Below, in pieces: positions 1 to 64,000 of a DNA stretch of 64,000 nt. Position 1 is the first letter of the stretch. The number at the start of each line of letters is the position of its first letter. The translations under genes were made by a program, and so were the position numbers. The DNA lies in assembly GCA_963662655.2 (NCBI GenBank), contig CAXXTU010000002.1, forward strand, positions 2,752,001 through 2,816,000. The letters are read 5' to 3'. The notes under the pieces are model-generated. The model was not told where the DNA came from. It worked only from the letters and a program-made list of their open reading frames with translations, and ran no database searches. Origin of the DNA: Candidatus Cloacimonadales bacterium. Lineage in GTDB: Bacteria; Cloacimonadota; Cloacimonadia; Cloacimonadales; JAIOQZ01.

Positions 1-444
1 AAGGCGGCTGTCACCGAAGTCGAAGCGCAAGTCGACGACCTGAAGCAGAAGGCGGAGGAGCCGAAGTCGCTGAAGCTCGACGCGCAAGCCGCGCTGGGCG
101 TCATCCGCGACGTGATGCTGAACCTGTCCTCGCTGAAGTCGGTCATCGATGGGGTGGTGGGTAAGGCGAACGACCTGCTCAACGCATCGCTCAAACAGCG
201 GCAGGCGATCACCCTCACCAACATCGCGTTCGGCGAGCAATCCGAGTCGATGCAGGAGTTTGCGTCGCGCATGCAGTCCGTTACTAACCACGGCGACGAG
301 GAGCTGCTCCCGCTCATGGCCAAGATGCGCCAGACGTTCAAGATGACGACCGAGGAAGTGCAGGCCATCACGCCCTACATCCTCGACTTCGCGGACGCTA
401 ACGCATCCACCGACGTCGAGGCGAAACAAAATAAACGATTATAG
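1..444 (+). pseudogene. Phage tail tape-measure-like protein, 5' end outside window, apparently truncated near 412-420
   Basis: Frame open from base 1 with helical Ala/Gln-rich sequence (ESMQEFASRMQSVTNHGDEELL...ILDFADA). GC-rich codons switch abruptly to AT-rich DNA just before the stop. Confidence 0.55.
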
Positions 445-460
445 AAATGAAATATTAAAC

Positions 461-520
461 TTGACATGGATCATTTGGTTTGATATGGATTTAATAATTA
501 ATCATGACAACATATGGAGG
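461..520 (+). promoter_or_regulatory. Putative sigma70 promoter and RBS of the cargo operon
   Basis: TTGACA at 461-466, weak -10 (TG-A-TATGGA) at 481-489, GGAGG at 516-520 before ATG 525. Confidence 0.4.
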
Positions 521-524
521 AATC

Positions 525-1391
525 ATGAGGCATTTTCTTCTCGCTATCGTGTTAATGGCTTGCAGCCTGCTTACAGCCGAAACCTGGATATACGAAAAGA
601 CTGTCGTCAAGCTTCCCATGGGGGAAGAAGACGGGCAATTGAGTGTAAGGTATATGGACAACATGCACGAAGGCCCTACGAGCTTTACAATCGATGAAGA
701 TGAAAATATCTATGTTAAAACAAGGAGAAAAAACATCATCAAGAAATTCGATAAAAACGGAAACTTTATCTGTGCGTCAAAATACGAAAAGGGTGCCGGT
801 GATGTCGTTCGATTCATTGGCTACCATGACGGTTACATTTACACGATGAGTGGAGACTTGCGCGTTGTGTGTCTGCGCAGATACACTCGTGATCTCGATT
901 TACATGACTTTCATCTGATACAAGCACAACCCAATACATTCTATGGCAGAAGTTTCATAGAGAGTAATTCGGGAGATTTTGGATTACTTAGAGGCAGTAA
1001 TCCCAAAGCAATTAGCGCAAGCAAATTGGTTCTACAGAATAACGTATACCATTTTCACAAAATGGAGTTATTCGATTCTTCCTACAAGCCAGTTGAACTA
1101 CAATCTGTATGGTCATCAGAAATCGGCCATCGCTTCATGGATTATGACACTTCAGGAAATTTATACTTTGAGAGATACATTCCTCACGAAGCAAACGATA
1201 TGGGCATCATTGATTCAAAGGGCTATTTCATTTCTACGAATGTGATATTCGAATCGAACAAGGAACATCATATTGCATTCATGGACAGCATCTATCCGAT
1301 TGTGCTGAAAAATGGTATCGTATATAATCTACTTGTCACGGAAGAAAGAATCGAACTCATCCGGTGGTATAAGACAGGAGAAGAAAAATGA
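525..1391 (+). CDS. Secreted hypothetical protein, NHL/beta-propeller-like
   Basis: Signal peptide MRHFLLAIVLMACSLLTA; GPTSFTIDEDENIYV...IKKFDKNGNFI repeat-like motif; RBS at 516-520. Confidence 0.6.
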   Translation: MRHFLLAIVLMACSLLTAETWIYEKTVVKLPMGEEDGQLSVRYMDNMHEGPTSFTIDEDENIYVKTRRKNIIKKFDKNGNFICASKYEKGAGDVVRFIGYHDGYIYTMSGDLRVVCLRRYTRDLDLHDFHLIQAQPNTFYGRSFIESNSGDFGLLRGSNPKAISASKLVLQNNVYHFHKMELFDSSYKPVELQSVWSSEIGHRFMDYDTSGNLYFERYIPHEANDMGIIDSKGYFISTNVIFESNKEHHIAFMDSIYPIVLKNGIVYNLLVTEERIELIRWYKTGEEK

Positions 1392-3226
1392 AAGCATTAT
1401 GGTCTATGGCTTTACTGCTTGCTGTGATTAGTATTTCTGCTGTAAACTTGGAACTTGCTGAACAATATCGTGATTTTGAGTGGACGGTTTTCCGGGCAAA
1501 CATTGATAGCCATCATGAACCCATTGGACGTGAACTCTATGGCTATACCGATGCCCATCCTTGTGACTGGGTGGACAGTATCGGGGCAATAATAACCGGA
1601 ATGCCCTATCATTATGGAGGAAAAGACACATTTGCACAATGGAACCGGGATTACGGACATAATAGTTTTGGGCCCGGAGCCCATAGCGCTCATCACTCGG
1701 ATTCAACCACCTGTTCAACATCCTGGGCAGCAGGCATTGACTGTTCAGGATTGGTTGGAAGATGTTGGGGAATTTCCGAGGCTTTAATGCCCAATTGCGG
1801 ATGCGGGTATTTAACTTCCATCTCAACTGAAATAACTAATCAGCAAATACAACCTGGTGATGCTTTTATCAGGACAGCATATGAAAGACACGCACGTTTG
1901 TGTTACGCGAGAATAGAAGAAGGTCTTAATTATCAGTGGGTTGAAGTTATTGAGGCAGCTTCAGGTGATTATAATAAGGTGGTTCTACTTCAATATACTA
2001 TCGAAGACATGATAGATCATGACTTCAGATGCTACTCCCACTCTAATCCCACCAACATCGCATCAGGCTCTGTATCCGGTACGTGGACGCTCGAAGACGG
2101 CCCATACTTGATCGGTGGCGATATCCAGGTCGATATGACATCGACACTGAGCATCGAGGCCGGCGTCAACGTCATCTTCACCGGGCACTACAAGTTCACC
2201 GTATATGGTCAATTGCTCGCGCTGGGCACCGAGGATATGAACATCTTTTTCACCGCGGAAAACACGACCGCCGGCTGGGGCGGACTGCGGTTCATCAACA
2301 ACAACACCAATGAATTCGAACAATCCCGGCTGGCACACTGCAAAATAGAATATGGAAACGCTCAGGGAGACTGGCCCGACAATGTGGGCGGGGGAATTTT
2401 ATGCCAGTATTCCAATACGATCATCGACACCTGCGTTGTCGCGAACAACCGTGCGGTCGCGGGTGGCGGCATCTACCTGAATCATTCCAACCCCGAGATC
2501 TATTACACGCTGATATCGGAGAATCACGCTCAGGAATTCGGTGGCGGAATCGCAGCCTACGACAACTGCATGTTCTTCCTCATGAACAACACGATTGTCG
2601 ATAATGTTGTGGATGTGTCAGGCAATGTAGGTGGTGGTATCTTCTGCGATATGTCCTGCTGGGCTTACATTGTAAATACGATCGTATGGGGCAATACGTC
2701 CTATCAGGTGTATCTGTTTTACGATAGAGATTATACGATCAATTATTGTAACATAGAGGATGCCGTATTTCTGGGTGATGGAAATTTCTCGAGCGATCCA
2801 CTGTTCAACGGATCGGACCCCACTCGCTACGAGCTAACGAGCAATTCGCCCTGTATCGACACCGGGCATCCCAATTATAGCGATTCGGACGGTACAAGAA
2901 GAGATGTCGGCGCTTTTCCGTATTTCCAGGTACCGGAGCCACCGGACGTAACGATCAGCATACAGAACAATCAGGTGAGTCTCGCCTGCGGAAGCGCGTC
3001 TCGCAATAGTTATGTTGTCTATTCGTCGGACGATCCGGAAGGGACTTTTGCAGAGGACGAGACAGGATCGTTCAACGGAAATATATGGACTGCGTCACTT
3101 GCAGGAAGCAAACGATTCTATTACGTCACAACTGTGACCGGCAGTCGAAATAATGTCGAGAATATGGAAACGATTCCGCTTAGAGAGCTTACTGAAAGGC
3201 ACAAACGACTTATGTTAAAACACTGA
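1388..3226 (+). CDS. Secreted modular protein: NlpC/P60-like cysteine hydrolase + right-handed beta-helix + C-terminal FN3-like domain
   Basis: Signal peptide; GMPYHYGG...AGIDCSGLV...H catalytic-type motif; GGGI repeats; DPLF...LTSNSPCIDTG...RDVGAFPY; overlaps upstream gene (ATGA). Confidence 0.7.
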   Translation: MKALWSMALLLAVISISAVNLELAEQYRDFEWTVFRANIDSHHEPIGRELYGYTDAHPCDWVDSIGAIITGMPYHYGGKDTFAQWNRDYGHNSFGPGAHSAHHSDSTTCSTSWAAGIDCSGLVGRCWGISEALMPNCGCGYLTSISTEITNQQIQPGDAFIRTAYERHARLCYARIEEGLNYQWVEVIEAASGDYNKVVLLQYTIEDMIDHDFRCYSHSNPTNIASGSVSGTWTLEDGPYLIGGDIQVDMTSTLSIEAGVNVIFTGHYKFTVYGQLLALGTEDMNIFFTAENTTAGWGGLRFINNNTNEFEQSRLAHCKIEYGNAQGDWPDNVGGGILCQYSNTIIDTCVVANNRAVAGGGIYLNHSNPEIYYTLISENHAQEFGGGIAAYDNCMFFLMNNTIVDNVVDVSGNVGGGIFCDMSCWAYIVNTIVWGNTSYQVYLFYDRDYTINYCNIEDAVFLGDGNFSSDPLFNGSDPTRYELTSNSPCIDTGHPNYSDSDGTRRDVGAFPYFQVPEPPDVTISIQNNQVSLACGSASRNSYVVYSSDDPEGTFAEDETGSFNGNIWTASLAGSKRFYYVTTVTGSRNNVENMETIPLRELTERHKRLMLKH

Positions 3227-4179
3227 TTCGCAGCCCTTTCAATTTCCTTTTCGACCTGCAAATCCTGCGTCTCGACTGGCTGCGCATGGTGCGCAAATTC
3301 CGCCAGTGGAACGGGCAACTCGCCTGCAACTGCGGCTTCCGCTACGCTCCTATGTTCAGCGGCGATTACGTCCCCGAGTTCCGCCTGCTCTTCTACTGCG
3401 AGCACGTCATCGAGGGCAACATCCAGTGCAAGGTGTACGCGCGCAAGTTCCGCTTCTACAACGCGATCTGCCGGATCGAGGACGGCGACGCCGAGATCGA
3501 CGAGAAGTCCGAAATCTACAGCACGACGCAGTATTCCGAGATGCTCGCTTGGCGCGACGAACTGTGCGCGGAGTACGTTCCGTTCGAACCGTGGGCTTCG
3601 GCGCGGACATTCCACCACAACGGCAACACCTATAGTATAGGAATAGAGGACGCTGATCTGGACGCGACCACCGCGCCGGAATACAAGTGCGTCGCCTACA
3701 CGGGCAACGCGATTCCGGCGAACCTATATCCGAAGGGCTTCTACGAGAGCGAGAACGAGCCGCTGGAGAAGCTCAAGGCCCTGAAAGCCGCGCTGCTCTT
3801 GCACAACCTGACCATCGTCTCGCTGCCCGGCGGCACGCTGCGGCTGGTGAACAAGGACGACGCCAGCAATACAGTTACCACCATCGACTCCGCCGACATC
3901 ATCGAGTTCAAGCGGAAGCGGCTCAATCGTTCGCGGCCCGACACCTCCGTCCTGGACTGTCTCGTGGGAAACACGACCAACCTGAAAGCCCTCATCGCCG
4001 ACTACTACGAGACGCTGTTTTGTCAGACGTGGAGCCTCGAAGCGACCGTCGACAACCTCGCCAAATACGACCTTGCGCTGTTCGACAAGCTCTTGATCGA
4101 GGGCGTGCAGTACCGCATCACCGAGTTGCAGCGCGACCCGAAGGCGGACGAATACAAGCTGAAGGCGTGGGAGGTCTGA
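3227..4179 (+). CDS. Phage tail-associated protein, probably 5'-truncated
   Basis: GC-rich phage-type codons resume near 3230 and the frame is open upstream of ATG 3286 without an RBS. C-terminus LFDKLLIEGVQYRITELQRD...YKLKAWE is tail-protein-like. Confidence 0.5.
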
Positions 4180-4628
4180 TGCTGTGCTACGACGGCTTTC
4201 GCATCATCTCCATCGCGGGTGGCGCGTACTCCGGGTTCGTGGTCGAGAGCGGCGTGATCGACTACCAACCGCAACGCAAGTTTCGCGTTGAGAAGCAGTG
4301 CGTCTTCGACCCGACGATCCTCATCCGCCGCGAGCCGTACAACGAGGACAGCATCGAGTGCGAGGCGTATCTTCCAGCGAATCAGTACGATGAGCTGTAC
4401 ACCATCCTGAGTGACGCTGACCAGCTCTACATCGAGTTCGACGCAGGCTCCGGCACGCTACAGTTCCCGGTCATCATCGATAAACTGCCCAAGCTCGTGG
4501 ACGACGCCCGGTCGCACAGAAGCCGCATAAAATTCACGCTCACCAGCATCTACAAACAGCTTTCGCCCATCGACTTCGACAGCGTGTTCGGCTACGGCAA
4601 CGGCTGGGGCGATTGCTGGGGATTTTAG
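4179..4628 (+). CDS. Phage hypothetical protein (tail module)
   Basis: TGATG coupling with upstream gene; 149 aa, MLCYDGFRII...GYGNGWGDCWGF. Confidence 0.65.
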   Translation: MLCYDGFRIISIAGGAYSGFVVESGVIDYQPQRKFRVEKQCVFDPTILIRREPYNEDSIECEAYLPANQYDELYTILSDADQLYIEFDAGSGTLQFPVIIDKLPKLVDDARSHRSRIKFTLTSIYKQLSPIDFDSVFGYGNGWGDCWGF

Positions 4629-4636
4629 GAGGACGC

Positions 4637-5611
4637 ATGCCCGAAACCACCAATTTCAACCTCTACAAGCCCCTCGCCGGTGAGTCCGGATGGGCCGCTG
4701 CGCTCAACGGCAACTTCGATACCATCGACGCGCTGCTCTACTCCCATCAGACCAGCATCGACGGTCACACCGGTACAGGCTCGAACAAGCACAACGCAGA
4801 GCAGATCCGCACCTCGGATGGCTCGGACGTGCAGTCCGCACTGGTGGCGAAAGCGAGCCTGCACCACTCGCATCAGGCCGAGGAAATCATCCTGCCCGAT
4901 AGCCAAGATTTGGGGCATCACATCGCGAGTATCAACGACGATATACAAAGTCTTGAAACAACGAAGGCTGCATTGCGGCACACACATCAATCGGATGACA
5001 TTCACTTTCCTGATGGCCGCGAGCTTGGGCAGCATATCGACAGCATCGACGACGACATAGATGCACTCCAGACCGGCAAGGCGGACGTCGAGCATGAGCA
5101 CGTTGAGTATGCCCTACAAACCGCCCTGGATACGGTTGAGAACACGCTCGATCTGTTGTTGCCCGACCTCGGTTCCGTCTCGCTGGGCGTGGACGTCGTC
5201 AACCGCAGCGGCGGCATCCGTATCCTGTTCAACACGACGCCTGCGGTGCACTTTTCGCAGGCTGAAATCCTCATCGAGAAAGACGGCGTGGAGGTGCATC
5301 ACGAGACGGTTCTGAGCACGTCCGTGTTCATCACGGGGAGCGAGCTGAGCGGCGTCGAGAACGGGGACGTACTCAACATCTCGGTAACCCTCTACAGCGG
5401 CCTCAGCTCGAAAATCAAGAAAGTCGACCACACCTACGCAACCACAACTTCACCGCTCGAGGAGCGCATCGAGACCATCGAAACGCAACTCACCCTCGGC
5501 AACATCATCGACGCTTTCGCACAGGACGAGGACGCACTGCAAGCCCTCGCCAACGTGCTACATTCCTCGAACACGCTGGCGCAGAAGGTCTCGGAGCTGA
5601 TGCAGACGTGA
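4637..5611 (+). CDS. Phage tail-fibre-like protein with HxH repeats
   Basis: RBS AGGAGG; N-terminus TTNFNLYKP...LNGNFDTIDA; KAxxxHxH motifs every 38 aa (4850, 4964, 5078). Confidence 0.65.
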   Translation: MPETTNFNLYKPLAGESGWAAALNGNFDTIDALLYSHQTSIDGHTGTGSNKHNAEQIRTSDGSDVQSALVAKASLHHSHQAEEIILPDSQDLGHHIASINDDIQSLETTKAALRHTHQSDDIHFPDGRELGQHIDSIDDDIDALQTGKADVEHEHVEYALQTALDTVENTLDLLLPDLGSVSLGVDVVNRSGGIRILFNTTPAVHFSQAEILIEKDGVEVHHETVLSTSVFITGSELSGVENGDVLNISVTLYSGLSSKIKKVDHTYATTTSPLEERIETIETQLTLGNIIDAFAQDEDALQALANVLHSSNTLAQKVSELMQT

Positions 5612-5850
5612 GCACGATTCGCCAGAACAGCGTGTGGGATCTGCTGAACCGCAAGACGAAGCCGACGGTCTCGACCGACCGCGATATCGCCTTCGTCAAG
5701 ACCATCTATTCCACCGTTGACGAGAAGGAAGATCTCGGCATCCACGACGAGAATCTCGTGCTGAGCGGCACGGATTTCCCGCCGGACGCGAAGCTAGGGC
5801 AGGTATTCATCAAGAACGGTAAACCATATATCTACAAGGAGAACGAATGA
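5608..5850 (+). CDS. Phage hypothetical protein
   Basis: GTGA overlap with upstream gene, 80 aa, same codon style. Confidence 0.6.
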   Translation: MSTIRQNSVWDLLNRKTKPTVSTDRDIAFVKTIYSTVDEKEDLGIHDENLVLSGTDFPPDAKLGQVFIKNGKPYIYKENE

Positions 5851-6005
5851 CGCAAACCGAACTCTACCAGACTACGAAACTGGAGCTAACTCACGAGTAC
5901 GAGCGGCTCCAGAGACTCATCCATGAATCGCGCGAGAAGCTGCTCAAGACCGAAGGTGCGCTGCTGCTGCTCGGTCGGCTCGAACGTGAAGCGAAGGGGG
6001 CGTAA
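5847..6005 (+). CDS. Small coiled-coil phage protein (52 aa, missing from the ORF track)
   Basis: ATGA overlap upstream, TAATG overlap downstream, RBS AAGGAG; MTQTELYQTTKLELTHEYERLQRLIHESREKLLKTEGALLLLGRLEREAKGA. Confidence 0.6.
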   Translation: MTQTELYQTTKLELTHEYERLQRLIHESREKLLKTEGALLLLGRLEREAKGA

Positions 6006-6481
6006 TGGCAGGCACATGGCAGGAAATCCTCGACTCCGGGCAACTCGGCGTCGCCAACGGCATCGCGCAGCTCGACAAGTCCGGCAAGCTGATCACCGAG
6101 CAGATCCCGCAGATCGAGCCGGGTAACATCACGGGCGTCCTCGAAGCGAGCCAGATCCCCGACCTCGACGCTTCCAAGATCACCACCGGCGTCTTCGTCG
6201 TGGATCGCGTACCCGACCTTGACGCCGCCAAGATCGCGACCGGCGCTCTCGCCACCGACCGCATCCCGACCCTCGCACAGAGCAAGATCACAGGCCTAAC
6301 TACAGCTCTCGCGGCCAAGGTCGAGACCCGCACCAAGATCAACGGCCACGCGCTGGAAGGAGATATCAAGCTCGAGACCACAGACATCATCGAGGAGGTC
6401 ACTGAGCTTCCAGAAGAGGGCGTCATCGGTGAGGTCGTGGCATACGGCGGGAAGCTGTACGTGTGGAGTGGTGATAAGTAG
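6005..6481 (+). CDS. Phage fibre-repeat protein
   Basis: NGIAQLDKSGK motif and ~18-aa IPDLDASKITTG repeats typical of tail fibres. Confidence 0.65.
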   Translation: MAGTWQEILDSGQLGVANGIAQLDKSGKLITEQIPQIEPGNITGVLEASQIPDLDASKITTGVFVVDRVPDLDAAKIATGALATDRIPTLAQSKITGLTTALAAKVETRTKINGHALEGDIKLETTDIIEEVTELPEEGVIGEVVAYGGKLYVWSGDK

Positions 6482-6497
6482 GATTATCGAGCATCGC

Positions 6498-6531
6498 AGG
6501 CCTGGGTCGAGAGATTCAGGCCTTTCTATTT
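6498..6531 (+). terminator. Rho-independent terminator of the tail operon
   Basis: AGGCCTGGGTC-GAGA-GATTCAGGCCT followed by TTCTATTT. Confidence 0.6.
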
Positions 6532-6557
6532 GCCTTGATTTCAGGACAATAGCTTCA

Positions 6558-6981
6558 TTTGTGCCAGCATGTTTTCCTTAAGGAAAAACTGCCGTCACTT
6601 GCAGTTTGACTGTAACTTGCCGATTGAAGAGAAGATAGCTGGTATTCGCATGAATGACATTCTGCTTTCTAAACCACTGCAACAACTGGAAAACGGCTCG
6701 AAACGATGGAAAAATTGCCGTCACTGGAAGGAAAGACTGCCGTCACTTGCAACTTGGGAAAGTGACTACATGAATGTGTTTGATGGTGCGGGAGATAAGG
6801 GCATTTCCTGTCACTTCGACTTGTTGCACGATGGAAAACATGCTGTCACAAAGTGGAAAATGAAGGTGTCACTTTACATAAGGAAAACATGCTGTCACAA
6901 AGTGGAAAATGAAGGTGTCACTTTACAAGTGGAAAATGAAGGTGTCACTTTACAACTTTACATTTACACAGTCATTTTACA
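6558..6981. repeat. Array of ~22-bp GGAAAA-N(6-8)-GTCAC motifs including tandem duplications
   Basis: GTCAC cores at 6594, 6720, 6742, 6810, 6845, 6868, 6894, 6917, 6944 and GTCAT at 6971. 6833-6878 is identical to 6882-6927; inverted copies at 6558-6580 and ~6760. Confidence 0.85.
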
Positions 6982-7013
6982 GCATTGCAGATAAACGATC
7001 TATAAGATAAAAG

Positions 7014-7090
7014 TGGTGGGTGATACTGGATTCGAACCAGTGACCTCATCGATGTGAACGATGCGCGCTAACCAGCTGTGCCAATCACCC
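7014..7090 (-). tRNA. tRNA-Val (CAC)
   Basis: 77-nt cloverleaf, anticodon arm CATCG-TT-CAC-AT-CGATG, GGTTCGAATCC T-loop, encoded CCA; one A-C mismatch in the D-stem. Confidence 0.95.
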
Positions 7091-7122
7091 ACTAAAATAA
7101 AAAAGCAGGTTTGTAAAAAAAG

Positions 7123-7199
7123 TGGTGGGTGATACTAGATTCGAACTAGTGACCCCTTCGATGTCAACGAAGTACTCTAACCAACTGAGCTAATCACCC
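7123..7199 (-). tRNA. tRNA-Val (GAC)
   Basis: 77-nt cloverleaf, anticodon arm CTTCG-TT-GAC-AT-CGAAG, encoded CCA. Confidence 0.95.
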
Positions 7200-7322
7200 A
7201 CGTACGTTTGAACGTGAAATAAACAATCCTCGAGAATGGGATTTTGTGTCAAGAATTTTTCGGCAAATCCTCACACATGCTATCATAGATGGGGGTCTCC
7301 CCCATTGAGATAACTCAATCCA

Positions 7323-8363
7323 TCAATAGTTTAGCGGAAGCGCGACCTTGTTGCCTGTCTTGGCCGACATATAGATCGCATGGATAATTTCCAGCGACTT
7401 TCGTCCATCTCTACCGTCGGTATGCGGCTTGGTATTCCCCAGGAGGGTGTCGATCACATTCTTGTAATACGGGATATGCCCAAATCCGTATACGTTCGGC
7501 GGTTGGTAATTCGTCTCCGTTACGATACGATCGTCGTCGTCATAGGACTCGAATTCCCACTTTTCGATCTTGTTGACCGCCATTCCGCCGATTTTGACGG
7601 AACCTTTTTCACCGAGGATCGTGATAGAGCCTTCGAAGTTCTTGGGGTAGGTGAGCATGGTTACGTTGATGTTACCAATGACACCGTTGCGGAACTTCAA
7701 GATGGCGCAGCCGGTATCCTCCGTCTCGATCTTCCTCGCCATCGTCGCGGTCTCAGCCAGCACATGATCGACTTCGCCGATCAGCCAGTGAAGCGCGTCC
7801 ACATAGTGACTTGCCTGATTCATGAACGCGCCGCCGTCAAACTCCCAGGTTCCGCGCCAGCTTGCCAGATCGTAATACTCTTGAGGCCTTTGCCAGAACA
7901 CGTTCGATTGAGCAAGGTAGATTCTCCCGAAGCGCTCCTTGTCGATAGCCCTCTTCAGGAGTTGCATAGTCGTATTGAGACGGTTTTGTTTAACCACGAA
8001 AAGCATGACTCGATTCTGGTCGCACGCCTTCACCAAGTCATCCGCTTCGCTCAGCCGTATTGCCATGGGTTTTTCCGTTATCACATGAATTCCACGATTC
8101 GCGGCCTCTATGCCAATTTCAGGATGAATCCCGCTTGGCGTACAGATGATAACCGCATCCGGTTTCTCTTTATCGAGCATCTCGAGGTAATTGGTGTAAT
8201 AGCTATTTACTCCATACTTCTCAGAAGCCTCTCTCGCTCTTTCTTCAACATTGTCCGCACAAGAAACGATGGTTGCATTATCCAGCTGTTTCATCGATTC
8301 AAAATGGTTTCTGGAGATTCTCCCACATCCAATCAGCGCAAATCGTATCCGTTCCATCGTCAT
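7323..8363 (-). CDS. Gfo/Idh/MocA oxidoreductase, WbpB/WlbA-like UDP-GlcNAcA 3-dehydrogenase
   Basis: GCGRIS Rossmann motif, EKPMA, VKQNRLN, DGGAFMNQASHYVD. Confidence 0.85.
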   Translation of the reverse strand: MTMERIRFALIGCGRISRNHFESMKQLDNATIVSCADNVEERAREASEKYGVNSYYTNYLEMLDKEKPDAVIICTPSGIHPEIGIEAANRGIHVITEKPMAIRLSEADDLVKACDQNRVMLFVVKQNRLNTTMQLLKRAIDKERFGRIYLAQSNVFWQRPQEYYDLASWRGTWEFDGGAFMNQASHYVDALHWLIGEVDHVLAETATMARKIETEDTGCAILKFRNGVIGNINVTMLTYPKNFEGSITILGEKGSVKIGGMAVNKIEKWEFESYDDDDRIVTETNYQPPNVYGFGHIPYYKNVIDTLLGNTKPHTDGRDGRKSLEIIHAIYMSAKTGNKVALPLNY

Positions 8364-8377
8364 TCCTCCAAAGTGAG

Positions 8378-9259
8378 TTACTCAACCCATTCCAGCAAGG
8401 AATAAAGGTACTGGCCATACTGGTTGTTTTTCATTTCCTCAGCTCTAATTTTTAGCTGTTCTCGCGTTATAAATTTCTGCCTGAATGCGATCTCTTCAAG
8501 ACACCCGATCTTGAGATATTGCCGCTCTTCATAAGCCCTGATAAACACCGATGCATCGGCTAAAGACTCGTGCGTTCCGGTGTCCAGCCATGCATATCCC
8601 CTACCGAGAATCTCGACGCTGAGCTTTTCCTGCCTCAGGTATTCTTTGTTCACATCCGTGATTTCCAGCTCGTTACGATTGGAAGGTTTTATATTTTTCG
8701 CAACTTCAATTACGCTGTTCGGGTAGTAGTACAAGCCAACAACCGCGTAATTCGATTTAGGTTTTTCCGGCTTCTCCTCAATCCCCAAAACCTTCTTGTC
8801 CTTGTCGAAATGAACCACGCCATAACGTTGCGGTTTGCTAACCCAGTAACCGAAAACTACGGACATTTTCTCATTTTCAACCGTCGTAACGGCATTATGA
8901 AGGAAGTCGACAAGCTTGTTCCCATAGAAGATGTTGTCGCCAAGAATCAAGCAGACATCATCGTCGCCAATGAAATCCTCACCGATGAGAAACGCCTGGG
9001 CGATGCCCTCCGGTTTGGGTTGCTCCTTGTAATTGAGATTGATGCCGAAATCGCTTCCATCTCCCAGAAGCCTTTGAAACATCGGTAGATCATCCGGGGT
9101 TGAAATAATGAGAATCTCCCTGATCCCGGACAGCATCAAGACGGATAAGGGGTAATATATCATCGGCTTATCGTGAACAGGGAGCAATTGCTTGCTCACT
9201 GCTTTCGTTGCCGGATAAAGCCTGGTTCCACTTCCACCTGCGAGGACTATTCCCTTCAT
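8378..9259 (-). CDS. rfbA: Glucose-1-phosphate thymidylyltransferase
   Basis: [47 protein letters not shown] before 9259. Confidence 0.95.
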
Positions 9260-9464
9260 AACCACCTCCATAGGGTTGATAACTTCTCCCACTCATAGAT
9301 TAACAGGTTAAAACTTGTGTCCAGATTTTTCTTGGGAATTCGTCCACGAACCTGATTATTACACTTTTAGCCAGAGCAATTTTCGTTCTCAATCGCTTGT
9401 TTTTTCCCTTGACAGTCAAGCATTGAAATCAATTCTGCGTTGAGGAAATCTGAAAAGGACAGGT

Positions 9465-10739
9465 ATGTACGCAAGTAGCAGATACATTAAACTGAATTCG
9501 AAACTGGATTATGCCCTGGTATACTGGGTTGCATTATTCCCACTCGTAAATATGATTATATATTACGCTACGGGGAAGTTGTTTCCCATTTTCTTCATTC
9601 CTTTTCTTTTCATACTTGTTATACTTGCAATCATTCAATCCGCCTTGTCAAACAAAGTCATCCACATGCCTCCATATCTCATTCTATTCGGACTATTTGC
9701 TTTATATCGCACACTCTGGTTATTTAATTTCTATATTATTGGAACCTACCAATCAAATTGGGACTTCATCTTTATATTGATTCGAGATCGCTTCTTGAAG
9801 TCTTTCCTTTTGCTCTTGCTAATGGAAAACATCTTTCTTAGCGATCATGAGCTAAAAAAAGTTATTTATCTTATAATCATTATTATTGGATGTGGATTAT
9901 TCTATTCAACACTGCAGATTGTCTATGGATATTCTTTTCTTAATCCATTTGCAGCATATAAAAACCTAGATGTTGCTGATTTCTCAATTAGATCTCAATC
10001 AATTTTTGTCTGGGCAAATGCTCAAGAACTCGGAATGAGCGTTCCGATGCTTTTGGCATTAATCCTTCCATTTCTTGAGAAGCGAAAGTTTCTTCGATTG
10101 TTCACAATCATCAGTTCGGGTATTATAATATTCCTTAACATGAGCCGTTACATGCAGTTAACCTTTACCGTCGTTTTATTAACATACCCACTAACATACA
10201 AAAAACACAGGGCAAGAGAAACCATATACAATACCTTCATTATCCTTATCTTGCTTACGAGCCTTATTGCAGTCACATCTGTTACAGTGCTTTCAAAAGA
10301 CAGTCTTATAAATAGGCTTACTTCCGATTCATATCGCTCAAGATTGCTAGCAGTTGAGCTTTTTAAGAAATTTATAGGTGAAAATCTGATTTTTGGAACT
10401 GGCGGAGTTAATACTTATGACCTGGTTAGAGAATTGGATGGAAGAAGTTCTCATATTCATGTTGGCTGGCTTTCCATTTTTTATTATTATGGACTTCTTG
10501 GCGGCTTGTTATACATTTCATCGTTTATTCTCTTAATTCGAGATACTTACAAATTAGGCAAAAAGAATTCCTATTGGGGGGCAACCATTGCCCTTTTAAC
10601 ATTTGCCATTGCTAATATGACAGGTACTAGCTTATATCTTGATTTTATCGGTTTTTCAATTCTAGTATTGATTAAAAATTTCATTATTCAACACCCTCAA
10701 CCAGAAACTCCAACTTACATCAACAAGGAATACGCATGA
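9465..10739 (+). CDS. O-antigen polymerase/ligase (Wzy/WaaL-like) membrane protein
   Basis: About 10-11 hydrophobic segments; IFGTGG...HIHVGWL...YGLLG motif; low GC. Confidence 0.7.
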   Translation: MYASSRYIKLNSKLDYALVYWVALFPLVNMIIYYATGKLFPIFFIPFLFILVILAIIQSALSNKVIHMPPYLILFGLFALYRTLWLFNFYIIGTYQSNWDFIFILIRDRFLKSFLLLLLMENIFLSDHELKKVIYLIIIIIGCGLFYSTLQIVYGYSFLNPFAAYKNLDVADFSIRSQSIFVWANAQELGMSVPMLLALILPFLEKRKFLRLFTIISSGIIIFLNMSRYMQLTFTVVLLTYPLTYKKHRARETIYNTFIILILLTSLIAVTSVTVLSKDSLINRLTSDSYRSRLLAVELFKKFIGENLIFGTGGVNTYDLVRELDGRSSHIHVGWLSIFYYYGLLGGLLYISSFILLIRDTYKLGKKNSYWGATIALLTFAIANMTGTSLYLDFIGFSILVLIKNFIIQHPQPETPTYINKEYA

Positions 10740-12010
10740 GAGTGCTTGTGTTGTATGATGGTTTGACAAGAGAAGCCCAAAAGGCATTTGGTGCAAAAGG
10801 TAAGATAAACACTTGGATCGATGGAATGGAGACTGCTTTTCATAAATTGACCAGCGACAATGTCAGTTTCGGTTTTGCATCTATTCACGGTATCCCTGGT
10901 AAAACAGTAACAAGTGGGCGATTCTCATATATAGGTTCGCTTGACAAGGCTGATATCAAAAAAGGCCTTTACCGAAGAAAATATGAAAAAGCACTTCAAT
11001 TGTATCAGGAGAGTTATCGCAAAGTAGTTAAAGAATTCAATCCCGACGTGATCCATGTTTCCGGCTCGGAACATCCCTATGTTTTTGTGTGTTCTGAATT
11101 TCCAGAGATAACAATCATCTCTATTCAGGGGATTCGCGCCGTAACCCAGTATTATTCCGACAGATATTCCGAAGAATTGGCAAAACAAGAAAGCCTTAAT
11201 AGCTCTCCAATAAAAACGATTATAAAAAAAGCATTGTATGGAGAAAATATTCACTGGCTTTCAGAGTATGAAACGAATCACATCAAGAACGCGAAGTACA
11301 TTAACACGCAGAACGAATACTCCACAATGTATTTCTCCATGCTCAATCCTGACGCTACATACTTACAGTTCGAGAAAATCATCCGCAAAGAATTCTATAA
11401 TTCTGAGTGGAATCCTGTTAATGTTTCTCTCAATCGTGTTTTCACAATTATTTCAAATCAAGTGTCTTACAAAGGTTATGACACGCTTGTGAACACAATT
11501 ATACAGCTTCATAAAACAGGTAATAGAGAGATTACGTTCAATATTGGCGGTGTCAGAAGCGATTCCCCCATTGGCAAAATAATACTGAAGCGACTTAGAT
11601 CAAATGGGATTCCAATCGCCTCTATTAATTTCCTGGGATATCTTAATACCGAGCAAGTGGTTATGCACTTGCAAAACACTTCGGTTTTTGCTCTCTTCTC
11701 ACACATTGAGAACACACCAAACACATTGAAAGAAGCCCAGATGATGGGAGTGCCATGTGTTGCGCCTTATGTTGGTGGAGTTTCTTCACTTCTACAGGAC
11801 AGAAAAGAAGGTTTGATTTTTCAAGATACGAATTTCTATTCTGCCGCTTCTATGATTCTCTGGCTTTTACGTCATCCCAGGCAGGCGATTGAATATGGTA
11901 GAAATGCACGAAAAAGACGCCTTGAAGATAATAATCCCGAAAAAATAACCGAACAAATTATAAGAGCCTATCACACAATATATGAAAGCAATAGAAACAA
12001 AAAGCAATAA
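10736..12010 (+). CDS. Glycosyltransferase family 4
   Basis: PDVIHV, ENTPNTLKEAQMMGVPCVAPYVGG (EX7E motif). Confidence 0.85.
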   Translation: MRVLVLYDGLTREAQKAFGAKGKINTWIDGMETAFHKLTSDNVSFGFASIHGIPGKTVTSGRFSYIGSLDKADIKKGLYRRKYEKALQLYQESYRKVVKEFNPDVIHVSGSEHPYVFVCSEFPEITIISIQGIRAVTQYYSDRYSEELAKQESLNSSPIKTIIKKALYGENIHWLSEYETNHIKNAKYINTQNEYSTMYFSMLNPDATYLQFEKIIRKEFYNSEWNPVNVSLNRVFTIISNQVSYKGYDTLVNTIIQLHKTGNREITFNIGGVRSDSPIGKIILKRLRSNGIPIASINFLGYLNTEQVVMHLQNTSVFALFSHIENTPNTLKEAQMMGVPCVAPYVGGVSSLLQDRKEGLIFQDTNFYSAASMILWLLRHPRQAIEYGRNARKRRLEDNNPEKITEQIIRAYHTIYESNRNKKQ

Positions 12011-13313
12011 AAATATCTTACATTTTATTCCAAAAAACGCGTGGCTGAAAGTTAAAAAAAGACTTAGAGACAACTTCAAGAATACTTTATTAAGCTATTC
12101 TGCAGTTATTATTCAAATTGCTATAGGCATTTTCACAGCTCCCATCTTCGCGCAAAACCTATCGCCGACAGATTATTCCATCGTTAGTTATTATAACTCG
12201 CTTGTGCTTTTCCTTTACCCAGTTTTACATCTTTCATTTGGAAACTATTATAGCGTGATGTTTCACAAGAAAAGCGAAGAAGAAAGAAAACGTCTCTTGT
12301 TCAATCTTGTCGTTTTCCTCTCTGTATTTGACATTGTCTTACTTGTTATCAGCTATTACATTTTTGTTCTATATTTCAATGTAGCCCATGTCAGCTTCGA
12401 CCTGACGCCTTACATTTTTATTGTACTTGCTCAAATTTACTTCTTTGTCTGGTTTGTCTTTCAGCAGACCCATTATCGAATGAAACGCGAATTTTTGAAG
12501 TACTTTTTAATTACTACTTTGAAAAACGTCTCATCCATAGGATCTGCCTTGGTTCTCGTAGCATTATATAAGATGGGAGCTACGGGACGCCTGTTGGGAG
12601 GAACAATTGGTACTTTTCTTGCCGGCGTTGTTTCAATCAGCCTTTTACGAAGTAAAATGCAGCCTACATTTGACTTTCAGATTATTAAAGACGCTCTGAA
12701 ATTCTGTGGGCCACTAATTTTGAGTGGGCTGGTCATTATTCCCTTCAGAGCTTTGGACGGAATTCTACTTGAGAAAAAGCACGACGTAGATTCGTTCAGC
12801 TTATACAGTATTGGCAAGAACCATGCGAACTATATATACGTTTTTGGAACATCCATATATCAGGCTTTTGAAACAGAGCTCTTCCTGAACATACATAATA
12901 AAGCAAGAAAGCAAATGTACATAAACATGTTCATCATGTCGGTGCTATTACTTGCGCCAACAGCCTTATATATTATCTTTGCAAAACCTATAGCAAACTA
13001 TCTCACCAGCGGACGCTACGTCGATGCGTATTATTACGGCAGAATTCACGCGATCGGATTCTTCTTTGTGAATGTGAGCGTGTTCATTCGCACCGTTGTA
13101 ATGGGGAAACAAAAGAGTTCAATGTACTTCTTCATCAACCTGACCGGAGCCCTTGCAAGCATTGTGCTCTACAATATAATGATTACTTTTTTCGGTTTCA
13201 CCGGCGCAGCTATTACGCGTTCCCTCGTACCGATCACAATGATCATGTTTGTTGTAATATATTATATGATCAAATGGAAGAAGGCTAAATCGAAATCCAA
13301 ACGTCCAGTTTAA
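11982..13313 (+). CDS. Polysaccharide flippase (Wzx-like)
   Basis: About 12 TM segments; LSPTDYS and FGFTGAAI motifs; start uncertain. Confidence 0.75.
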   Translation: MKAIETKSNKNILHFIPKNAWLKVKKRLRDNFKNTLLSYSAVIIQIAIGIFTAPIFAQNLSPTDYSIVSYYNSLVLFLYPVLHLSFGNYYSVMFHKKSEEERKRLLFNLVVFLSVFDIVLLVISYYIFVLYFNVAHVSFDLTPYIFIVLAQIYFFVWFVFQQTHYRMKREFLKYFLITTLKNVSSIGSALVLVALYKMGATGRLLGGTIGTFLAGVVSISLLRSKMQPTFDFQIIKDALKFCGPLILSGLVIIPFRALDGILLEKKHDVDSFSLYSIGKNHANYIYVFGTSIYQAFETELFLNIHNKARKQMYINMFIMSVLLLAPTALYIIFAKPIANYLTSGRYVDAYYYGRIHAIGFFFVNVSVFIRTVVMGKQKSSMYFFINLTGALASIVLYNIMITFFGFTGAAITRSLVPITMIMFVVIYYMIKWKKAKSKSKRPV

Positions 13314-14026
13314 CGTTCGGAATGAGTTTCTTTGATTGCACCGGGTGTTCCCCCCGGCGCAGTTTTGTATCCGCTTCAGTACTCGAAAATCATCAACAAT
13401 CGGGCCACCGGGATATGGGATAAATAGTTCCATTATCCTTTCACCAGGCTACAGAATGGAAGCGTTCTCCATCCCTGCACAGAGCACTAGAAATTTGCAA
13501 AAAGTAATTGACACCAGATTTTTCCAGAATCCAATTTCATTCATTGCATTTCAAACAATGTGTCACGCAGTCGATTACACGCTCTATAAACATGTTTTAA
13601 ACCTTATCCAAACATTTTTTTTCCGCTTTCCTAACAAGTACGATTGTTGCCTGTAATGTATTCAGTTAACCGGCATACCCATCGTAAACCATTTTTCCGA
13701 ATCGATGATTTAATTGCATGCAGAGCAGTTTCTTAATACCAATTACAAAACTGTAGAAAACAGGAAGAATCCCGTGATAACCGCCTTGACAAATAATTTT
13801 GAGAATGGATTTTTGATAGGTTGGATGTGTCGGAAACGGATATTCAGTTTTAGAAAGAACCGACTTTTGATCAGTTTGCCATGCGAGTGTTTCGCATGAT
13901 AGCAAGCGTCATGAAATTAGTAATCAACTGGTTGTGAATGGAAAAACGGAAATCGTTATACTGGGATTGCACGCTCTGGCAATCATGTTTTCTTCCTTTT
14001 CACCCGGGCATTGTACTTCAAGGTTA

Positions 14027-14137
14027 TGTGGATAAATTTCGAACCCAAATTTGTATGCTCGTTTTTATCTTACTGCCAAATAGATACTTGAAGTGCAATA
14101 ACATTGAAACATCGGATGTGGATAAGTTCGTGGATAA
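14027..14137. promoter_or_regulatory. DnaA boxes upstream of dnaA
   Basis: TGTGGATAA at 14027 and 14117, CGTGGATAA at 14129. Confidence 0.85.
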
Positions 14138-14177
14138 CTCCGATTAACACGATTATCAGCGTCATTTGAGGAGCTTT

Positions 14178-15515
14178 ATGGAAAGAGACCAGGATATATG
14201 GGAAAATGTTTTAAACACGCTCGAAGATCATATCAACCCGAAGAGTTTTAAAACCTGGTTCAGCGATACCAAGCTGATCGATATCGACAATAACATCATG
14301 CTGGTGCAAGTACCCACAAAATTCACCGCAGATTTCCTGAACCAGAATTATACAGTTCTATTATCCGAGATATCGTACAACCTGTACAAGAAAGAATACA
14401 AGGTACGATTCACCAATTATCCGTTGAACAAGCAGAGAAACGGCAGTTTCAAGCTCAACGGTAATCAGAAACAACCTGAAAACAGCAAACTCAATCTCAA
14501 GTATACCTTCGACCAGTTCGTCGTCGGTAAAAGCAACAATTTCGCTCATTCGGCCTCTCTCGCAGTTGCCGAGTCACCCGGTACCGCGTACAACCCGTTG
14601 TTCATCTATGGAGAATCCGGAATGGGGAAAACCCACCTCATGCAAGCGATCGGTAATTTCGTGAACGAGGAAAGCGGTTCGAAATACGTTTATTATACCA
14701 CGACAGAGGAATTCACCAACGAGATGATCGACGCGATTCAGACAAAGAAGATGACCGAGTTCCGCAACAAGTTCCGCAACGTGGACGTCCTGCTCGTTGA
14801 CGACATCCATTTCCTCGCGGGCAAAGAGAGTACGCAGGAAACCTTCTTTCACACCTTCAACGCGCTCTACGAGAGCAAGAAGCAGATCGTCATCACCAGC
14901 GATCGTCCCCTCAAGGACATCCACGATCTGGAGAAGCGACTCGTGACCCGCTTCGAATGGGGCCTGATGGCCGATCTGAAGAGTCCCGATTTCGAGACGC
15001 GCGTCGCTATCCTCAGAAAGAAAGCGGAAAACGAGGATATCAACCTCCGCGACGATGTAATCGGCTTCATCGCCGAGTTCGTTTCCAGCAACGTTCGCGC
15101 GCTGGAAGGCTCCCTCATTCGCATCCTGGCATACGCTTCCTACAATAACCTCAATACGGAAGACATCGATCCGGAACTCGCCAAGGAGATTCTTTCCGAC
15201 CTCATATCCGAGAAGGTTCGCGATATCAATCTGGACACCATCATGCAAAAGGTGTGCGACATGTACAACGTCACACCCGCACAGCTCATCGATAAAACCA
15301 GAAAGAAGCACATCGCCTTCCCGAGACAGGTCGCGATGTACCTCTCCAACCTCCTGATTCCACAATCATCATTGAAGGAAATTGCCGCTTATTACAAGCG
15401 TAAAGACCACACAACCGTGCTTCACGCGAAGAAGATGATCGAGAACCAGTTCCGTTCCGACAATAAATTCAGAATCCAGATAGAGCTCCTCATCAAGGAA
15501 ATCAAGAACACCTGA
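14178..15515 (+). CDS. dnaA: Chromosomal replication initiator DnaA
   Basis: YTFDQFVVGKSN, YNPLFIYGESGMGKTHL, LLVDDIHF, PRQVAMYL, DHTTVLHA; RBS GAGGAG. Confidence 0.98.
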   Translation: MERDQDIWENVLNTLEDHINPKSFKTWFSDTKLIDIDNNIMLVQVPTKFTADFLNQNYTVLLSEISYNLYKKEYKVRFTNYPLNKQRNGSFKLNGNQKQPENSKLNLKYTFDQFVVGKSNNFAHSASLAVAESPGTAYNPLFIYGESGMGKTHLMQAIGNFVNEESGSKYVYYTTTEEFTNEMIDAIQTKKMTEFRNKFRNVDVLLVDDIHFLAGKESTQETFFHTFNALYESKKQIVITSDRPLKDIHDLEKRLVTRFEWGLMADLKSPDFETRVAILRKKAENEDINLRDDVIGFIAEFVSSNVRALEGSLIRILAYASYNNLNTEDIDPELAKEILSDLISEKVRDINLDTIMQKVCDMYNVTPAQLIDKTRKKHIAFPRQVAMYLSNLLIPQSSLKEIAAYYKRKDHTTVLHAKKMIENQFRSDNKFRIQIELLIKEIKNT

Positions 15516-15599
15516 TCGAGGCTCGCCTCTCCCCTATTCGATTATCGATTGGAAGGTTACATAACAATGACACGCAGGGGCTTTTCAGCGAAAAAATCA

Positions 15600-15850
15600 T
15601 TGTCCACTTATCCACATGAAAGCGTGTTGATCGCTGTGGATAACCCCTGAAATTTCTTTGACAAAATCATCCTGTGTGGATAAGTGGTAAGTTATTCTTC
15701 AGCAGTCCACGGGTTATCCACAAAACTGCCGAAGATGTAACTGGTAACAAGAGAGTGTTTTTGGCGTTATGCCTGCAGGGTTATGCCCATATCCACAGCC
15801 CTTGTTATTATTATTATCTCTAAAATCATATATATAATAGAATTTATAAT
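15600..15850. promoter_or_regulatory. oriC: DnaA box cluster, DnaA-trio-like repeats and AT-rich unwinding element
   Basis: Perfect boxes at 15608, 15635, 15675, 15714; overlapping TTATGCCCA/ATATCCACA at 15781-15797, then GCCC, (TTA)4 and an AT-rich tract. Confidence 0.9.
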
Positions 15851-15861
15851 AAGGAATACGT

Positions 15862-17076
15862 ATGAAGTATTACACCATACTGCTGATCGCAGTTGTTCTC
15901 CTGAGTGTCGCTTGTACAGATGAAGATAACAGAACAGGTGTCGATGGGAACATCCTGAATTCCGAAGAGGTGATCGTTCCCGGTTCCAGTATTACAAACG
16001 TTTGGAACTACCGGGATACCGTGCAGACTTATGACGGATCCACGGTTTTCACGGTTGGTAATTTCCAGAATACAACCCTGATGTCGCTTCTTCGATGGAG
16101 CAGCTTTCCGTCGGACGCTACCGCGCTCAGCGCAACCATGTATCTGGTTCCGAGCGACGACCATCTTCCTGACAGCATTACCGTGCAGGTTGGTGTGATC
16201 GACGAAAACTGGGAAGAGGATTCCGTGACCTGGACGAACGTCGATGACGAAGGCGAGTGGGAGAATACAGAGCACGTTTACGAACCCATCACCAGTTTCA
16301 CTTACCGGGAAGAGGTAGATACGCTCACTGTGGAGATTCCGCTGGATCTGATTCAGAGCTGGCTGGACAATGTTGGTGAAGACGAAACCAACAACTTCGG
16401 TATCATTCTGTTCTCCGATACACCGGATCAGGTGATCGAAATCTTCACGCTGGAGACCAGTTATGCCCCACTCCTCGAGATCGAATATCTCTCGGATGGC
16501 GATACCCTGACCTATTCCAAGGACGCCGTGGACGATGCGACGATCTACCATAATCCGGATGAAGATGCGACGCTCGGTCTGGTTTCGGATGGCTTTGTGA
16601 TCTCCAATATCTATCCCTACAGAAGCGTTGTCGAGCTCGAATTCGATCTGGAATCGTTCAACGCGCTGCTGACGCAACAGGGGTATGCGGAAATGAACGA
16701 GTACGATTACCGTCATTCCACCATTAACCGTGCCGAGCTGGTGTTCCAGATCGATACCGCCAATTCGTACTTCATGGACGATACCTTCTCCGCTAGAGCC
16801 TACATGATGCTTACGGACGAGCCTTCCGTGCCATTGATCTACACGGACGACTATCTGTTCTATTCAGGAACGGACGTGAGCTATTACGATAGCGATAGCC
16901 AGACCATCCGCGTGGACGTGTCGCCGATCTTGCAGGCCATTATGGCCGGTGAAGCGGACAACTACGGATTTGTCATCCGATCCATCGAGGAAGATCGCGA
17001 TCTGGGACGGATTTTCATGACTTCGAATCCAACACTCGACATCCTTTTCACCAGACCCTTTGTAGAGGAATTCTGA
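15862..17076 (+). CDS. Acidic lipoprotein (DUF4270/DNRLRE-like)
   Basis: Lipobox LSVAC; WEEDSVTW, NFGIIL, PLLEIEY motifs. Confidence 0.55.
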   Translation: MKYYTILLIAVVLLSVACTDEDNRTGVDGNILNSEEVIVPGSSITNVWNYRDTVQTYDGSTVFTVGNFQNTTLMSLLRWSSFPSDATALSATMYLVPSDDHLPDSITVQVGVIDENWEEDSVTWTNVDDEGEWENTEHVYEPITSFTYREEVDTLTVEIPLDLIQSWLDNVGEDETNNFGIILFSDTPDQVIEIFTLETSYAPLLEIEYLSDGDTLTYSKDAVDDATIYHNPDEDATLGLVSDGFVISNIYPYRSVVELEFDLESFNALLTQQGYAEMNEYDYRHSTINRAELVFQIDTANSYFMDDTFSARAYMMLTDEPSVPLIYTDDYLFYSGTDVSYYDSDSQTIRVDVSPILQAIMAGEADNYGFVIRSIEEDRDLGRIFMTSNPTLDILFTRPFVEEF

Positions 17077-17077
17077 T

Positions 17078-17881
17078 ATGAAAAACATTCTTGTCATCGC
17101 ACTGGTGGCGATCGCGTTCCTTGTGGCGTGCGACGAAAAAGAAACCAAGCCGGAGGGAAACATCATTGCCCAGGTGAACGATGCGTATCTCATGCTCGAG
17201 GACCTTCAGTCCCAATACTCGCTCGACGAGTGGAGCTCGATGACCACTGACGAGAAACGCGAATTGGTAAACCAGTGGAAACGCCTTACCCTGCTGAGCC
17301 AGGCTGCCGAGTCCATGGGCCTCGATCAAAAGCCGGCCCTGCGCACGAAGATCGACAACGCCCGCATGAAGGTGCTGGCGAATGCAGTTCTCGCGCTTAA
17401 GATAAGGAACATTGATATTCCTGAAGAAGAGGCGTTTGAGTATTACAAGCAAAATTACCTCTCTGAGGAGACGGAGCTGAAGATACAGCGTATATTCGTG
17501 TCCACGCGAGAAAAGCTTCAGGAAGCACAAAATGCGATTCGTGGAGGCATGAAATTCACCGAGGCGGCACAAACCTATTCGGAAGAGGCAATCGGAAAGA
17601 GTGGGGGATGGGCCGGATTCAAGAGCAAGAAGGATCTGGGTGATCGGATATGGAGCGAGCTGATCAAACGAAATCCATGGGAATACGCGGTGGTTCAGGT
17701 CGATGACGGATATCTGATGATCCTGCATTACCGCAGCCGGAAAGTACCGACCCAGGCGGCTGATTTCGACGACGTGAAGTCGGAAATCGAGGAAAAGCTG
17801 CGCGTCGATAAGCTCAAGGGTGAAACGGATGACTTGATCCGCCAGCTCGAAAAAGAAGCGAATATTGAAATCAATGTGTAA
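17078..17881 (+). CDS. Parvulin-type peptidyl-prolyl isomerase lipoprotein
   Basis: Lipobox LVAC; IAQVND; FTEAAQTYSE...SGG. Confidence 0.75.
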   Translation: MKNILVIALVAIAFLVACDEKETKPEGNIIAQVNDAYLMLEDLQSQYSLDEWSSMTTDEKRELVNQWKRLTLLSQAAESMGLDQKPALRTKIDNARMKVLANAVLALKIRNIDIPEEEAFEYYKQNYLSEETELKIQRIFVSTREKLQEAQNAIRGGMKFTEAAQTYSEEAIGKSGGWAGFKSKKDLGDRIWSELIKRNPWEYAVVQVDDGYLMILHYRSRKVPTQAADFDDVKSEIEEKLRVDKLKGETDDLIRQLEKEANIEINV

Positions 17882-17894
17882 GAGGAAGCCATAC

Positions 17895-19160
17895 ATGAAG
17901 AAAATCGTATTGGTCGCTGTCTTGATTACAATGGCGATAAGCATGATCACTGCGGAAGTGTTGGATCGTATCGTAGCGAAGATAGGGCGGGAAGTTATTT
18001 TAGAAAGCGAGCTTCATACGCAGATCATGCAAATGCAGAGCATGCAGATGATGCCACCGGATATGACTGAAATGGATGTTCTGGATCAGATGATCGAATC
18101 GAGATTGATTATCCAGAAAGCGAAAGAAGAAGATTATCAGGTGGATGATCAGAAAATAAAATTGCAGGCCGAAAAAGAGATTAAGCAGATCGAGAAGCAG
18201 TTTCCATCGCGCGAAGCCATGGAACGTGAGATGCAAAAAGCCGGCCTGACATATTACGACCTTAAAAAGGTCTATCAGGATCGAATCCGCGAAGAGCAGC
18301 TCAAACAGCAGATTTTCCAGAACGAAATCAAGAGCAAGGTAACCGTTACCGAAGCTGAAGTAGAAGAGTACTACGAAGAGAATAAAGATGAAATCCCGCT
18401 GCGTCCGGAAAAAGACCAGATCGGCATGATCATGCGGACGATGGATGCAAGCGAGGAGACTCGTGAGACAGCGCTTCGCGAGATCAGCGAAATCCTTGAT
18501 GAACTGCGCGAAGGCGCTGACTTCGCAACGCTCGCGAAGAATCGCAGCGATTGCCCCAGCAAGAAGAATGGGGGAGACCTCGGTTTCTTTGGTCCCGGGC
18601 AGATGGTACACGAGTTCGAAAAGGCAGCCTATGCGCTTCAGCCAGGGCAGATCAGCGATGTTGTGAAGACGCAGTTCGGCTATCACATCATCAAGGTTGA
18701 AGAGCGGGACGGAGAAAACATCAGGGCGCGCCATATCCTCAAGCAGGTGGTAGCTTCGGACGAAGACGTTCAAGCTGAAATCATGTTGATGGAAAACGTT
18801 CTGGAACGCCTAAGAGCCGGCGAGGATTTCTACGAATTGGCCAAGACCTATTCGGAAGACGATTCGACAGCGGTTCGCGGCGGCGTGATGGGCGAGTATA
18901 CACCGGAGGAATATCCGGAGATGTTCAAGGAGCAATTGAACGCTCTCGATTATGGCGAATATACCGATGTGATCAGGCAGGATGAGCTCCTGTACATTTT
19001 CGGCAAGCTCCAGAAGATTCCGGAACGCCCATACGAATATACAGAGGTTCAGGAGCGGCTTCGCGGCTATGTGGAGAATCAGAAGCAAATCGAGATTTAC
19101 GAGGATCTCATACGTCAGCTCAAGAAAGACAAGTATGTCGAAGTCTACTTGAGCGAGTAG
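17895..19160 (+). CDS. SurA-like chaperone with two PpiC domains
   Basis: DRIVAKIG; FATLAKNRSDCPSKKNGGDLG; VKTQFGYHIIKV. Confidence 0.85.
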   Translation: MKKIVLVAVLITMAISMITAEVLDRIVAKIGREVILESELHTQIMQMQSMQMMPPDMTEMDVLDQMIESRLIIQKAKEEDYQVDDQKIKLQAEKEIKQIEKQFPSREAMEREMQKAGLTYYDLKKVYQDRIREEQLKQQIFQNEIKSKVTVTEAEVEEYYEENKDEIPLRPEKDQIGMIMRTMDASEETRETALREISEILDELREGADFATLAKNRSDCPSKKNGGDLGFFGPGQMVHEFEKAAYALQPGQISDVVKTQFGYHIIKVEERDGENIRARHILKQVVASDEDVQAEIMLMENVLERLRAGEDFYELAKTYSEDDSTAVRGGVMGEYTPEEYPEMFKEQLNALDYGEYTDVIRQDELLYIFGKLQKIPERPYEYTEVQERLRGYVENQKQIEIYEDLIRQLKKDKYVEVYLSE

Positions 19161-19220
19161 AGTGATCAATCAAATTCGTTTTCGAAAGCTTGAAATAAAA
19201 TTTTTGTGGAGGTACTGAAG

Positions 19221-19682
19221 ATGAGAAGGATATCCGTTTTCTTCAGTACCTTTTTCTATACCGGCTTCTTCCCACTCGCGCCCGGTACGTTTGCAAGCAT
19301 TCTTTCGGCAGCGATTTTCCTGATACTATCCTCGAGATTCATCGGGGCAGGGCAGGCTATCATGTGGTGTATCGCGATTGGAACCACCCTGGCGAGCGTG
19401 ATTTTCAGCGATTTCGCGGAACGCGAACTCGGTCACGACGACGGCCGTATCGTGATTGACGAGGTTTGCGGTTACTTCATCGCCATCCTCATGCTTCCTC
19501 AGACAATTCTCACTGGCATCCTCGCACTTGTTCTATTCAGGATTTTCGATATTCTGAAACCGTTTCCGATCAATCAACTGCAAAAACTATCCGGTGGACT
19601 CGGCATTACGGCGGATGACATGATGGCCGGAGTTGTGAGCAATATCATTCTTCAGCTCCTCTATCACTTCGTATTGAAATAG
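19221..19682 (+). CDS. pgpA: Phosphatidylglycerophosphatase A
   Basis: APGTFAS, IVIDEVCG, LFRIFDILKPFPI, GITADD. Confidence 0.92.
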   Translation: MRRISVFFSTFFYTGFFPLAPGTFASILSAAIFLILSSRFIGAGQAIMWCIAIGTTLASVIFSDFAERELGHDDGRIVIDEVCGYFIAILMLPQTILTGILALVLFRIFDILKPFPINQLQKLSGGLGITADDMMAGVVSNIILQLLYHFVLK

Positions 19683-19706
19683 TCCGAACCGATTGGATTA
19701 CACAGT

Positions 19707-19989
19707 AGCGCCTGCGGGTTTATCTGTAACGAATGTAGAATTTTCAAAATGAGTGTGAAGGCGACACGCAATCCAAGGTAAAGTATGTTGGCTTCACGAG
19801 GTGAATCTCCGAGTATGCGAATTTTCTAAATGCTGTGTGATGGAGAGAGGATTGCAACATTGTGGAGAATGCAGCGAGATTCCGTGAGAAAAATTCTGGA
19901 AGAACAAGAATCCCAGGTGTTCCGAAGAGGAGCATCGAAAAATCGTGCAGGAAAGAGTTGCGCTACTCAGCAATATAAAAATACACTAA
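19707..19989 (+). pseudogene. DUF3795-like Cys-rich protein remnant
   Basis: Three frames join to SACGFICNEC/ECEG/..GKVCW..CEFSKCCV..LQHCGECSEIP*EKF; two frameshifts (~19748, ~19763) and TGA at 19885. Confidence 0.65.
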
Positions 19990-20123
19990 TAAAAACCAAT
20001 TTAGGCAGAACTCACGAGATAAACACTCAATGAATGTAAAAATTATATTGGTATAAAACAAAACGATAATAAATTAGAAAACAGTAATTATAGAAAAGAC
20101 AACTGTTGCCACCGTCTCAGGAC

Positions 20124-20160
20124 AAAAAATAATCGCGATAGAAGAGCGTTCTATCGCGAT
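20124..20160 (-). terminator. Terminator of the manC-containing operon
   Basis: 12-bp stem ATCGCGATAGAA/TTCTATCGCGAT with an A-tract on its left. Confidence 0.75.
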
Positions 20161-20199
20161 ATGTAAAATGATACTGCTCGCGCCGAGATCGCGCGAAAT

Positions 20200-21249
20200 C
20201 TACAGGTATTTGGACGTACCCCGTTTCTCCAGTAGCTGCTGGATTTCCTTAACCTTCTCCGCGGAATCCTTTTTCGAGATGAGAATCGTGTCGTCGGTTT
20301 CAACAATCACGAGATTCTCCAGGTCGATGGTAGCTATAAGTCTTTTGGATCGAACATAGCAATTTTTCGTATTCAGCGAGATGACTTCCCCGGACTCCAC
20401 ATTTCCATCGTCGTCTTTTTTCAGGAGATCGTAGAGCGCTCTCCAGCTTCCGACATCGCTCCACCCGTAGGAAACGGGAATAACGATTCGTTTGTGGGCT
20501 TGCTCCATGATACCGATATCCACCGGGATCTTCGGCATGGTTTCGTAAATGTCTGAGATACCGCTTTGGCTTTTGGACCAGCGGCTTTGAATCTGAATAA
20601 GAAGCTCCTCGAGGCGGGGGAGGAGTCGCTGGAAATGTTCGCGGATGGTATCGATACGCCAGGCGAACATGCCGCTGTTCCAAAGGTAGTTGCCTGATTC
20701 CAGGAATTCGACGGCGGTGTCGTGATCCGGTTTTTCTTTGAATTGTTTCACGTGAAACATATTCTCACGCCACGTTTCACCCTTCTCGATGTATCCATAT
20801 CCTGTGGCTGGATACTCCGGTTCGATGCCGAACGTCACCAGGTTTTCTTGTTTCGCCGCAACCTCGGCAAGCTTGAGGCTGTTAAGGAAAGCTTCTTCGT
20901 CGCGAATAAAGTGATCCGCCGGAAGCACGGTCATCACTTCGTCTGATGGATATTTACCCGCAAGATACAGCGCGCTCAGGCCGATGCATGGTGCGGTGTT
21001 TCTTCCGAATGGCTCGATGATGATGTTCTCGACGGGCATCTCTGGAAGGTGTGTCGAGACGAGCTCTTTCTGATCGTCGGATGTGACGACGTAGATGTCT
21101 TTCCAGTCGATGAGGGGAAGGAGTCTCTCTGCCGTGAGCCGGATCATCGATTTGTCGCTAAAGATGTTCAAGTACTGTTTGGGATTGCTTTTTCTGCTGA
21201 GCGGCCAGAAGCGGGAACCGATTCCACCGGCCATAATGAGAGCGATCAT
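20200..21249 (-). CDS. manC: Mannose-1-phosphate guanylyltransferase
   Basis: IMAGGIGSRFWPLSR..PKQ, EPFGRNTAP, LPADH, WSDVGSW. Confidence 0.92.
   Translation of the reverse strand: MIALIMAGGIGSRFWPLSRKSNPKQYLNIFSDKSMIRLTAERLLPLIDWKDIYVVTSDDQKELVSTHLPEMPVENIIIEPFGRNTAPCIGLSALYLAGKYPSDEVMTVLPADHFIRDEEAFLNSLKLAEVAAKQENLVTFGIEPEYPATGYGYIEKGETWRENMFHVKQFKEKPDHDTAVEFLESGNYLWNSGMFAWRIDTIREHFQRLLPRLEELLIQIQSRWSKSQSGISDIYETMPKIPVDIGIMEQAHKRIVIPVSYGWSDVGSWRALYDLLKKDDDGNVESGEVISLNTKNCYVRSKRLIATIDLENLVIVETDDTILISKKDSAEKVKEIQQLLEKRGTSKYL
20744..20759. promoter_or_regulatory. parS site
   Basis: Perfect palindrome TGTTTCACGTGAAACA. Confidence 0.9.
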
Positions 21250-21261
21250 GAAATGTACCTC

Positions 21262-21891
21262 CTACAGTCTCTGATCGATAAGGGATGCTCCGATTGGTAT
21301 TTTCCATTCGAAAACGGAGGGATCGATCGGCTGATCGAATAATGTGGTCTCGAATGTGTAGCGAACCGTGTTACCTTCAAGATCAGTATAATATATAAAA
21401 GTGATTAGCGTATTGCGCAAGTCGATCTCGACGCGGATCGATTTGTATTCCATTCCGTCAGAAGGCTCGATGCTGATCATGGCGTAATTTTCGGTATTGG
21501 AAAGGATCGTTGTCGTGGCGTTGTCACCAGCGTAGTAGGACAAGATTTGATCAGGTCTTATACCGGCGTCGCTCGTTTGCGGATAGGAAACGATCGCTTG
21601 AAGGGATGTTGAATCGTAAACGAGCATGGAGTCCGCTGTTACAAGAAGGAATTGCCCCTGCGGTTCATCGTATTGTATCGCGAAATTGGATTGATCGAAA
21701 TACATTGTTCCACGTGAAACCTTTTCGACATCCAGCTCGGGCCAAGCATTCTCCTGGGTGAATTCCGCTTTGAATGTATGAACGCCATCGTATCTTGCGG
21801 TGACGCGATCAATGAGCTGTTGCGCGGTTTGGGCATGAAGCGCGGAAAACGCGATGAATATTATCAGAAGATAGCTACATAATGTTTTCAA
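21262..21891 (-). CDS. lolA: Outer-membrane lipoprotein carrier LolA
   Basis: TTG start with GGAGG; signal peptide; FKAEFTQ, EGNTVRYTF, IDPSVF..IP.G; follows ftsK as usual. Confidence 0.8.
   Translation of the reverse strand: MKTLCSYLLIIFIAFSALHAQTAQQLIDRVTARYDGVHTFKAEFTQENAWPELDVEKVSRGTMYFDQSNFAIQYDEPQGQFLLVTADSMLVYDSTSLQAIVSYPQTSDAGIRPDQILSYYAGDNATTTILSNTENYAMISIEPSDGMEYKSIRVEIDLRNTLITFIYYTDLEGNTVRYTFETTLFDQPIDPSVFEWKIPIGASLIDQRL
21706..21721. promoter_or_regulatory. parS site
   Basis: TGTTCCACGTGAAACC. Confidence 0.8.
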
Positions 21892-24196
21892 TTTCGTCCT
21901 CCGTCGCAAGAACCTCACGAGATTTGCTTCCCACATGCGGACCAATAACACCTGCCTGCTCCAAGAGGTCTATAAGACGTCCAGCGCGCGCATAGCCTAT
22001 CTTGAAGTGACGTTGAAGCATGGAAACAGAAGCGGTTCCCGCTGAGATAACCGCACGCGCGGCATCGGGGAAAAGCTCGTCATCGTAGTCGAACGACCCG
22101 ATATCCGCTGAGTGCTCTTCGATCATCTCGATCTGGTAATCGGGCTTAGGCATGCGCTTGAGGTAATCCACCAGGTTCTCGATCTCTCCGTCGGACATGA
22201 ATGCTCCGTGGATACGCTCGCAGATCGCTTTTCCCGGTGGCAGGAAGAGCATGTCGCCGCGCCCGAGAAGGCGTTCCGCGCCGTTCATATCGATGATAAC
22301 GCGTGAATCGACCTTGGACGATACCTTGAAAGCGATACGGGCCGGGAAGTTCGCCTTGATGATACCGGTAATGACCTTTGTGGAAGGTCTCTGCGTCGCG
22401 AGGATGAGATGGATTCCTATTGCTCGAGCCATCTGCGCGAGGCGCGCGATCGGTTGCTCGATGTCGCGTCCGGCGGTCATGATGAGGTCGGCGAACTCGT
22501 CCACGATGATGAGGATGTAGGGAAGTTCCCGGTCCTCCAGCTCATCGCCTGAGGCTTGCATGTTCTTGATTTTATCGTTATATCCGCCAATGTCACGCAC
22601 TTTGTATTTCTGCAAGAGTTCATAACGTCTTTCCATCTCGGAGACGCCCCAGTTGAGCGCGATCAGCGCATCGTCGGGATCGGTAACGACGTTCTGGATG
22701 AGATGTGGGATACCTTCGTATCCGGAAAGCTCGATGCGCTTTGGATCGATCATGACCATGCGCACCTGATCAGGGGTGAGATGCAGAAGTATGCTGTTGA
22801 TCATGGTGTTAACGCAAACGCTCTTACCGGCGCCGGTCGCACCGGCGATGAGAAGATGCGGCATTTTCGTCATATCGGTTATAACCGGATTTCCAGAGAT
22901 GTCCTTACCAAGTCCGAGCGGAAGGATGTAATTACCTTTCTTCATCTCGTCAGAGAGAAGAACGTCTTTGAGGTATATCGTGTCACGTTTAACATTGGGA
23001 ATCTCGATTCCGATCAGGCCCCTTCCCGGGATCGGCGCTTGAATGCGGATACTCTTCGCCTTGATGGCAAGCGCGAGGTCGTCGGTAAGGGATAGGAATC
23101 GGCTTACCTTGACGCCCGGAGCCGGCTTGAGCTCGTACTGGGTGATGATCGGTCCGATATTTACGTTGATCACCTGCGCTTCAATGCCGAACTCTGCGAG
23201 CTTGTCCTTGAGTATCTGGCTGGTATTGCGAATCTCTTCTTCGGTCTCCTCGCGATCCCGGCGGGTGGTTCGTTCGGGGTTTTCGAGGAATTTATCGATG
23301 TCCGGAACGATGTAATGATCGAATTCCGGCTCAATTTCTTCTGTAACTTTTTTCACTTTGCGTTTCACAGGCTTCACATCACCACTGGGAAGCTCTTCAG
23401 GTTCTTCTTCGGGGATGTAGGCGTGATCGAATATCTGAAGCTCTTCTTCATCCCGGAAAGCCGGTGCGGGAAGCCTTGGTTCATCATCAACCTTCTGCTT
23501 CTTCTCTTCCTTGATCTTCACCGGTTTCTCGGGTTTCATCCTGGGTTTCTTTTCACGTGAAACATTGCGTTTAAACAAACTGAAGAATCCCTTCACAACG
23601 ACGATGAATCCGCGTCCAATCGTGATAACAACCAGCTTGAAGAAGTCGATGCCCGTTACGATAAGCAGCGAAAAGAACGCGCCAAAAAGTGATATAACCA
23701 GCACGCCGGTATCCTTGAATACGCGTCGCAGAATCCGGAAGATGAATGCGGGTAGCGAAGAGGCGTTACTGGAATAGTATTCAGGGTAGCGAAGGATAAT
23801 CAGGTTGATGAACGAGAAGAGAATGAAGAGTCCGATAATACGAAGATTTACAAAATTGCGGTTCTCACGCAGGAAAATGTAGTTGATACAAACGATGAAA
23901 ACGCATGAAAAAAGAGCGATGGTTACCCACTTTCCAAGCGAGAACACGAACACGTATCCGACAAGCACGCCGAAAACTCCGATGCGATTGCTTACCTGCG
24001 GCAAACGCAGATGAACGATGTTCGAAAAGGTGACGCCGCTATCCTTGATGATACTCACGTCGTTCATCAAAACCTGCTGATCGCAGGCTGAAGCAAGAAG
24101 GATAAGCGCGCTGAGGATCATCAGAACGGCCGCGATTACAATGCCCCATACCTTGGGTGTGAAGCTCATGTCTTGCTGTCGGCTCGCTTTGGGCAT
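21875..24196 (-). CDS. ftsK: DNA translocase FtsK/SpoIIIE
   Basis: N-terminal TMs; HLLIAGATGAGKS, IIVDEFADL, LATQRPS, gamma domain LQRHFKIGYARAGR. Confidence 0.95.
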   Translation of the reverse strand: MPKASRQQDMSFTPKVWGIVIAAVLMILSALILLASACDQQVLMNDVSIIKDSGVTFSNIVHLRLPQVSNRIGVFGVLVGYVFVFSLGKWVTIALFSCVFIVCINYIFLRENRNFVNLRIIGLFILFSFINLIILRYPEYYSSNASSLPAFIFRILRRVFKDTGVLVISLFGAFFSLLIVTGIDFFKLVVITIGRGFIVVVKGFFSLFKRNVSREKKPRMKPEKPVKIKEEKKQKVDDEPRLPAPAFRDEEELQIFDHAYIPEEEPEELPSGDVKPVKRKVKKVTEEIEPEFDHYIVPDIDKFLENPERTTRRDREETEEEIRNTSQILKDKLAEFGIEAQVINVNIGPIITQYELKPAPGVKVSRFLSLTDDLALAIKAKSIRIQAPIPGRGLIGIEIPNVKRDTIYLKDVLLSDEMKKGNYILPLGLGKDISGNPVITDMTKMPHLLIAGATGAGKSVCVNTMINSILLHLTPDQVRMVMIDPKRIELSGYEGIPHLIQNVVTDPDDALIALNWGVSEMERRYELLQKYKVRDIGGYNDKIKNMQASGDELEDRELPYILIIVDEFADLIMTAGRDIEQPIARLAQMARAIGIHLILATQRPSTKVITGIIKANFPARIAFKVSSKVDSRVIIDMNGAERLLGRGDMLFLPPGKAICERIHGAFMSDGEIENLVDYLKRMPKPDYQIEMIEEHSADIGSFDYDDELFPDAARAVISAGTASVSMLQRHFKIGYARAGRLIDLLEQAGVIGPHVGSKSREVLATEDEIENIM
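23549..23564. promoter_or_regulatory. parS-like site
   Basis: CTTTTCACGTGAAACA (14/16 to consensus). Confidence 0.65.
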
Positions 24197-24210
24197 TTCT
24201 GCTCCTTGTG

Positions 24211-25290
24211 CTATACGTTGAATCGAATCATGAGGATATCGCCGTCCTTGACGATGTAATCTTTACCTTCGAGGCGGAAACGTCCGTTCTCCTTGATCGC
24301 CTTCTCGGAACCGAGCTCGATCAGGTCGTCGTACGTGAAACACTCCGCGCGAATGAATCCGCGTTCCAGGTCGGAATGGATTTTGCCGGCGGCTTCTTGC
24401 GCGCGAGTCCCGTGTGTGATTGTCCAGGCGTGGACTTCTGGCGATCCCGCAGTGAAAAAGCTGATGTAGCCAAGAAGATCGTACGAGTATTTCGTCAGGC
24501 GGTTACAGGCGGATTCGTCGATTCCAAGGTCCTGCATGAATATTTCTGCGTCTTCCTCGGGAAGGTTGGCAAGCTCCATCTCGAACTTGGCGCAAACTTC
24601 CACCGTCATTGCGGATGGAGAAAGCTTGTCGATCACTGCCTGGGATTTACCAAAGCGCTCCTCGTCGGAATTGAGGATGATCAGGAGCGGTTTGCGACTC
24701 AGGAACTGGAAGCCGCGAATCAATTTAGCTTCATCGGGCTCGAGCTCGACGTTGCGCAGGGGTATGTCTTCCTCGAGCTTCTCTTTCAAGGTCAGAAGCA
24801 GCTTGTGTTCGAGAATCTGCGTTGCCGATTTGATTCCACGCTTGAAGCCGAGTTCGAGCTTCTCGATACGGTTCTCGATCGTGATGAGATCGGAGATGAC
24901 CAGTTCCGCCTGAATGGCTTCGAAATCGCTAACCGGCTTGGGTTCGTCCTGCGCCTCGTCCACGCCCGGATCCTGGAAATTGCGTAGGACCAGCGCCAGA
25001 GCGTCCGCCGTCTTGATTTCGGCCATGGTGTTGGCGGAGAAGGTTCCCTGTTGGGCGGCGCCTTCGCTCATGCCGGCGAAGTCCATGTATTCGATCTGCG
25101 CGTAAACAGTCTTCTTCGGTTTGTACATCTCGGTAAGCTTGTCGATGCGTGGATCGATGACATTCACGATGCCAAGATGCGGTTCCGATTTCATGGAAGC
25201 GTAAGGGGTTACCTCGATTTGTGCACCGGTAAGCGCGTTGAAGAGGGATGTCTTTCCGGAGTTCGTCAGTCCGATGAGTCCTATTTTCAT
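24211..25290 (-). CDS. ychF: Redox-regulated ATPase YchF
   Basis: GKTSLFNALT, FFTAG..EVHAWT, AAGKIHSD.ERGFIRAE, EGKDYIVKDGD. Confidence 0.93.
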   Translation of the reverse strand: MKIGLIGLTNSGKTSLFNALTGAQIEVTPYASMKSEPHLGIVNVIDPRIDKLTEMYKPKKTVYAQIEYMDFAGMSEGAAQQGTFSANTMAEIKTADALALVLRNFQDPGVDEAQDEPKPVSDFEAIQAELVISDLITIENRIEKLELGFKRGIKSATQILEHKLLLTLKEKLEEDIPLRNVELEPDEAKLIRGFQFLSRKPLLIILNSDEERFGKSQAVIDKLSPSAMTVEVCAKFEMELANLPEEDAEIFMQDLGIDESACNRLTKYSYDLLGYISFFTAGSPEVHAWTITHGTRAQEAAGKIHSDLERGFIRAECFTYDDLIELGSEKAIKENGRFRLEGKDYIVKDGDILMIRFNV

Positions 25291-26021
25291 TTCTTCTTCC
25301 TTTCTGTTGATCGTGCAGTGAAACGAAGGGAACGGAGTTCGTTCGTTTCGAGGAATCTCCACATGCCTGTCGGGAGCTTGCCCAGTTTCACGCTTCCCAC
25401 CTGAAGCCGTTTGAGGGATACCACTTCTGAGCCGACCAGCTCGACCATCCGTCGAATCTGGCGGTTTCGTCCCTCGAAAATCGTCATTTTAAGCACGGTG
25501 TTGTCCGTTTTACCAGCTCGCACGAATACCTTGGCCGGCATCGTCATGGTTCCGTCGAGTTCAACGCCCTTGCGCAATCTCATGATCTGCTTGTCGTCCA
25601 GCGTCCCTTTGACGATCACCTTGTACGTCTTGGGTATCTTGTGAGTGGGGTGCTGGATCATCTGCGAGAACTCGCCGTCGTTGGACAGCAGTAGCAAACC
25701 TTCGGAATCGTAATCGAGCCTTCCGATGGGGAAGATGCGTCCCTTGAAATCGGGAAGCAGATCGAATACGGTACGGCGATTGAAGGGGTCGTCCGCAGTG
25801 ACCAGATAATGCTTCGGCTTGTTCAGGACAATGTAGAGTCGTTCGTCGTCTATAACGGCTTTCTTGCCACTCACGGTTACGGTGTCGTTGGCCGGATCGA
25901 TATCCGTTGAAAGCTCCATGCAGAGCTGTCCATTGACCTTTACGAGGCCCTCGGTTATCAGCTCTTCCGTCTTTCTGCGCGATCCGAATCCGCATTGCGA
26001 GAGGAATTTATTAATTCTCAT
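25287..26021 (-). CDS. rRNA pseudouridine synthase (RsuA/RluB family)
   Basis: S4 domain; GRLDYDSEGLLLLSNDG; EGRNRQIRRM. Confidence 0.92.
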   Translation of the reverse strand: MRINKFLSQCGFGSRRKTEELITEGLVKVNGQLCMELSTDIDPANDTVTVSGKKAVIDDERLYIVLNKPKHYLVTADDPFNRRTVFDLLPDFKGRIFPIGRLDYDSEGLLLLSNDGEFSQMIQHPTHKIPKTYKVIVKGTLDDKQIMRLRKGVELDGTMTMPAKVFVRAGKTDNTVLKMTIFEGRNRQIRRMVELVGSEVVSLKRLQVGSVKLGKLPTGMWRFLETNELRSLRFTARSTERKKK

Positions 26022-26024
26022 ATT

Positions 26025-26531
26025 CTACCACGATTGAAATGTGTTCTCCAGGATTGTGTCGTAGAGGTCCTTGAAGACTTCCTTCTGAGCCTCTTCCTCG
26101 CTCTCCGGCTCGGTGGAAGCAGTGTCGTTGCTGGGCTGCGCGAGGTACGTCTCGCTCAGGAGCAGGGACTCTTTCTCCCAGAGGACTTCGTTCTTCACAA
26201 AGTCGGTAAGTTTCACGTTGAAAAGGATTTTTACGACGTATTCCTTAATGTTGTTATTGGTATCGTAAGTATAGATTACGTTTTCGTAATCAAGAATGGT
26301 TCCTTCGAGCTGGCAGTTGGGGGAAATTTCCACAACTTGCAATTCCCCGTCGCCCTGGAAGGAATCCGTGAGCTCCTCGAGCAAATCCTGCTCAAGGGAA
26401 TACTCGACGGTTTTATTTTCAAACGATTCGATCCTTATCGTCTTGAGATAGGGGTAAGCCGTTTGATAAACCGAATAGGTACACGCAGTTAATACGACTG
26501 CTACGATTAGGGTTATCCATGTATTTCTCAT
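26025..26531 (-). CDS. LPS-assembly lipoprotein LptE-like
   Basis: Lipobox LTAC-TYS; FENKT...LEGTI..Y; C-terminal W. Confidence 0.7.
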   Translation of the reverse strand: MRNTWITLIVAVVLTACTYSVYQTAYPYLKTIRIESFENKTVEYSLEQDLLEELTDSFQGDGELQVVEISPNCQLEGTILDYENVIYTYDTNNNIKEYVVKILFNVKLTDFVKNEVLWEKESLLLSETYLAQPSNDTASTEPESEEEAQKEVFKDLYDTILENTFQSW

Positions 26532-26654
26532 GCAGTCCGTATAATTGTTAAGGTGCCGGTGTCAAGAAATTACTGTTCTGCTTGACAGATTTTGCTTGCT
26601 TGCTTCATATTTGATACATGATAATGCACGTGGTGCGATATACAGGAGGATTGC

Positions 26655-27320
26655 ATGTCGAAAAAGCTGATCACGATAAGTGACGCGGCAAAGTTTTTGA
26701 AAATTGGTGAAGATGTTGTGCTTGAAATGGCTAAGGCGGGAACGTTTAGCCTGACGAAATCGGGTAAGACAAGCAAGGTCGATAAGCACGAAATTGAAGA
26801 GTGGCTTGCCAACCTTACCGAAAGTGAAGAAGAACATCTTGCTCTGACACGTACGGTATGCCGTTTCATCGATTACTTCAATTCGGAGTACGTTTTTCTG
26901 GATTTCGAGGCGGAAAACAAGTACGAGGCGATTGCCGAGATGTCGAAATTCGCTCGCGAGCTCAAGATTGTCCGCGATCACCGCTGGCTCTACGAGGTCG
27001 TCGTTGCCAGGGAAGAACTGGTCTCGACCGCTATGGGAAAAGGCGTTGCCTTCCTTCATCCTCGCCATATGCATCCAACCAAGATCAAGAAACCTTGTAT
27101 TCTCGTTGGACGCCCGAAAGAGGGTGTTGAATTCGACGCTCCCGACAACAAACCGGTAGAAATTTGTTTTATGCTGCTCCTTCACAACGATAAGCAGCAC
27201 CTTTTCAGCTTGTCATACCTTTCACGGTTCATGATGCAGGATGAAAGCATCCAGAAACTCATCGAAGCCAAGACACAAGAGGAGATCGCCGAAGTACTTA
27301 CGATGAACGCTATCAAGTAG
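26655..27320 (+). CDS. PTS EIIA (Fru/Ntr-type) with N-terminal HTH
   Basis: ITISDAAKFLKI HTH; REELVSTAMGKGVAFLHPR; FDAPDNKPV; HL. Confidence 0.85.
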   Translation: MSKKLITISDAAKFLKIGEDVVLEMAKAGTFSLTKSGKTSKVDKHEIEEWLANLTESEEEHLALTRTVCRFIDYFNSEYVFLDFEAENKYEAIAEMSKFARELKIVRDHRWLYEVVVAREELVSTAMGKGVAFLHPRHMHPTKIKKPCILVGRPKEGVEFDAPDNKPVEICFMLLLHNDKQHLFSLSYLSRFMMQDESIQKLIEAKTQEEIAEVLTMNAIK

Positions 27321-27444
27321 TCGATGCACCGCGATCGATTAACCATCACAATCGTTACAGACAATGATTTGACAACACCGCTATATCAAAAATCCAAATA
27401 ATGAAAGCGCTTCACAAAAACAACAGTTCGATGATGGAGGAGAA

Positions 27445-27897
27445 ATGCCGCAGGTAAGGGTGATCTTGGGAAGTAAATCCGATAAGGAACAGGGTGATAA
27501 AATCAAGGAATATCTGGAAAAATTCGGGATCGAATACGATTTCCACTATTCGTCCGCGCACCGTAAGCCGGACGAAACCGCGATGCTTGCCAAAAGCGCG
27601 GAGAAGGACGGCGTAAAGGTCATTATCGCCGCCGCGGGGATGGCCGCGCACCTTCCGGGCGTGGTTGCGTCGCATACGATTTTGCCGGTTATAGGCGTTC
27701 CGCTGAAAGGCGCGACGCTCGGCGGTGAAGACGCGCTCCTTTCCGTGGTGCAGATGCCCACCGGCGTTCCGGTGGCGACCGTAGCGATCAACGGCGGGAA
27801 GAACGCGGCGATTCTCGCCCTGCAGATTCTCGCCCTCGGCGACAGCGCCATGCGCGAGAAGCTGGTCGCGCTCAAGAAGGAGCTTGCGAAGGGGTAA
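27445..27897 (+). CDS. purE: N5-carboxyaminoimidazole ribonucleotide mutase
   Basis: GSKSD, SAHRKP, AGMAAHLPG, VQMPTGVPVATV. Confidence 0.96.
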   Translation: MPQVRVILGSKSDKEQGDKIKEYLEKFGIEYDFHYSSAHRKPDETAMLAKSAEKDGVKVIIAAAGMAAHLPGVVASHTILPVIGVPLKGATLGGEDALLSVVQMPTGVPVATVAINGGKNAAILALQILALGDSAMREKLVALKKELAKG

Positions 27898-27919
27898 GCG
27901 CCGTCGCTAAAAAGTTTTG

Positions 27920-27947
27920 GGGCAGTCGAAAGCGGTTGCCCTTTTTT
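27920..27947 (+). terminator. purE terminator
   Basis: GGGCAGTCG-AAAG-CGGTTGCCC-TTTTTT. Confidence 0.8.
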
Positions 27948-28012
27948 AATTTCTTTGACACAATCCGATTCCTTGTTAAAAGTTTGTATATGAAGAAATA
28001 ACGAGGGCCTCC

Positions 28013-29605
28013 ATGAAATACTTATACATAGCCATTTTACTAACAGCCTGCGCACTGCTATTTACTGAAAACCACCTCGACATCGTTTGGGAGCAACAGG
28101 GCGAGCAAGCCAGTGACGATTACGGCTACTATGTTATTGCGCTCGACTTCAATGGTGACGGCATCGATGATCTGGCAGTGAGTGCCAGACGCTATTATCT
28201 CAACGAAAATCACACGAATCAGAAAGGGAAATTATATATATATTTCGGTTCAGACGAAGGCCTTTCCGATGTACCAGACATGACTATCAGTACTCCTTAT
28301 GACTCGACATATTCATCTCAATCTTCATGGGTATTAATATCAAACCTTGGTGATATGAATGGTGATGGTTGTGATGAAATTGGTTACCGTTATCGGCGAA
28401 CTATTTACGATGGAGACTATCATTATTATGGCTATATCAATATCCTTTTAGGAAGTACAGAACAAGACTCGATTCCTGATTACATTTATGATGTATACTA
28501 CTTTGATACCGAAATCAATCCCTTGGGCGATATAAACGGCGACGGTTACGACGATGCAGGGATTACCGAGGATCGTGTCGATACCCTTTCCTATTCCATC
28601 GTCTATGGTGGTAGCTTTGAGAGGGTACCGTTCGTGGATTCTCTCTACACTCGGAACGGAAAGGGATTTCGCGGTCTGGGAGACGTGAATGGCGACGGCT
28701 ATGATGATTTCAGCTACTACTATGAACTCGACTGGGACCAGTACTACAGGCACTATAATCAGTTCTTCTTCGGTGGCCCCACACTCAGCACAACCCCGGA
28801 CCACATATTGGAATTCCTCGCCATTCCCAATTTATGGTATGAGCTTTGGCCTGCCGGCGACTGGAACGGCGACGGCTACGACGATTTCGTGCTCTCAGGC
28901 TACGATGTGGACGAAGAATCCATGACCGCACTCGGCTGTCCCTTATGGCGCGGCGGCGAAACCATTCACTGGGACTGGTATGGGTATATCGAATATTATT
29001 CATTTCTGGAGCCTTCGTACGGTGATTTAAATAACGATGGGAAGGGGGATATTGTAAATCCTTACCACGTTCCAAGCTCAGGGGGGATTATCTATTTTTA
29101 TCTCGGGTGTCAGAACGGTACCTGGGACTATAATAGCGGAAACGGTGAAGATGGATTTGGGGAAGCTTGCTCATATGCTGTGGGAGACTTTGACAACGAC
29201 GGATTCGACGATATCGCTGTGGGTGCACATGGCGATGGTTCGTTGGAGCCATTTCCTTATAACATAGGCGATATTTTCGTGTATGGTGGCCACGCCGGGC
29301 TTGTGGAACAGGATAACGCGACGGAAGATGAGGAAACGGTGCCGGAAACAAGTATAACTTTCAATGCCTACCCAAATCCGTTCAATCCGGAAGTGTCGTT
29401 TGAGATCAAGACGGATAACGAATATCATGATTTGACGATAGAAATCTATAATATACGAGGGCAAAAGGTGGAGACGATTGCGGTCGATCATGCCGGTGAA
29501 ACCGTGACTTGGACACCAAAAGACAAAGCGAGCGGGGTTTACACCTGTAAGCTGTGCGTGGAAAATACAATGCGATCGATAAAAAAAGTAACTTTGTTAA
29601 AATAA
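28013..29605 (+). CDS. Secreted FG-GAP/integrin-like repeat protein with T9SS-type C-terminal sorting domain (copy 1)
   Basis: Signal peptide; GDxNGDGYDD repeats; YPNPFNP...IYNIRGQ...SGVY...KVTLLK. Confidence 0.85.
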   Translation: MKYLYIAILLTACALLFTENHLDIVWEQQGEQASDDYGYYVIALDFNGDGIDDLAVSARRYYLNENHTNQKGKLYIYFGSDEGLSDVPDMTISTPYDSTYSSQSSWVLISNLGDMNGDGCDEIGYRYRRTIYDGDYHYYGYINILLGSTEQDSIPDYIYDVYYFDTEINPLGDINGDGYDDAGITEDRVDTLSYSIVYGGSFERVPFVDSLYTRNGKGFRGLGDVNGDGYDDFSYYYELDWDQYYRHYNQFFFGGPTLSTTPDHILEFLAIPNLWYELWPAGDWNGDGYDDFVLSGYDVDEESMTALGCPLWRGGETIHWDWYGYIEYYSFLEPSYGDLNNDGKGDIVNPYHVPSSGGIIYFYLGCQNGTWDYNSGNGEDGFGEACSYAVGDFDNDGFDDIAVGAHGDGSLEPFPYNIGDIFVYGGHAGLVEQDNATEDEETVPETSITFNAYPNPFNPEVSFEIKTDNEYHDLTIEIYNIRGQKVETIAVDHAGETVTWTPKDKASGVYTCKLCVENTMRSIKKVTLLK

Positions 29606-29666
29606 TAGAATGTTTTATACTTTAACCCTTTTTCAAGCAAACTCATGTATTATTTGGAGGGCCTCC

Positions 29667-31253
29667 ATGAAATACTTATACATAGCCATTTTACTAACAG
29701 CCTGCGCACTGCTATTTACTGAAAACCACCTTGACATCGTATGGGAGCAACAAGGCGAACAGCCAAGCGATGATTATGGTTTCTATGTCATTTCACTCGA
29801 TTTCAACGGTGACGGTATTAACGATTTAGCGGTGAGCGCTAAACGTTATCATGTTGATCCAGAAAATACAACATATAGTGGAAAGCTATATGTTTATTTC
29901 GGATCTGAAACTGGGCTTTCGACCATGCCTGATTTAACCGCATCCACTCCAGTGGATACAACATTCCTTAATATCTGGAGATTTGAACAAATTAACAATC
30001 TTGGCGACATGAATGGCGACGGATGTGATGATATCGGATTCAAATATCTTGAAAGAAGCGTAGATGATCCCTATAATCCTTATAGGTGTATGAAGATATT
30101 GCTCGGTAATACTGAGCAAGACACAATCCCTGATTTTGAATTCGAGGTTAACGACTCAGTTTGTGAAATCAACCCATTGGGCGATATCAACGGTGATGGT
30201 TACGACGATGCAGGGATTACCGAAGATAATGGTCCTGTCTCCTACTATATCGTCTATGGCGGCAGCTTCGAGAAAGTATCCTTCGTAGATAGTGTTTACA
30301 CACGCAATGGACGCGGCTTTCGAGGCTTGGGAGACGTAAACGGTGACGGATACGATGACTTCAGTTATTATTATGAACTCGACTGGGATGGTACCTACTA
30401 TCGTCATTACAACTGCTTCTTCTATGGCGCTCCTACTCTTAGTACATCTCCAGACCATGTTCTTGAATTTCTCGCCATTCCGAATCTTTGGTACGAACTT
30501 TGGCCTGCCGGTGACTGGGATGGTGATGGCTATGATGATTTCGTAATCTCAGGTTATGATGTGGACGAAGAATCCATGACCGCGATCGGTTGTCCCTTAT
30601 GGCGAGGCGGCGAGACCATTCACTGGGATTGGTACGGTTATATCGAGTATTATTCTGCCTTAATGCCGTCATTTGGTGACCTCAACAACGACGGTAAAGG
30701 AGACATCGTAAACCCTTATCATATCTCAGGTGCAGGAGGGATCATTTATTTCTACTTGGGCGATCAAAATGGAACCATGGATTATCATCGAGGTACTACT
30801 GAACAAGGTTTTGGTGAGATTGACTCTTATGCAGTAGGAGACTTCGACAACGACGGTTATGATGATATTGCCGTTGGTGCGTATGGAAATGGCAGCAACT
30901 ATAACACGAATTGGGGCTATGTTTACGTTTATGGCGGACATGATAACCTGGTAGAGCAAGATCAGGACGCAACGGATGACGAAACCGTACCGCCTACGGA
31001 CATCACCTTCAATGCATACCCCAATCCATTTAACCCGGAAATATCGTTCGAGATAAAAATGAACCATGAGCTTCATGACGTAAAGATTGAAATTTATAAT
31101 ATACGAGGGCAAAGACTCGTTACGATACCTGTCAGCATAACACACGATACCATAACTTGGGATGCCGAAAATTATGCCAGTGGCGTCTATTTCTGCAAAC
31201 TCAATGCCGGAAGGAAAATATTACAGACAAGGAAGGTGACATTGATGAAGTGA
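29667..31253 (+). CDS. Secreted FG-GAP repeat protein with T9SS-type sorting domain (copy 2)
   Basis: Paralogue of 28013-29605; start set at 29667 by identity with copy 1. Confidence 0.85.
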   Translation: MKYLYIAILLTACALLFTENHLDIVWEQQGEQPSDDYGFYVISLDFNGDGINDLAVSAKRYHVDPENTTYSGKLYVYFGSETGLSTMPDLTASTPVDTTFLNIWRFEQINNLGDMNGDGCDDIGFKYLERSVDDPYNPYRCMKILLGNTEQDTIPDFEFEVNDSVCEINPLGDINGDGYDDAGITEDNGPVSYYIVYGGSFEKVSFVDSVYTRNGRGFRGLGDVNGDGYDDFSYYYELDWDGTYYRHYNCFFYGAPTLSTSPDHVLEFLAIPNLWYELWPAGDWDGDGYDDFVISGYDVDEESMTAIGCPLWRGGETIHWDWYGYIEYYSALMPSFGDLNNDGKGDIVNPYHISGAGGIIYFYLGDQNGTMDYHRGTTEQGFGEIDSYAVGDFDNDGYDDIAVGAYGNGSNYNTNWGYVYVYGGHDNLVEQDQDATDDETVPPTDITFNAYPNPFNPEISFEIKMNHELHDVKIEIYNIRGQRLVTIPVSITHDTITWDAENYASGVYFCKLNAGRKILQTRKVTLMK

Positions 31254-31306
31254 GCCTCTCAACAGAGTTGAAGCATGTATCGAAGGATGGCAGGGAAGTA
31301 GGATCG

Positions 31307-32638
31307 CTATTCCTCTTCCACCGTTTCACGTGAAACCTGAGTGGTGTCGGGAATCTCCGGCTGCGAAATGGGCTCCGGTTTCCTCACGCTGAACATTCCC
31401 GGTTGCTCGCGGCGGAAATCCCTGATCCAGCGAAGCGTCTGGTAGTAGTGGTTGGAAGCGTGCCACAGCATGTAGCCGTCCGCACCGGCCTCATGTATCG
31501 CCGCAATCTGCGACCTGACATACTCCGGCTCGTAATGAACCTTCCATCCGTTTGCCTGGATGTACGGCACCACGCGACAATCGGGATCGCTATTCTGCAT
31601 CGCTTTCACGGTTCCCTGGAAAACAATCTGGAACGGCTCGTTCTCCACGTTCTTGCGGAAGTTGAATCCCGAGAAGAAGTGCGAGGAATAGAGCATGGGG
31701 TGTATCTTGTGCAGGTGCTTCGTCATGCGGGAAAGTTTCTGGCCGGTATTGGCGATATCCACCTTGCCCTGCCACGCGACGATGGCGAACACGTCCGCCG
31801 TCAGTTTGACTCCATGTCTGTCGCAAACCTTCCGGCAGTTGGCCACCACCTCTTCGATGATGTCCTCTTTCTGCCTCATCACGGCGGTTGAATCGCGCTC
31901 CATGCGCTCCATATCTTCGATCTGGAACGCGAACAGGGCGGAGTCAGCGCCACCCTGTGTGGGGAAGCGGATGTAGTCCATCTGAATCTCATCCACTCCG
32001 CTGGAAGCAACCGCATCGATCAGGTTGTAAAGGCTCCGCTGCACGTATGGATTGGATGAATCGAGCCAGGACGGGCCGTTGCGGTCGTTCTCCGTCCAGG
32101 GAATCCCGGGCTCGAGCTGCGGACGGAGTGTGCTGTCCCTTCTTGCCAGATGCTGATCGTGGAACATCACAACGCGAGCCGTCGCGAACATCCCATACGA
32201 GTGGATTTTCTCCACCACGGCGGGGATATGGATGTCCTTAACATACTTGTGCGGAAGGTAAAAACGGTCATCGGGCAGCGGAACGAATACCTTCCCCTCC
32301 ATGTTCTTCACATCGAAAACCACCGAATTGATTCCCGCGCTGTCTGCGGCGGCAAGGATGGTGTCGAAGCGGGAACTGAAAACGGTGTACGCGTTAAGGT
32401 AGATGCCTTCCACAAACTCGGGGTCGCTCCAGGTCCGGTGTTTCTTCGCAGGAAGCGAAGAGGCGGTTACGTCGGGAACGTCGATAATCTCTGGTTTCGC
32501 GATTCCCGGAATCGAATCGGCGATCGCTGTGGTGGACGTATCGGGTTGTGCGTGTTGAGCCTGATCGGCTCTCTCGACGTTGTTCCGGCACGCTGCCAGC
32601 GCGAAAAGCGCGAGAAGCAAGATAATGAGTCTATTCAA
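31307..32638 (-). CDS. Putative glycoside hydrolase lipoprotein (DUF4015-like)
   Basis: TTG start, lipobox LAAC; INSVVFDVK, ARVVMFHD, GVDEIQMDYIRFP. Confidence 0.75.
   Translation of the reverse strand: MNRLIILLLALFALAACRNNVERADQAQHAQPDTSTTAIADSIPGIAKPEIIDVPDVTASSLPAKKHRTWSDPEFVEGIYLNAYTVFSSRFDTILAAADSAGINSVVFDVKNMEGKVFVPLPDDRFYLPHKYVKDIHIPAVVEKIHSYGMFATARVVMFHDQHLARRDSTLRPQLEPGIPWTENDRNGPSWLDSSNPYVQRSLYNLIDAVASSGVDEIQMDYIRFPTQGGADSALFAFQIEDMERMERDSTAVMRQKEDIIEEVVANCRKVCDRHGVKLTADVFAIVAWQGKVDIANTGQKLSRMTKHLHKIHPMLYSSHFFSGFNFRKNVENEPFQIVFQGTVKAMQNSDPDCRVVPYIQANGWKVHYEPEYVRSQIAAIHEAGADGYMLWHASNHYYQTLRWIRDFRREQPGMFSVRKPEPISQPEIPDTTQVSRETVEEE
31322..31337. promoter_or_regulatory. parS site
   Basis: CGTTTCACGTGAAACC. 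Confidence 0.8.
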
Positions 32639-34760
32639 ATTGAAGCCTGTAGAGGTCGTAATATACGCCTTGTTGCGCGATGAGCTGATCATGGGTTCCC
32701 TGTTCGACGATTTTACCCTTGTGGAGCACGATGATGCGGTCCACGTGTTTGATGGTGGAAAGCCGGTGCGCGATGATGATGGAGGTGCGTCCCTTCATCA
32801 CCACCTTGATCGCTTCCTGAATCATCGTCTCCGTCTCGGTATCGATGTTGGAGGTCGCCTCGTCCAGAATGAATATCGCCGGATCGTACGCCAGCACCCT
32901 CGCGAACGCGATCAACTGGCGTTGCCCCACGGAGAAGGTCGAACCGCGCTCGGTGACTTCCTCGTCGTACTGGTCAGGCAGACTTTCGATGAAGGAATCG
33001 ACGTTCACGTATTTTGCCACCTGTTGCAGGGTGCTTTCGTCTATGGTCGTGTCGTTTAAAACAATGTTATCGCGGATGTTACCGGAGAAGAGGAATACGT
33101 CCTGCTGCACGATTCCGATGTTCTTTCGGATATCCTGGAGCCGGTAGTCCTTGAGGTTCTTGCCGTCGAGCAGGATATCTCCCTTCTGGAAATGGTACAT
33201 GTCCGTGAGGAGATTCACGATGGATGTCTTTCCCGAGCCGGTGTGTCCCACCAGCGCGACGCTTTCTCCCGGCGCGATGGAGAGGTCGATTCCCTTCAGG
33301 GCGTATTCGTCGTTGTTCAGATAGCTGAGCCACACATCCCTGAACTCGATGCTGCCGGAGACCACGACCGATTCGTCGTGGTCTTCACGATAATCCTTGG
33401 TGGGCTCGTCCATGAGCGTGAAGACTCTCTCGGCGCCGGACATCGCCGCCTGCAATACGTTGAACTTCTCGCTGATGTGGTGAATCGGGTCGAAGAAGCG
33501 ATCCATGTATTGAAGGAAAGCGATCAACAGCCCGATGGTTATCGCGTGTTTCAGTATCAAACCACCGCCATACCAGAGGAGCACGGCCACCACCACAAAC
33601 CGCATGGTGAAGATCAGTGGGCGGAAAATGGCGAATATCTTCGTCTGGCGAAATCCGGACGTGAAGTGCTGCCTGTTGATATCGGCGAAGTGGTTAACCT
33701 TGCCGGCGTACTGGTTGAAGAGCTGAATGATGCGGAATCCCGAAATGTCCTCGGAAAGGGTGGCGTTCAGCGCGGCCAGCTTCTTTCTCACATCGCGGTA
33801 AACCACGCGCACTTTGTCCTTGAACAGTTTCAGGTGAAGCACCACAAACGGTAGGATGCACAGCGTGACCAGCGCGAACTTGAAATCGAGAATCAGCATA
33901 GCGATGACGATTCCGACGACCATGATGAAGTTCTGAACCAGGTCGATGACACCGGCGCTGAGCATTTCATCCAGCGCGCGGATATCGTTCGTGACGCGCG
34001 TTACGAGCCTGCCCACTGGATTGTGATCGAAGTAGGTGAGCGGCAATTTCTGCAGGTGTCTGAAGGAGTCCTGTCGCAAGTCGTACATCGCGTTCTGCGC
34101 CGCGAAATTCACGAAATACACCTGAAGGTATTGGAAAATGAACCTGAGAATCACCAGCGCCAGGTAGATAACCCCGATGATGATCAGTTGGTGCATCGCA
34201 TCCGAGCGCACGGTAACGATTTCGTCCTTCGTGAGCATCGTTTTCCCGGGCGTAACCGAGAAAACTTCCTGTTTCACCGCGAATTGCGTGTCGGAAATCT
34301 GTCGATAGAGCGAGGGGTCGTTCAGGTTGTTCAGGATGGTGCGAGTCTCGTCGCTTACATCGCAAAGCACGTATTTTCCTTCGAGATAGCTTCCGTTTCC
34401 CTTGAGCTCTTCGAGGTCCTGTTTGAAGATACGATTGAGCTTCTTTATCGGCAGGATCACCGTCCAGGTATCGTTAAATTCGTAAGTCGTCAGCTTCAGC
34501 TTGCCGTATTCGGCGACGAACTTCAGGAATTCCTCCTGATCGTTGAATGTGACCACATTGAGGTCGGAAACGATGTATCGATCGACGGCGATCATGGAGA
34601 GGATGGGCATATAGAGCTGGATCGCGGTAAGGAAAAGCAGGAACAGCATCGAGATGATGACATGCCCCGTATATGGTTTCAGATAGCGGATCAACCTTGC
34701 AAAGAGCTTGCTATCGTAAATTTTCCCACCGATGTCGTCTGTATAGATGTTTCCTTTCAT
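32631..34760 (-). CDS. ABC exporter, fused permease/ATPase
   Basis: GHTGSGKT, FSVGQRQL, ILDEATS, IAHRLST; large periplasmic insertion after TM1. Confidence 0.92.
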   Translation of the reverse strand: MKGNIYTDDIGGKIYDSKLFARLIRYLKPYTGHVIISMLFLLFLTAIQLYMPILSMIAVDRYIVSDLNVVTFNDQEEFLKFVAEYGKLKLTTYEFNDTWTVILPIKKLNRIFKQDLEELKGNGSYLEGKYVLCDVSDETRTILNNLNDPSLYRQISDTQFAVKQEVFSVTPGKTMLTKDEIVTVRSDAMHQLIIIGVIYLALVILRFIFQYLQVYFVNFAAQNAMYDLRQDSFRHLQKLPLTYFDHNPVGRLVTRVTNDIRALDEMLSAGVIDLVQNFIMVVGIVIAMLILDFKFALVTLCILPFVVLHLKLFKDKVRVVYRDVRKKLAALNATLSEDISGFRIIQLFNQYAGKVNHFADINRQHFTSGFRQTKIFAIFRPLIFTMRFVVVAVLLWYGGGLILKHAITIGLLIAFLQYMDRFFDPIHHISEKFNVLQAAMSGAERVFTLMDEPTKDYREDHDESVVVSGSIEFRDVWLSYLNNDEYALKGIDLSIAPGESVALVGHTGSGKTSIVNLLTDMYHFQKGDILLDGKNLKDYRLQDIRKNIGIVQQDVFLFSGNIRDNIVLNDTTIDESTLQQVAKYVNVDSFIESLPDQYDEEVTERGSTFSVGQRQLIAFARVLAYDPAIFILDEATSNIDTETETMIQEAIKVVMKGRTSIIIAHRLSTIKHVDRIIVLHKGKIVEQGTHDQLIAQQGVYYDLYRLQFE

Positions 34761-35021
34761 CTCTCCGCCTGAATTCAATCATTGTAAGACTCTATAATTA
34801 ACGCCTCTGAACCAATTACCCTAAGCCGAAACGCGGGTACAGCGTCAAGCGTTTTCATGCAGAGACTTGCGATGGCTCTTCTTTGTTTTGGAAAAATCAT
34901 TCACTGTATGGAAGGCTGATAGACGCACGATCAAATGGTGCGCGATTTTCTGCTTGACGTTCAACCCGCATGATATTGTCTGATAGTAGAATATAATTCA
35001 TAAGACTGTGGAGGTGTTCAA

Positions 35022-35774
35022 ATGGCAGATGTCATTGATTATAAGATTTACGGAGACGATATGCAGCTCGTGGAAATCGAGCTGGATCCTGGCGAGGGGG
35101 TCCGTGCGGAAGTTGGCGCGATGACTTACATGGAAGACGGGATCCGGATGGATACCGGAACCGGCGGTGGATTGTTCAAGGGTTTCAAGCGCATGTTGAC
35201 GGGCGAGAGCTTCTTCATCACGACGTTCCTGAACGAGGATCGCGTGAAACGCCACGCGGCATTCGGCGCGCCGTTCCCGGGAAAAATCATTCCCCTGGAC
35301 CTGAATCGCTTCAACCGGATGTTCATTTGCCAGAAAAATTCATTCCTCTGCGCCGCCAAAGGAATCGACATCGATATTACCTTTACCAAACGCTTCGGAG
35401 CCGGACTTTTCGGTGGAGAAGGCTTTATTTTGCAGCGCCTATCGGGCGATGGACTGGCTTTTATTCACGCGGGTGGAACCATCGTGGAACGGCGCTTGCA
35501 ACCCGGAGAGAAGCTGCGGATCGATACCGGCTGCCTGGTCGGCATGGAAGAGAGCGTCCATTACGATATCGAATTCGTCGGCGGAGTCAAGAACGTGCTG
35601 TTTGGCGGTGAAGGGCTCTTCCTGGCGACGCTCAAGGGACCGGGCGTGGTTTACATGCAAAGCCTGCCGTTCTCTCGTCTCGCCGATCGGATCATTTCCA
35701 CGGCGCGTTTCAGGAATCAGGGAGAACAAAAGGGCCTGGGCGGTTTGCTGGGCGACCTGATCAGCGGTGATTGA
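35022..35774 (+). CDS. AIM24/TIGR00266 family protein
   Basis: GESFF, FGGEGF, IDTGCLV, GPGVVYMQSLPFSRLA. Confidence 0.88.
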   Translation: MADVIDYKIYGDDMQLVEIELDPGEGVRAEVGAMTYMEDGIRMDTGTGGGLFKGFKRMLTGESFFITTFLNEDRVKRHAAFGAPFPGKIIPLDLNRFNRMFICQKNSFLCAAKGIDIDITFTKRFGAGLFGGEGFILQRLSGDGLAFIHAGGTIVERRLQPGEKLRIDTGCLVGMEESVHYDIEFVGGVKNVLFGGEGLFLATLKGPGVVYMQSLPFSRLADRIISTARFRNQGEQKGLGGLLGDLISGD

Positions 35775-35794
35775 TTTGAATAAAGGAGATATTA

Positions 35795-37690
35795 ATGAAT
35801 CGTGAATTTACCCCGTTAACCGACAACGATGTTAGCAGATTGCAGGAGCAGGCTCGAACTGCCCGAACAGCGATACTTACCATGACAACCCTTGCCGCGT
35901 CGGGACACCCTGGCGGATCGATGTCGTCCATCGATTTCCTGCTGGGATTGTACAACCGCGCGAATGTCGATCCTAAGAATCCCCGCATGAAAGATCGCGA
36001 TCGCATCGTCGTCAGCAACGGACACATCTCGCCAGCGGTTTACTCGACGCTGGCGCTGAACGGATTTTTCGATCTCGACGCCGCCGTAACCGAATTCAGG
36101 CTCGCCGGAAGCATGTTCGAAGGCCATGTCGAACCGATCGTTCCCGGCATCGAGTGGGGAACGGGCAATCTTGGCCAGGGACTCTCAGCCGGTGTTGGAT
36201 TCGCCCTTGTGTCGAGGCTCAATGGAATCGACAACCATGTGTTTGTCCTCATGGGCGACGGCGAACAACAGAAGGGGCAGATCGCGGAAGCGAGACGTTT
36301 CGCGGTGAAATACGGCTTGACCAACATCACGGCTTTCATCGATTACAATCAGCTACAGATCGGTGGCGACATCAAGCACGTCATGCCGCAGAATATTCGC
36401 GACGGCTATATCTCCGACGGTTGGGATGTTATCGAGATCGACGGGCACGATTTCAGGGAGATCGATCATGCGCTGGAAGACGCGATGAATCACGATGCTC
36501 CGGTCGTCATCATCGCCAACACAATCATGGGTAAAGGCGTTTCCTTCATGGAAAACCTGGCAAAGTACCATGGTTCGCCCATCAACGCCGAGCAATACGC
36601 GCAAGCCTGCCGGGAGCTTGGAGTGGAAGACCGTTTGGAATATTACGCGGGACGTCGCAAGGAATGCAAACCGACCCACGGAACGATTTCACACACCGAA
36701 GTTACACTGAATGAAGGAACGCCTCGCGTTTACGATAAAAAGACCGACAACCGTAGCGCGTGGGGCAACGCCCTTGCCGATATAGCGAAAGCCAATGGCG
36801 ATAACAACGCGCCGATGGCCGTGTTCGATTGCGACTTGCAGGGAAGCGTCAAGACGGGCGACTTCGAGAATGCCGCTCCCGGGCGTTTCTTCCAGGGCGG
36901 AATTATGGAGCACAACACCGCGACCATCGCCGGCGCTGCTTCCACCTGCGGAATTCAGGCGTATTTCTCCGATTTCGGCGTGTTCGGTGTGGACGAGACC
37001 TACAATCAGCATCGCCTCAACGACATCAACGAGACCAACCTCAAGCTGGTTACCACACATGTGGGGCTCGATGTGGGCGAAGACGGCAAGACGCACCAGT
37101 GTGTCGATTACCTCGGCGTAATGCGCAACCTCTACCACTTTCCCGTCATCGTTCCGGCCGATCCCAATCAAACGGATCGCGTGATACGCTACATTTCCTC
37201 TCGCTACGGCAATTTCCTGGTGCCGATGGGCCGTAGCAAGCTGGAGCCTGTCCGCGATCGGGATGGAAACGTGTTATTCGGTGAAGACTACAAGTTCGAG
37301 TACGGTAAAGCGGATAAGCTTCGCGACGGATCCCGGGCTGCGATTATGGTGATGGGCACGCCGGCTGACAATGCCGTGAAGGCCGCGGATATGCTTCACG
37401 AGGGCGGAACGGATGTCCAGGTATGGAATATCTCCTGTCCCTGCGACATGGACGAGGAAGCGCTGAAAGAGGCTGCCGGAACGGGTATGCTCTTCACGGT
37501 TGAGGATCACAACGTGCACACGGGGCTGGGCGCGTGCGTGGCCATGAAGCTTGTCGATATGGGCTTGCGTTGCCGGTTGATTCGTATTGGCGTGGAAGAC
37601 TATTGCATCTCCGGCTCCGCTGAGGACGTGTATCGTTATGCCGGCCTGGATGCGCAGACTATTGCGGATAAGATTAAGGATAACCTATAA
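35795..37690 (+). CDS. tkt: Transketolase (single chain)
   Basis: GHPGG, DRIVVSNGH, GNLGQG, GDGEQQKG...N TPP motif, GEDGKTHQ. Confidence 0.9.
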   Translation: MNREFTPLTDNDVSRLQEQARTARTAILTMTTLAASGHPGGSMSSIDFLLGLYNRANVDPKNPRMKDRDRIVVSNGHISPAVYSTLALNGFFDLDAAVTEFRLAGSMFEGHVEPIVPGIEWGTGNLGQGLSAGVGFALVSRLNGIDNHVFVLMGDGEQQKGQIAEARRFAVKYGLTNITAFIDYNQLQIGGDIKHVMPQNIRDGYISDGWDVIEIDGHDFREIDHALEDAMNHDAPVVIIANTIMGKGVSFMENLAKYHGSPINAEQYAQACRELGVEDRLEYYAGRRKECKPTHGTISHTEVTLNEGTPRVYDKKTDNRSAWGNALADIAKANGDNNAPMAVFDCDLQGSVKTGDFENAAPGRFFQGGIMEHNTATIAGAASTCGIQAYFSDFGVFGVDETYNQHRLNDINETNLKLVTTHVGLDVGEDGKTHQCVDYLGVMRNLYHFPVIVPADPNQTDRVIRYISSRYGNFLVPMGRSKLEPVRDRDGNVLFGEDYKFEYGKADKLRDGSRAAIMVMGTPADNAVKAADMLHEGGTDVQVWNISCPCDMDEEALKEAAGTGMLFTVEDHNVHTGLGACVAMKLVDMGLRCRLIRIGVEDYCISGSAEDVYRYAGLDAQTIADKIKDNL

Positions 37691-37713
37691 AATAACATGG
37701 TAAGGGGTGCTGC

Positions 37714-38025
37714 ATGAAAAGACAATGGTTGATTCTTGTTCTCCTTGGGTTGTTGATTACCAGCTTGGTTCTCGGTGGATGCGAGAAGAAGAAAGAGAGT
37801 AAGCTGGATCAATTGAAGAAGAGCGGCGAAAAGCTTCTCGACGATGCCAAAGAAGCTGGAAAAGAGCTTGTGGACGATGCGAAGGAAGCTGGCGACGATA
37901 TCGTAGAGGAAGGTAAGAAGGCTCTGGATGAAGCCGAAAAGACCGGTAAGAAAGCTTTTGAAAACGCCAAAGACCAAACCGGCAAGATCGTTGATAAAGC
38001 AAAGGATCTTGTCGATAAAGATTGA
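37714..38025 (+). CDS. Small lipoprotein with 11-aa LEA/YtxH-like repeats
   Basis: Lipobox LGGC; GEKLLDDAKEA/GKELVDDAKEA repeats. Confidence 0.7.
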   Translation: MKRQWLILVLLGLLITSLVLGGCEKKKESKLDQLKKSGEKLLDDAKEAGKELVDDAKEAGDDIVEEGKKALDEAEKTGKKAFENAKDQTGKIVDKAKDLVDKD

Positions 38026-38048
38026 TCGTTCCATACAGGGGTGAATTG

Positions 38049-38807
38049 ATGAACGATAAACTTTTCGAGAGGATTCGAGATTGCCGGACGCTTCTGATCC
38101 GGGTGGTACGGCTACGGAGCGTGATACGGGGTCAATTGTTCCATAGCTCGGGCAAAATCCATAACGGTTACAGCTCCGGAAAGCGGAATTCGACGCCTCA
38201 GACATTCCAGAGGAATCTGACGATACTGCGCCGGTGTCTGTATCGGGAAAAGCAACTGATGGCGGTTGTCGAAAGGAGCTTTCCCGGTGCAATGAGCGAT
38301 TTGGCGCAATGTGTTTGTGAAGCGGATATGGAGAATATCCCCGTAAAGGAGAAACAGGCGAACCGTAGGCTTCTGAGGGCATTCAGGCTCTTGTGGAACA
38401 GCACGGATTTCATCTACAAGCGGATGCTCTTGCAGGAAGAATTCGTGGAGAAAGAGGATTTCGATTCATTCTACAGGTTTCTCAGGTACTTGAATAAACG
38501 CTCGCGGCTCGATTCGAAGATTATGGAGCTTGTCGTGTACCGGAGCGGTTGGGAAGTTTTCAAGGAGAAAACAGGTTACCTCAAGAGAAAGAATATCATC
38601 AATATGGGATGGGCAAGCTTGCTGTGGATCATTATCAGCTTCACCGTTGGGGATAATCTTCCGTTTACTTTACCGATGAAAATTCTGTGTCAGATCATGA
38701 TGTTTCTCGTGATTTTTGTTGTGAGTTCCCATACGTATGTTCATATCATATCGAGGGAAAAGTACGATTACTATAATCGGAAGCGATTTGAAAAATTGCT
38801 CTATTAG
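38049..38807 (+). CDS. Hypothetical membrane protein
   Basis: Long ORF with two C-terminal TM segments; start uncertain. Confidence 0.5.
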   Translation: MNDKLFERIRDCRTLLIRVVRLRSVIRGQLFHSSGKIHNGYSSGKRNSTPQTFQRNLTILRRCLYREKQLMAVVERSFPGAMSDLAQCVCEADMENIPVKEKQANRRLLRAFRLLWNSTDFIYKRMLLQEEFVEKEDFDSFYRFLRYLNKRSRLDSKIMELVVYRSGWEVFKEKTGYLKRKNIINMGWASLLWIIISFTVGDNLPFTLPMKILCQIMMFLVIFVVSSHTYVHIISREKYDYYNRKRFEKLLY

Positions 38808-38819
38808 CGAGGAAAGAGT

Positions 38820-39368
38820 ATGAAGCAGTTATTGATGATCCTGTTGGTGATCCTGTTGCTTGCCGGATGCCAGGGCCGTGAGAAGCTGAAAGAAGAAATC
38901 AAAGAGGAACTGGCCGATGAGCTGAAGGCCGAGCTGGTTGAAACGGTTATTCAAGAGCTTGATAAAACCGGCCGCTTGCTGAATCCCGATGAGTTGATTT
39001 CCGAAGAATCATTCAAGAAGTCGAGAGAGAAAAAAGAGGATTGGGAAATCGATTACAAGACGTTTACCCATAAAAAGTTTGAGAACCTCAATTACGCTCT
39101 ACCCAGCGATCCCGGTCATTATGTGACGATATCGCTCTCATTCACGTATCAGCGTAAGTATCGGAGAGTTTTTGCGGAGATATTGTCGAACAAAGAGAAG
39201 ATATTTGTCGGGATCGAGAAGATTCTATCGAGTATGACATACGATGATTTCTCGGATGCGCAAATCCGCGATGAGCAGTTTCCTGCCCGGATAAGAGATA
39301 TGGTGAATGAAACGATGAGAAAGGGTGAGATTGACAAAGTCGAGATAACATCGCTCATACTGAAATAG
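38820..39368 (+). CDS. FliL-like lipoprotein
   Basis: Lipobox LAGC; HYVTISLSF...ILSSMTYDDF...IRDMVN...IDKVEITSLILK resembles the FliL C-domain. Confidence 0.55.
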   Translation: MKQLLMILLVILLLAGCQGREKLKEEIKEELADELKAELVETVIQELDKTGRLLNPDELISEESFKKSREKKEDWEIDYKTFTHKKFENLNYALPSDPGHYVTISLSFTYQRKYRRVFAEILSNKEKIFVGIEKILSSMTYDDFSDAQIRDEQFPARIRDMVNETMRKGEIDKVEITSLILK

Positions 39369-39388
39369 GTTACATCCGTTTGCCTGAC

Positions 39389-39513
39389 GGCATGGCATCT
39401 TCGCCCGATCTCCCTTTACAGCGTGAAAGACCACATCATCGGGACTATCGAACGTAAAGATATGATGTGGAAGACCACGCAGTAAAGGGAGATCGAACGA
39501 ATCTGCTCATGCC
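39389..39513. repeat. 125-nt imperfect inverted repeat (long hairpin)
   Basis: Stems CGATCTCCCTTTAC/GTAAAGGGAGATCG, GCGTG/CACGC, CCACATCAT/ATGATGTGG, GGCATG/CATGCC. Confidence 0.85.
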
Positions 39514-39623
39514 TTTATCATTATCTATCGGACCGTCATTGATCTTCAATTGACCGGAGGCAATGTAAAAAATGCTTTACTCTGGAAAAATGGGGGTTAT
39601 ATTGTGACGCGGAGGTACCGAGG

Positions 39624-41276
39624 ATGAAAAGCAGGATTGCCTTATTCTTAATGATTGTTTTCATGTCGGTTATGTTATTCTCTGAGCCTGTGGATTCACT
39701 GGCGGCTTTGGGTAAATCGACGCCGGTGGTTGCACTTGTGGACAGCAGTGCGTTTGTCACAAGCAAAGATACGCTTTTCTGGCTGTACGGACCGGTGGGG
39801 TCGTTCACTTCAGCGGATCGTGTGAAGCAACTGGACAAGATGCTGAACAAGGAAATCCGCTGGAAGAAAAAGCCATTCATCAATTTGCAGACGATCGAGA
39901 AAGGCGACCGGCTTTATGTTGCGGACAGTACAAAGCTGCTGATTACGGTCACAAACACCGATGCCATATACAGCAGGATGGATCGCCATGAGCTGGCGGA
40001 CACGCTGATCAACATCCTGACCAGGAAGAACGAGGAATACCTGGGGCATTCGCGGATATACAGGATTGTAAAGGATATCCTGATTATCGTAGGTTTGTCG
40101 TTGCTCCTTGTTGTTTCGTTCTGGTGGATCATCAAGATGCTGCGGTTCGTTTTCCGCAAGATCAGGCTATTCCTGCAGCGTGAAAGCAACCGGTTCATCC
40201 GCAGTATTCGCTTGAAGAACATCGAGATACTCTCGGCAGAGCGCATGCGTCTTCTGATGCTCTACACCTTGAAGCTGATCAGTATTGTCGTTTACTTTGT
40301 GGTCAGTTATACATTTTTGACGACTTTCATCGCCCTTTTCCCGGGCACAAAGCCGATTACAGACAAGCTTTACTCCTTCATCCTGACTCCCCTGAAGATG
40401 ATCTGGGTGTCCTTCATCACGTTCATTCCCAACCTTTTCTTCATCCTGGTCATTCTGGCCGTGTTCCACTATTTGATGCGTCTCCTCAAGGTCCTTTCGA
40501 AGGAGATCGAGGCGGGAAACCTTAAGATACCCGGATTTTATCCGGACTGGGCAAGACAGACGTACCTTATTGTCCGCTTTCTCGGACTCGCGTTTGTCAT
40601 CGTAGTGATCTTCCCGTATCTTCCCGGGTCCAATTCACCGGCGTTCAAAGGGGTCTCCATTTTCCTGGGTATCTTGTTCTCACTAGGATCGTCGACGGCG
40701 ATTACCAATATGGTCGCGGGGCTTGTGATAACGTACATGCGGCCCTTTTCCGTGGGAGACTGGGTGAAGATCGGCTCCACGATGGGCATTGTCACGGAGA
40801 AGAATGTTCTCACCACAAGGCTGCGTACCCCGAAGAACGAAGAGATTTCCATCCCCAATTCGACGATCCTCACCAACCAGGTTCAGAACTACTCGTCTCT
40901 CAATTCAGAGATGGGATTGATCCTCTATACGACGATCACGATCGGATACGATGTCCCCTGGCGCAAGGTTCATCAACTGATGATCGATGCGGCGAAGAAG
41001 ACCGAGGGCGTCTCGAAGAAGAAGGAGCCGTTCGTTTTACAGAAGAGTCTGGACGATTTCTATATCAGCTACGAGCTCAACGCGTACGTCACCTCCCCGG
41101 GGAAGATGGCGGTTACCTACTCGAAGCTGCATCAGAATATTCAGGATTGCTTCAACGCCGAGGGCGTGGAGATCATGTCGCCGCACTATCGAGCCAATCG
41201 AAGTGGCGAGGCATCAACGGTGGTTCCGCCGGAAGCCGCGCAAGTGAAGATTCTGCCCGACAAAGTGGGCGAATAG
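39624..41276 (+). CDS. MscS-family mechanosensitive channel with periplasmic N-domain
   Basis: RPFSVGDWVKIG, SIPNS, ITIGYDVPW. Confidence 0.9.
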   Translation: MKSRIALFLMIVFMSVMLFSEPVDSLAALGKSTPVVALVDSSAFVTSKDTLFWLYGPVGSFTSADRVKQLDKMLNKEIRWKKKPFINLQTIEKGDRLYVADSTKLLITVTNTDAIYSRMDRHELADTLINILTRKNEEYLGHSRIYRIVKDILIIVGLSLLLVVSFWWIIKMLRFVFRKIRLFLQRESNRFIRSIRLKNIEILSAERMRLLMLYTLKLISIVVYFVVSYTFLTTFIALFPGTKPITDKLYSFILTPLKMIWVSFITFIPNLFFILVILAVFHYLMRLLKVLSKEIEAGNLKIPGFYPDWARQTYLIVRFLGLAFVIVVIFPYLPGSNSPAFKGVSIFLGILFSLGSSTAITNMVAGLVITYMRPFSVGDWVKIGSTMGIVTEKNVLTTRLRTPKNEEISIPNSTILTNQVQNYSSLNSEMGLILYTTITIGYDVPWRKVHQLMIDAAKKTEGVSKKKEPFVLQKSLDDFYISYELNAYVTSPGKMAVTYSKLHQNIQDCFNAEGVEIMSPHYRANRSGEASTVVPPEAAQVKILPDKVGE

Positions 41277-41388
41277 CCGTTGTCGCGTCATCTTGCCCCG
41301 ATCATGCCTTCATCGTGGATATAACACGCCTTTGGGCGTGTAACACCACGTCTCCGGCAATGATCGAACCAACCTGTTCACGACACCG

Positions 41389-43725
41389 CTATTCCGTACG
41401 CAGCGAGCTTGCGGGGTCTTGCATGGCGGCGTTCACGACCTTGATACCGAGCGTTGTGATCGCCACGACAAATACGGCCAGGATCGGCAGAGCGAAATCG
41501 TACCACTGCATCCTGATGTGGAACTGGAAGATATCGAGAAACTTCTGCGAGAAGAACCACGCCAGGGCGATCGCCGGTAGGATGGATATCCCGATCAGCG
41601 CCAGGAATTCTTTCATCAAAAGGTAGGAAGTCTGCATCACGGATGCGCCCAGAACTTTCCGGATTCCGATTTCTCTTGTACGTTGACGAACGATGAATGC
41701 ACTCAAACCGAACAATCCCATGCAGGAAATAAATGCGGCAAACACCGCGAACCAGATGACAATATTGCGTGATCTCTCGAATCCGCGATACTCGTCCCGG
41801 ATCATGGTATCGAGGAAATTGTAGGAGAAGGGAACGCCGGGTGCGACCTCCAGTGAAACGTTCCGGATGTGCTCGAGGGAGCCGGCGATATCGTCCGGCG
41901 CGATTTTCACCAGATAATAGCTCCGAAACCACTGAAGCTGGCAGATCAGCATGGGGAGGATGTCCTCCGTGACCGGCCGGTTATGGTAATCCTTGATAAC
42001 CCCGACAATCGTTCCTTCGCTTTCCCACATCGTGAATTTCTTTCCGATGGGATCATCCATGCCCATGAGCGATACGGCCTTTTCGTTGACGATGTACTCG
42101 ATGTCTGGAGAATACTTGGGTTTTTCGGAGAAGTTCCTGCCGGCAACAAGCTGCAGATTCATCACATCGAGATAATGATCGTCGGTCAGCAGGAAGTAGA
42201 AGATTGTCACATCGTCGCTGGGCTTCCCTTCCCAATCGACGGTATTGATATTCCACACGATGTTGGGAGGAGACGATATTTCCGTCATGTCGATAATGTT
42301 GGGATGCTCGACGAGTTTTTGCCTGAGCACGTCGATCTTGCTGTCGTATTCGTCGTGATAATCCAGGCATACGATAAGGTCCTGATTGAACCCGAGGTCC
42401 TTGGTGTGGATGTATTTGAACTGCCTAATGATGACGAACGAACAGATCAGCAGCGTTATCGTTGCGAAGAACTGGAAAACGAGAAGCGCTTTGCGAAACA
42501 GTTGATTGGGTTTCGAATTGGATCCGCCCTTCAGCACTGTGATGGAATCGATGGTCGAAAGGTAGATTGCCGGATAGAGGCCGGCGATCAACCCCGCGAA
42601 AAGTACGATGACCGGAACACTGAGGATCAGCACGGGATTGGTGTAGCGCATCGCGATACCGGAGCCGGCAAGCCGATTGAACAGTGGATAGGCAACCTCG
42701 ACGAGCAAGAGCGAAATCAAGATGGCGATCACCACCATGATCATCGCCTCCAGAACGAATTGCTGGATGATCTGTCCCCGAACGGCCCCAACTACCTTTC
42801 GGATACCGACTTCGCGCGAGCGGGTCAGCGCACGGGCCATGGCTAGATTGAGATAGTTGATGCAGGCGATCACCAGGATCGAAAGCCCGACGATGCTGAA
42901 GATGATGACGTAAATCAGGCTGGCAGGCCGATCGAGGGTATCGTAAAGGTGGATGCGAGAGAACGACTGGATCCCGACATCGTTGACATCGGCGTCTCTC
43001 GGGCTCAAATCACGTAGGGAGCTTTTGATTTTCGCTCTGAAATCCTCGATGTTCACCCCGGGCTCCAGCAGAATCATGCCTTCCAGTTCATAGCTCCAGC
43101 TATTGAGAACCCGCTCCCCGAGAATGCTCAGCGGGAATATGTAATCGAACTGGATGCTCGATTCACCGGGCGGGTCCTCCACGATACCGGTAACGCGATA
43201 GAGCTCTTCGTTATTGATCTGTAGCATCTTCCCGATCGGATCATCACCGGCAAACAGCTTTGTGGCTGTCGATTGCGTGATCATCACCGACAGAGGATCC
43301 TGCAGCGCTTCCTTGGGATCGCCTACCAGAAGGGGGAAGTCGAACAGGTTGAAAAATCCCGGATCGGTAAGGATGACGCGGTTTTCGTTGAATACAAGAT
43401 CGCCGTACGTAACGACTGTGTTTTCAGAACTTTGTAGGCGGGTTCCGTCGACGATTTCCGGAAAGGTTTTCATCATCTCGGGAACGAGGCGGTAGGGGAT
43501 GATATTGCTTGCCTGGCGCTCACCGTTCTCGGTTCCCTCCAGGTGCACCTGATAAAGTCGGGGAAGACTCTTGTGAAATCGATCGAAGCGCAGCTCGCGC
43601 TGTACCCATAACATCAGCAGGAGGCTAACGGATATCCCGATTGAGAGTCCGGCCAGGTTCAGAAGGGAAAAACCGGGGTGGCGAAGCAGGTTACGAATCG
43701 CAGTTTTCAGATAGTTCTTCCACAC
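41389..43725 (-). CDS. MacB/FtsX-like ABC permease (duplicated)
   Basis: GTG start with AGGAG; NYLKTAIRNL, REVGIRKVVGA, REIGIRKVLGA. Confidence 0.9.
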   Translation of the reverse strand: MWKNYLKTAIRNLLRHPGFSLLNLAGLSIGISVSLLLMLWVQRELRFDRFHKSLPRLYQVHLEGTENGERQASNIIPYRLVPEMMKTFPEIVDGTRLQSSENTVVTYGDLVFNENRVILTDPGFFNLFDFPLLVGDPKEALQDPLSVMITQSTATKLFAGDDPIGKMLQINNEELYRVTGIVEDPPGESSIQFDYIFPLSILGERVLNSWSYELEGMILLEPGVNIEDFRAKIKSSLRDLSPRDADVNDVGIQSFSRIHLYDTLDRPASLIYVIIFSIVGLSILVIACINYLNLAMARALTRSREVGIRKVVGAVRGQIIQQFVLEAMIMVVIAILISLLLVEVAYPLFNRLAGSGIAMRYTNPVLILSVPVIVLFAGLIAGLYPAIYLSTIDSITVLKGGSNSKPNQLFRKALLVFQFFATITLLICSFVIIRQFKYIHTKDLGFNQDLIVCLDYHDEYDSKIDVLRQKLVEHPNIIDMTEISSPPNIVWNINTVDWEGKPSDDVTIFYFLLTDDHYLDVMNLQLVAGRNFSEKPKYSPDIEYIVNEKAVSLMGMDDPIGKKFTMWESEGTIVGVIKDYHNRPVTEDILPMLICQLQWFRSYYLVKIAPDDIAGSLEHIRNVSLEVAPGVPFSYNFLDTMIRDEYRGFERSRNIVIWFAVFAAFISCMGLFGLSAFIVRQRTREIGIRKVLGASVMQTSYLLMKEFLALIGISILPAIALAWFFSQKFLDIFQFHIRMQWYDFALPILAVFVVAITTLGIKVVNAAMQDPASSLRTE

Positions 43726-43873
43726 ATTCAACTCCTGTAATTTATGTTTTTCATATCCAAATAAGCGTACTTGTTTCCCGTACCTCTTCGCCGGTAAACC
43801 TCTCAAAGAGCTACCGGGAGGCGTACATCGAACCTGTACTGCACCTGCAAGATCGATGCCATTCTGTTGATAT

Positions 43874-45073
43874 CTAGAAATGAATGTGCGTGTAGAGCAC
43901 CTCTTTCGGGAACCATGATTCCAGAATCTGCATGGCTTCTTTACCCGCTTTCTGGATCATGCCGCGGTAGAGAATCTCCCCGGGGTCCATCGCCCCGTAG
44001 ACCAGGCTGGAGAGTCCGCGTATGTCCATCTCGACATCCGCAAACACCCGCGTGGGTTTCGCGTGGAGCTTTTCACCGTCCGATACAACTTCCCAAGTAC
44101 CGTTGTTCCATTCGCAGAGGGGATCAGTGACCTCAATTTTAAGGCTGCCTTCGCGCGTAGCAGGGAGATCGTTCAACGCCCCCGCGACATCCATCACGCG
44201 TACCATCCAGGGATTAAATCCCGCTTTCGGCGTTATCAGCATGCCGGAATCGACGAACCATTCGTAGATGTTGAAGCCTTGCGGTAACTGAATCCAAAGC
44301 TCGCCCACCTGCTCGAAGTGCCGCGAGAAGAAATGGAGGATCGCGTCGCGCGCCTGGCGATCGCTATAGAGGAAATCCTCGACATCGAGCCGCGTCTTTC
44401 GTTCGTGCTCAACAGCTTTCTTGGTGTAGATCGCCGAGGCGCGGATTCCACTCCGGTCTCTCGCGATAATCACCAGCCGGTCTTTTCTGACTTCTTCCAG
44501 AAAGCCATTATGGATTTCTCGGGGGCTCACGTATCCGTTGTGCATTTTGAACCCCTGCTTGTGGGCGTAATCGAGGAACTCGGTCCAGTCGGAGCTGCTA
44601 TCGAGCATCTGGTATTGGAGGTCGCCCATGTTATCAAAATCGAGGTAGTGACGCACTGCGCGCATGTTGACTTCCACCCGCATGGTTTGCCAGGTCCCCA
44701 CGTAGCCGAACATCTCGTAGTAGGTGCGCTTGAACGGCGAGAGCATACTCACGGGAATATTCAGCTCCCGCATCTCATCGAAAACCACCTCGAAAAGCTT
44801 GCGGATGTGTCCCTTGCGACGGTGGATCGGGTTGGTAATGACTGCCCCGATTCCGCCCATTCTCTTGGGAACGCCCCGCACCGACTGCACAAGCCGGTGG
44901 TTTACCATCCCCGATTCGATTTTCCCGTCCAGGAAGATCGCCCAGGTGTGATCGTGCAGGAACCAGATAAATTCGTGTTCTTTGACTTCTCCGTCGTGCC
45001 AGTTGCCGAACGCATAGCGGCATAGCTTGTAGTATTCTTTTCTTTCTTCAGAAGTAATCTTGCGGATTTCCAT
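43874..45073 (-). CDS. Eis-like GNAT acetyltransferase
   Basis: GIGAV..P.HRRKG, YYEMFGY, RVMDVAGAL, SCP2-like C-terminus ending in F. Confidence 0.85.
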   Translation of the reverse strand: MEIRKITSEERKEYYKLCRYAFGNWHDGEVKEHEFIWFLHDHTWAIFLDGKIESGMVNHRLVQSVRGVPKRMGGIGAVITNPIHRRKGHIRKLFEVVFDEMRELNIPVSMLSPFKRTYYEMFGYVGTWQTMRVEVNMRAVRHYLDFDNMGDLQYQMLDSSSDWTEFLDYAHKQGFKMHNGYVSPREIHNGFLEEVRKDRLVIIARDRSGIRASAIYTKKAVEHERKTRLDVEDFLYSDRQARDAILHFFSRHFEQVGELWIQLPQGFNIYEWFVDSGMLITPKAGFNPWMVRVMDVAGALNDLPATREGSLKIEVTDPLCEWNNGTWEVVSDGEKLHAKPTRVFADVEMDIRGLSSLVYGAMDPGEILYRGMIQKAGKEAMQILESWFPKEVLYTHIHF

Positions 45074-45084
45074 TGCAGCCTCCA

Positions 45085-45747
45085 TCAGTTATAGCGTTTC
45101 GCGATGAACAGGAAAAGGGAATATAGGATTGGCATTGCCAGAACAAAGACGATAACGACGTTCATGAAACCGATGCGGGGATCGATAAACTGTTGCAACG
45201 TGCCGGAGACGATGAACAAGACGCCCCCGCCGGTGTAACACCAGCCCATGAACCGCGAGACGCGCTCCCAGTAGTCCTTCCACCTGTCGTAGCGCCGGGG
45301 ATCGATGGGGATGGTGGTGACGAAGGGCATGGTGGGCAGGATTCGGCCAATGGCGATGAACAGCGCTCCCACCAGGATCCCCATCACCAGGGGAATATAA
45401 CCGAAGCCGGGGTGAATGGCCAGCATCAAGGTAAAGAGATGAAAGCAGGCGAAAAAGGGTATCAGGATATTCGCCATGAGCGGCATGATGTGCAGCGCTT
45501 CCCGGTATTTCCGGTTCTTCTTGGCGAGTTGCGCGGGAAGGAAGGCGAACATGAGCAGGAGGAAGATGTTCAGTCCCAGGAAGAGATAAACGCCTTCGGA
45601 CTTGCCGGCGTAGCGATCGATTTCCCCAAAAATGTTCCAGTGGGCGGGGATACGCGCGTCGTCCGGCAGCGCCGCGCCGATATACAGCGCAACGGCAACC
45701 TGCACGACGATCGCGATGATGCTGATGCGATACATGCCCCATTTCAT
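45085..45747 (-). CDS. DUF1648/SdpI-like membrane protein
   Basis: LPDDARIPAHWNIFGEIDRY; WERVSRF.G. Confidence 0.75.
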   Translation of the reverse strand: MKWGMYRISIIAIVVQVAVALYIGAALPDDARIPAHWNIFGEIDRYAGKSEGVYLFLGLNIFLLLMFAFLPAQLAKKNRKYREALHIMPLMANILIPFFACFHLFTLMLAIHPGFGYIPLVMGILVGALFIAIGRILPTMPFVTTIPIDPRRYDRWKDYWERVSRFMGWCYTGGGVLFIVSGTLQQFIDPRIGFMNVVIVFVLAMPILYSLFLFIAKRYN

Positions 45748-45953
45748 AGACGACCTCCTCTGATTACGCCTTAACAAGGCCACGCGCATTGTTTTCTGTC
45801 AATGATTTAATGCTGCCAAGCGCGTATTTGACACCGCCTGTCACAATAATCCCGCAGCATAACATCCCGTCACCCGAACCGCCCAAAAGTAAAAGAATTG
45901 ACACAATTAACCATCGGATCCATACCTTGCGCATCCACATCCTGGAGGTTTTT

Positions 45954-47087
45954 ATGCGATATTTCTGGCTGGTTCTTCTCGTGATTATCCTTTCGACCAT
46001 TAGCGCCGTACCCAATGCAAACACCCTGCGTGTCCCCGTTCAGATTGATAGCCAGACGGTGATAATACAAGTGATTATGCCTGCCGATACGACAGTATCC
46101 GCGCCTGCGCCCACAACCGGATTATCCATAAAAGATGTAGAGAAGATTATCGAGATGAGCGGTGAGTATGGAAGGAGCAGGATGGAGTGGTTGGATAAGT
46201 TTTTGACTGCCTTAGGAGTGCTGTTGGCAGGTGTGTCTGTCATCGTAGTCGTTTTTATTGCAACGGGATGGGTTAATCGAAAGGAGATGAAGGAGGAGGT
46301 TGGAGAGATCAAAAAGGACGCTTTGGATTTAAAAAGAAAGCTTGAAGAGGATGTGGAAAGAGTAAAGAAAGAGTTCGGTAGTAGTAAAAGACAATACGAT
46401 ATGATGAAGGCGCGAACGGAAGACAAGATACAAGAATTCCGCCAAAAAGTGGAAGGCATTGCCCTGAATCTTGATAAAATTGATGACGAAATGACAGTTC
46501 TGAACGAGAAGCAGAAGTATGAAATGGAGGAGTACATCAGAGTCACGGAATTGCTTTGTTTGTTTGGTGATGAGCTGAAAGATGAAGAGTATTATTATCG
46601 CTGGAAGGCATTCATGCTTTTACAGAAATACTACTATGCAATTGAGGAAGTTGATTGTCGTTTGAAGACAGATAGTACACAACAAGACTGGCTTGAACGA
46701 GGTGCTATTGCAGCATTCGGAGCAGGAGAATATTCGCAGTCCTTGCAATATTCCGCGAGACTTATCGAGCAATATCCACAGAGTGTCATTTCATGGTACA
46801 ACAAGGGTGTTGTCTTGGATAAACTCGGTCGTTCTGAAGAAGCTCTCGCAGCATTTAATGAAGCGCTCAGGATTGATCCTAAGTTTACAGATTCATGGTT
46901 CAATAAAGCCTGCGCCTTATCCTTTCTCAAACGCAAAGACGAAATGCTTGAAAGTCTGAAGAAAGCAATTGAACTCGACGGAAATCATCGAAAACAAGCC
47001 CGAGAGGACGAAGACTTCAAAGCCTACTGGGACGATCCCGACTTCATCGCACTGACGAAGGACGACGACGAAGAGAAAAAGGAATAA
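45954..47087 (+). CDS. Membrane-anchored coiled-coil TPR protein
   Basis: Signal peptide, TM, coiled coil, WYNKGVVL..LGR.EEAL, WFNKAC, AREDEDF. Confidence 0.75.
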   Translation: MRYFWLVLLVIILSTISAVPNANTLRVPVQIDSQTVIIQVIMPADTTVSAPAPTTGLSIKDVEKIIEMSGEYGRSRMEWLDKFLTALGVLLAGVSVIVVVFIATGWVNRKEMKEEVGEIKKDALDLKRKLEEDVERVKKEFGSSKRQYDMMKARTEDKIQEFRQKVEGIALNLDKIDDEMTVLNEKQKYEMEEYIRVTELLCLFGDELKDEEYYYRWKAFMLLQKYYYAIEEVDCRLKTDSTQQDWLERGAIAAFGAGEYSQSLQYSARLIEQYPQSVISWYNKGVVLDKLGRSEEALAAFNEALRIDPKFTDSWFNKACALSFLKRKDEMLESLKKAIELDGNHRKQAREDEDFKAYWDDPDFIALTKDDDEEKKE

Positions 47088-47133
47088 CCCCCCTTTATCC
47101 CCCCTTGATAAGGGGGTGAGAGAAGAGAATATG

Positions 47134-47165
47134 AAAACCTCCACGGGTTGCCCCGCGGAGGTTTC
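47134..47165. terminator. Bidirectional terminator between convergent genes
   Basis: AAAACCTCCACGGG-TTGC-CCCGCGGAGGTTTC. Confidence 0.65.
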
Positions 47166-47186
47166 AATGTATTCAGCGATGGACGC

Positions 47187-48335
47187 TTAGAATTCCTTGA
47201 GCAGGTTCGCGGCGATGATGGAGCGCTGCACCTGGTTGGTGCCCTCGTAGATCTGGGTGATCTTGGCGTCGCGCATCATCTTCTCGACCGGGTATTCCTT
47301 CATGTAGCCGTATCCGCCGAGAATCTGCACAGCATCCACGGTAACCTTCATGGCCACGTCGGACGCAAAAGTCTTGCACATGGCGGATTCCTTGCTGAAC
47401 TTCTTGCAGCCGGAATCGATCATGCGGCTTGTGGCGTACACCAGCGCGCGCGCGGCTTCGATCTGCGTCGCCATATCGGCCAGCATAAACTGGATGGCCT
47501 GGAAGCTTGAGATCGGCTTGCCGAACTGCTTGCGCTCTTTCGAGTACTTCGCGGCTTCCTCGTACGCGCCCTGTGCGATACCCACGGCCTGCGATCCCAC
47601 CATCGGGCGGGACTTGTCGAAGGTCTTCATCGCGATCATGAATCCCTGACCTTCCTTGCCGATCAGGTTTTCCTTCGGTACGCGGCAGTCTTCGAAGACC
47701 AGCTCGCGGGTCGCGGATGCGCGGATACCCATCTTGTCTTCCTTCTTACCGAAGCTGAATCCCGGGGTTCCCTTCTCCACGATGATGCAGGAAGCGCCAC
47801 GAGCGCCCTTGGCCTTGTCGGTAAGCGCGAAAACGGTGTAGATGTCCGCCTCGCCGCCGTTGGTGATCCACTGCTTGGTGCCGTTGATCACGTAGTGGTC
47901 GCCATCGAGTATCGCGGTGGTCTCAATACCGCCGGCGTCTGAGCCTGCGTTGGCTTCGGTGAGGCCGAACGCGCAAAGGCGGGTACCTTCGGCCACGTCG
48001 GGCAGGTACTTCTGCTTCTGCTCTTCGGAACCGCTGATGAGGATCGGGTACATCCCCAGTCCGGTCGCGCCGAATCCGAGCGCCGAGCCTGCGTCAACGC
48101 GACTGAGCTCTTCCGTCACGATGGAGAGGTCGAGAACCTTACCGCTGATTCCGCCGTACTCTTCCGGTACGAGGATGGCAAAAAGGTCGGTTTGGGCGAT
48201 CGCCTTCACGACGTCCCATGAAAATTCGTTATTCTCGTCAAGGTGCTGACGAATGGGTTTCAGTTTTTCTTCTGCAACTTTGCGAGCGATCTCTTTGATC
48301 TCGAGCTGCTCATCGGTCAAAAAATAATCCATCAT
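47187..48335 (-). CDS. Acyl-CoA (butyryl-CoA-type) dehydrogenase
   Basis: FGLTEANAGSDA, NGTKQWITNG, GGYGY, QIYEGTNQVQR. Confidence 0.95.
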   Translation of the reverse strand: MMDYFLTDEQLEIKEIARKVAEEKLKPIRQHLDENNEFSWDVVKAIAQTDLFAILVPEEYGGISGKVLDLSIVTEELSRVDAGSALGFGATGLGMYPILISGSEEQKQKYLPDVAEGTRLCAFGLTEANAGSDAGGIETTAILDGDHYVINGTKQWITNGGEADIYTVFALTDKAKGARGASCIIVEKGTPGFSFGKKEDKMGIRASATRELVFEDCRVPKENLIGKEGQGFMIAMKTFDKSRPMVGSQAVGIAQGAYEEAAKYSKERKQFGKPISSFQAIQFMLADMATQIEAARALVYATSRMIDSGCKKFSKESAMCKTFASDVAMKVTVDAVQILGGYGYMKEYPVEKMMRDAKITQIYEGTNQVQRSIIAANLLKEF

Positions 48336-48581
48336 TCCTCCAATGAAAGCATATTTCTCATTTTCAATCCATTTTTATGAACGATCTTTTTTCCGCAAGA
48401 TTTTTATCGTGCGGAATATTTCCATCGCCGATTATATTGTTGTAGATTGCGTAGATACATTGTGATAGCGTGGGATAATCATTTTGATGATCGGTATTCA
48501 TAATTAATTGAAAATTATTGCTTGCCTGAAAAGGATGGCCTGCAAATGGTTGATCGCCGGGAAAAAGCTAAGGAAAGACAC

Positions 48582-50690
48582 ATGAAGAAGTTGATACTTT
48601 TTGCACTACTTGCAATTATGATCGTTGGCCTTCCGGCATTGAACCGAGAGTTCGCGCTATACAATCTCGAAGACTGGATACGAACCGATAACTCGAAACT
48701 CATTTCGACACGCCACCTGCTCGATGTTGCCGGAGTACCCTATACGGAGTTCTCTTCACTCGAGGAGTGCGTTGGCTACCAGTATATCATTTTCTCTTCC
48801 CGCATTTCATCAACCAGCCTGAGCAGTGCCGATACAAGCTTGCTCGAAAGCTATGTCCAGCAGGGAGGGATCGTTATCGCACCGCGCATGCAGGACCCGG
48901 ATTTGTACGGCGTTTTCGGTATTGGCGGCTATTCTCAGCTGAATAACCGCCGTCGTCTTACATGGCAGACAAACACGCCGGGTTACGATATGCTGGACGA
49001 TCCACTCGAACAGGAAATCAGCCTGGGGAGCAACTCGTACGAAGAAGTCATCTCAACGACAGACTTTCAGGTCACGACCGGCGAGACCTTCGCCCTCTAC
49101 GAAGATGGGGCAAATGCGGCAGTCAGGAATAGCTACGGAAGCGGTTTTGCATACACGTTGGGCGTCAGCTTCAAAGACGTAGTTCTGATGAACCAACTGG
49201 ATAAGGATTACAATGCGAACCGCACCTACTCAAACGGGTTTGAACCGACTTCCGATACCTTCTTCTTCGTGATACGCGGTATCTATCAGCTTCACACACC
49301 GTTTGGCGTATGGAAATACACGATTCCGGGCGAGAAACGTTCCGCCATGCTGATTACGCACGATGTCGACAGCCAGACAGCCATGGACTGGTGTGTCGAG
49401 TTCGCCCAAATGGAAAGGCTGAACGATGTTTCTTCAACTTACAACGTCACGACCAGATACTTCAGCGACTACTATATCGGTAACATGTGGATTCCGGAGA
49501 ACCTTGACGAGCTGAACCAACTCGCGTCATACGATCACATGATCGGCTCGCACTCCGTTACGCACGCGCCGGATTTCTCCAGTACGCGCTATTTCCCCGT
49601 CGGTTCCGCAGGAAACGACACGATCAATTACCGACCCCACTACGATGGAGAACACACAGCGGGTGGTACGGTTTATGGAGAACTGGAAGTATCCCGGGAT
49701 TTGCTCGTGCAAGAGCTCGGTGCCAATGTAATGGGATTCCGCAGCGGGCATCTGGCGTTCAACCCGATGCAATGCAACGTGCTGGACTCCCTCGGCTACC
49801 TCTTCGATTCCTCAATGAGCGCGAACGACGTTCTGACCAACTTTCCCTACTTCATGACCTACGACCAGTCGTACAACGGAGCGCTATCGAATATCCTGGA
49901 GTTGCCCATGACCATCTCCGATGTTGGCTGGGACGAAGAGACGCAGCAGGAAATGTATGAGATGTGGGTCGATATCACCGCAAGGAACGCTCGAAACTAC
50001 GCTCCCACGAACCTCCTGATTCACCCGAATCGAGAATGGAAACTCGAGCGCGAGCGGATGCTCATCGAAAACATGTCCGATGATATCCTTTTTATAACCA
50101 TGGAGGATTACGGCGATTTCTGGCGCCAGAGGCATCAGATCGATTTCAGCAGCTACATGCTCGGCGATACTCTGCTGATCGTGTTCGATTCGGAATTACC
50201 GGAGCGAAACGACCTCTCGTTTGTCATTACAGACGGAATGTCCCTTTCCCACGTTTCGCTGCAAACGTCCATTGGCGAGTTGATTGACTTCACGAGAATT
50301 TATAACCCCAACGGCGATCTTCAGTTAATCGTCGATCCATTCTCCGTTCATGCGCCACAAGCGTTTGCGATCCCGGAGAATGTTACAATCCAGCAGATCA
50401 ATGACGATGTGAAACTTACCTGGGACCCGGTTACAACGACGATTGAAGGCGAACCGGCTGTTCCCGACTACTATCTGGTGTTCTACAGTGAGTATCCCGA
50501 TAACGACGACCTCTTCTTCTATCACGGCTACACGACCGCCGCGCAGTATTTCCACTATGGAGTGCTTCAGTTTGCCGACAGCATGTACTACCGTGTCGTC
50601 GCATACAAGCGTCCCCCCCGAAGCCGGCGTAATGTGCCCGGAGACCTGATTCCGGGAGAAACAAGCCTGACGCGATTCCTCGATCGCTGA
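48582..50690 (+). CDS. Secreted polysaccharide deacetylase-like protein with C-terminal FN3-like domain
   Basis: Signal peptide; ITHDVD, GSHSVTH, GFRSGHL, FDSS, ILELPMT. Confidence 0.7.
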   Translation: MKKLILFALLAIMIVGLPALNREFALYNLEDWIRTDNSKLISTRHLLDVAGVPYTEFSSLEECVGYQYIIFSSRISSTSLSSADTSLLESYVQQGGIVIAPRMQDPDLYGVFGIGGYSQLNNRRRLTWQTNTPGYDMLDDPLEQEISLGSNSYEEVISTTDFQVTTGETFALYEDGANAAVRNSYGSGFAYTLGVSFKDVVLMNQLDKDYNANRTYSNGFEPTSDTFFFVIRGIYQLHTPFGVWKYTIPGEKRSAMLITHDVDSQTAMDWCVEFAQMERLNDVSSTYNVTTRYFSDYYIGNMWIPENLDELNQLASYDHMIGSHSVTHAPDFSSTRYFPVGSAGNDTINYRPHYDGEHTAGGTVYGELEVSRDLLVQELGANVMGFRSGHLAFNPMQCNVLDSLGYLFDSSMSANDVLTNFPYFMTYDQSYNGALSNILELPMTISDVGWDEETQQEMYEMWVDITARNARNYAPTNLLIHPNREWKLERERMLIENMSDDILFITMEDYGDFWRQRHQIDFSSYMLGDTLLIVFDSELPERNDLSFVITDGMSLSHVSLQTSIGELIDFTRIYNPNGDLQLIVDPFSVHAPQAFAIPENVTIQQINDDVKLTWDPVTTTIEGEPAVPDYYLVFYSEYPDNDDLFFYHGYTTAAQYFHYGVLQFADSMYYRVVAYKRPPRSRRNVPGDLIPGETSLTRFLDR

Positions 50691-50792
50691 TCCTCCCTCC
50701 TCTTTGGCAGCGGTTTTGCATGAAGATCATTCAGTGAATCTTTGTGGAACATCCGATATGTCATAAGCTTGCTCAGCTTGTAGGAGAAGGGT

Positions 50793-53141
50793 ATGAGAAA
50801 TTTCATTTTATTGTTCTTATCCGTACTGTCGTTGTACGCTTTTGCACAAAATCCACTGGATAATCCTGAAAGCATTGTCTACGATTACGAAAACAGCCGC
50901 TATCTCGTATCGAGCCTGGGGAACCGGAAAATCTACTCGATCGACGAGGATGGCAATATCGCGTTATTCAAGGAAAATTTCGGCCAGACATACGGAATCC
51001 ACCTGCGGGGCGACCGTTTGTATGTATCCAGCGGATCCGTTCTGAGAAGCTTCTTCCTGGAGAATGGCGCGGAAGTCATGAGTCTTCACATTCCGGCGGA
51101 GGTCAATCTGGACGGAATAACATCCGACGACCACGGTTTCATTTACGTGCTGGACACGGGAGGATCGCTTCATAAGGTCGATCCCAAAACCGAAACCTAC
51201 GAAACCCTCATCGATGACGGAATCGAGGGACTGCCGCAGGATTTGGTTTACGACCGCTTCAACAATCGCCTTCTCATCGCCGCGTGGCAGGCGAATTCGC
51301 CCATCATGGGATACGATCTTGATACGCAAATGCTTTACGAGGTTGTCGATACCGACTACGGCCGTTTTGACGGGATCAATATCGACTACGAAGGCAACGT
51401 CTATGCCTCCACCTGGATTACGCAGGAAGTGCTGATGTGGGACAACGCCTTCTCGGAGGATCCCAAGGTCATCGGGACCGGCATGGACGGCCCAACGGGG
51501 CTCTGCTACAACGCAAGAGATCACGTGATCGCCGTACCGAACTTCGACGGCAATTTCATCAAGTACATCGATCTGAAAAGCCTGTTCAATTTTGAGCAGG
51601 AAGTCCTGATAGACAACCTGACCGGCGCAAACAACCTCTGTCTTGCCGATGTCGATCTGGACGGGCAGCAGGATATCGTCGCTGCCGGAACGGATCAGGT
51701 CCATTACTGGCTCGCCGATGGAGCCGGCGGATTCGGCGGTGACGTTTTCCCGGGAAGCTTTCCGGGAACCTGTTTCGTCAGCGCGTTCGATATGGATAAC
51801 GACACCGACGAAGATGTGCTCTTCTGCTGCATGGAAAGCGGGAAGCTGGGCTGGATCGAGATCGGAGAGGCGTTCACGGAGCATGTCATTGACGACGATA
51901 TGGTTCATGTGCGCTCGCTCGACGCTGGTGATATGGACGATGACGGCGACGTGGACGTCGTGTGCGGAATCGGCGATGAAACCGGCGGAATGATCGCGCT
52001 TTACGAGAACACGGGCGGGATGGTGTTCGCCGATCCCGTGGCCATCCCCGACGCGGATGACGTTTATCACAGTGTGTGCTTCTTCAATAAAGACAACGAT
52101 ACGGATCTGGATATTCTGGCCGTGGGTTACACGGATCAGGGGGTGCGCTGGTGGGAGAATCTTGGTAACGGCGATTTCGACGACAGTGGAATCGATTCTT
52201 CTTTCGAGGGCGCAACCTGCGTTGCCGCTGCGGAAATCAATCAAAGCGGTTTTCCGGATGTCGTTGCGGCTTCCTGGGAAGATTCCCGCGTGAAGATGTG
52301 GCGTCAGTCCAACGGTAATTTCTACCAGAATCCCATCGAAAACAACGCCCCGGGCGCCAGGTGGGTCCAGCCGGTCGATTTCGATCAGGATGGACACATG
52401 GATATCGTCGGATGCGGAGACGCACCGGGTTGCATTTACTGGTGGAAGAAGGGCGTAGAGCTCGATTTCACCGGATACCGGTACGAATTTACGGGATCGC
52501 GTTGTGTGGCTGCCGGTCATTTCGATGAGGATGAAAGGATGGATATGGCTGTCATCGGCGAATCAAGCCTGGCCTGGCTGAAGAACGTTCCCGGCGCGCA
52601 CCCGGTAATTGCGGAGTTCGATGCCTACATCATCTACGGTGCACGCATGGCGACCTTCCACTTCATCGATCGATCCTGCGGAGAAAACCTGAGCTACGCC
52701 TGGGATTTCAACAACGACGGAGCCGTCGATTCGGGCGAGCGGAATCCCTATTTCACCTATGAAGCGTACGGGGAATACACCGTCAGCCTCACTGTATCCA
52801 ATGGTGAAGAAAGCCATACCCTGACGCTGGAAGATTTCATCGTCTATGATCATACGGGCGCGGACTGCGACGATACCGCTCGGGTTCCTCTAACGATGGA
52901 CGCCTACCCCAATCCCTTCAATCCGCGGGTATCGTTCCAGATCAAGCGCTCTCCAGCCGACAGGGATTTACGCGTCGACATCTACAACGCAAAAGGCCAG
53001 AAGGTTCAGTCGATTGCCGTGCCGGAAAAGAGCGAAGTGGTGAATTGGGATGCTACGGGAGTGGCAAGCGGGATTTACTACTGTCGGTTGTGCGCTGCGG
53101 ACAGGGTGGTTCAGACGCGGAAAATAACGTTGATGAAATAA
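50793..53141 (+). CDS. Secreted SMP-30-like propeller + FG-GAP/VCBS + PKD + T9SS-type sorting domain protein
   Basis: PESIVYD, FDGI; DxDxDxDxD repeats; SYAWDFNNDG...YTVSLTV; YPNPFNP...KITLMK. Confidence 0.8.
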   Translation: MRNFILLFLSVLSLYAFAQNPLDNPESIVYDYENSRYLVSSLGNRKIYSIDEDGNIALFKENFGQTYGIHLRGDRLYVSSGSVLRSFFLENGAEVMSLHIPAEVNLDGITSDDHGFIYVLDTGGSLHKVDPKTETYETLIDDGIEGLPQDLVYDRFNNRLLIAAWQANSPIMGYDLDTQMLYEVVDTDYGRFDGINIDYEGNVYASTWITQEVLMWDNAFSEDPKVIGTGMDGPTGLCYNARDHVIAVPNFDGNFIKYIDLKSLFNFEQEVLIDNLTGANNLCLADVDLDGQQDIVAAGTDQVHYWLADGAGGFGGDVFPGSFPGTCFVSAFDMDNDTDEDVLFCCMESGKLGWIEIGEAFTEHVIDDDMVHVRSLDAGDMDDDGDVDVVCGIGDETGGMIALYENTGGMVFADPVAIPDADDVYHSVCFFNKDNDTDLDILAVGYTDQGVRWWENLGNGDFDDSGIDSSFEGATCVAAAEINQSGFPDVVAASWEDSRVKMWRQSNGNFYQNPIENNAPGARWVQPVDFDQDGHMDIVGCGDAPGCIYWWKKGVELDFTGYRYEFTGSRCVAAGHFDEDERMDMAVIGESSLAWLKNVPGAHPVIAEFDAYIIYGARMATFHFIDRSCGENLSYAWDFNNDGAVDSGERNPYFTYEAYGEYTVSLTVSNGEESHTLTLEDFIVYDHTGADCDDTARVPLTMDAYPNPFNPRVSFQIKRSPADRDLRVDIYNAKGQKVQSIAVPEKSEVVNWDATGVASGIYYCRLCAADRVVQTRKITLMK

Positions 53142-53346
53142 TTTTAGCTCTGTTGGATATCAAGAGGGTTATGGCTCCTCAAATGTCATGCCGGATGGAT
53201 TGTTTCGGAGCATGCACCCACTTGTGTCGTCCTTCGATACAATCACGATCAATAGGGATTGCTCAGGATGGCCTAAAGTATTATGAGAATATGAGATGGC
53301 TGCTATTTTCTAGCCTCTCACTATAATTGCGACAGGATAAAAATAA

Positions 53347-54693
53347 GGCACTGTTGCATATTAAGTGGGTGAATGGGTATTCAGATATCCGCAACATTGC
53401 AGAACCTTCAATCTGAAGTATGAGAAGTCCTTGTATCCATACGCTCTCTTTATAATGGTTCGAATGACGTTGTTAACCGCTTCTGCCTTGGCATTCGTGA
53501 TTCTATGCTTGAACCAGTTCAACACAATATGCAATCTCTTCATAATCGTTCTTGCAAGTGCCTTCAGTGGCTCGAAGACGGTTTTCTGAATAACTCTGCA
53601 CCACTCTTCAATCATCGGCTTCGCTTCTTCTTGCGTAATATCGTCTTCGAAAATCGATAGTAAATCTTCTTTGAGCAAATAGGCTTCGTAAAGGGGATGA
53701 TTTAGCGTCTCCAGTTTCTTGAGTCGGGCTTGATGGTTTTCTTTGTGATTGTGTTTTCTGGTCAAAACCAACCACCGGTCGTGTTTCTTGCTCTGACGCA
53801 ACTTGTCAGATTCAAAATCTCTCTGAAGTTCTCGTCGTACTTCTTCCACTTTTCTGTTGACCAGGCGGCTGAAATGGAAACGATCAAATACGATCATATC
53901 GGCACTCCAACACTCGGAAACAGCGCCGATATATGAACCACTGAAATCCATTGTTACGGTATCAATCCAGCGGAGTCGTCGTTCGTATTTTCGAAACAAC
54001 TCCTTCGCACTTTCTTTCGATTTGCCCATTGTCAGGTCGATCACACACCCGTCCTCATGGTTTGTGATAACCGTTGCATACTTATGCCTTCGCTTATAAC
54101 CAATCTCGTCAATTGCAATCTGATCGACATTCGGAACTCGTCCTCTATAACCCTTTTCCAACTTGGATAACTCAATTTTGTCGATTCGATAAATCGTACT
54201 CCGATCCACACCGAATATCCGTGCTACAGAAGCATTGTCTGAACGAAGCGTGAACTGGAGAACCTTATTGCCGAAGTCTTTAGAGTGTCGATTGAGACCC
54301 TCGGCAATATCCTGTTGTTCAGTTTTCACTCCACACTGAGCGCAGTTGATCCGGCGAAGCGTCAGCACAAGTACTACGGGACGACAGGATATGGATGCAT
54401 GAAGAATTTTGCGGACTCGATGATCATAAACTGCTCCCACAATACCGCATGTAGGACAACGTGGCTCATCTTCCTTTCGAACATGGACTTCAATGCATGG
54501 ATAAGTTTGATACGTACCTTCGATTATCTGGTCGGCAGAATAACCTTGCAAAGCAAACAACGTTTTACAGACTTGTTTTCTGAGAGGATCATTCATCTCT
54601 ATCTCCTTGTTGTGGTGATTAGGAGATTGTACGAGATCGGGTGATTCCTCTCAATCTTTTTTTCGACTTACCCACTAAGTTTGCAACAGTGCC
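53347..54693 (-). mobile_element. ISL3-family insertion sequence (1347 bp)
   Basis: 24-bp terminal inverted repeats GGCACTGTTGCA...AGTGGGT (21/24 match); A-rich flanks AAAAATAA / AAAAAAAA. Confidence 0.9.
53361..54596 (-). CDS. ISL3 transposase
   Basis: CPTCG...CAQC zinc finger, IAIDE, VTMD, IVFDRFH, AEAVNN, RAYGY. Confidence 0.93.
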   Translation of the reverse strand: MNDPLRKQVCKTLFALQGYSADQIIEGTYQTYPCIEVHVRKEDEPRCPTCGIVGAVYDHRVRKILHASISCRPVVLVLTLRRINCAQCGVKTEQQDIAEGLNRHSKDFGNKVLQFTLRSDNASVARIFGVDRSTIYRIDKIELSKLEKGYRGRVPNVDQIAIDEIGYKRRHKYATVITNHEDGCVIDLTMGKSKESAKELFRKYERRLRWIDTVTMDFSGSYIGAVSECWSADMIVFDRFHFSRLVNRKVEEVRRELQRDFESDKLRQSKKHDRWLVLTRKHNHKENHQARLKKLETLNHPLYEAYLLKEDLLSIFEDDITQEEAKPMIEEWCRVIQKTVFEPLKALARTIMKRLHIVLNWFKHRITNAKAEAVNNVIRTIIKRAYGYKDFSYFRLKVLQCCGYLNTHSPT

Positions 54694-54729
54694 AAAAAAA
54701 AGCGACGTCATTGCAATGGCGTCGCTTTC
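54694..54729 (-). terminator. Terminator of the potD-like operon
   Basis: A8 followed by GCGACGTCAT-TGCA-ATGGCGTCGC hairpin. Confidence 0.75.
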
Positions 54730-54747
54730 TCAATATAATTCGGGAGC

Positions 54748-55806
54748 TTACTCCATCATCGTATTGCTTCGCATATCTTCCCATAGCTTATCGATTTTGA
54801 TGATGTCCTCGCCGATATCCTTGAGCGGGTAGCTCTTGCTCAGGAAATCATCGGAAGGGTAGATAATCGTATCATTTTGAATATCTTCCGGAAGCAGCAT
54901 GAATGCGGCTTTGTTCGGCGTTGCGTACTGAACGTAATCGGCGTTGGTTGCCGCCACTTCGGCTTCGTTGAGGAAGTTGATGAATTTGTAAGCGAGGTCT
55001 TTATTCTCGGCGTTCTTGAGAATGACCATGCAATCGACCCACAGGGATGCACCCTCTTTGGGCAGCACGAATCCGATGTCCTCGTTTTCGGCCATGATTT
55101 GCAGCGCGTCTCCGTTGTACGCCTGCGCAAGCCAGGTTGTTCCGTCCTGAATTTCATTCTTGAAAGAGTCGGAATCGAATTGCGAAATATTCTTGTCCCA
55201 GTTTTTCAGATATTCACGGGCTGCGTCGAGCGCTTCTTCCGAGGTTTCATTCACGGAGTAACCGGCTGTAACCAGCGCCGCCCCGATCACCTCGCGAGCA
55301 TCGTCAAGCATGGTGACGACGTTTTTGCCATGAAATGCCGGATCGCCCAGCTTGTTCCATGAAGCATCTTCCATCTCTTCATCCGGGATGTTGTTGCGGT
55401 TGTAGATCAAACCGCATGTACCCCAGAAGTAGGGGATGCTGTATTCGTTCGTCGGATCGAATGACGCCGCTTTCTGGAGGATCGATTCATCCATGTTTTC
55501 CCAGTTGGGGAGCTTGGACATGTCCAGCTTTTCCAGCAGGTCCTTCTTGATCATGATCGCCACGTGGTCGCCGCTCGGTACGGCGATATCATAGGACGCT
55601 TTTGAATTTAATATTTTGGTGAGCATGTTTTCGTTGGAATTATACGTGTCGTAAATTACTTTGCAATTGTATTCTGCCTCGAACTGCTTGATAAGCTCCG
55701 GCTCGATGTAATCTGTCCAGTTGAATACATAAAGCTTCTGTTGAACCGCCTTGCCGCAGGATGCCAGCAGGACGGCTACTGTCACAATTAAGATGAACCT
55801 CTTCAT
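54748..55806 (-). CDS. potD: Spermidine/putrescine-binding lipoprotein
   Basis: Lipobox LASC; FNWTDYI, YDIAVPS, PYFWGT, PKEGASLWVD. Confidence 0.85.
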   Translation of the reverse strand: MKRFILIVTVAVLLASCGKAVQQKLYVFNWTDYIEPELIKQFEAEYNCKVIYDTYNSNENMLTKILNSKASYDIAVPSGDHVAIMIKKDLLEKLDMSKLPNWENMDESILQKAASFDPTNEYSIPYFWGTCGLIYNRNNIPDEEMEDASWNKLGDPAFHGKNVVTMLDDAREVIGAALVTAGYSVNETSEEALDAAREYLKNWDKNISQFDSDSFKNEIQDGTTWLAQAYNGDALQIMAENEDIGFVLPKEGASLWVDCMVILKNAENKDLAYKFINFLNEAEVAATNADYVQYATPNKAAFMLLPEDIQNDTIIYPSDDFLSKSYPLKDIGEDIIKIDKLWEDMRSNTMME

Positions 55807-56669
55807 TACTTTTTCTCCTTTTTCTTGAGTTTCGTATATACTTTCAGGGCGTTATCATGAAATACCGCCTGACGAAAGTCTAAGGGTATAAGAATTTCGA
55901 TGAATTTTGCGTATGCGGCGATGGAAACCAGCGGCCAATCGGAACCGAAGAGTATCTTGTCGTAGCGATCGCAGTAAATGAGCGCTTTGCGAAAGTGATC
56001 CACGTAAAGCTGTTCGTCGCTGAAGCGCTTGACCTTGTTCGCGTCCCCGACGATGATTCCCGATAGATCGGCATACACGTTATTGTTCTTGTAAACGACC
56101 TCCGCCGCCTCCATGGTCCACGGATCGCCGAAGTGGCTCAACACGATTCGCACCTCGGGATGGTGGTAGGCAACCTCGTCGATTTCCAGCGGATGCGCGT
56201 ATTTCAGCAAGGCGCGCGGGCCGTAGGTGTCCCCCGAGTGGATAGCCACCGGGAGGTCGTACTTCTCCGCGAGGAGGTAGACCGGCTTGTATACTTCATC
56301 GTGCGGGTAGGTGTGGTAGTACCCGGGATACAGCTTGAATCCCACAACGTGTTCGAGCTCCAGCAACGCTTCCATGTCCTTCAACGATTTCTCGTCCAGG
56401 CGGTACGGGTTGACGCCGATGCAGGTGAAAAGGTTGTCCGGCAGCGTTTCTTCCAGATCGAGGAGCATGGGATTGGGCGCGTTTTGATCGGGGAAGGCCC
56501 ACTTTCGGTTCTCGGCCAGCCCCATACCGATTGCGCACACGACCTTGCTTCTCAGGCATTCGCCCTGGAAGCCTTTGCCCGAATACAGGGTGTGGACGAT
56601 CCGGTCGGCCGTTTCGCTAAACCGCTCGATATTCGAGAAATGGACATGCGCATCGATTATTTCATACAT
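55806..56669 (-). CDS. Amidohydrolase_2 family metallohydrolase
   Basis: IDAHVH, GFKLYPGY, IHSG, SHFG, FGSDWP. Confidence 0.88.
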   Translation of the reverse strand: MYEIIDAHVHFSNIERFSETADRIVHTLYSGKGFQGECLRSKVVCAIGMGLAENRKWAFPDQNAPNPMLLDLEETLPDNLFTCIGVNPYRLDEKSLKDMEALLELEHVVGFKLYPGYYHTYPHDEVYKPVYLLAEKYDLPVAIHSGDTYGPRALLKYAHPLEIDEVAYHHPEVRIVLSHFGDPWTMEAAEVVYKNNNVYADLSGIIVGDANKVKRFSDEQLYVDHFRKALIYCDRYDKILFGSDWPLVSIAAYAKFIEILIPLDFRQAVFHDNALKVYTKLKKKEKK

Positions 56670-57059
56670 CGTTTTTTACCATATAAATAATCGCAGCTAT
56701 CCGGTTCGGTGTCAAGCGAAAAAAGGGGACACGCATACCCTCACTTTTTCGATAAGACCTTGGTTCTGTGTTCTTTTCTCGCTTATATGGTGGAATCGAT
56801 TAAGAATGAAAATGGATTTACTCCCCTGATATGGGGAGAAAGATACTCTCGAAGAGAGAATCAAGAGGTTTTCTCGTGAATATGGGTGCGGCAATATTTT
56901 GAATTAGCAACCCTCCTTTGTCCCTTCTGAGAAATTCTGGTTTCCTGAGGAATCCAACACTTTTTCGCGGGAGTTAAGAGAGGAATGCATGACCCAATTT
57001 CCGTAATTAGGTAAAACCATTTGTCATTTTCCATTTGATGGCTCTTTAATAGCGTAGGC

Positions 57060-57096
57060 AAAAAAAACCTCCCAACCTTTTCGATTGGGCGGTTTC
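57060..57096 (-). terminator. atp operon terminator
   Basis: A-tract followed by CCTCCCAA...TTGGGCGG hairpin downstream of atpC. Confidence 0.6.
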
Positions 57097-57122
57097 GTAC
57101 TATCTAAAAATAAATTCTTCGT

Positions 57123-58953
<1,831 letters not shown>

Positions 58954-58958
58954 TCATC

Positions 58959-59816
58959 TTATTGATTAATGGCTTCAGCGCCCGAAGCAACCTCGATAAT
59001 CTCCGTGGTGATGCTTGCCTGGCGCGCACGATTGTAATGTAACGTTAAATCACCGATCATTTCGGTGGCGTTGTCGGTGGCATTTTCCATCGCCGTCATG
59101 CGAGCGCCCTGCTCTGCGGCGGACGACTCGAGAAGGATACGCCACACTTCCACATCCAGATATTTGCGACCCAGTTCGGTAATGACGGTGTCTTCGTCGG
59201 GCTCGTAGAGATAATCGGACTTCGCGAGAATCTCCGACTCCATCGGTATGATGGGTAGAACCTGCTTGAAGACGATGTTCTGCTGGATGGCCGACTTGAA
59301 TTCGTTGTAGAGTACGCGGACCCGGTTGTACCCTTTGTTCAGGTACGAATCCATAAAAATCTCGGCAATCTCGCGTGATTGGGAGAAGTTCATCTCGTTG
59401 AAGAGTCCGGTGTAGTGCCCGATAATCTTGTCGGTGCGCTTTCTCAGGAAGTCATAGCCCTTTTTACCGATGCAGATGATATCTTCATCCTCGGTTTGAT
59501 CTTCCAGCATTCTGGAGGCCTGACGTATGATGTTGGTGTTGAACGATCCGCACAATCCGCGGTCAGCCGTTACGACCACCATCAAGGTTTTTCCACCCGG
59601 TTCCGGCTCGATGAGGAGCGGATGCTGCGACTGCGTGTTCTTCACTTTGAGCGTTCGCAGCATGGTGTCAAGGTAGTTGGCGTAAGGGCGCGCAGCGATG
59701 ATGTTCTGCTGGGCCTTGCGCAGGTACGCGGCGGAGATCATCTTCATCGCGTTGGTGATCTGCCGTGTGTTCTTGACACTGTCGATCCGGGTTTTAATGT
59801 CGCGTAGATTCGCCAT
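58959..59816 (-). CDS. atpG: ATP synthase gamma
   Basis: ITNAMKM, DRGLCG, ARMTAM, RQASITTEI. Confidence 0.97.
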   Translation of the reverse strand: MANLRDIKTRIDSVKNTRQITNAMKMISAAYLRKAQQNIIAARPYANYLDTMLRTLKVKNTQSQHPLLIEPEPGGKTLMVVVTADRGLCGSFNTNIIRQASRMLEDQTEDEDIICIGKKGYDFLRKRTDKIIGHYTGLFNEMNFSQSREIAEIFMDSYLNKGYNRVRVLYNEFKSAIQQNIVFKQVLPIIPMESEILAKSDYLYEPDEDTVITELGRKYLDVEVWRILLESSAAEQGARMTAMENATDNATEMIGDLTLHYNRARQASITTEIIEVASGAEAINQ

Positions 59817-59828
59817 GATACAATCCTG

Positions 59829-61337
<1,509 letters not shown>

Positions 61338-61344
61338 AATACCC

Positions 61345-61887
61345 TCAATTTTGCGGTATTTTTTCTTTTATGAATCGTTCGAGATTGTTTTTGACGGAAC
61401 CGTCGATAATCAGCGAACTCGTTTCAGCATGGAAACCGGCAATGAGCTCCGGTTTGATGCGGGTCTTGAATTCTACATTCTTTTTCAGGATGTCTTCCAG
61501 AAGATGGGTTATGTTCTGCATGGTTTGTCCATCGTGCTCTCTCGCCAGCGAAAGCATCACCTTCACGCGTTTGTTCTCATCCAGGATGAAGTCCTCGATG
61601 CAGTTCAACAGCGTTAAGATAATGGAAAAACGACGCTTCTTCACCAGCAGGACGAACAGCGATCTCCAGCGATCGGCGAAATGGAGGTTCTCTGCCAGCG
61701 CTTCAACCAGCTTTTTCTTTCGCGGATACGAAAGGATCATCATGTGGACGGAGCGGATGATTTCCGGATTCCCCGTCAGCACTTCATGCAAGCCGCGAAC
61801 ATCATCCAGCAAATCGTTATGCTCATCGGGAGCGATCAGACTGATGAAAGCCTTGGCGTACCGCTTGGAAATCTCAAAATCTCTCAC
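61345..61887 (-). CDS. atpH: ATP synthase delta
   Basis: SKRYAKA, LIAG, IDGSV; operon position. Confidence 0.9.
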
Positions 61888-62366
61888 TTGCTCAACCTGT
61901 CTTGCAGTAGTTTATTGATCAGCTTTTTGTCCGTTTCCGGATCCATTTTATCGGCAATGATTGTTGCAGACACGGATGCGATCATACCGGCAAGCTCTAC
62001 CTCGAGCTCTTCCATGGTACGCTTGCGTACATGGGCTACCTGAGCCTCGGTCTCCTGAACGATATCCTTCTGTTGCTTCTTGGCGCCATCCAGGATTTCC
62101 TTCGCCTGATCCTCGGCTTCGCGTCTTGCGCGGTGCTGCATTTTGCGAATCTCTTCTGAAGATTCGATTAGCTCCTGTTTCTGTTGATCCAGGATTTTGG
62201 CCGCTTCCTCTTTGGAGCGAGCTGCTTCATCGATATCGCCCGATATCTTCTCCGATCTTTCTGTAAGCCATTTCTTCATCGGCTTGTACAGAATCTTGTT
62301 CAGTATGATCAGAAGCAGAACAAAGTTCGCGATAACGATCAAGAGAGAATAATCAATTGTGATCAT
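61884..62366 (-). CDS. atpF: ATP synthase b
   Basis: NFVLLLIILNKILYKP then coiled coil. Confidence 0.92.
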   Translation of the reverse strand: MITIDYSLLIVIANFVLLLIILNKILYKPMKKWLTERSEKISGDIDEAARSKEEAAKILDQQKQELIESSEEIRKMQHRARREAEDQAKEILDGAKKQQKDIVQETEAQVAHVRKRTMEELEVELAGMIASVSATIIADKMDPETDKKLINKLLQDRLSK

Positions 62367-62410
62367 GTCTTCTCCATTCTCTGAAAATGATTACTGTTTC
62401 GAATGCCGTA

Positions 62411-62662
62411 TCAGGTGGAGAATATCAACAACAGCGCGATAACCAGCGAGTAAATACCGGTTGACTCGGAAACTGCCTGACCGACCAGCATGGTACGCAT
62501 GAGCAAGTTCTGATTTTCGGGTGAACGGGCGATACCTTCACATGCCTTGCCGGCGACGAAACCTTCGCCAACGCCGGGGCCGAGCGCTCCGATGCCCATA
62601 CAGATGCCTGCGCCAAGAAACGCCGCAGCTTTTGCGATGCCTTGTGCCAATGTCATTTCCAT
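62411..62662 (-). CDS. atpE: ATP synthase c, single hairpin, Na+-type motif
   Basis: GPGVGEG (E33)...GQAVSESTGIY (E66, S67, T68, Y71). Confidence 0.95.
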   Translation of the reverse strand: MEMTLAQGIAKAAAFLGAGICMGIGALGPGVGEGFVAGKACEGIARSPENQNLLMRTMLVGQAVSESTGIYSLVIALLLIFST

Positions 62663-62719
62663 TTTTTTCCTCCTGTTTTTTACACAGTCTTGTATGTTTT
62701 CATTACAAATATCTATTCT

Positions 62720-63472
62720 TTACAGTGCAAAGATCAGCAAGAAGGCGATAACCAGCGAATAGATCGCTGTCGATTCCGATACCGCCGCCCCCAGGAACAT
62801 CGTTCGGATCAGGTTATTCTTCTGTGCGGGAAAGCGTCCAATCGAATCGTTCGCGCGTCCGGCGACGAATCCGATACCGGAGCCGGGGCCGAGGGTTCCG
62901 AGCCCGATGGAGAGTCCCGCGCCGATGTAGGCCGCCATCTTCATCACGATGTTTGCCATGCTCGCGTTTTCCGGCTGGAAGGGAGTTGAGAACATGAGAA
63001 GGAGCGAAACGACCAGCGCGAAGATGGAGCTCGATTGCGAAAGCGCTTGCCCGATGAGCATGTTACCCATCAGAATGTTGGATTGACGCGGGTTGCGCCC
63101 GATAGACCTGCAAGCCTCGCCTCCTGCGTAACCGGCGCCGAAAGCCGGGCCAACGGCACCGAGTCCCACTGCGATACCCGCAGCGAGCAAAGCCGCAAAT
63201 CGATACCACCCGCCTTCAACGACGTCGATGCCGCCGAACAGAAGCAGGAGCGCGACAACGAGGGCGAAGATTCCGCCGGTCTGTGTCGCGGCCTGGCCGA
63301 TCAGCATCGTGCCGAACAGCTTGTCGTAAGCCTTGGGTTGCCTCGATAGAGCAAGGGTTGCCTGATCGGCGATCGATCCGCTGCCGATGCCGCTCGTTAA
63401 CGATGAAATTCCCACGCCGATTCCGGCGCCCAGATAAGCCGCGATCTCTACGATCTCTTTTGTGAATACCAT
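62720..63472 (-). CDS. atpE: ATP synthase c-like subunit, three fused hairpins
   Basis: Three c repeats with RQP/RNP/RFP loops; carboxylate position Q64, Q146, E233. Confidence 0.9.
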   Translation of the reverse strand: MVFTKEIVEIAAYLGAGIGVGISSLTSGIGSGSIADQATLALSRQPKAYDKLFGTMLIGQAATQTGGIFALVVALLLLFGGIDVVEGGWYRFAALLAAGIAVGLGAVGPAFGAGYAGGEACRSIGRNPRQSNILMGNMLIGQALSQSSSIFALVVSLLLMFSTPFQPENASMANIVMKMAAYIGAGLSIGLGTLGPGSGIGFVAGRANDSIGRFPAQKNNLIRTMFLGAAVSESTAIYSLVIAFLLIFAL

Positions 63473-63475
63473 TGA

Positions 63476-64000
63476 TTACTCCGAAATCGCTACACTGATG
63501 TATGAAAGAGCCAGCATGGTGAAGACGAACGCCTGCACCGTACCGACAAAAAGTCCGAAGAACAGGTTCAGCCCGACAGGGAGAACCACAAACTTGACCA
63601 GGGAAGATACCACCAGGATGATAATGGCGCCGCCCAGAATATTACCGAAAAGTCGGAAGGATATCGAAACCACTTTCGCCAGTTCGCCGATAACATCGAG
63701 GATGACCATCGGGGTCACATACCCTTTCAGGTAACCGCCGATTCCCTTGTGCTTGATCGCCGTCGCGTGGACCACGACGCCGACCATGATGCCCATACCC
63801 ATCGTCACGTTGAGCGTACGGGTCGGTTCAAGGAAGCCGGGAATCGGAATCATGCCGATCACGTTACAAATCCAAAGGAAAATGAAGATGGTAACGATGT
63901 AAGGCGTGAAACCGGCGAGCTTTGCGCCGAGGGTCTCGACCACGAATCCATCCAGCATCCCGTAGATCGATTCGAAGAGAATCTGGATCTTACTGGGGCG
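63476..64000 (-). CDS. atpB: ATP synthase a (5' end outside window)
   Basis: Frame open to the window edge; SFRLFGNI, VQAFVFTML..Y. Confidence 0.95.
   Translation of the reverse strand, partial: RPSKIQILFESIYGMLDGFVVETLGAKLAGFTPYIVTIFIFLWICNVIGMIPIPGFLEPTRTLNVTMGMGIMVGVVVHATAIKHKGIGGYLKGYVTPMVILDVIGELAKVVSISFRLFGNILGGAIIILVVSSLVKFVVLPVGLNLFFGLFVGTVQAFVFTMLALSYISVAISE

Follow-up and report, generated by a model that had tools for sequence, protein, structure and literature searches.

A repeat array behind tRNA-Val is the right end of a Mu-like prophage whose relatives are often found facing tRNA genes

An array of co-oriented repeats behind a tRNA-Val(CAC) gene of a Cloacimonadales genome raises two questions: what kind of element ends there, and does its position reflect a choice of target? 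The DNA that was analyzed (the window) is a stretch of 64,000 nucleotides, G000:C2:2752001-2816000, from the 3.8-Mb genome G000. An initial annotation had read the array as a Tn7-like end capping a phage tail module, with integrase arm sites or iterons as alternatives. The locus is laid out as follows, R denoting the right end of the element.

7123..7199, minus strand: tRNA-Val(GAC), upstream partner of tRNA-Val(CAC)
7014..7090, minus strand: tRNA-Val(CAC), intact, last gene of the Val(GAC)-Val(CAC) pair and the landmark faced by the R end
6982..7013, minus strand: 32 bp of host spacer, from the CCA end of the tRNA to the outermost stub
6879..6981, minus strand: six nested stubs of older R ends, every one starting at the terminal TG
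6558..6878, minus strand: complete R end, with its terminal TGT at 6878
6498..6533, plus strand: terminator-like hairpin past the last phage gene (consensus scan only; 0.9 expected by chance)

The tRNA, the spacer, the TGT at 6981 and the co-oriented array were all present as claimed: TGTAAAATGACT at 6981 is separated from tRNA-Val(CAC) by exactly 32 bp (7013-6982), and the spacings of the outer sites (27, 27, 23, 26 and 23 bp) agree as well. The array has eight strong co-oriented sites, with starts at 6951, 6924, 6901, 6875, 6852, 6749, 6727 and 6601. Of three other sites, the one at 6814 is weak, that at ~6978 is partial and that at 6558 is inverted. The repeats inside the complete R end are those at 6875, 6852, 6814 (weak), 6749, 6727 and 6601, with the inverted copy at 6558. 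A site pattern built from the array matched nine times in 6500-7013 and 25 times in the whole genome; 2000 dinucleotide shuffles gave a mean of 0.001 matches and a maximum of 1. Upstream of the tRNA pair, window positions 7323-13313 hold low-GC host genes of the polysaccharide-synthesis type (oxidoreductase, nucleotidyltransferase, membrane and glycosyltransferase-like ORFs).

The array forms the right end of a 34.9-kb transposable prophage of the Mu-like kind, which measures 34,853 bp from its left (L) end to the complete R end and comprises the following features.

G000:C2:2723874-2724025: older R-end remnant abutting the L end
G000:C2:2724026: L end
G000:C2:2724441-2725244, minus strand: CI-type repressor
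G000:C2:2725242-2725284: two operator-like sites with the same motif as the ends, between repressor and ner
G000:C2:2725529-2727619: MuA, 696-aa DDE transposase
G000:C2:2727629-2728351: MuB, 240-aa AAA+ ATPase
G000:C2:2728361-2728870: tandem winged-helix protein, 169 aa, directly after MuB
G000:C2:2728880-2729479: DUF3164, followed by a small HTH gene
G000:C2:2730316-2748478: terminases, Mu-F-like gene, endolysin, portal, protease/capsid
Window 1..6878, plus strand: part of the prophage inside the window, the remainder lying to its left on G000:C2
Window 1..444, plus strand: truncated tape-measure-like gene, 167 aa, starting at G000:C2:2751941, 60 bp left of the window
Window 504..3226, plus strand: two non-phage cargo genes (295 aa; 612 aa, beta-helix) that stand in for most of the tape-measure gene
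Window 3286..5850, plus strand: remaining late ORFs (297, 149, 332 and 80 aa), of which the 297-, 332- and 80-aa ORFs also occur in sibling prophages
Window 6005..6481, plus strand: last phage gene, minor tail/tail-fibre-like, 158 aa

Inverted termini with repeated transposase sites, L at C2:2724026 and R at window position 6878, enclose the early genes in the order repressor, ner-like ORF (named by position; it has no family match), MuA and MuB, and then the head and tail genes. Tail genes do lie directly inside the array, as had been noted, the last ORF matching PHROG minor-tail/tail-fibre families (E 4e-6 to 8e-4). MuA matched Mu-transpos_C (E 1e-18) and phrog_310 (E 2e-92), and MuB matched AAA_22 and phrog_296 (E 2e-25). 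By tblastn, the nearest phage matches to the transposase are only 22-33% identical (HS6, phiRTG5, BalMu-1, KS10, Mushu). The likeness to ShCAST noticed earlier has a basis: in a PDB sequence search with the transposase, TnsB proteins were the only matches (E 4e-8), and the ShCAST end primers contain tgtacagtgac. MuB matched ShTnsC at E 1e-4 with a profile, a distant likeness only. Judged by sequence, the array repeats are putative binding sites of the prophage's TnsB-like MuA. The same R end was found again at tRNA-Pro(GGG) of G000 and in relatives, and a homologous transposase occurs in 80 of 203 genomes of the order; G000 itself carries several other Mu-like prophages. The initial annotation was thus right about a DDE-transposase element with virion genes at a tRNA, which is a Mu-like prophage rather than the suggested Tn7-like element with tail cargo.

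The G000 copy is tail-defective. Its MuA and MuB genes are open and its tape-measure gene is truncated to 167 aa, compared with 887 aa in a sibling copy that is 99% identical over residues 1-157; a helper would therefore be needed for virions. Further cargo lies on the minus strand of the prophage at G000:C2:2733722-2743727, namely a 1583-aa WD40-repeat protein and a methylase and helicase pair resembling a type III restriction system.

Could the array instead consist of integrase attachment arm sites or plasmid iterons? Its position beside a tRNA 3' end and the AT-rich spacer would suit such sites. The search left of the window found MuA/MuB genes and no nearby tyrosine integrase, the nearest being more than 600 kb from the element; a search of the 69 kb to the left found no second copy of any 12-mer from the tRNA 3' part; and the L end and the cI-ner sites of the MuA/MuB module share the motif. 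Arm sites are excluded for this element by the distance of the integrases and the unduplicated tRNA 3' part, and iterons (or a host array) by the linkage to the transposase and by tRNA-Val loci that are empty in other families (see below). We find this explanation scarcely credible. Selectors of other kinds were also sought. TniQ/TnsD gave no match in the 98.95% complete genome, in a search whose controls fell below the cut-off, and TnsA gave none in a search whose control likewise failed to score. Scans of the early operon with Pfam, PHROG and NCBIfam returned no TniQ or integrase-core selector, and general family scans of the element proteins returned no Cas family.

Position 6981, which had been taken for the present terminus, is the outermost of the six stubs, and the complete end begins at 6878. 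The stubs occupy 6971-6981 (11 nt, 1 mismatch), 6969-6970 (2 nt), 6963-6968 (6 nt), 6955-6962 (8 nt), 6928-6954 (27 nt) and 6879-6927 (49 nt). The 49-nt stub has two differences from the resident end and matches an R-end allele of G003 exactly; thus, it was not copied from the present end. Slippage was rejected as the origin of the stubs, since each of the six has the terminal TG as its first bases and the longest one (49 nt) is a different allele. Comparable nests are present at tRNA-Val in G001, G002 and G006, and also at tRNA-Pro and tRNA-Arg. In G003, head-to-tail tandems were found, with L ends 2 bp from, or within, older R ends. From these arrangements we infer that elements inserted one after another into a single short zone, and that recombination and deletion came later.

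Several further sites of this kind were observed. A second nest of the same end lies 50 bp behind tRNA-Pro(GGG) (G000:C2:311498-312683). A doubled R end of a different family lies 7 bp behind tRNA-Arg(CCG) (G000:C2:344725), and its element appears to be split between C2:345-366 kb and 1307-1317 kb. Stubs starting with TGTGAAG, the terminus of a promoter-type family described below, occur within the tRNA-Val nests of G006 (L009) and G002 (L039). The 6.7-7-kb tRNA-Val elements of G001 (L036:110-6835) and G002 (L039:12570-19662) have both ends and lack intact phage genes; they encode a GTP-diphosphokinase-domain protein, a presumably NUDIX-like protein (judged by its motif) and an ATPase/TPR protein. 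These elements are cargo derivatives, possibly with a defensive role. G000 also contains 21 IS3-type termini, many of them inside or truncating Mu-like prophages and their ends.

A 5-bp target duplication was present in four of the eight tRNA-side elements with both ends mapped. Clean copies flank the elements of G031 (76 bp from tRNA-Asn), G134 (712 bp), G022 (234 bp from tRNA-Lys) and G036 (46 bp from tRNA-Pro; a 1.4-kb mini-element), and a 5-bp duplication was found twice in G009. It is absent at G000, G001, G002 and G007, all four of which are nested sites. The left ends of the G003 Arg element and of the G026 element were looked for and not located. At the G000 copy, the history of serial insertion, recombination and deletion would explain why no duplication survives. 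A reciprocal end flanked by GCATT had been predicted; a genome-wide search found none preceded by that sequence. The L flank of the G000 copy, GTCAC, has no exact match among the R junction flanks and is one base off the outermost stub junction; the two make at most a putative target duplication.

To what extent do such ends lie beside tRNA genes elsewhere? The terminal pattern was run over 232 genomes of the phylum, and all 57 matches were examined. Nine without a second site were set aside as chance matches and four as left-end type; the remaining 44 represent 37 sites. At 20 of the 37, the R end lies at most 250 bp downstream of the 3' end of a co-oriented tRNA or tmRNA gene (at most 100 bp in 17), and two more lie further downstream, at 712 and 767 bp. 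An oppositely oriented tRNA or tmRNA gene within 250 bp was found at none of the 37. The expectation is 0.8% of intergenic positions. Among the controls, no L end was at a tRNA (0/27, one with only 106 bp of flank), nor was any chance match near one (0/9), and the IS3-type termini of G000 gave 1/21. With orthologous loci collapsed by hand, 10 of 25 were tRNA-side (p about 4e-15, with kin not independent).

A wider second pattern, covering 38 regions and one G000 site and with the type of each end sorted by end sequence, placed four of six new ends of this type at tRNA genes (Pro, 48 bp; Asp, 87 bp; His, 53 bp; Lys, 73 bp). Including two G003 tandem junctions, the joint tally is 24 tRNA-side R ends of 45. 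Found outside the census were tRNA-side ends in G022 (Lys, 234 bp), G006 (Val, 40 bp) and L109 (Pro, 184 bp), and non-tRNA ends in L064, L104 and L108. L109 came from a scan of viral contigs (27 matches; no other end among the matches listed), and L104 and L108, neither at a tRNA, were the two clear ends from a metagenome scan (5 matches).

The R sites without a tRNA within 250 bp, 17 of the 37, are varied. Besides the two at 712 and 767 bp, they include three sites in G031 that are 2.2, 9.6 and 14.5 kb downstream of a co-oriented tRNA or tmRNA gene, with what we take to be intron-like sequence in between at the 2.2-kb site. The remaining 12 are inside the ends of other Mu-like elements, beside IS elements, at a CRISPR leader, or landmark-free. 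At L037:7673 (G001), an A-type R end lies ~190 bp from a CRISPR-like repeat array, apparently on its leader side. Two left ends, L136:3579 and L140:4458, from two genera, precede the 5' end of the same tRNA cluster by 518 and 207 bp; our model does not explain them.

The initial suggestion of tRNA targeting therefore needs to be reworded: the lineage does sit downstream of tRNA genes in one orientation, but it is not specific for tRNA-Val and keeps no single distance. Eleven different RNA genes are represented, at 7-234 bp from the 3' end, mostly 30-90 bp. tRNA-Val(CAC) is occupied in four of four genomes of this family in which it was found (32, 41, 36 and 40 bp) and empty in eight of eight genomes of other families; no empty site was found within the genus, and the Val pair was not found in G003. 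E-type ends are at tRNA-Arg(CCG/CCT) at all four of their sites, and A-type ends are at Val(CAC) or Pro. Over their final 32 nt, the tRNA-Arg CCG and CCT genes each have the other as closest match (26/32, median 19).

All census data concern resident insertions, on contigs, on which selection acts. Public sequencing runs, likewise examined as contigs and with small-share runs left aside, revealed no fresh insertion sites. One might thus suppose that insertion is random, as in Mu, and that copies survive where they are harmless, behind tRNA genes. The trailers of tRNA genes are indeed known island sites, and only resident copies are in the data. This supposition predicts both orientations, yet R ends were tRNA-side at 20/37 and L ends at 0/27 (Fisher p about 1e-6); it also fits poorly with the IS3-type termini (1/21) and with Mu-like ends of the promoter type (0/11; see below). 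We consider retention alone to be very improbable.

The sister clades point to a second kind of landmark. In a quick MuA tree, two groups carry the tRNA label and two further groups the non-tRNA one. Ten mapped R ends (8 loci) of the non-tRNA groups face a -35-like hexamer from about 33-56 bp upstream; the hexamer is TTGAC(A/T) at seven of the eight promoter-type loci, where ~3-5% would be expected by chance. In a second set of promoter-type ends, none of 11 was at a tRNA and TTGACA lay 40-89 bp outside in 8 of 11. The promoter-type ends are G000:C2:10342, L222, L225, L227, L229, L262, L266, L069, L210, L213, L273, L274, L277, L285 and L288-L290. Sister-clade R ends were also observed to be promoter-facing, ~33-70 bp upstream of TTGACA-like -35 boxes, and some have nested stubs and 5-bp duplications.

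Two further explanations bear on this behavior. In the first, no dedicated selector exists, and MuB/MuA favor the DNA state found downstream of stable-RNA genes that are highly transcribed (RNA polymerase at termination, supercoiling, a bent AT-rich trailer) or, in the sister clades, the DNA just upstream of promoter-bound polymerase. The broad distances, the 11 different RNA genes and the R end facing the transcription unit in both clade types would all follow; in addition, Mu of E. coli is reported to insert in pre-tRNA leaders and trailers, with MuB helping in transcribed regions (PMC7350765). However, sub-lineages keep to certain tRNAs (E type to Arg, 4/4; A type to Val(CAC) or Pro), and strict orientation is not easily given by a generic DNA state. 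We regard such capture as possible, although rather doubtful. In the second, the transposase targets DNA beside sites that are already bound, such that one early tRNA insertion seeds a nest and others follow. At its core the site reads (G/T)TGACA, which comes close to a -35 box, and promoter-type clades land near TTGACA; nested stubs, L-R junctions of 2 bp and A-type ends inside the ends of other families also argue for such attraction. It leaves unexplained the first insertions at 11 RNA genes in several families, including single ones with an intact duplication (G031, G022, G036). As a full account it is unlikely; it may operate in addition to landmark targeting.

The best reading of these data, and in our judgment a likely one, is landmark-directed insertion by the MuA/MuB of a Mu-like prophage lineage. 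The Mu-type ends, the duplication size and the bias in landmark and orientation are all seen in the resident copies; that the bias reflects active targeting we hold to be quite likely. In the proposed mechanism, the R end would be joined downstream of the 3' end of a tRNA or tmRNA gene, always facing it, with a 5-bp duplication. A target that is offset from the tRNA would leave that gene intact, allowing later elements to strike the same zone, within or beside the resident R end. The nested stubs at 6879-6981, and the loss of the original duplication, would then result from recombination between tandem copies and from deletion driven by IS elements.

What could choose the target? The candidate is the tandem winged-helix protein. 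Almost every copy in which that region is intact has its gene behind MuB, frequently as a fusion to DUF3164; we give even chances to this protein making the choice. It would bind the landmark, or RNA polymerase located at it, and would load the MuB ATPase in the way that TniQ loads TnsC, and sister clades would use the same parts for landing upstream of -35 boxes. The model of the protein has a pLDDT of 91.9. A predicted complex with MuB, with contact via the conserved first helix (residues 7-15), scored 0.61, compared with 0.00 for the best of three controls; the mark for such scores is reached by 116/157 solved and 2/215 mismatched pairs, counts that hold roughly here, where our own alignments were used. 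The runs showed at least 74% contact agreement and a partner pLDDT of at least 83. This predicted complex supports binding between MuB and the winged-helix protein. Fold searches with the model returned generic winged-helix matches only, with no TniQ listed; the SelB, RPC62 and TFIIIC rows, being such generic matches, were not taken as evidence. Proteins P0007 and P0010 consist of 4-9 repeats of a winged-helix unit related to the first domain of the candidate.

Clades of both the tRNA type and the promoter type have the winged-helix gene, whose tree is broadly like those of MuA and MuB; a grouping by target independent of MuA/MuB, which would indicate selector swapping, was not seen in that tree. 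The fidelity of sub-lineages (E type at Arg) favors some sequence recognition, and the broad distances favor a transcription-linked component. A wider proposal, which we offer tentatively and hold less firmly than the role of the candidate itself, is that Mu-like phages of Cloacimonadota carry a TniQ-independent, protein-only selection module, in which a winged-helix adaptor on MuB would be tuned, clade by clade, for landing either downstream of tRNA/tmRNA genes or upstream of the -35 box of sigma-70 promoters; in every case it would set which end faces the landmark and override target immunity.

Mu is the textbook near-random transposable phage, and offset, oriented insertion is credited to TniQ/TnsD of the Tn7 type or to Cas modules. 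According to a genome-scale survey, integration of transposase-dependent proviruses into RNA genes is rare (PMC13626063); offset insertions just downstream of such genes would probably escape counts of this kind. What the present analysis adds is the set of controls, the sister clades that target promoters and the candidate for the adaptor. Oriented homing by a phage in which no TniQ was detected, together with promoter-aiming sister clades, amounts to a natural swap experiment on the steering of an AAA+ regulator, and suggests a compact three-gene system for placing 35 kb of DNA at safe sites. Homing to the side of tRNA genes may also explain the build-up of cargo islands there in Cloacimonadota.

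How does the prophage compare with known systems? Like Mu and Mu-like phages, it has a repressor-ner-A-B early operon, a Mu-F head gene, TG/TA termini with repeated transposase sites and, in its intact relatives, a 5-bp duplication. Unlike Mu, its lineage shows a strong landmark and orientation bias rather than near-random targets with cis-immunity, and the PDB search places its transposase nearer TnsB than MuA. The lineage also inserts into, or 2 bp from, resident ends; Mu is described as avoiding about 1.5-5 kb around its own ends (PMC7350765), and insertions into or next to resident ends thus conflict with Mu cis-immunity. Our literature search found no description of tRNA-homing Mu-like phages; the nearest case is phiA, a Mu-like phage of Citromicrobium with integration confined to a 40-bp zone and a 5-bp duplication (PMC12486242). 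It resembles the present lineage in being Mu-like with a restricted zone, but, as described there, that zone is one protein-coding gene and not many tRNA genes, and no selector is proposed. Mu elements with CRISPR modules receive mention in PMC11656645.

TnGBS/p-MULT are DDE elements that insert upstream of sigma-A promoters in one orientation, as the sister clades do here; they differ in having a Mutator-family transposase and in being ICEs and ISs rather than phages, and the abstract names no AAA+ regulator (PMC3942029). Among Tn7-like elements reported to home to tRNA genes, PmcCAST I-B2 and McCAST I-D do so via TnsD and V-K CASTs via crRNA (PMC11406308, PMC10293859, PMC11837452). On the accounts in these sources, the prophage shares with them an offset insertion downstream of an intact tRNA, control of orientation, a TnsB/TnsC-like core and a similar start of the end. 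It differs in its full phage gene set, in a distance that is not fixed (the broad distances of the lineage are also unlike TnsD) and in that no TniQ, TnsD or TnsA was found, in searches with weak controls. In its behavior the prophage resembles a tRNA-homing Tn7-like element; by gene content, it is a Mu-like phage.

What the first reader, a model, noticed from the sequence alone, without database searches (positions are those of the whole stretch)
62411..63472. F-type ATP synthase with a triplicated c subunit holding one carboxylate, plus a normal c: predicted hybrid rotor
Seen: between atpB and atpE lies a 250-aa gene made of three complete c hairpins. The essential Glu is Gln in hairpins 1 and 2 (GQAATQTGGIF, GQALSQSSSIF) and kept only in hairpin 3 (AVSESTAIY). 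The inner-helix ligand position is S31/A113/I200 instead of E/Q. Known: Acetobacterium woodii has a hybrid ring with a two-hairpin c1 lacking one site; triplicated c subunits are known from the archaeal A-type enzyme of Methanocaldococcus jannaschii. Inference: each copy would put two adjacent ion-free positions in the ring, lowering the ion/ATP ratio and possibly letting the cell tune coupling or favour pumping. I do not recall this arrangement being characterised in a bacterial F-type enzyme.
Basis: partly seen in the sequence, partly recalled or inferred. Interest (0 to 1): 0.85.

Follow-up and report, generated by a model that had tools for sequence, protein, structure and literature searches.

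The report
Three-hairpin rotor subunit, F-type ATP synthase
Beside the normal sodium-binding rotor protein of its only ATP synthase, this bacterium encodes a conserved fusion of three rotor units with no complete sodium site of its own, which probably puts an ion-blind stretch into the rotor ring so that fewer ions are used per ATP.

Summary
Confirmed. A 250-aa gene between atpB and atpE holds three c hairpins (Gln/Gln/Glu), beside a normal two-carboxylate Na+ c, in the only rotary ATPase operon found in this Cloacimonadota genome. It is intact in 105 of 112 phylum genomes that have F-type subunit a, and is under purifying selection (dN/dS 0.043). One correction: sites are shared between neighbouring hairpins, and the kept Glu233 lacks two Na+ ligands (Ile200, Phe151). 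So three positions, not two, lack a complete Na+ site. Q/Q/E is one of seven patterns (32 of 106 genomes); 10 of 106 have no carboxylate. Hairpin 3 keeps its Ser-Thr-Tyr donor half in 47 of 47 genomes whose hairpin 1 has no acid, which points to the normal c as ring neighbour. Related 3-5-hairpin subunits occur in Desulfobacterota and other phyla. Best reading: an extended Acetobacterium woodii c1-like spacer that lowers Na+/ATP (inferred, not shown). Against it, one Glu-to-Gln change abolishes ATP synthesis in a Bacillus PS3 ring. I found no paper describing it, but three key papers were unavailable. This scan reported the same subunit before in other genomes.

The parts
62720..63472 (-). Three-hairpin c subunit (250 aa, 'c3'; atpE1-like)
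   Evidence: ORF; Pfam PF00137 x3; AF2 model; best fold match 4bem_J
63233..63460 (-). Hairpin 1 (about residues 5-80): inner S31, outer Q64 (codon 63281-63283), then T65, G66, F69. No acceptor and no Tyr donor.
62987..63220 (-). Hairpin 2 (about residues 85-162): inner A113, outer Q146, then S147, S148, F151. No acceptor; partial donor without Tyr.
62723..62959 (-). Hairpin 3 (residues 172-250): inner I200 (aligns with E. coli c I28), orphan E233 (codon 62774-62776), complete donor S234-T235-Y238
   Evidence: contact with c in the complex model
62663..62719 (-). 57-nt A/T-rich spacer with AGGAGG before atpE; c3 instead starts 3 nt after the atpB stop. Suggests more c than c3 is made (inference).
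   Evidence: sequence; similar spacers in 14 of the 15 genomes printed, one cut by its contig end
62411..62662 (-). Normal c subunit (83 aa) with two-carboxylate Na+ motif E33, E66, S67, T68, Y71
   Evidence: Pfam; aligns to Fusobacterium 3zk1 and Ilyobacter 1yce; ligands per PMC3692424
63476..64000 (-). atpB, subunit a (3' part; full gene 297 aa, runs past the window). R239 and Q279 kept; no acid at the E. coli E219 or H245 positions.
61884..62366 (-). atpF, subunit b
61345..61887 (-). atpH, delta
59829..61337 (-). atpA, alpha
   Evidence: TIGR00962, 833 bits
58959..59816 (-). atpG, gamma
57520..58923 (-). atpD, beta
   Evidence: TIGR01039, 821 bits
57123..57527 (-). atpC, epsilon

Best explanation
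c3 is a low-copy member of the rotor ring of a Na+-coupled F1Fo ATP synthase. It co-assembles with several normal c subunits and fills three hairpin positions. A Na+ site needs Glu plus inner Glu/Gln from one hairpin and Ser-Thr-Tyr from the preceding hairpin. The last hairpin of c3 completes the site of the next normal c, but c3 itself has no complete site. E233 is an incomplete site: a H+ site, a weak Na+ site, or permanently protonated. The ring keeps its size but carries two or three fewer Na+ per turn. If it had 11 hairpins with one c3 (assumed from A. woodii and Fusobacterium), that is 8-9 ions per 3 ATP instead of 11. The enzyme would make ATP from the Na+ gradient built by Rnf/Nqr and a decarboxylase. 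Shown: sequence anatomy, conservation, selection, half-site logic. Inferred: ring membership, copy number, ring size, ion number, direction of work.
For: Direction of the shared site: PMC3692424 passages and section 2.3 of bioRxiv 10.64898/2026.10.01.756066. Test on 89 non-Cloacimonadota proteins with 3 or more hairpins: Tyr in hairpin i tracks a full acceptor in hairpin i+1 at 260 of 267 junctions (39 both present, 221 both absent, 7 discordant); first hairpins have the acceptor in 87 of 89 and Tyr in 0 of 89; last hairpins have Tyr in 87 of 89 (mostly related Desulfobacterales, so not independent). In 106 Cloacimonadota genomes Tyr is in hairpin 1 in 0, hairpin 2 in 6, hairpin 3 in 105. Ser-Thr-Tyr of hairpin 3 is intact in 47 of 47 genomes whose hairpin 1 has no acid, so its partner must be another subunit. 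A normal Na+ c follows directly in 102 of 106. dN/dS is 0.043 for c3, 0.091 for a and 0.009 for c over 12 pairs. The F1-facing loop Pro is kept in 116, 116 and 112 of 116 homologues. Complex model of c3 with two c: score 0.75, best control 0.00 (mark reached by 116 of 157 solved and 2 of 215 mismatched pairs; runs agree in at least 96% of contacts; partner pLDDT at least 87). Its interface joins S234, T235, Y238 with E33 and E66 of c, but it may pass by likeness to solved rings. The genome has only these 4 c hairpins, one subunit a, no V-type I, two RnfD/NqrB-family genes, a decarboxylase beta subunit and a membrane PPase. Precedent: the A. woodii ring of 9 c plus one c1 makes ATP from 90 mV (PMC9171764).
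Against: A single E56Q in a fused c10 ring of Bacillus PS3 abolished ATP synthesis (PMC8809890 passage). On an 11-ring the gap between working sites would be 98-131 degrees, against 65 in A. woodii (arithmetic); 131 exceeds one 120-degree catalytic step. Fewer ions raise the driving force needed: 125-194 mV at 2.67 ions/ATP versus 91-141 mV at 3.67, for 32-50 kJ/mol. The complex model names confident contacts only on the hairpin 3 side, none on hairpin 1. There are no protein, expression or stoichiometry data. E233 is kept in 88 of 106 genomes, and a Gln-to-Ile change at the inner ligand is recalled (no call) only to weaken Na+ binding in Propionigenium, so 'blind' may overstate hairpin 3.
Confidence: 0.6

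Rival explanations
1. c3 is in the ring, but it biases the enzyme to ATP-driven Na+ pumping or acts as a brake. F1 can drive the blind arc past subunit a, while an ion gradient cannot.
For: PS3 E56Q result. Blind arc of up to 131 degrees. Even longer runs of Gln in Desulfobacterales: EQQQ in 33 and EQQQQ in 4 of 89. Six of six genomes of family f14 have no carboxylate in c3.
Against: It is the only rotary ATPase found in a genome with Rnf/Nqr-type and decarboxylase Na+ pumps, so something should use the gradient. Enzymes with site-poor rings did synthesise ATP at about 90 mV. PMC12590816 proposes Rnf plus F1Fo synthesis in this phylum from genomes alone.
Confidence: 0.15
2. The main job of c3 is structural: it seeds or closes the ring, fixes its size, or gives an asymmetric seat for gamma-epsilon. 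Loss of ion sites is secondary.
For: Site patterns vary (seven patterns; at least 6 changes at hairpin 1 and 8 at hairpin 3 on the c3 tree) while the scaffold stays under strong selection, even with no acid (dN/dS 0.025-0.060 in the 3 of 45 pairs with dS under 1.5). atpI lies in the operon. Hairpin 1 has lost the Gly-Pro of the inner-helix motif.
Against: A purely structural part would not need hairpin 2 to be acid-free in 98 of 106 genomes. Hairpin number varies from 2 to 5 in relatives, including a two-hairpin form in G201.
Confidence: 0.15
3. c3 is not part of the working rotor: it is a transient assembly factor, or forms its own rings.
For: No direct evidence of incorporation. In E/Q/E forms a c3-only ring could make one full site per copy.
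Against: In Q/Q/E, G/Q/E and acid-free forms a c3-only ring has no full site, yet the donor triad is kept in 47 of 47. The complex model supports binding to c (with the likeness caveat).
Confidence: 0.08
4. c3 is a decaying duplication or an assembly artefact.
For: It has lost residues that are essential in ordinary c subunits.
Against: Open frame in 106 genomes from 14 families. dN/dS 0.043. Each hairpin position forms its own clade across families (support 0.93, 0.99, 0.86).
Confidence: 0.02

Closest known systems
Acetobacterium woodii (and Clostridium aceticum) subunit c1 of the Na+ F1Fo hybrid rotor, PDB 4BEM
   Same: Fused c gene before normal atpE in an F-type Na+ operon. Glu-to-Gln loss of sites. 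Same end polarity as the commonest form of this family: first hairpin Q..ETSGIF without Tyr, last hairpin QTTGIY with Tyr. Best sequence and fold match.
   Different: c1 has two hairpins and one full site, leaving one empty position. c3 has three hairpins, here no full site, and an orphan Glu in the last hairpin. In a weak 73-residue tree, hairpins with c1-like motifs (P0245, P0132) group apart from c3 hairpins, which hints at separate origin; no formal test was run.
Fusobacterium nucleatum two-carboxylate Na+ c11 ring (PDB 3ZK1)
   Same: The normal c has the same E-E-S-T-Y ligand set.
   Different: Homo-oligomer of single hairpins, all with a site.
V/A-type K/c subunits (Enterococcus hirae K, 2BL2; Eubacterium callanderi c; M. 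jannaschii triplicated c, the last recalled)
   Same: Fused hairpins with fewer sites than hairpins; same fold.
   Different: They belong to A/V-type enzymes. In double hairpins the site lies inside the subunit, with donor in hairpin 1 and Glu in hairpin 2. c3 scores far below the V-type K cut-offs and is closer to F-type c.
Multi-hairpin c subunits of Desulfobacterota, Latescibacterota, Babelota/TM6 and others (undescribed in the papers I could search)
   Same: a, multi-hairpin c, normal EESTY c gene order in most loci; similar subunit a.
   Different: Mostly 4-5 hairpins with a full acceptor in hairpin 1. In Desulfobacterales loci no F1 genes were seen within the fetched flanks.

Membership tests
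F-type ATP synthase subunit c (PF00137) | Helix-loop-helix hairpin matching ATP-synt_C, encoded in an atp operon | tested here: met
   3 stretches, 147 bits against a cut-off of 24; operon genes; model
F-type ATP synthase subunit c (PF00137) | One active carboxylate per hairpin | tested here: not met
   Q64, Q146; only E233
Na+-binding c subunit | E/Q inner ligand plus E, with S/T-S/T-x-x-Y from the preceding hairpin | tested here: met
   Met by the 83-aa c: E33, E66, S67, T68, Y71
Na+-binding c subunit | A complete Na+ site on any hairpin of c3 | tested here: not met
   S31/Q64, A113/Q146, I200/E233 with F151 as donor
A. woodii-type hybrid rotor (c1 plus c2/3) | Fused and single c genes in one F-type operon | tested here: met
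A. woodii-type hybrid rotor (c1 plus c2/3) | Two hairpins, with Q..ET site in the first | tested here: not met
   Three hairpins; hairpin 1 has S/Q (c1 as)
A. woodii-type hybrid rotor (c1 plus c2/3) | Fused subunit physically in the ring at fixed stoichiometry | not testable with these tools
   Only a model, which may reflect likeness to solved rings
A. woodii-type hybrid rotor (c1 plus c2/3) | Na+-coupled ATP synthesis by the hybrid enzyme | not testable with these tools
   Needs reconstitution; genome context only
V/A-type subunit K | Scores at K-family cut-offs and lies in a V/A operon | tested here: not met
   66.6 against 211 bits, 50.9 against 188 bits; no V_ATPase_I match in the genome
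N-type (alternate) F1Fo ATPase | No delta; alpha and beta of the alternate clade | tested here: not met
   Delta present; alternate-clade models below their cut-offs

The most novel reading that the evidence does not exclude
This is an F-type ATP synthase whose rotor crosses three consecutive Na+-blind positions, about a whole catalytic step, and still makes ATP. The orphan Glu233, flanked by Ile as in the E. coli H+ site, carries one H+ per turn, giving a mixed Na+/H+ ring. The 2-5-hairpin series across phyla is a general way to set the ion/ATP ratio at constant ring size.
Probability: 0.2. Interest if true: 0.9.

Novelty: new variant of a known kind. Interest (0 to 1): 0.68.

Why it matters
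In the papers I could read, F-type rings are nearly always single hairpins with one site each, and the one solved exception (A. woodii) lacks a single site. An engineered single dead site stops ATP synthesis in Bacillus PS3. A natural, strongly selected subunit with two to four adjacent dead positions, present in about half of a phylum and in many sulfate-reducer relatives, tests how far an Fo motor can coast without ion torque. It also bears on how low the ion/ATP ratio can go in energy-limited anaerobes. Energy budgets for these organisms that assume one ion per hairpin would need revision. Cultured hosts with four- and five-hairpin relatives exist (Desulfatibacillum alkenivorans DSM 16219, Desulfosarcina variabilis, Desulfocarbo indianensis).

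Tried and rejected
Literature: ten full-text searches found no description of a three-hairpin bacterial F-type c. Matthies 2014 and Brandt and Mueller 2015, a survey of hybrid rotors, are not held. Zubareva 2020 was seen only as a citation. Brandt and Mueller may already list some multi-hairpin genes, since Desulfobacterales genomes were public then, so the absence from print is not certain. No supplements were opened; those of the 2026 preprint are closed and may tabulate such subunits. The Pelobacter paper, the 2014 F0F1 phylogeny and the Ace Lake paper passages did not mention fused c. The promoter/terminator scan gave counts near the shuffled expectation, 7 against 4.3 and 10 against 6.6. 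An IQ-TREE run timed out; the FastTree replacement is weak at deep nodes, so I claim no order of events between phyla. The idea that subunit a is specially adapted is untested: none of 122 distinct a tails has an acid or His at the E219/H245 positions, but I had no proper control set of Na+ operons without a fused c. Rejected: pseudogene, V-type K, N-ATPase.

Full report
Observation. The window ends in an F-type atp operon on the minus strand: atpB, a 250-aa gene (62720-63472), an 83-aa atpE (62411-62662), then b, delta, alpha, gamma, beta and epsilon. atpI and a small upstream ORF lie just beyond the window. Pfam finds three ATP-synt_C stretches in the 250-aa protein (c3) and one in the small c. 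AlphaFold2 gives three hairpins at pLDDT 96. The best solved match by sequence and fold is A. woodii c1.

Host and context. All 43 loci found with c3 are titled Cloacimonadota or uncultured bacterium. The genome (98.95% complete) has exactly four c-hairpin matches, all here, one subunit a and no V-type I. Its four PF00006 hits are alpha, beta and two others that I did not identify. It has two RnfD/NqrB-family genes, one decarboxylase beta subunit and one membrane PPase. The small c carries the E-E-S-T-Y ligands of the Fusobacterium Na+ ring.

Distribution. Of 202 phylum genomes at least 80% complete, 113 match c3, 112 have F-type a and 86 have V-type I, 81 of them in family f3. This agrees with the F versus V/A split in PMC12590816 (passages), which does not mention the c subunit. 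I fetched the c3 region of 106 genomes with a full three-hairpin frame; 105 of these are among the 112 with subunit a. The other seven are: one c3 cut by a contig end and two with only short contig-edge hits (none fetched), one two-hairpin form (G201), and three f3 genomes with weak hits (two fetched, each with a single c). Carboxylate patterns in the 106: EQE 43, QQE 32, EQQ 8, EEE 8, GQE 5, QQQ 5, GQQ 5. A normal Na+ c follows in 102; none was seen in the fetched flank of four. A set of 116 proteins of 230-262 aa (the query and 115 of the 120 best listed, of 546 hits) gave a similar spread. On a tree with the ligand columns masked (115 sequences, one frameshifted sequence left out), hairpin 1 changes at least 6 times and hairpin 3 at least 8 times.

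Selection. Over 12 non-overlapping close pairs from 42 distinct loci, pooled dN/dS is 0.043 for c3, 0.091 for a (one pair had a truncated a) and 0.009 for c. Acid-free c3 genes give 0.025-0.060 in the 3 of 45 pairs with dS under 1.5. The relaxed-selection refutation fails.

Site logic. A Na+ site lies between two hairpins (PMC3692424 passages). The Glu and inner Glu/Gln come from the later hairpin and Ser/Thr-Ser/Thr-Tyr from the earlier one (bioRxiv 10.64898/2026.10.01.756066, abstract, outline and passages including section 2.3). I tested this on 89 complete proteins with three or more hairpins from 91 non-Cloacimonadota loci; two were dropped, one open-ended and one with a gap. One search kept only the best 80 of 594 hits. 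Tyr in hairpin i matches a full acceptor in hairpin i+1 at 260 of 267 junctions, but only 63 of 267 in the reverse direction. These are mostly related Desulfobacterales, so the count is a pattern, not a p-value. Applied here: hairpin 1 (S31/Q64) and hairpin 2 (A113/Q146) have no acceptor. Hairpin 3 has E233, but I200 inside, which aligns with I28 of E. coli c (a weak alignment), and its donor has F151. Only the outgoing S234-T235-Y238 triad is complete. In the 106 genomes the hairpin 3 inner residue is Ile in 102 and Val in 4, and the triad is intact in 47 of 47 genomes whose hairpin 1 has no acid. A c3-only ring would give that triad no partner, so the partner is most simply the normal c. The complex model agrees: score 0.75, best control 0.00, with contacts between this triad and E33/E66 of c. 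It names no confident contact on the hairpin 1 side and may pass by likeness to solved rings.

Mechanism. Most likely c3 enters the ring in low copy; its start overlaps the atpB stop region, while c has its own strong ribosome-binding site (inference). It then removes two or three Na+ sites at constant ring size. With an assumed 11 hairpins that gives 2.7-3.0 ions/ATP instead of 3.7, needing 111-194 mV at 32-50 kJ/mol (energies from PMC9171764, of which I read part 1, passages and the Discussion). The state of E233 is open. It is kept in 88 of 106 genomes and replaced only by Gln, which fits a neutral, protonated residue, a H+ carrier or a weak Na+ site. In 16 of those 88, and in none of the 18 with Gln, the donor hairpin adds an Asp beside it, a hint that the site can be active. 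The main difficulty is mechanical. One E56Q stops synthesis in the PS3 c10 ring (PMC8809890 passages), and the gap here would be 98-131 degrees against 65 in A. woodii. Hence the rivals: a pump bias, or a mainly structural role.

Comparison and novelty. It works like A. woodii c1 and shares its end polarity in the commonest form (PMC7911925 passages), but it fails the two-hairpin, one-full-site definition. It is not V-type K or N-type. The wider family has 2-5 hairpins and includes Desulfobacterota, Latescibacterota, a Verrucomicrobiota bin, Babelota/TM6, Hydrogenedentota, Margulisbacteria and Eubacteriaceae entries. Ten searches found no description. The 2026 preprint has no occurrence of 'triplic', 'cloacimon' or 'desulfobact' in its main text, though it mentions 'several multi-hairpin structures' once. 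PMC13343851 notes several atpE copies in Desulfatiglandales but not fusions (passages). PMC7793690, PMC3604715, PMC3543383, PMC4154653 and PMC9324843 were seen as passages only. Matthies 2014 and Brandt and Mueller 2015 could not be read. The M. jannaschii triplicated c and the Propionigenium ligand mutants are recalled and come from no call.

Earlier notes of this scan describe the same subunit in other genomes and the four-hairpin relatives. They are not independent support; my reading was set before I saw them. Verdict: real, conserved, a new variant of the hybrid rotor, function inferred; interest 0.68.

Noticed in passing
P0215 (1139 aa): A single chain with 15 c hairpins, all with Glu; its cluster is named Promethearchaeota/Hodarchaeota. 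Candidate one-piece 15-hairpin rotor, longer than the 13 cited for Methanopyrus.
   Followed up: partly
P0163 (968 aa) and P0169 (524 aa): Chains with 12 (Pfam) and 7 c hairpins, all scored hairpins with Glu. P0169 is from Gracilibacteria; P0163 is rich in Trp where Gly is expected, as if TGA=Gly had been misread. Possible one-piece rotors in bacteria.
   Followed up: partly
P0132 (435 aa), P0166 (303 aa, partial, Eubacteriaceae): Motifs like A. woodii c1 but with 5 and at least 3-4 hairpins, only the first with Glu.
   Followed up: partly
L049-L059, L090-L169: In Desulfobacterales the multi-hairpin c lies in an a, c(n), c, b, b cluster with no F1 genes in the fetched flanks, perhaps a second Na+ Fo module.
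   Followed up: partly
L232-L235, L237, L238 (family f14, 1.5-1.6 Mb single-contig genomes): All six have c3 with no carboxylate at all, yet keep it under selection.
   Followed up: partly
L246 (G201): Two-hairpin 164-aa form that looks like hairpin 1 plus hairpin 3.
   Followed up: no
L001 7476-8369 (atpB): Subunit a has an N-terminal extension of about 80 residues with an extra hydrophobic stretch, shared by Cloacimonadota (about 300 aa) but not Desulfobacterales (224 aa), and no acid at the E219/H245 positions.
   Followed up: partly
L001 9066-11772 (upstream of the operon): Bactofilin and M23 peptidase genes, preceded by ParA/ParB-like ORFs (judged by eye), run directly into the atp operon.
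   Followed up: no
window 53361-54596 (-): ISL3-family transposase.
   Followed up: no
window 50793-53141 (+): 782-aa protein with FG-GAP repeats, a PKD domain and a C-terminal sorting/FlgD-like domain.
   Followed up: no
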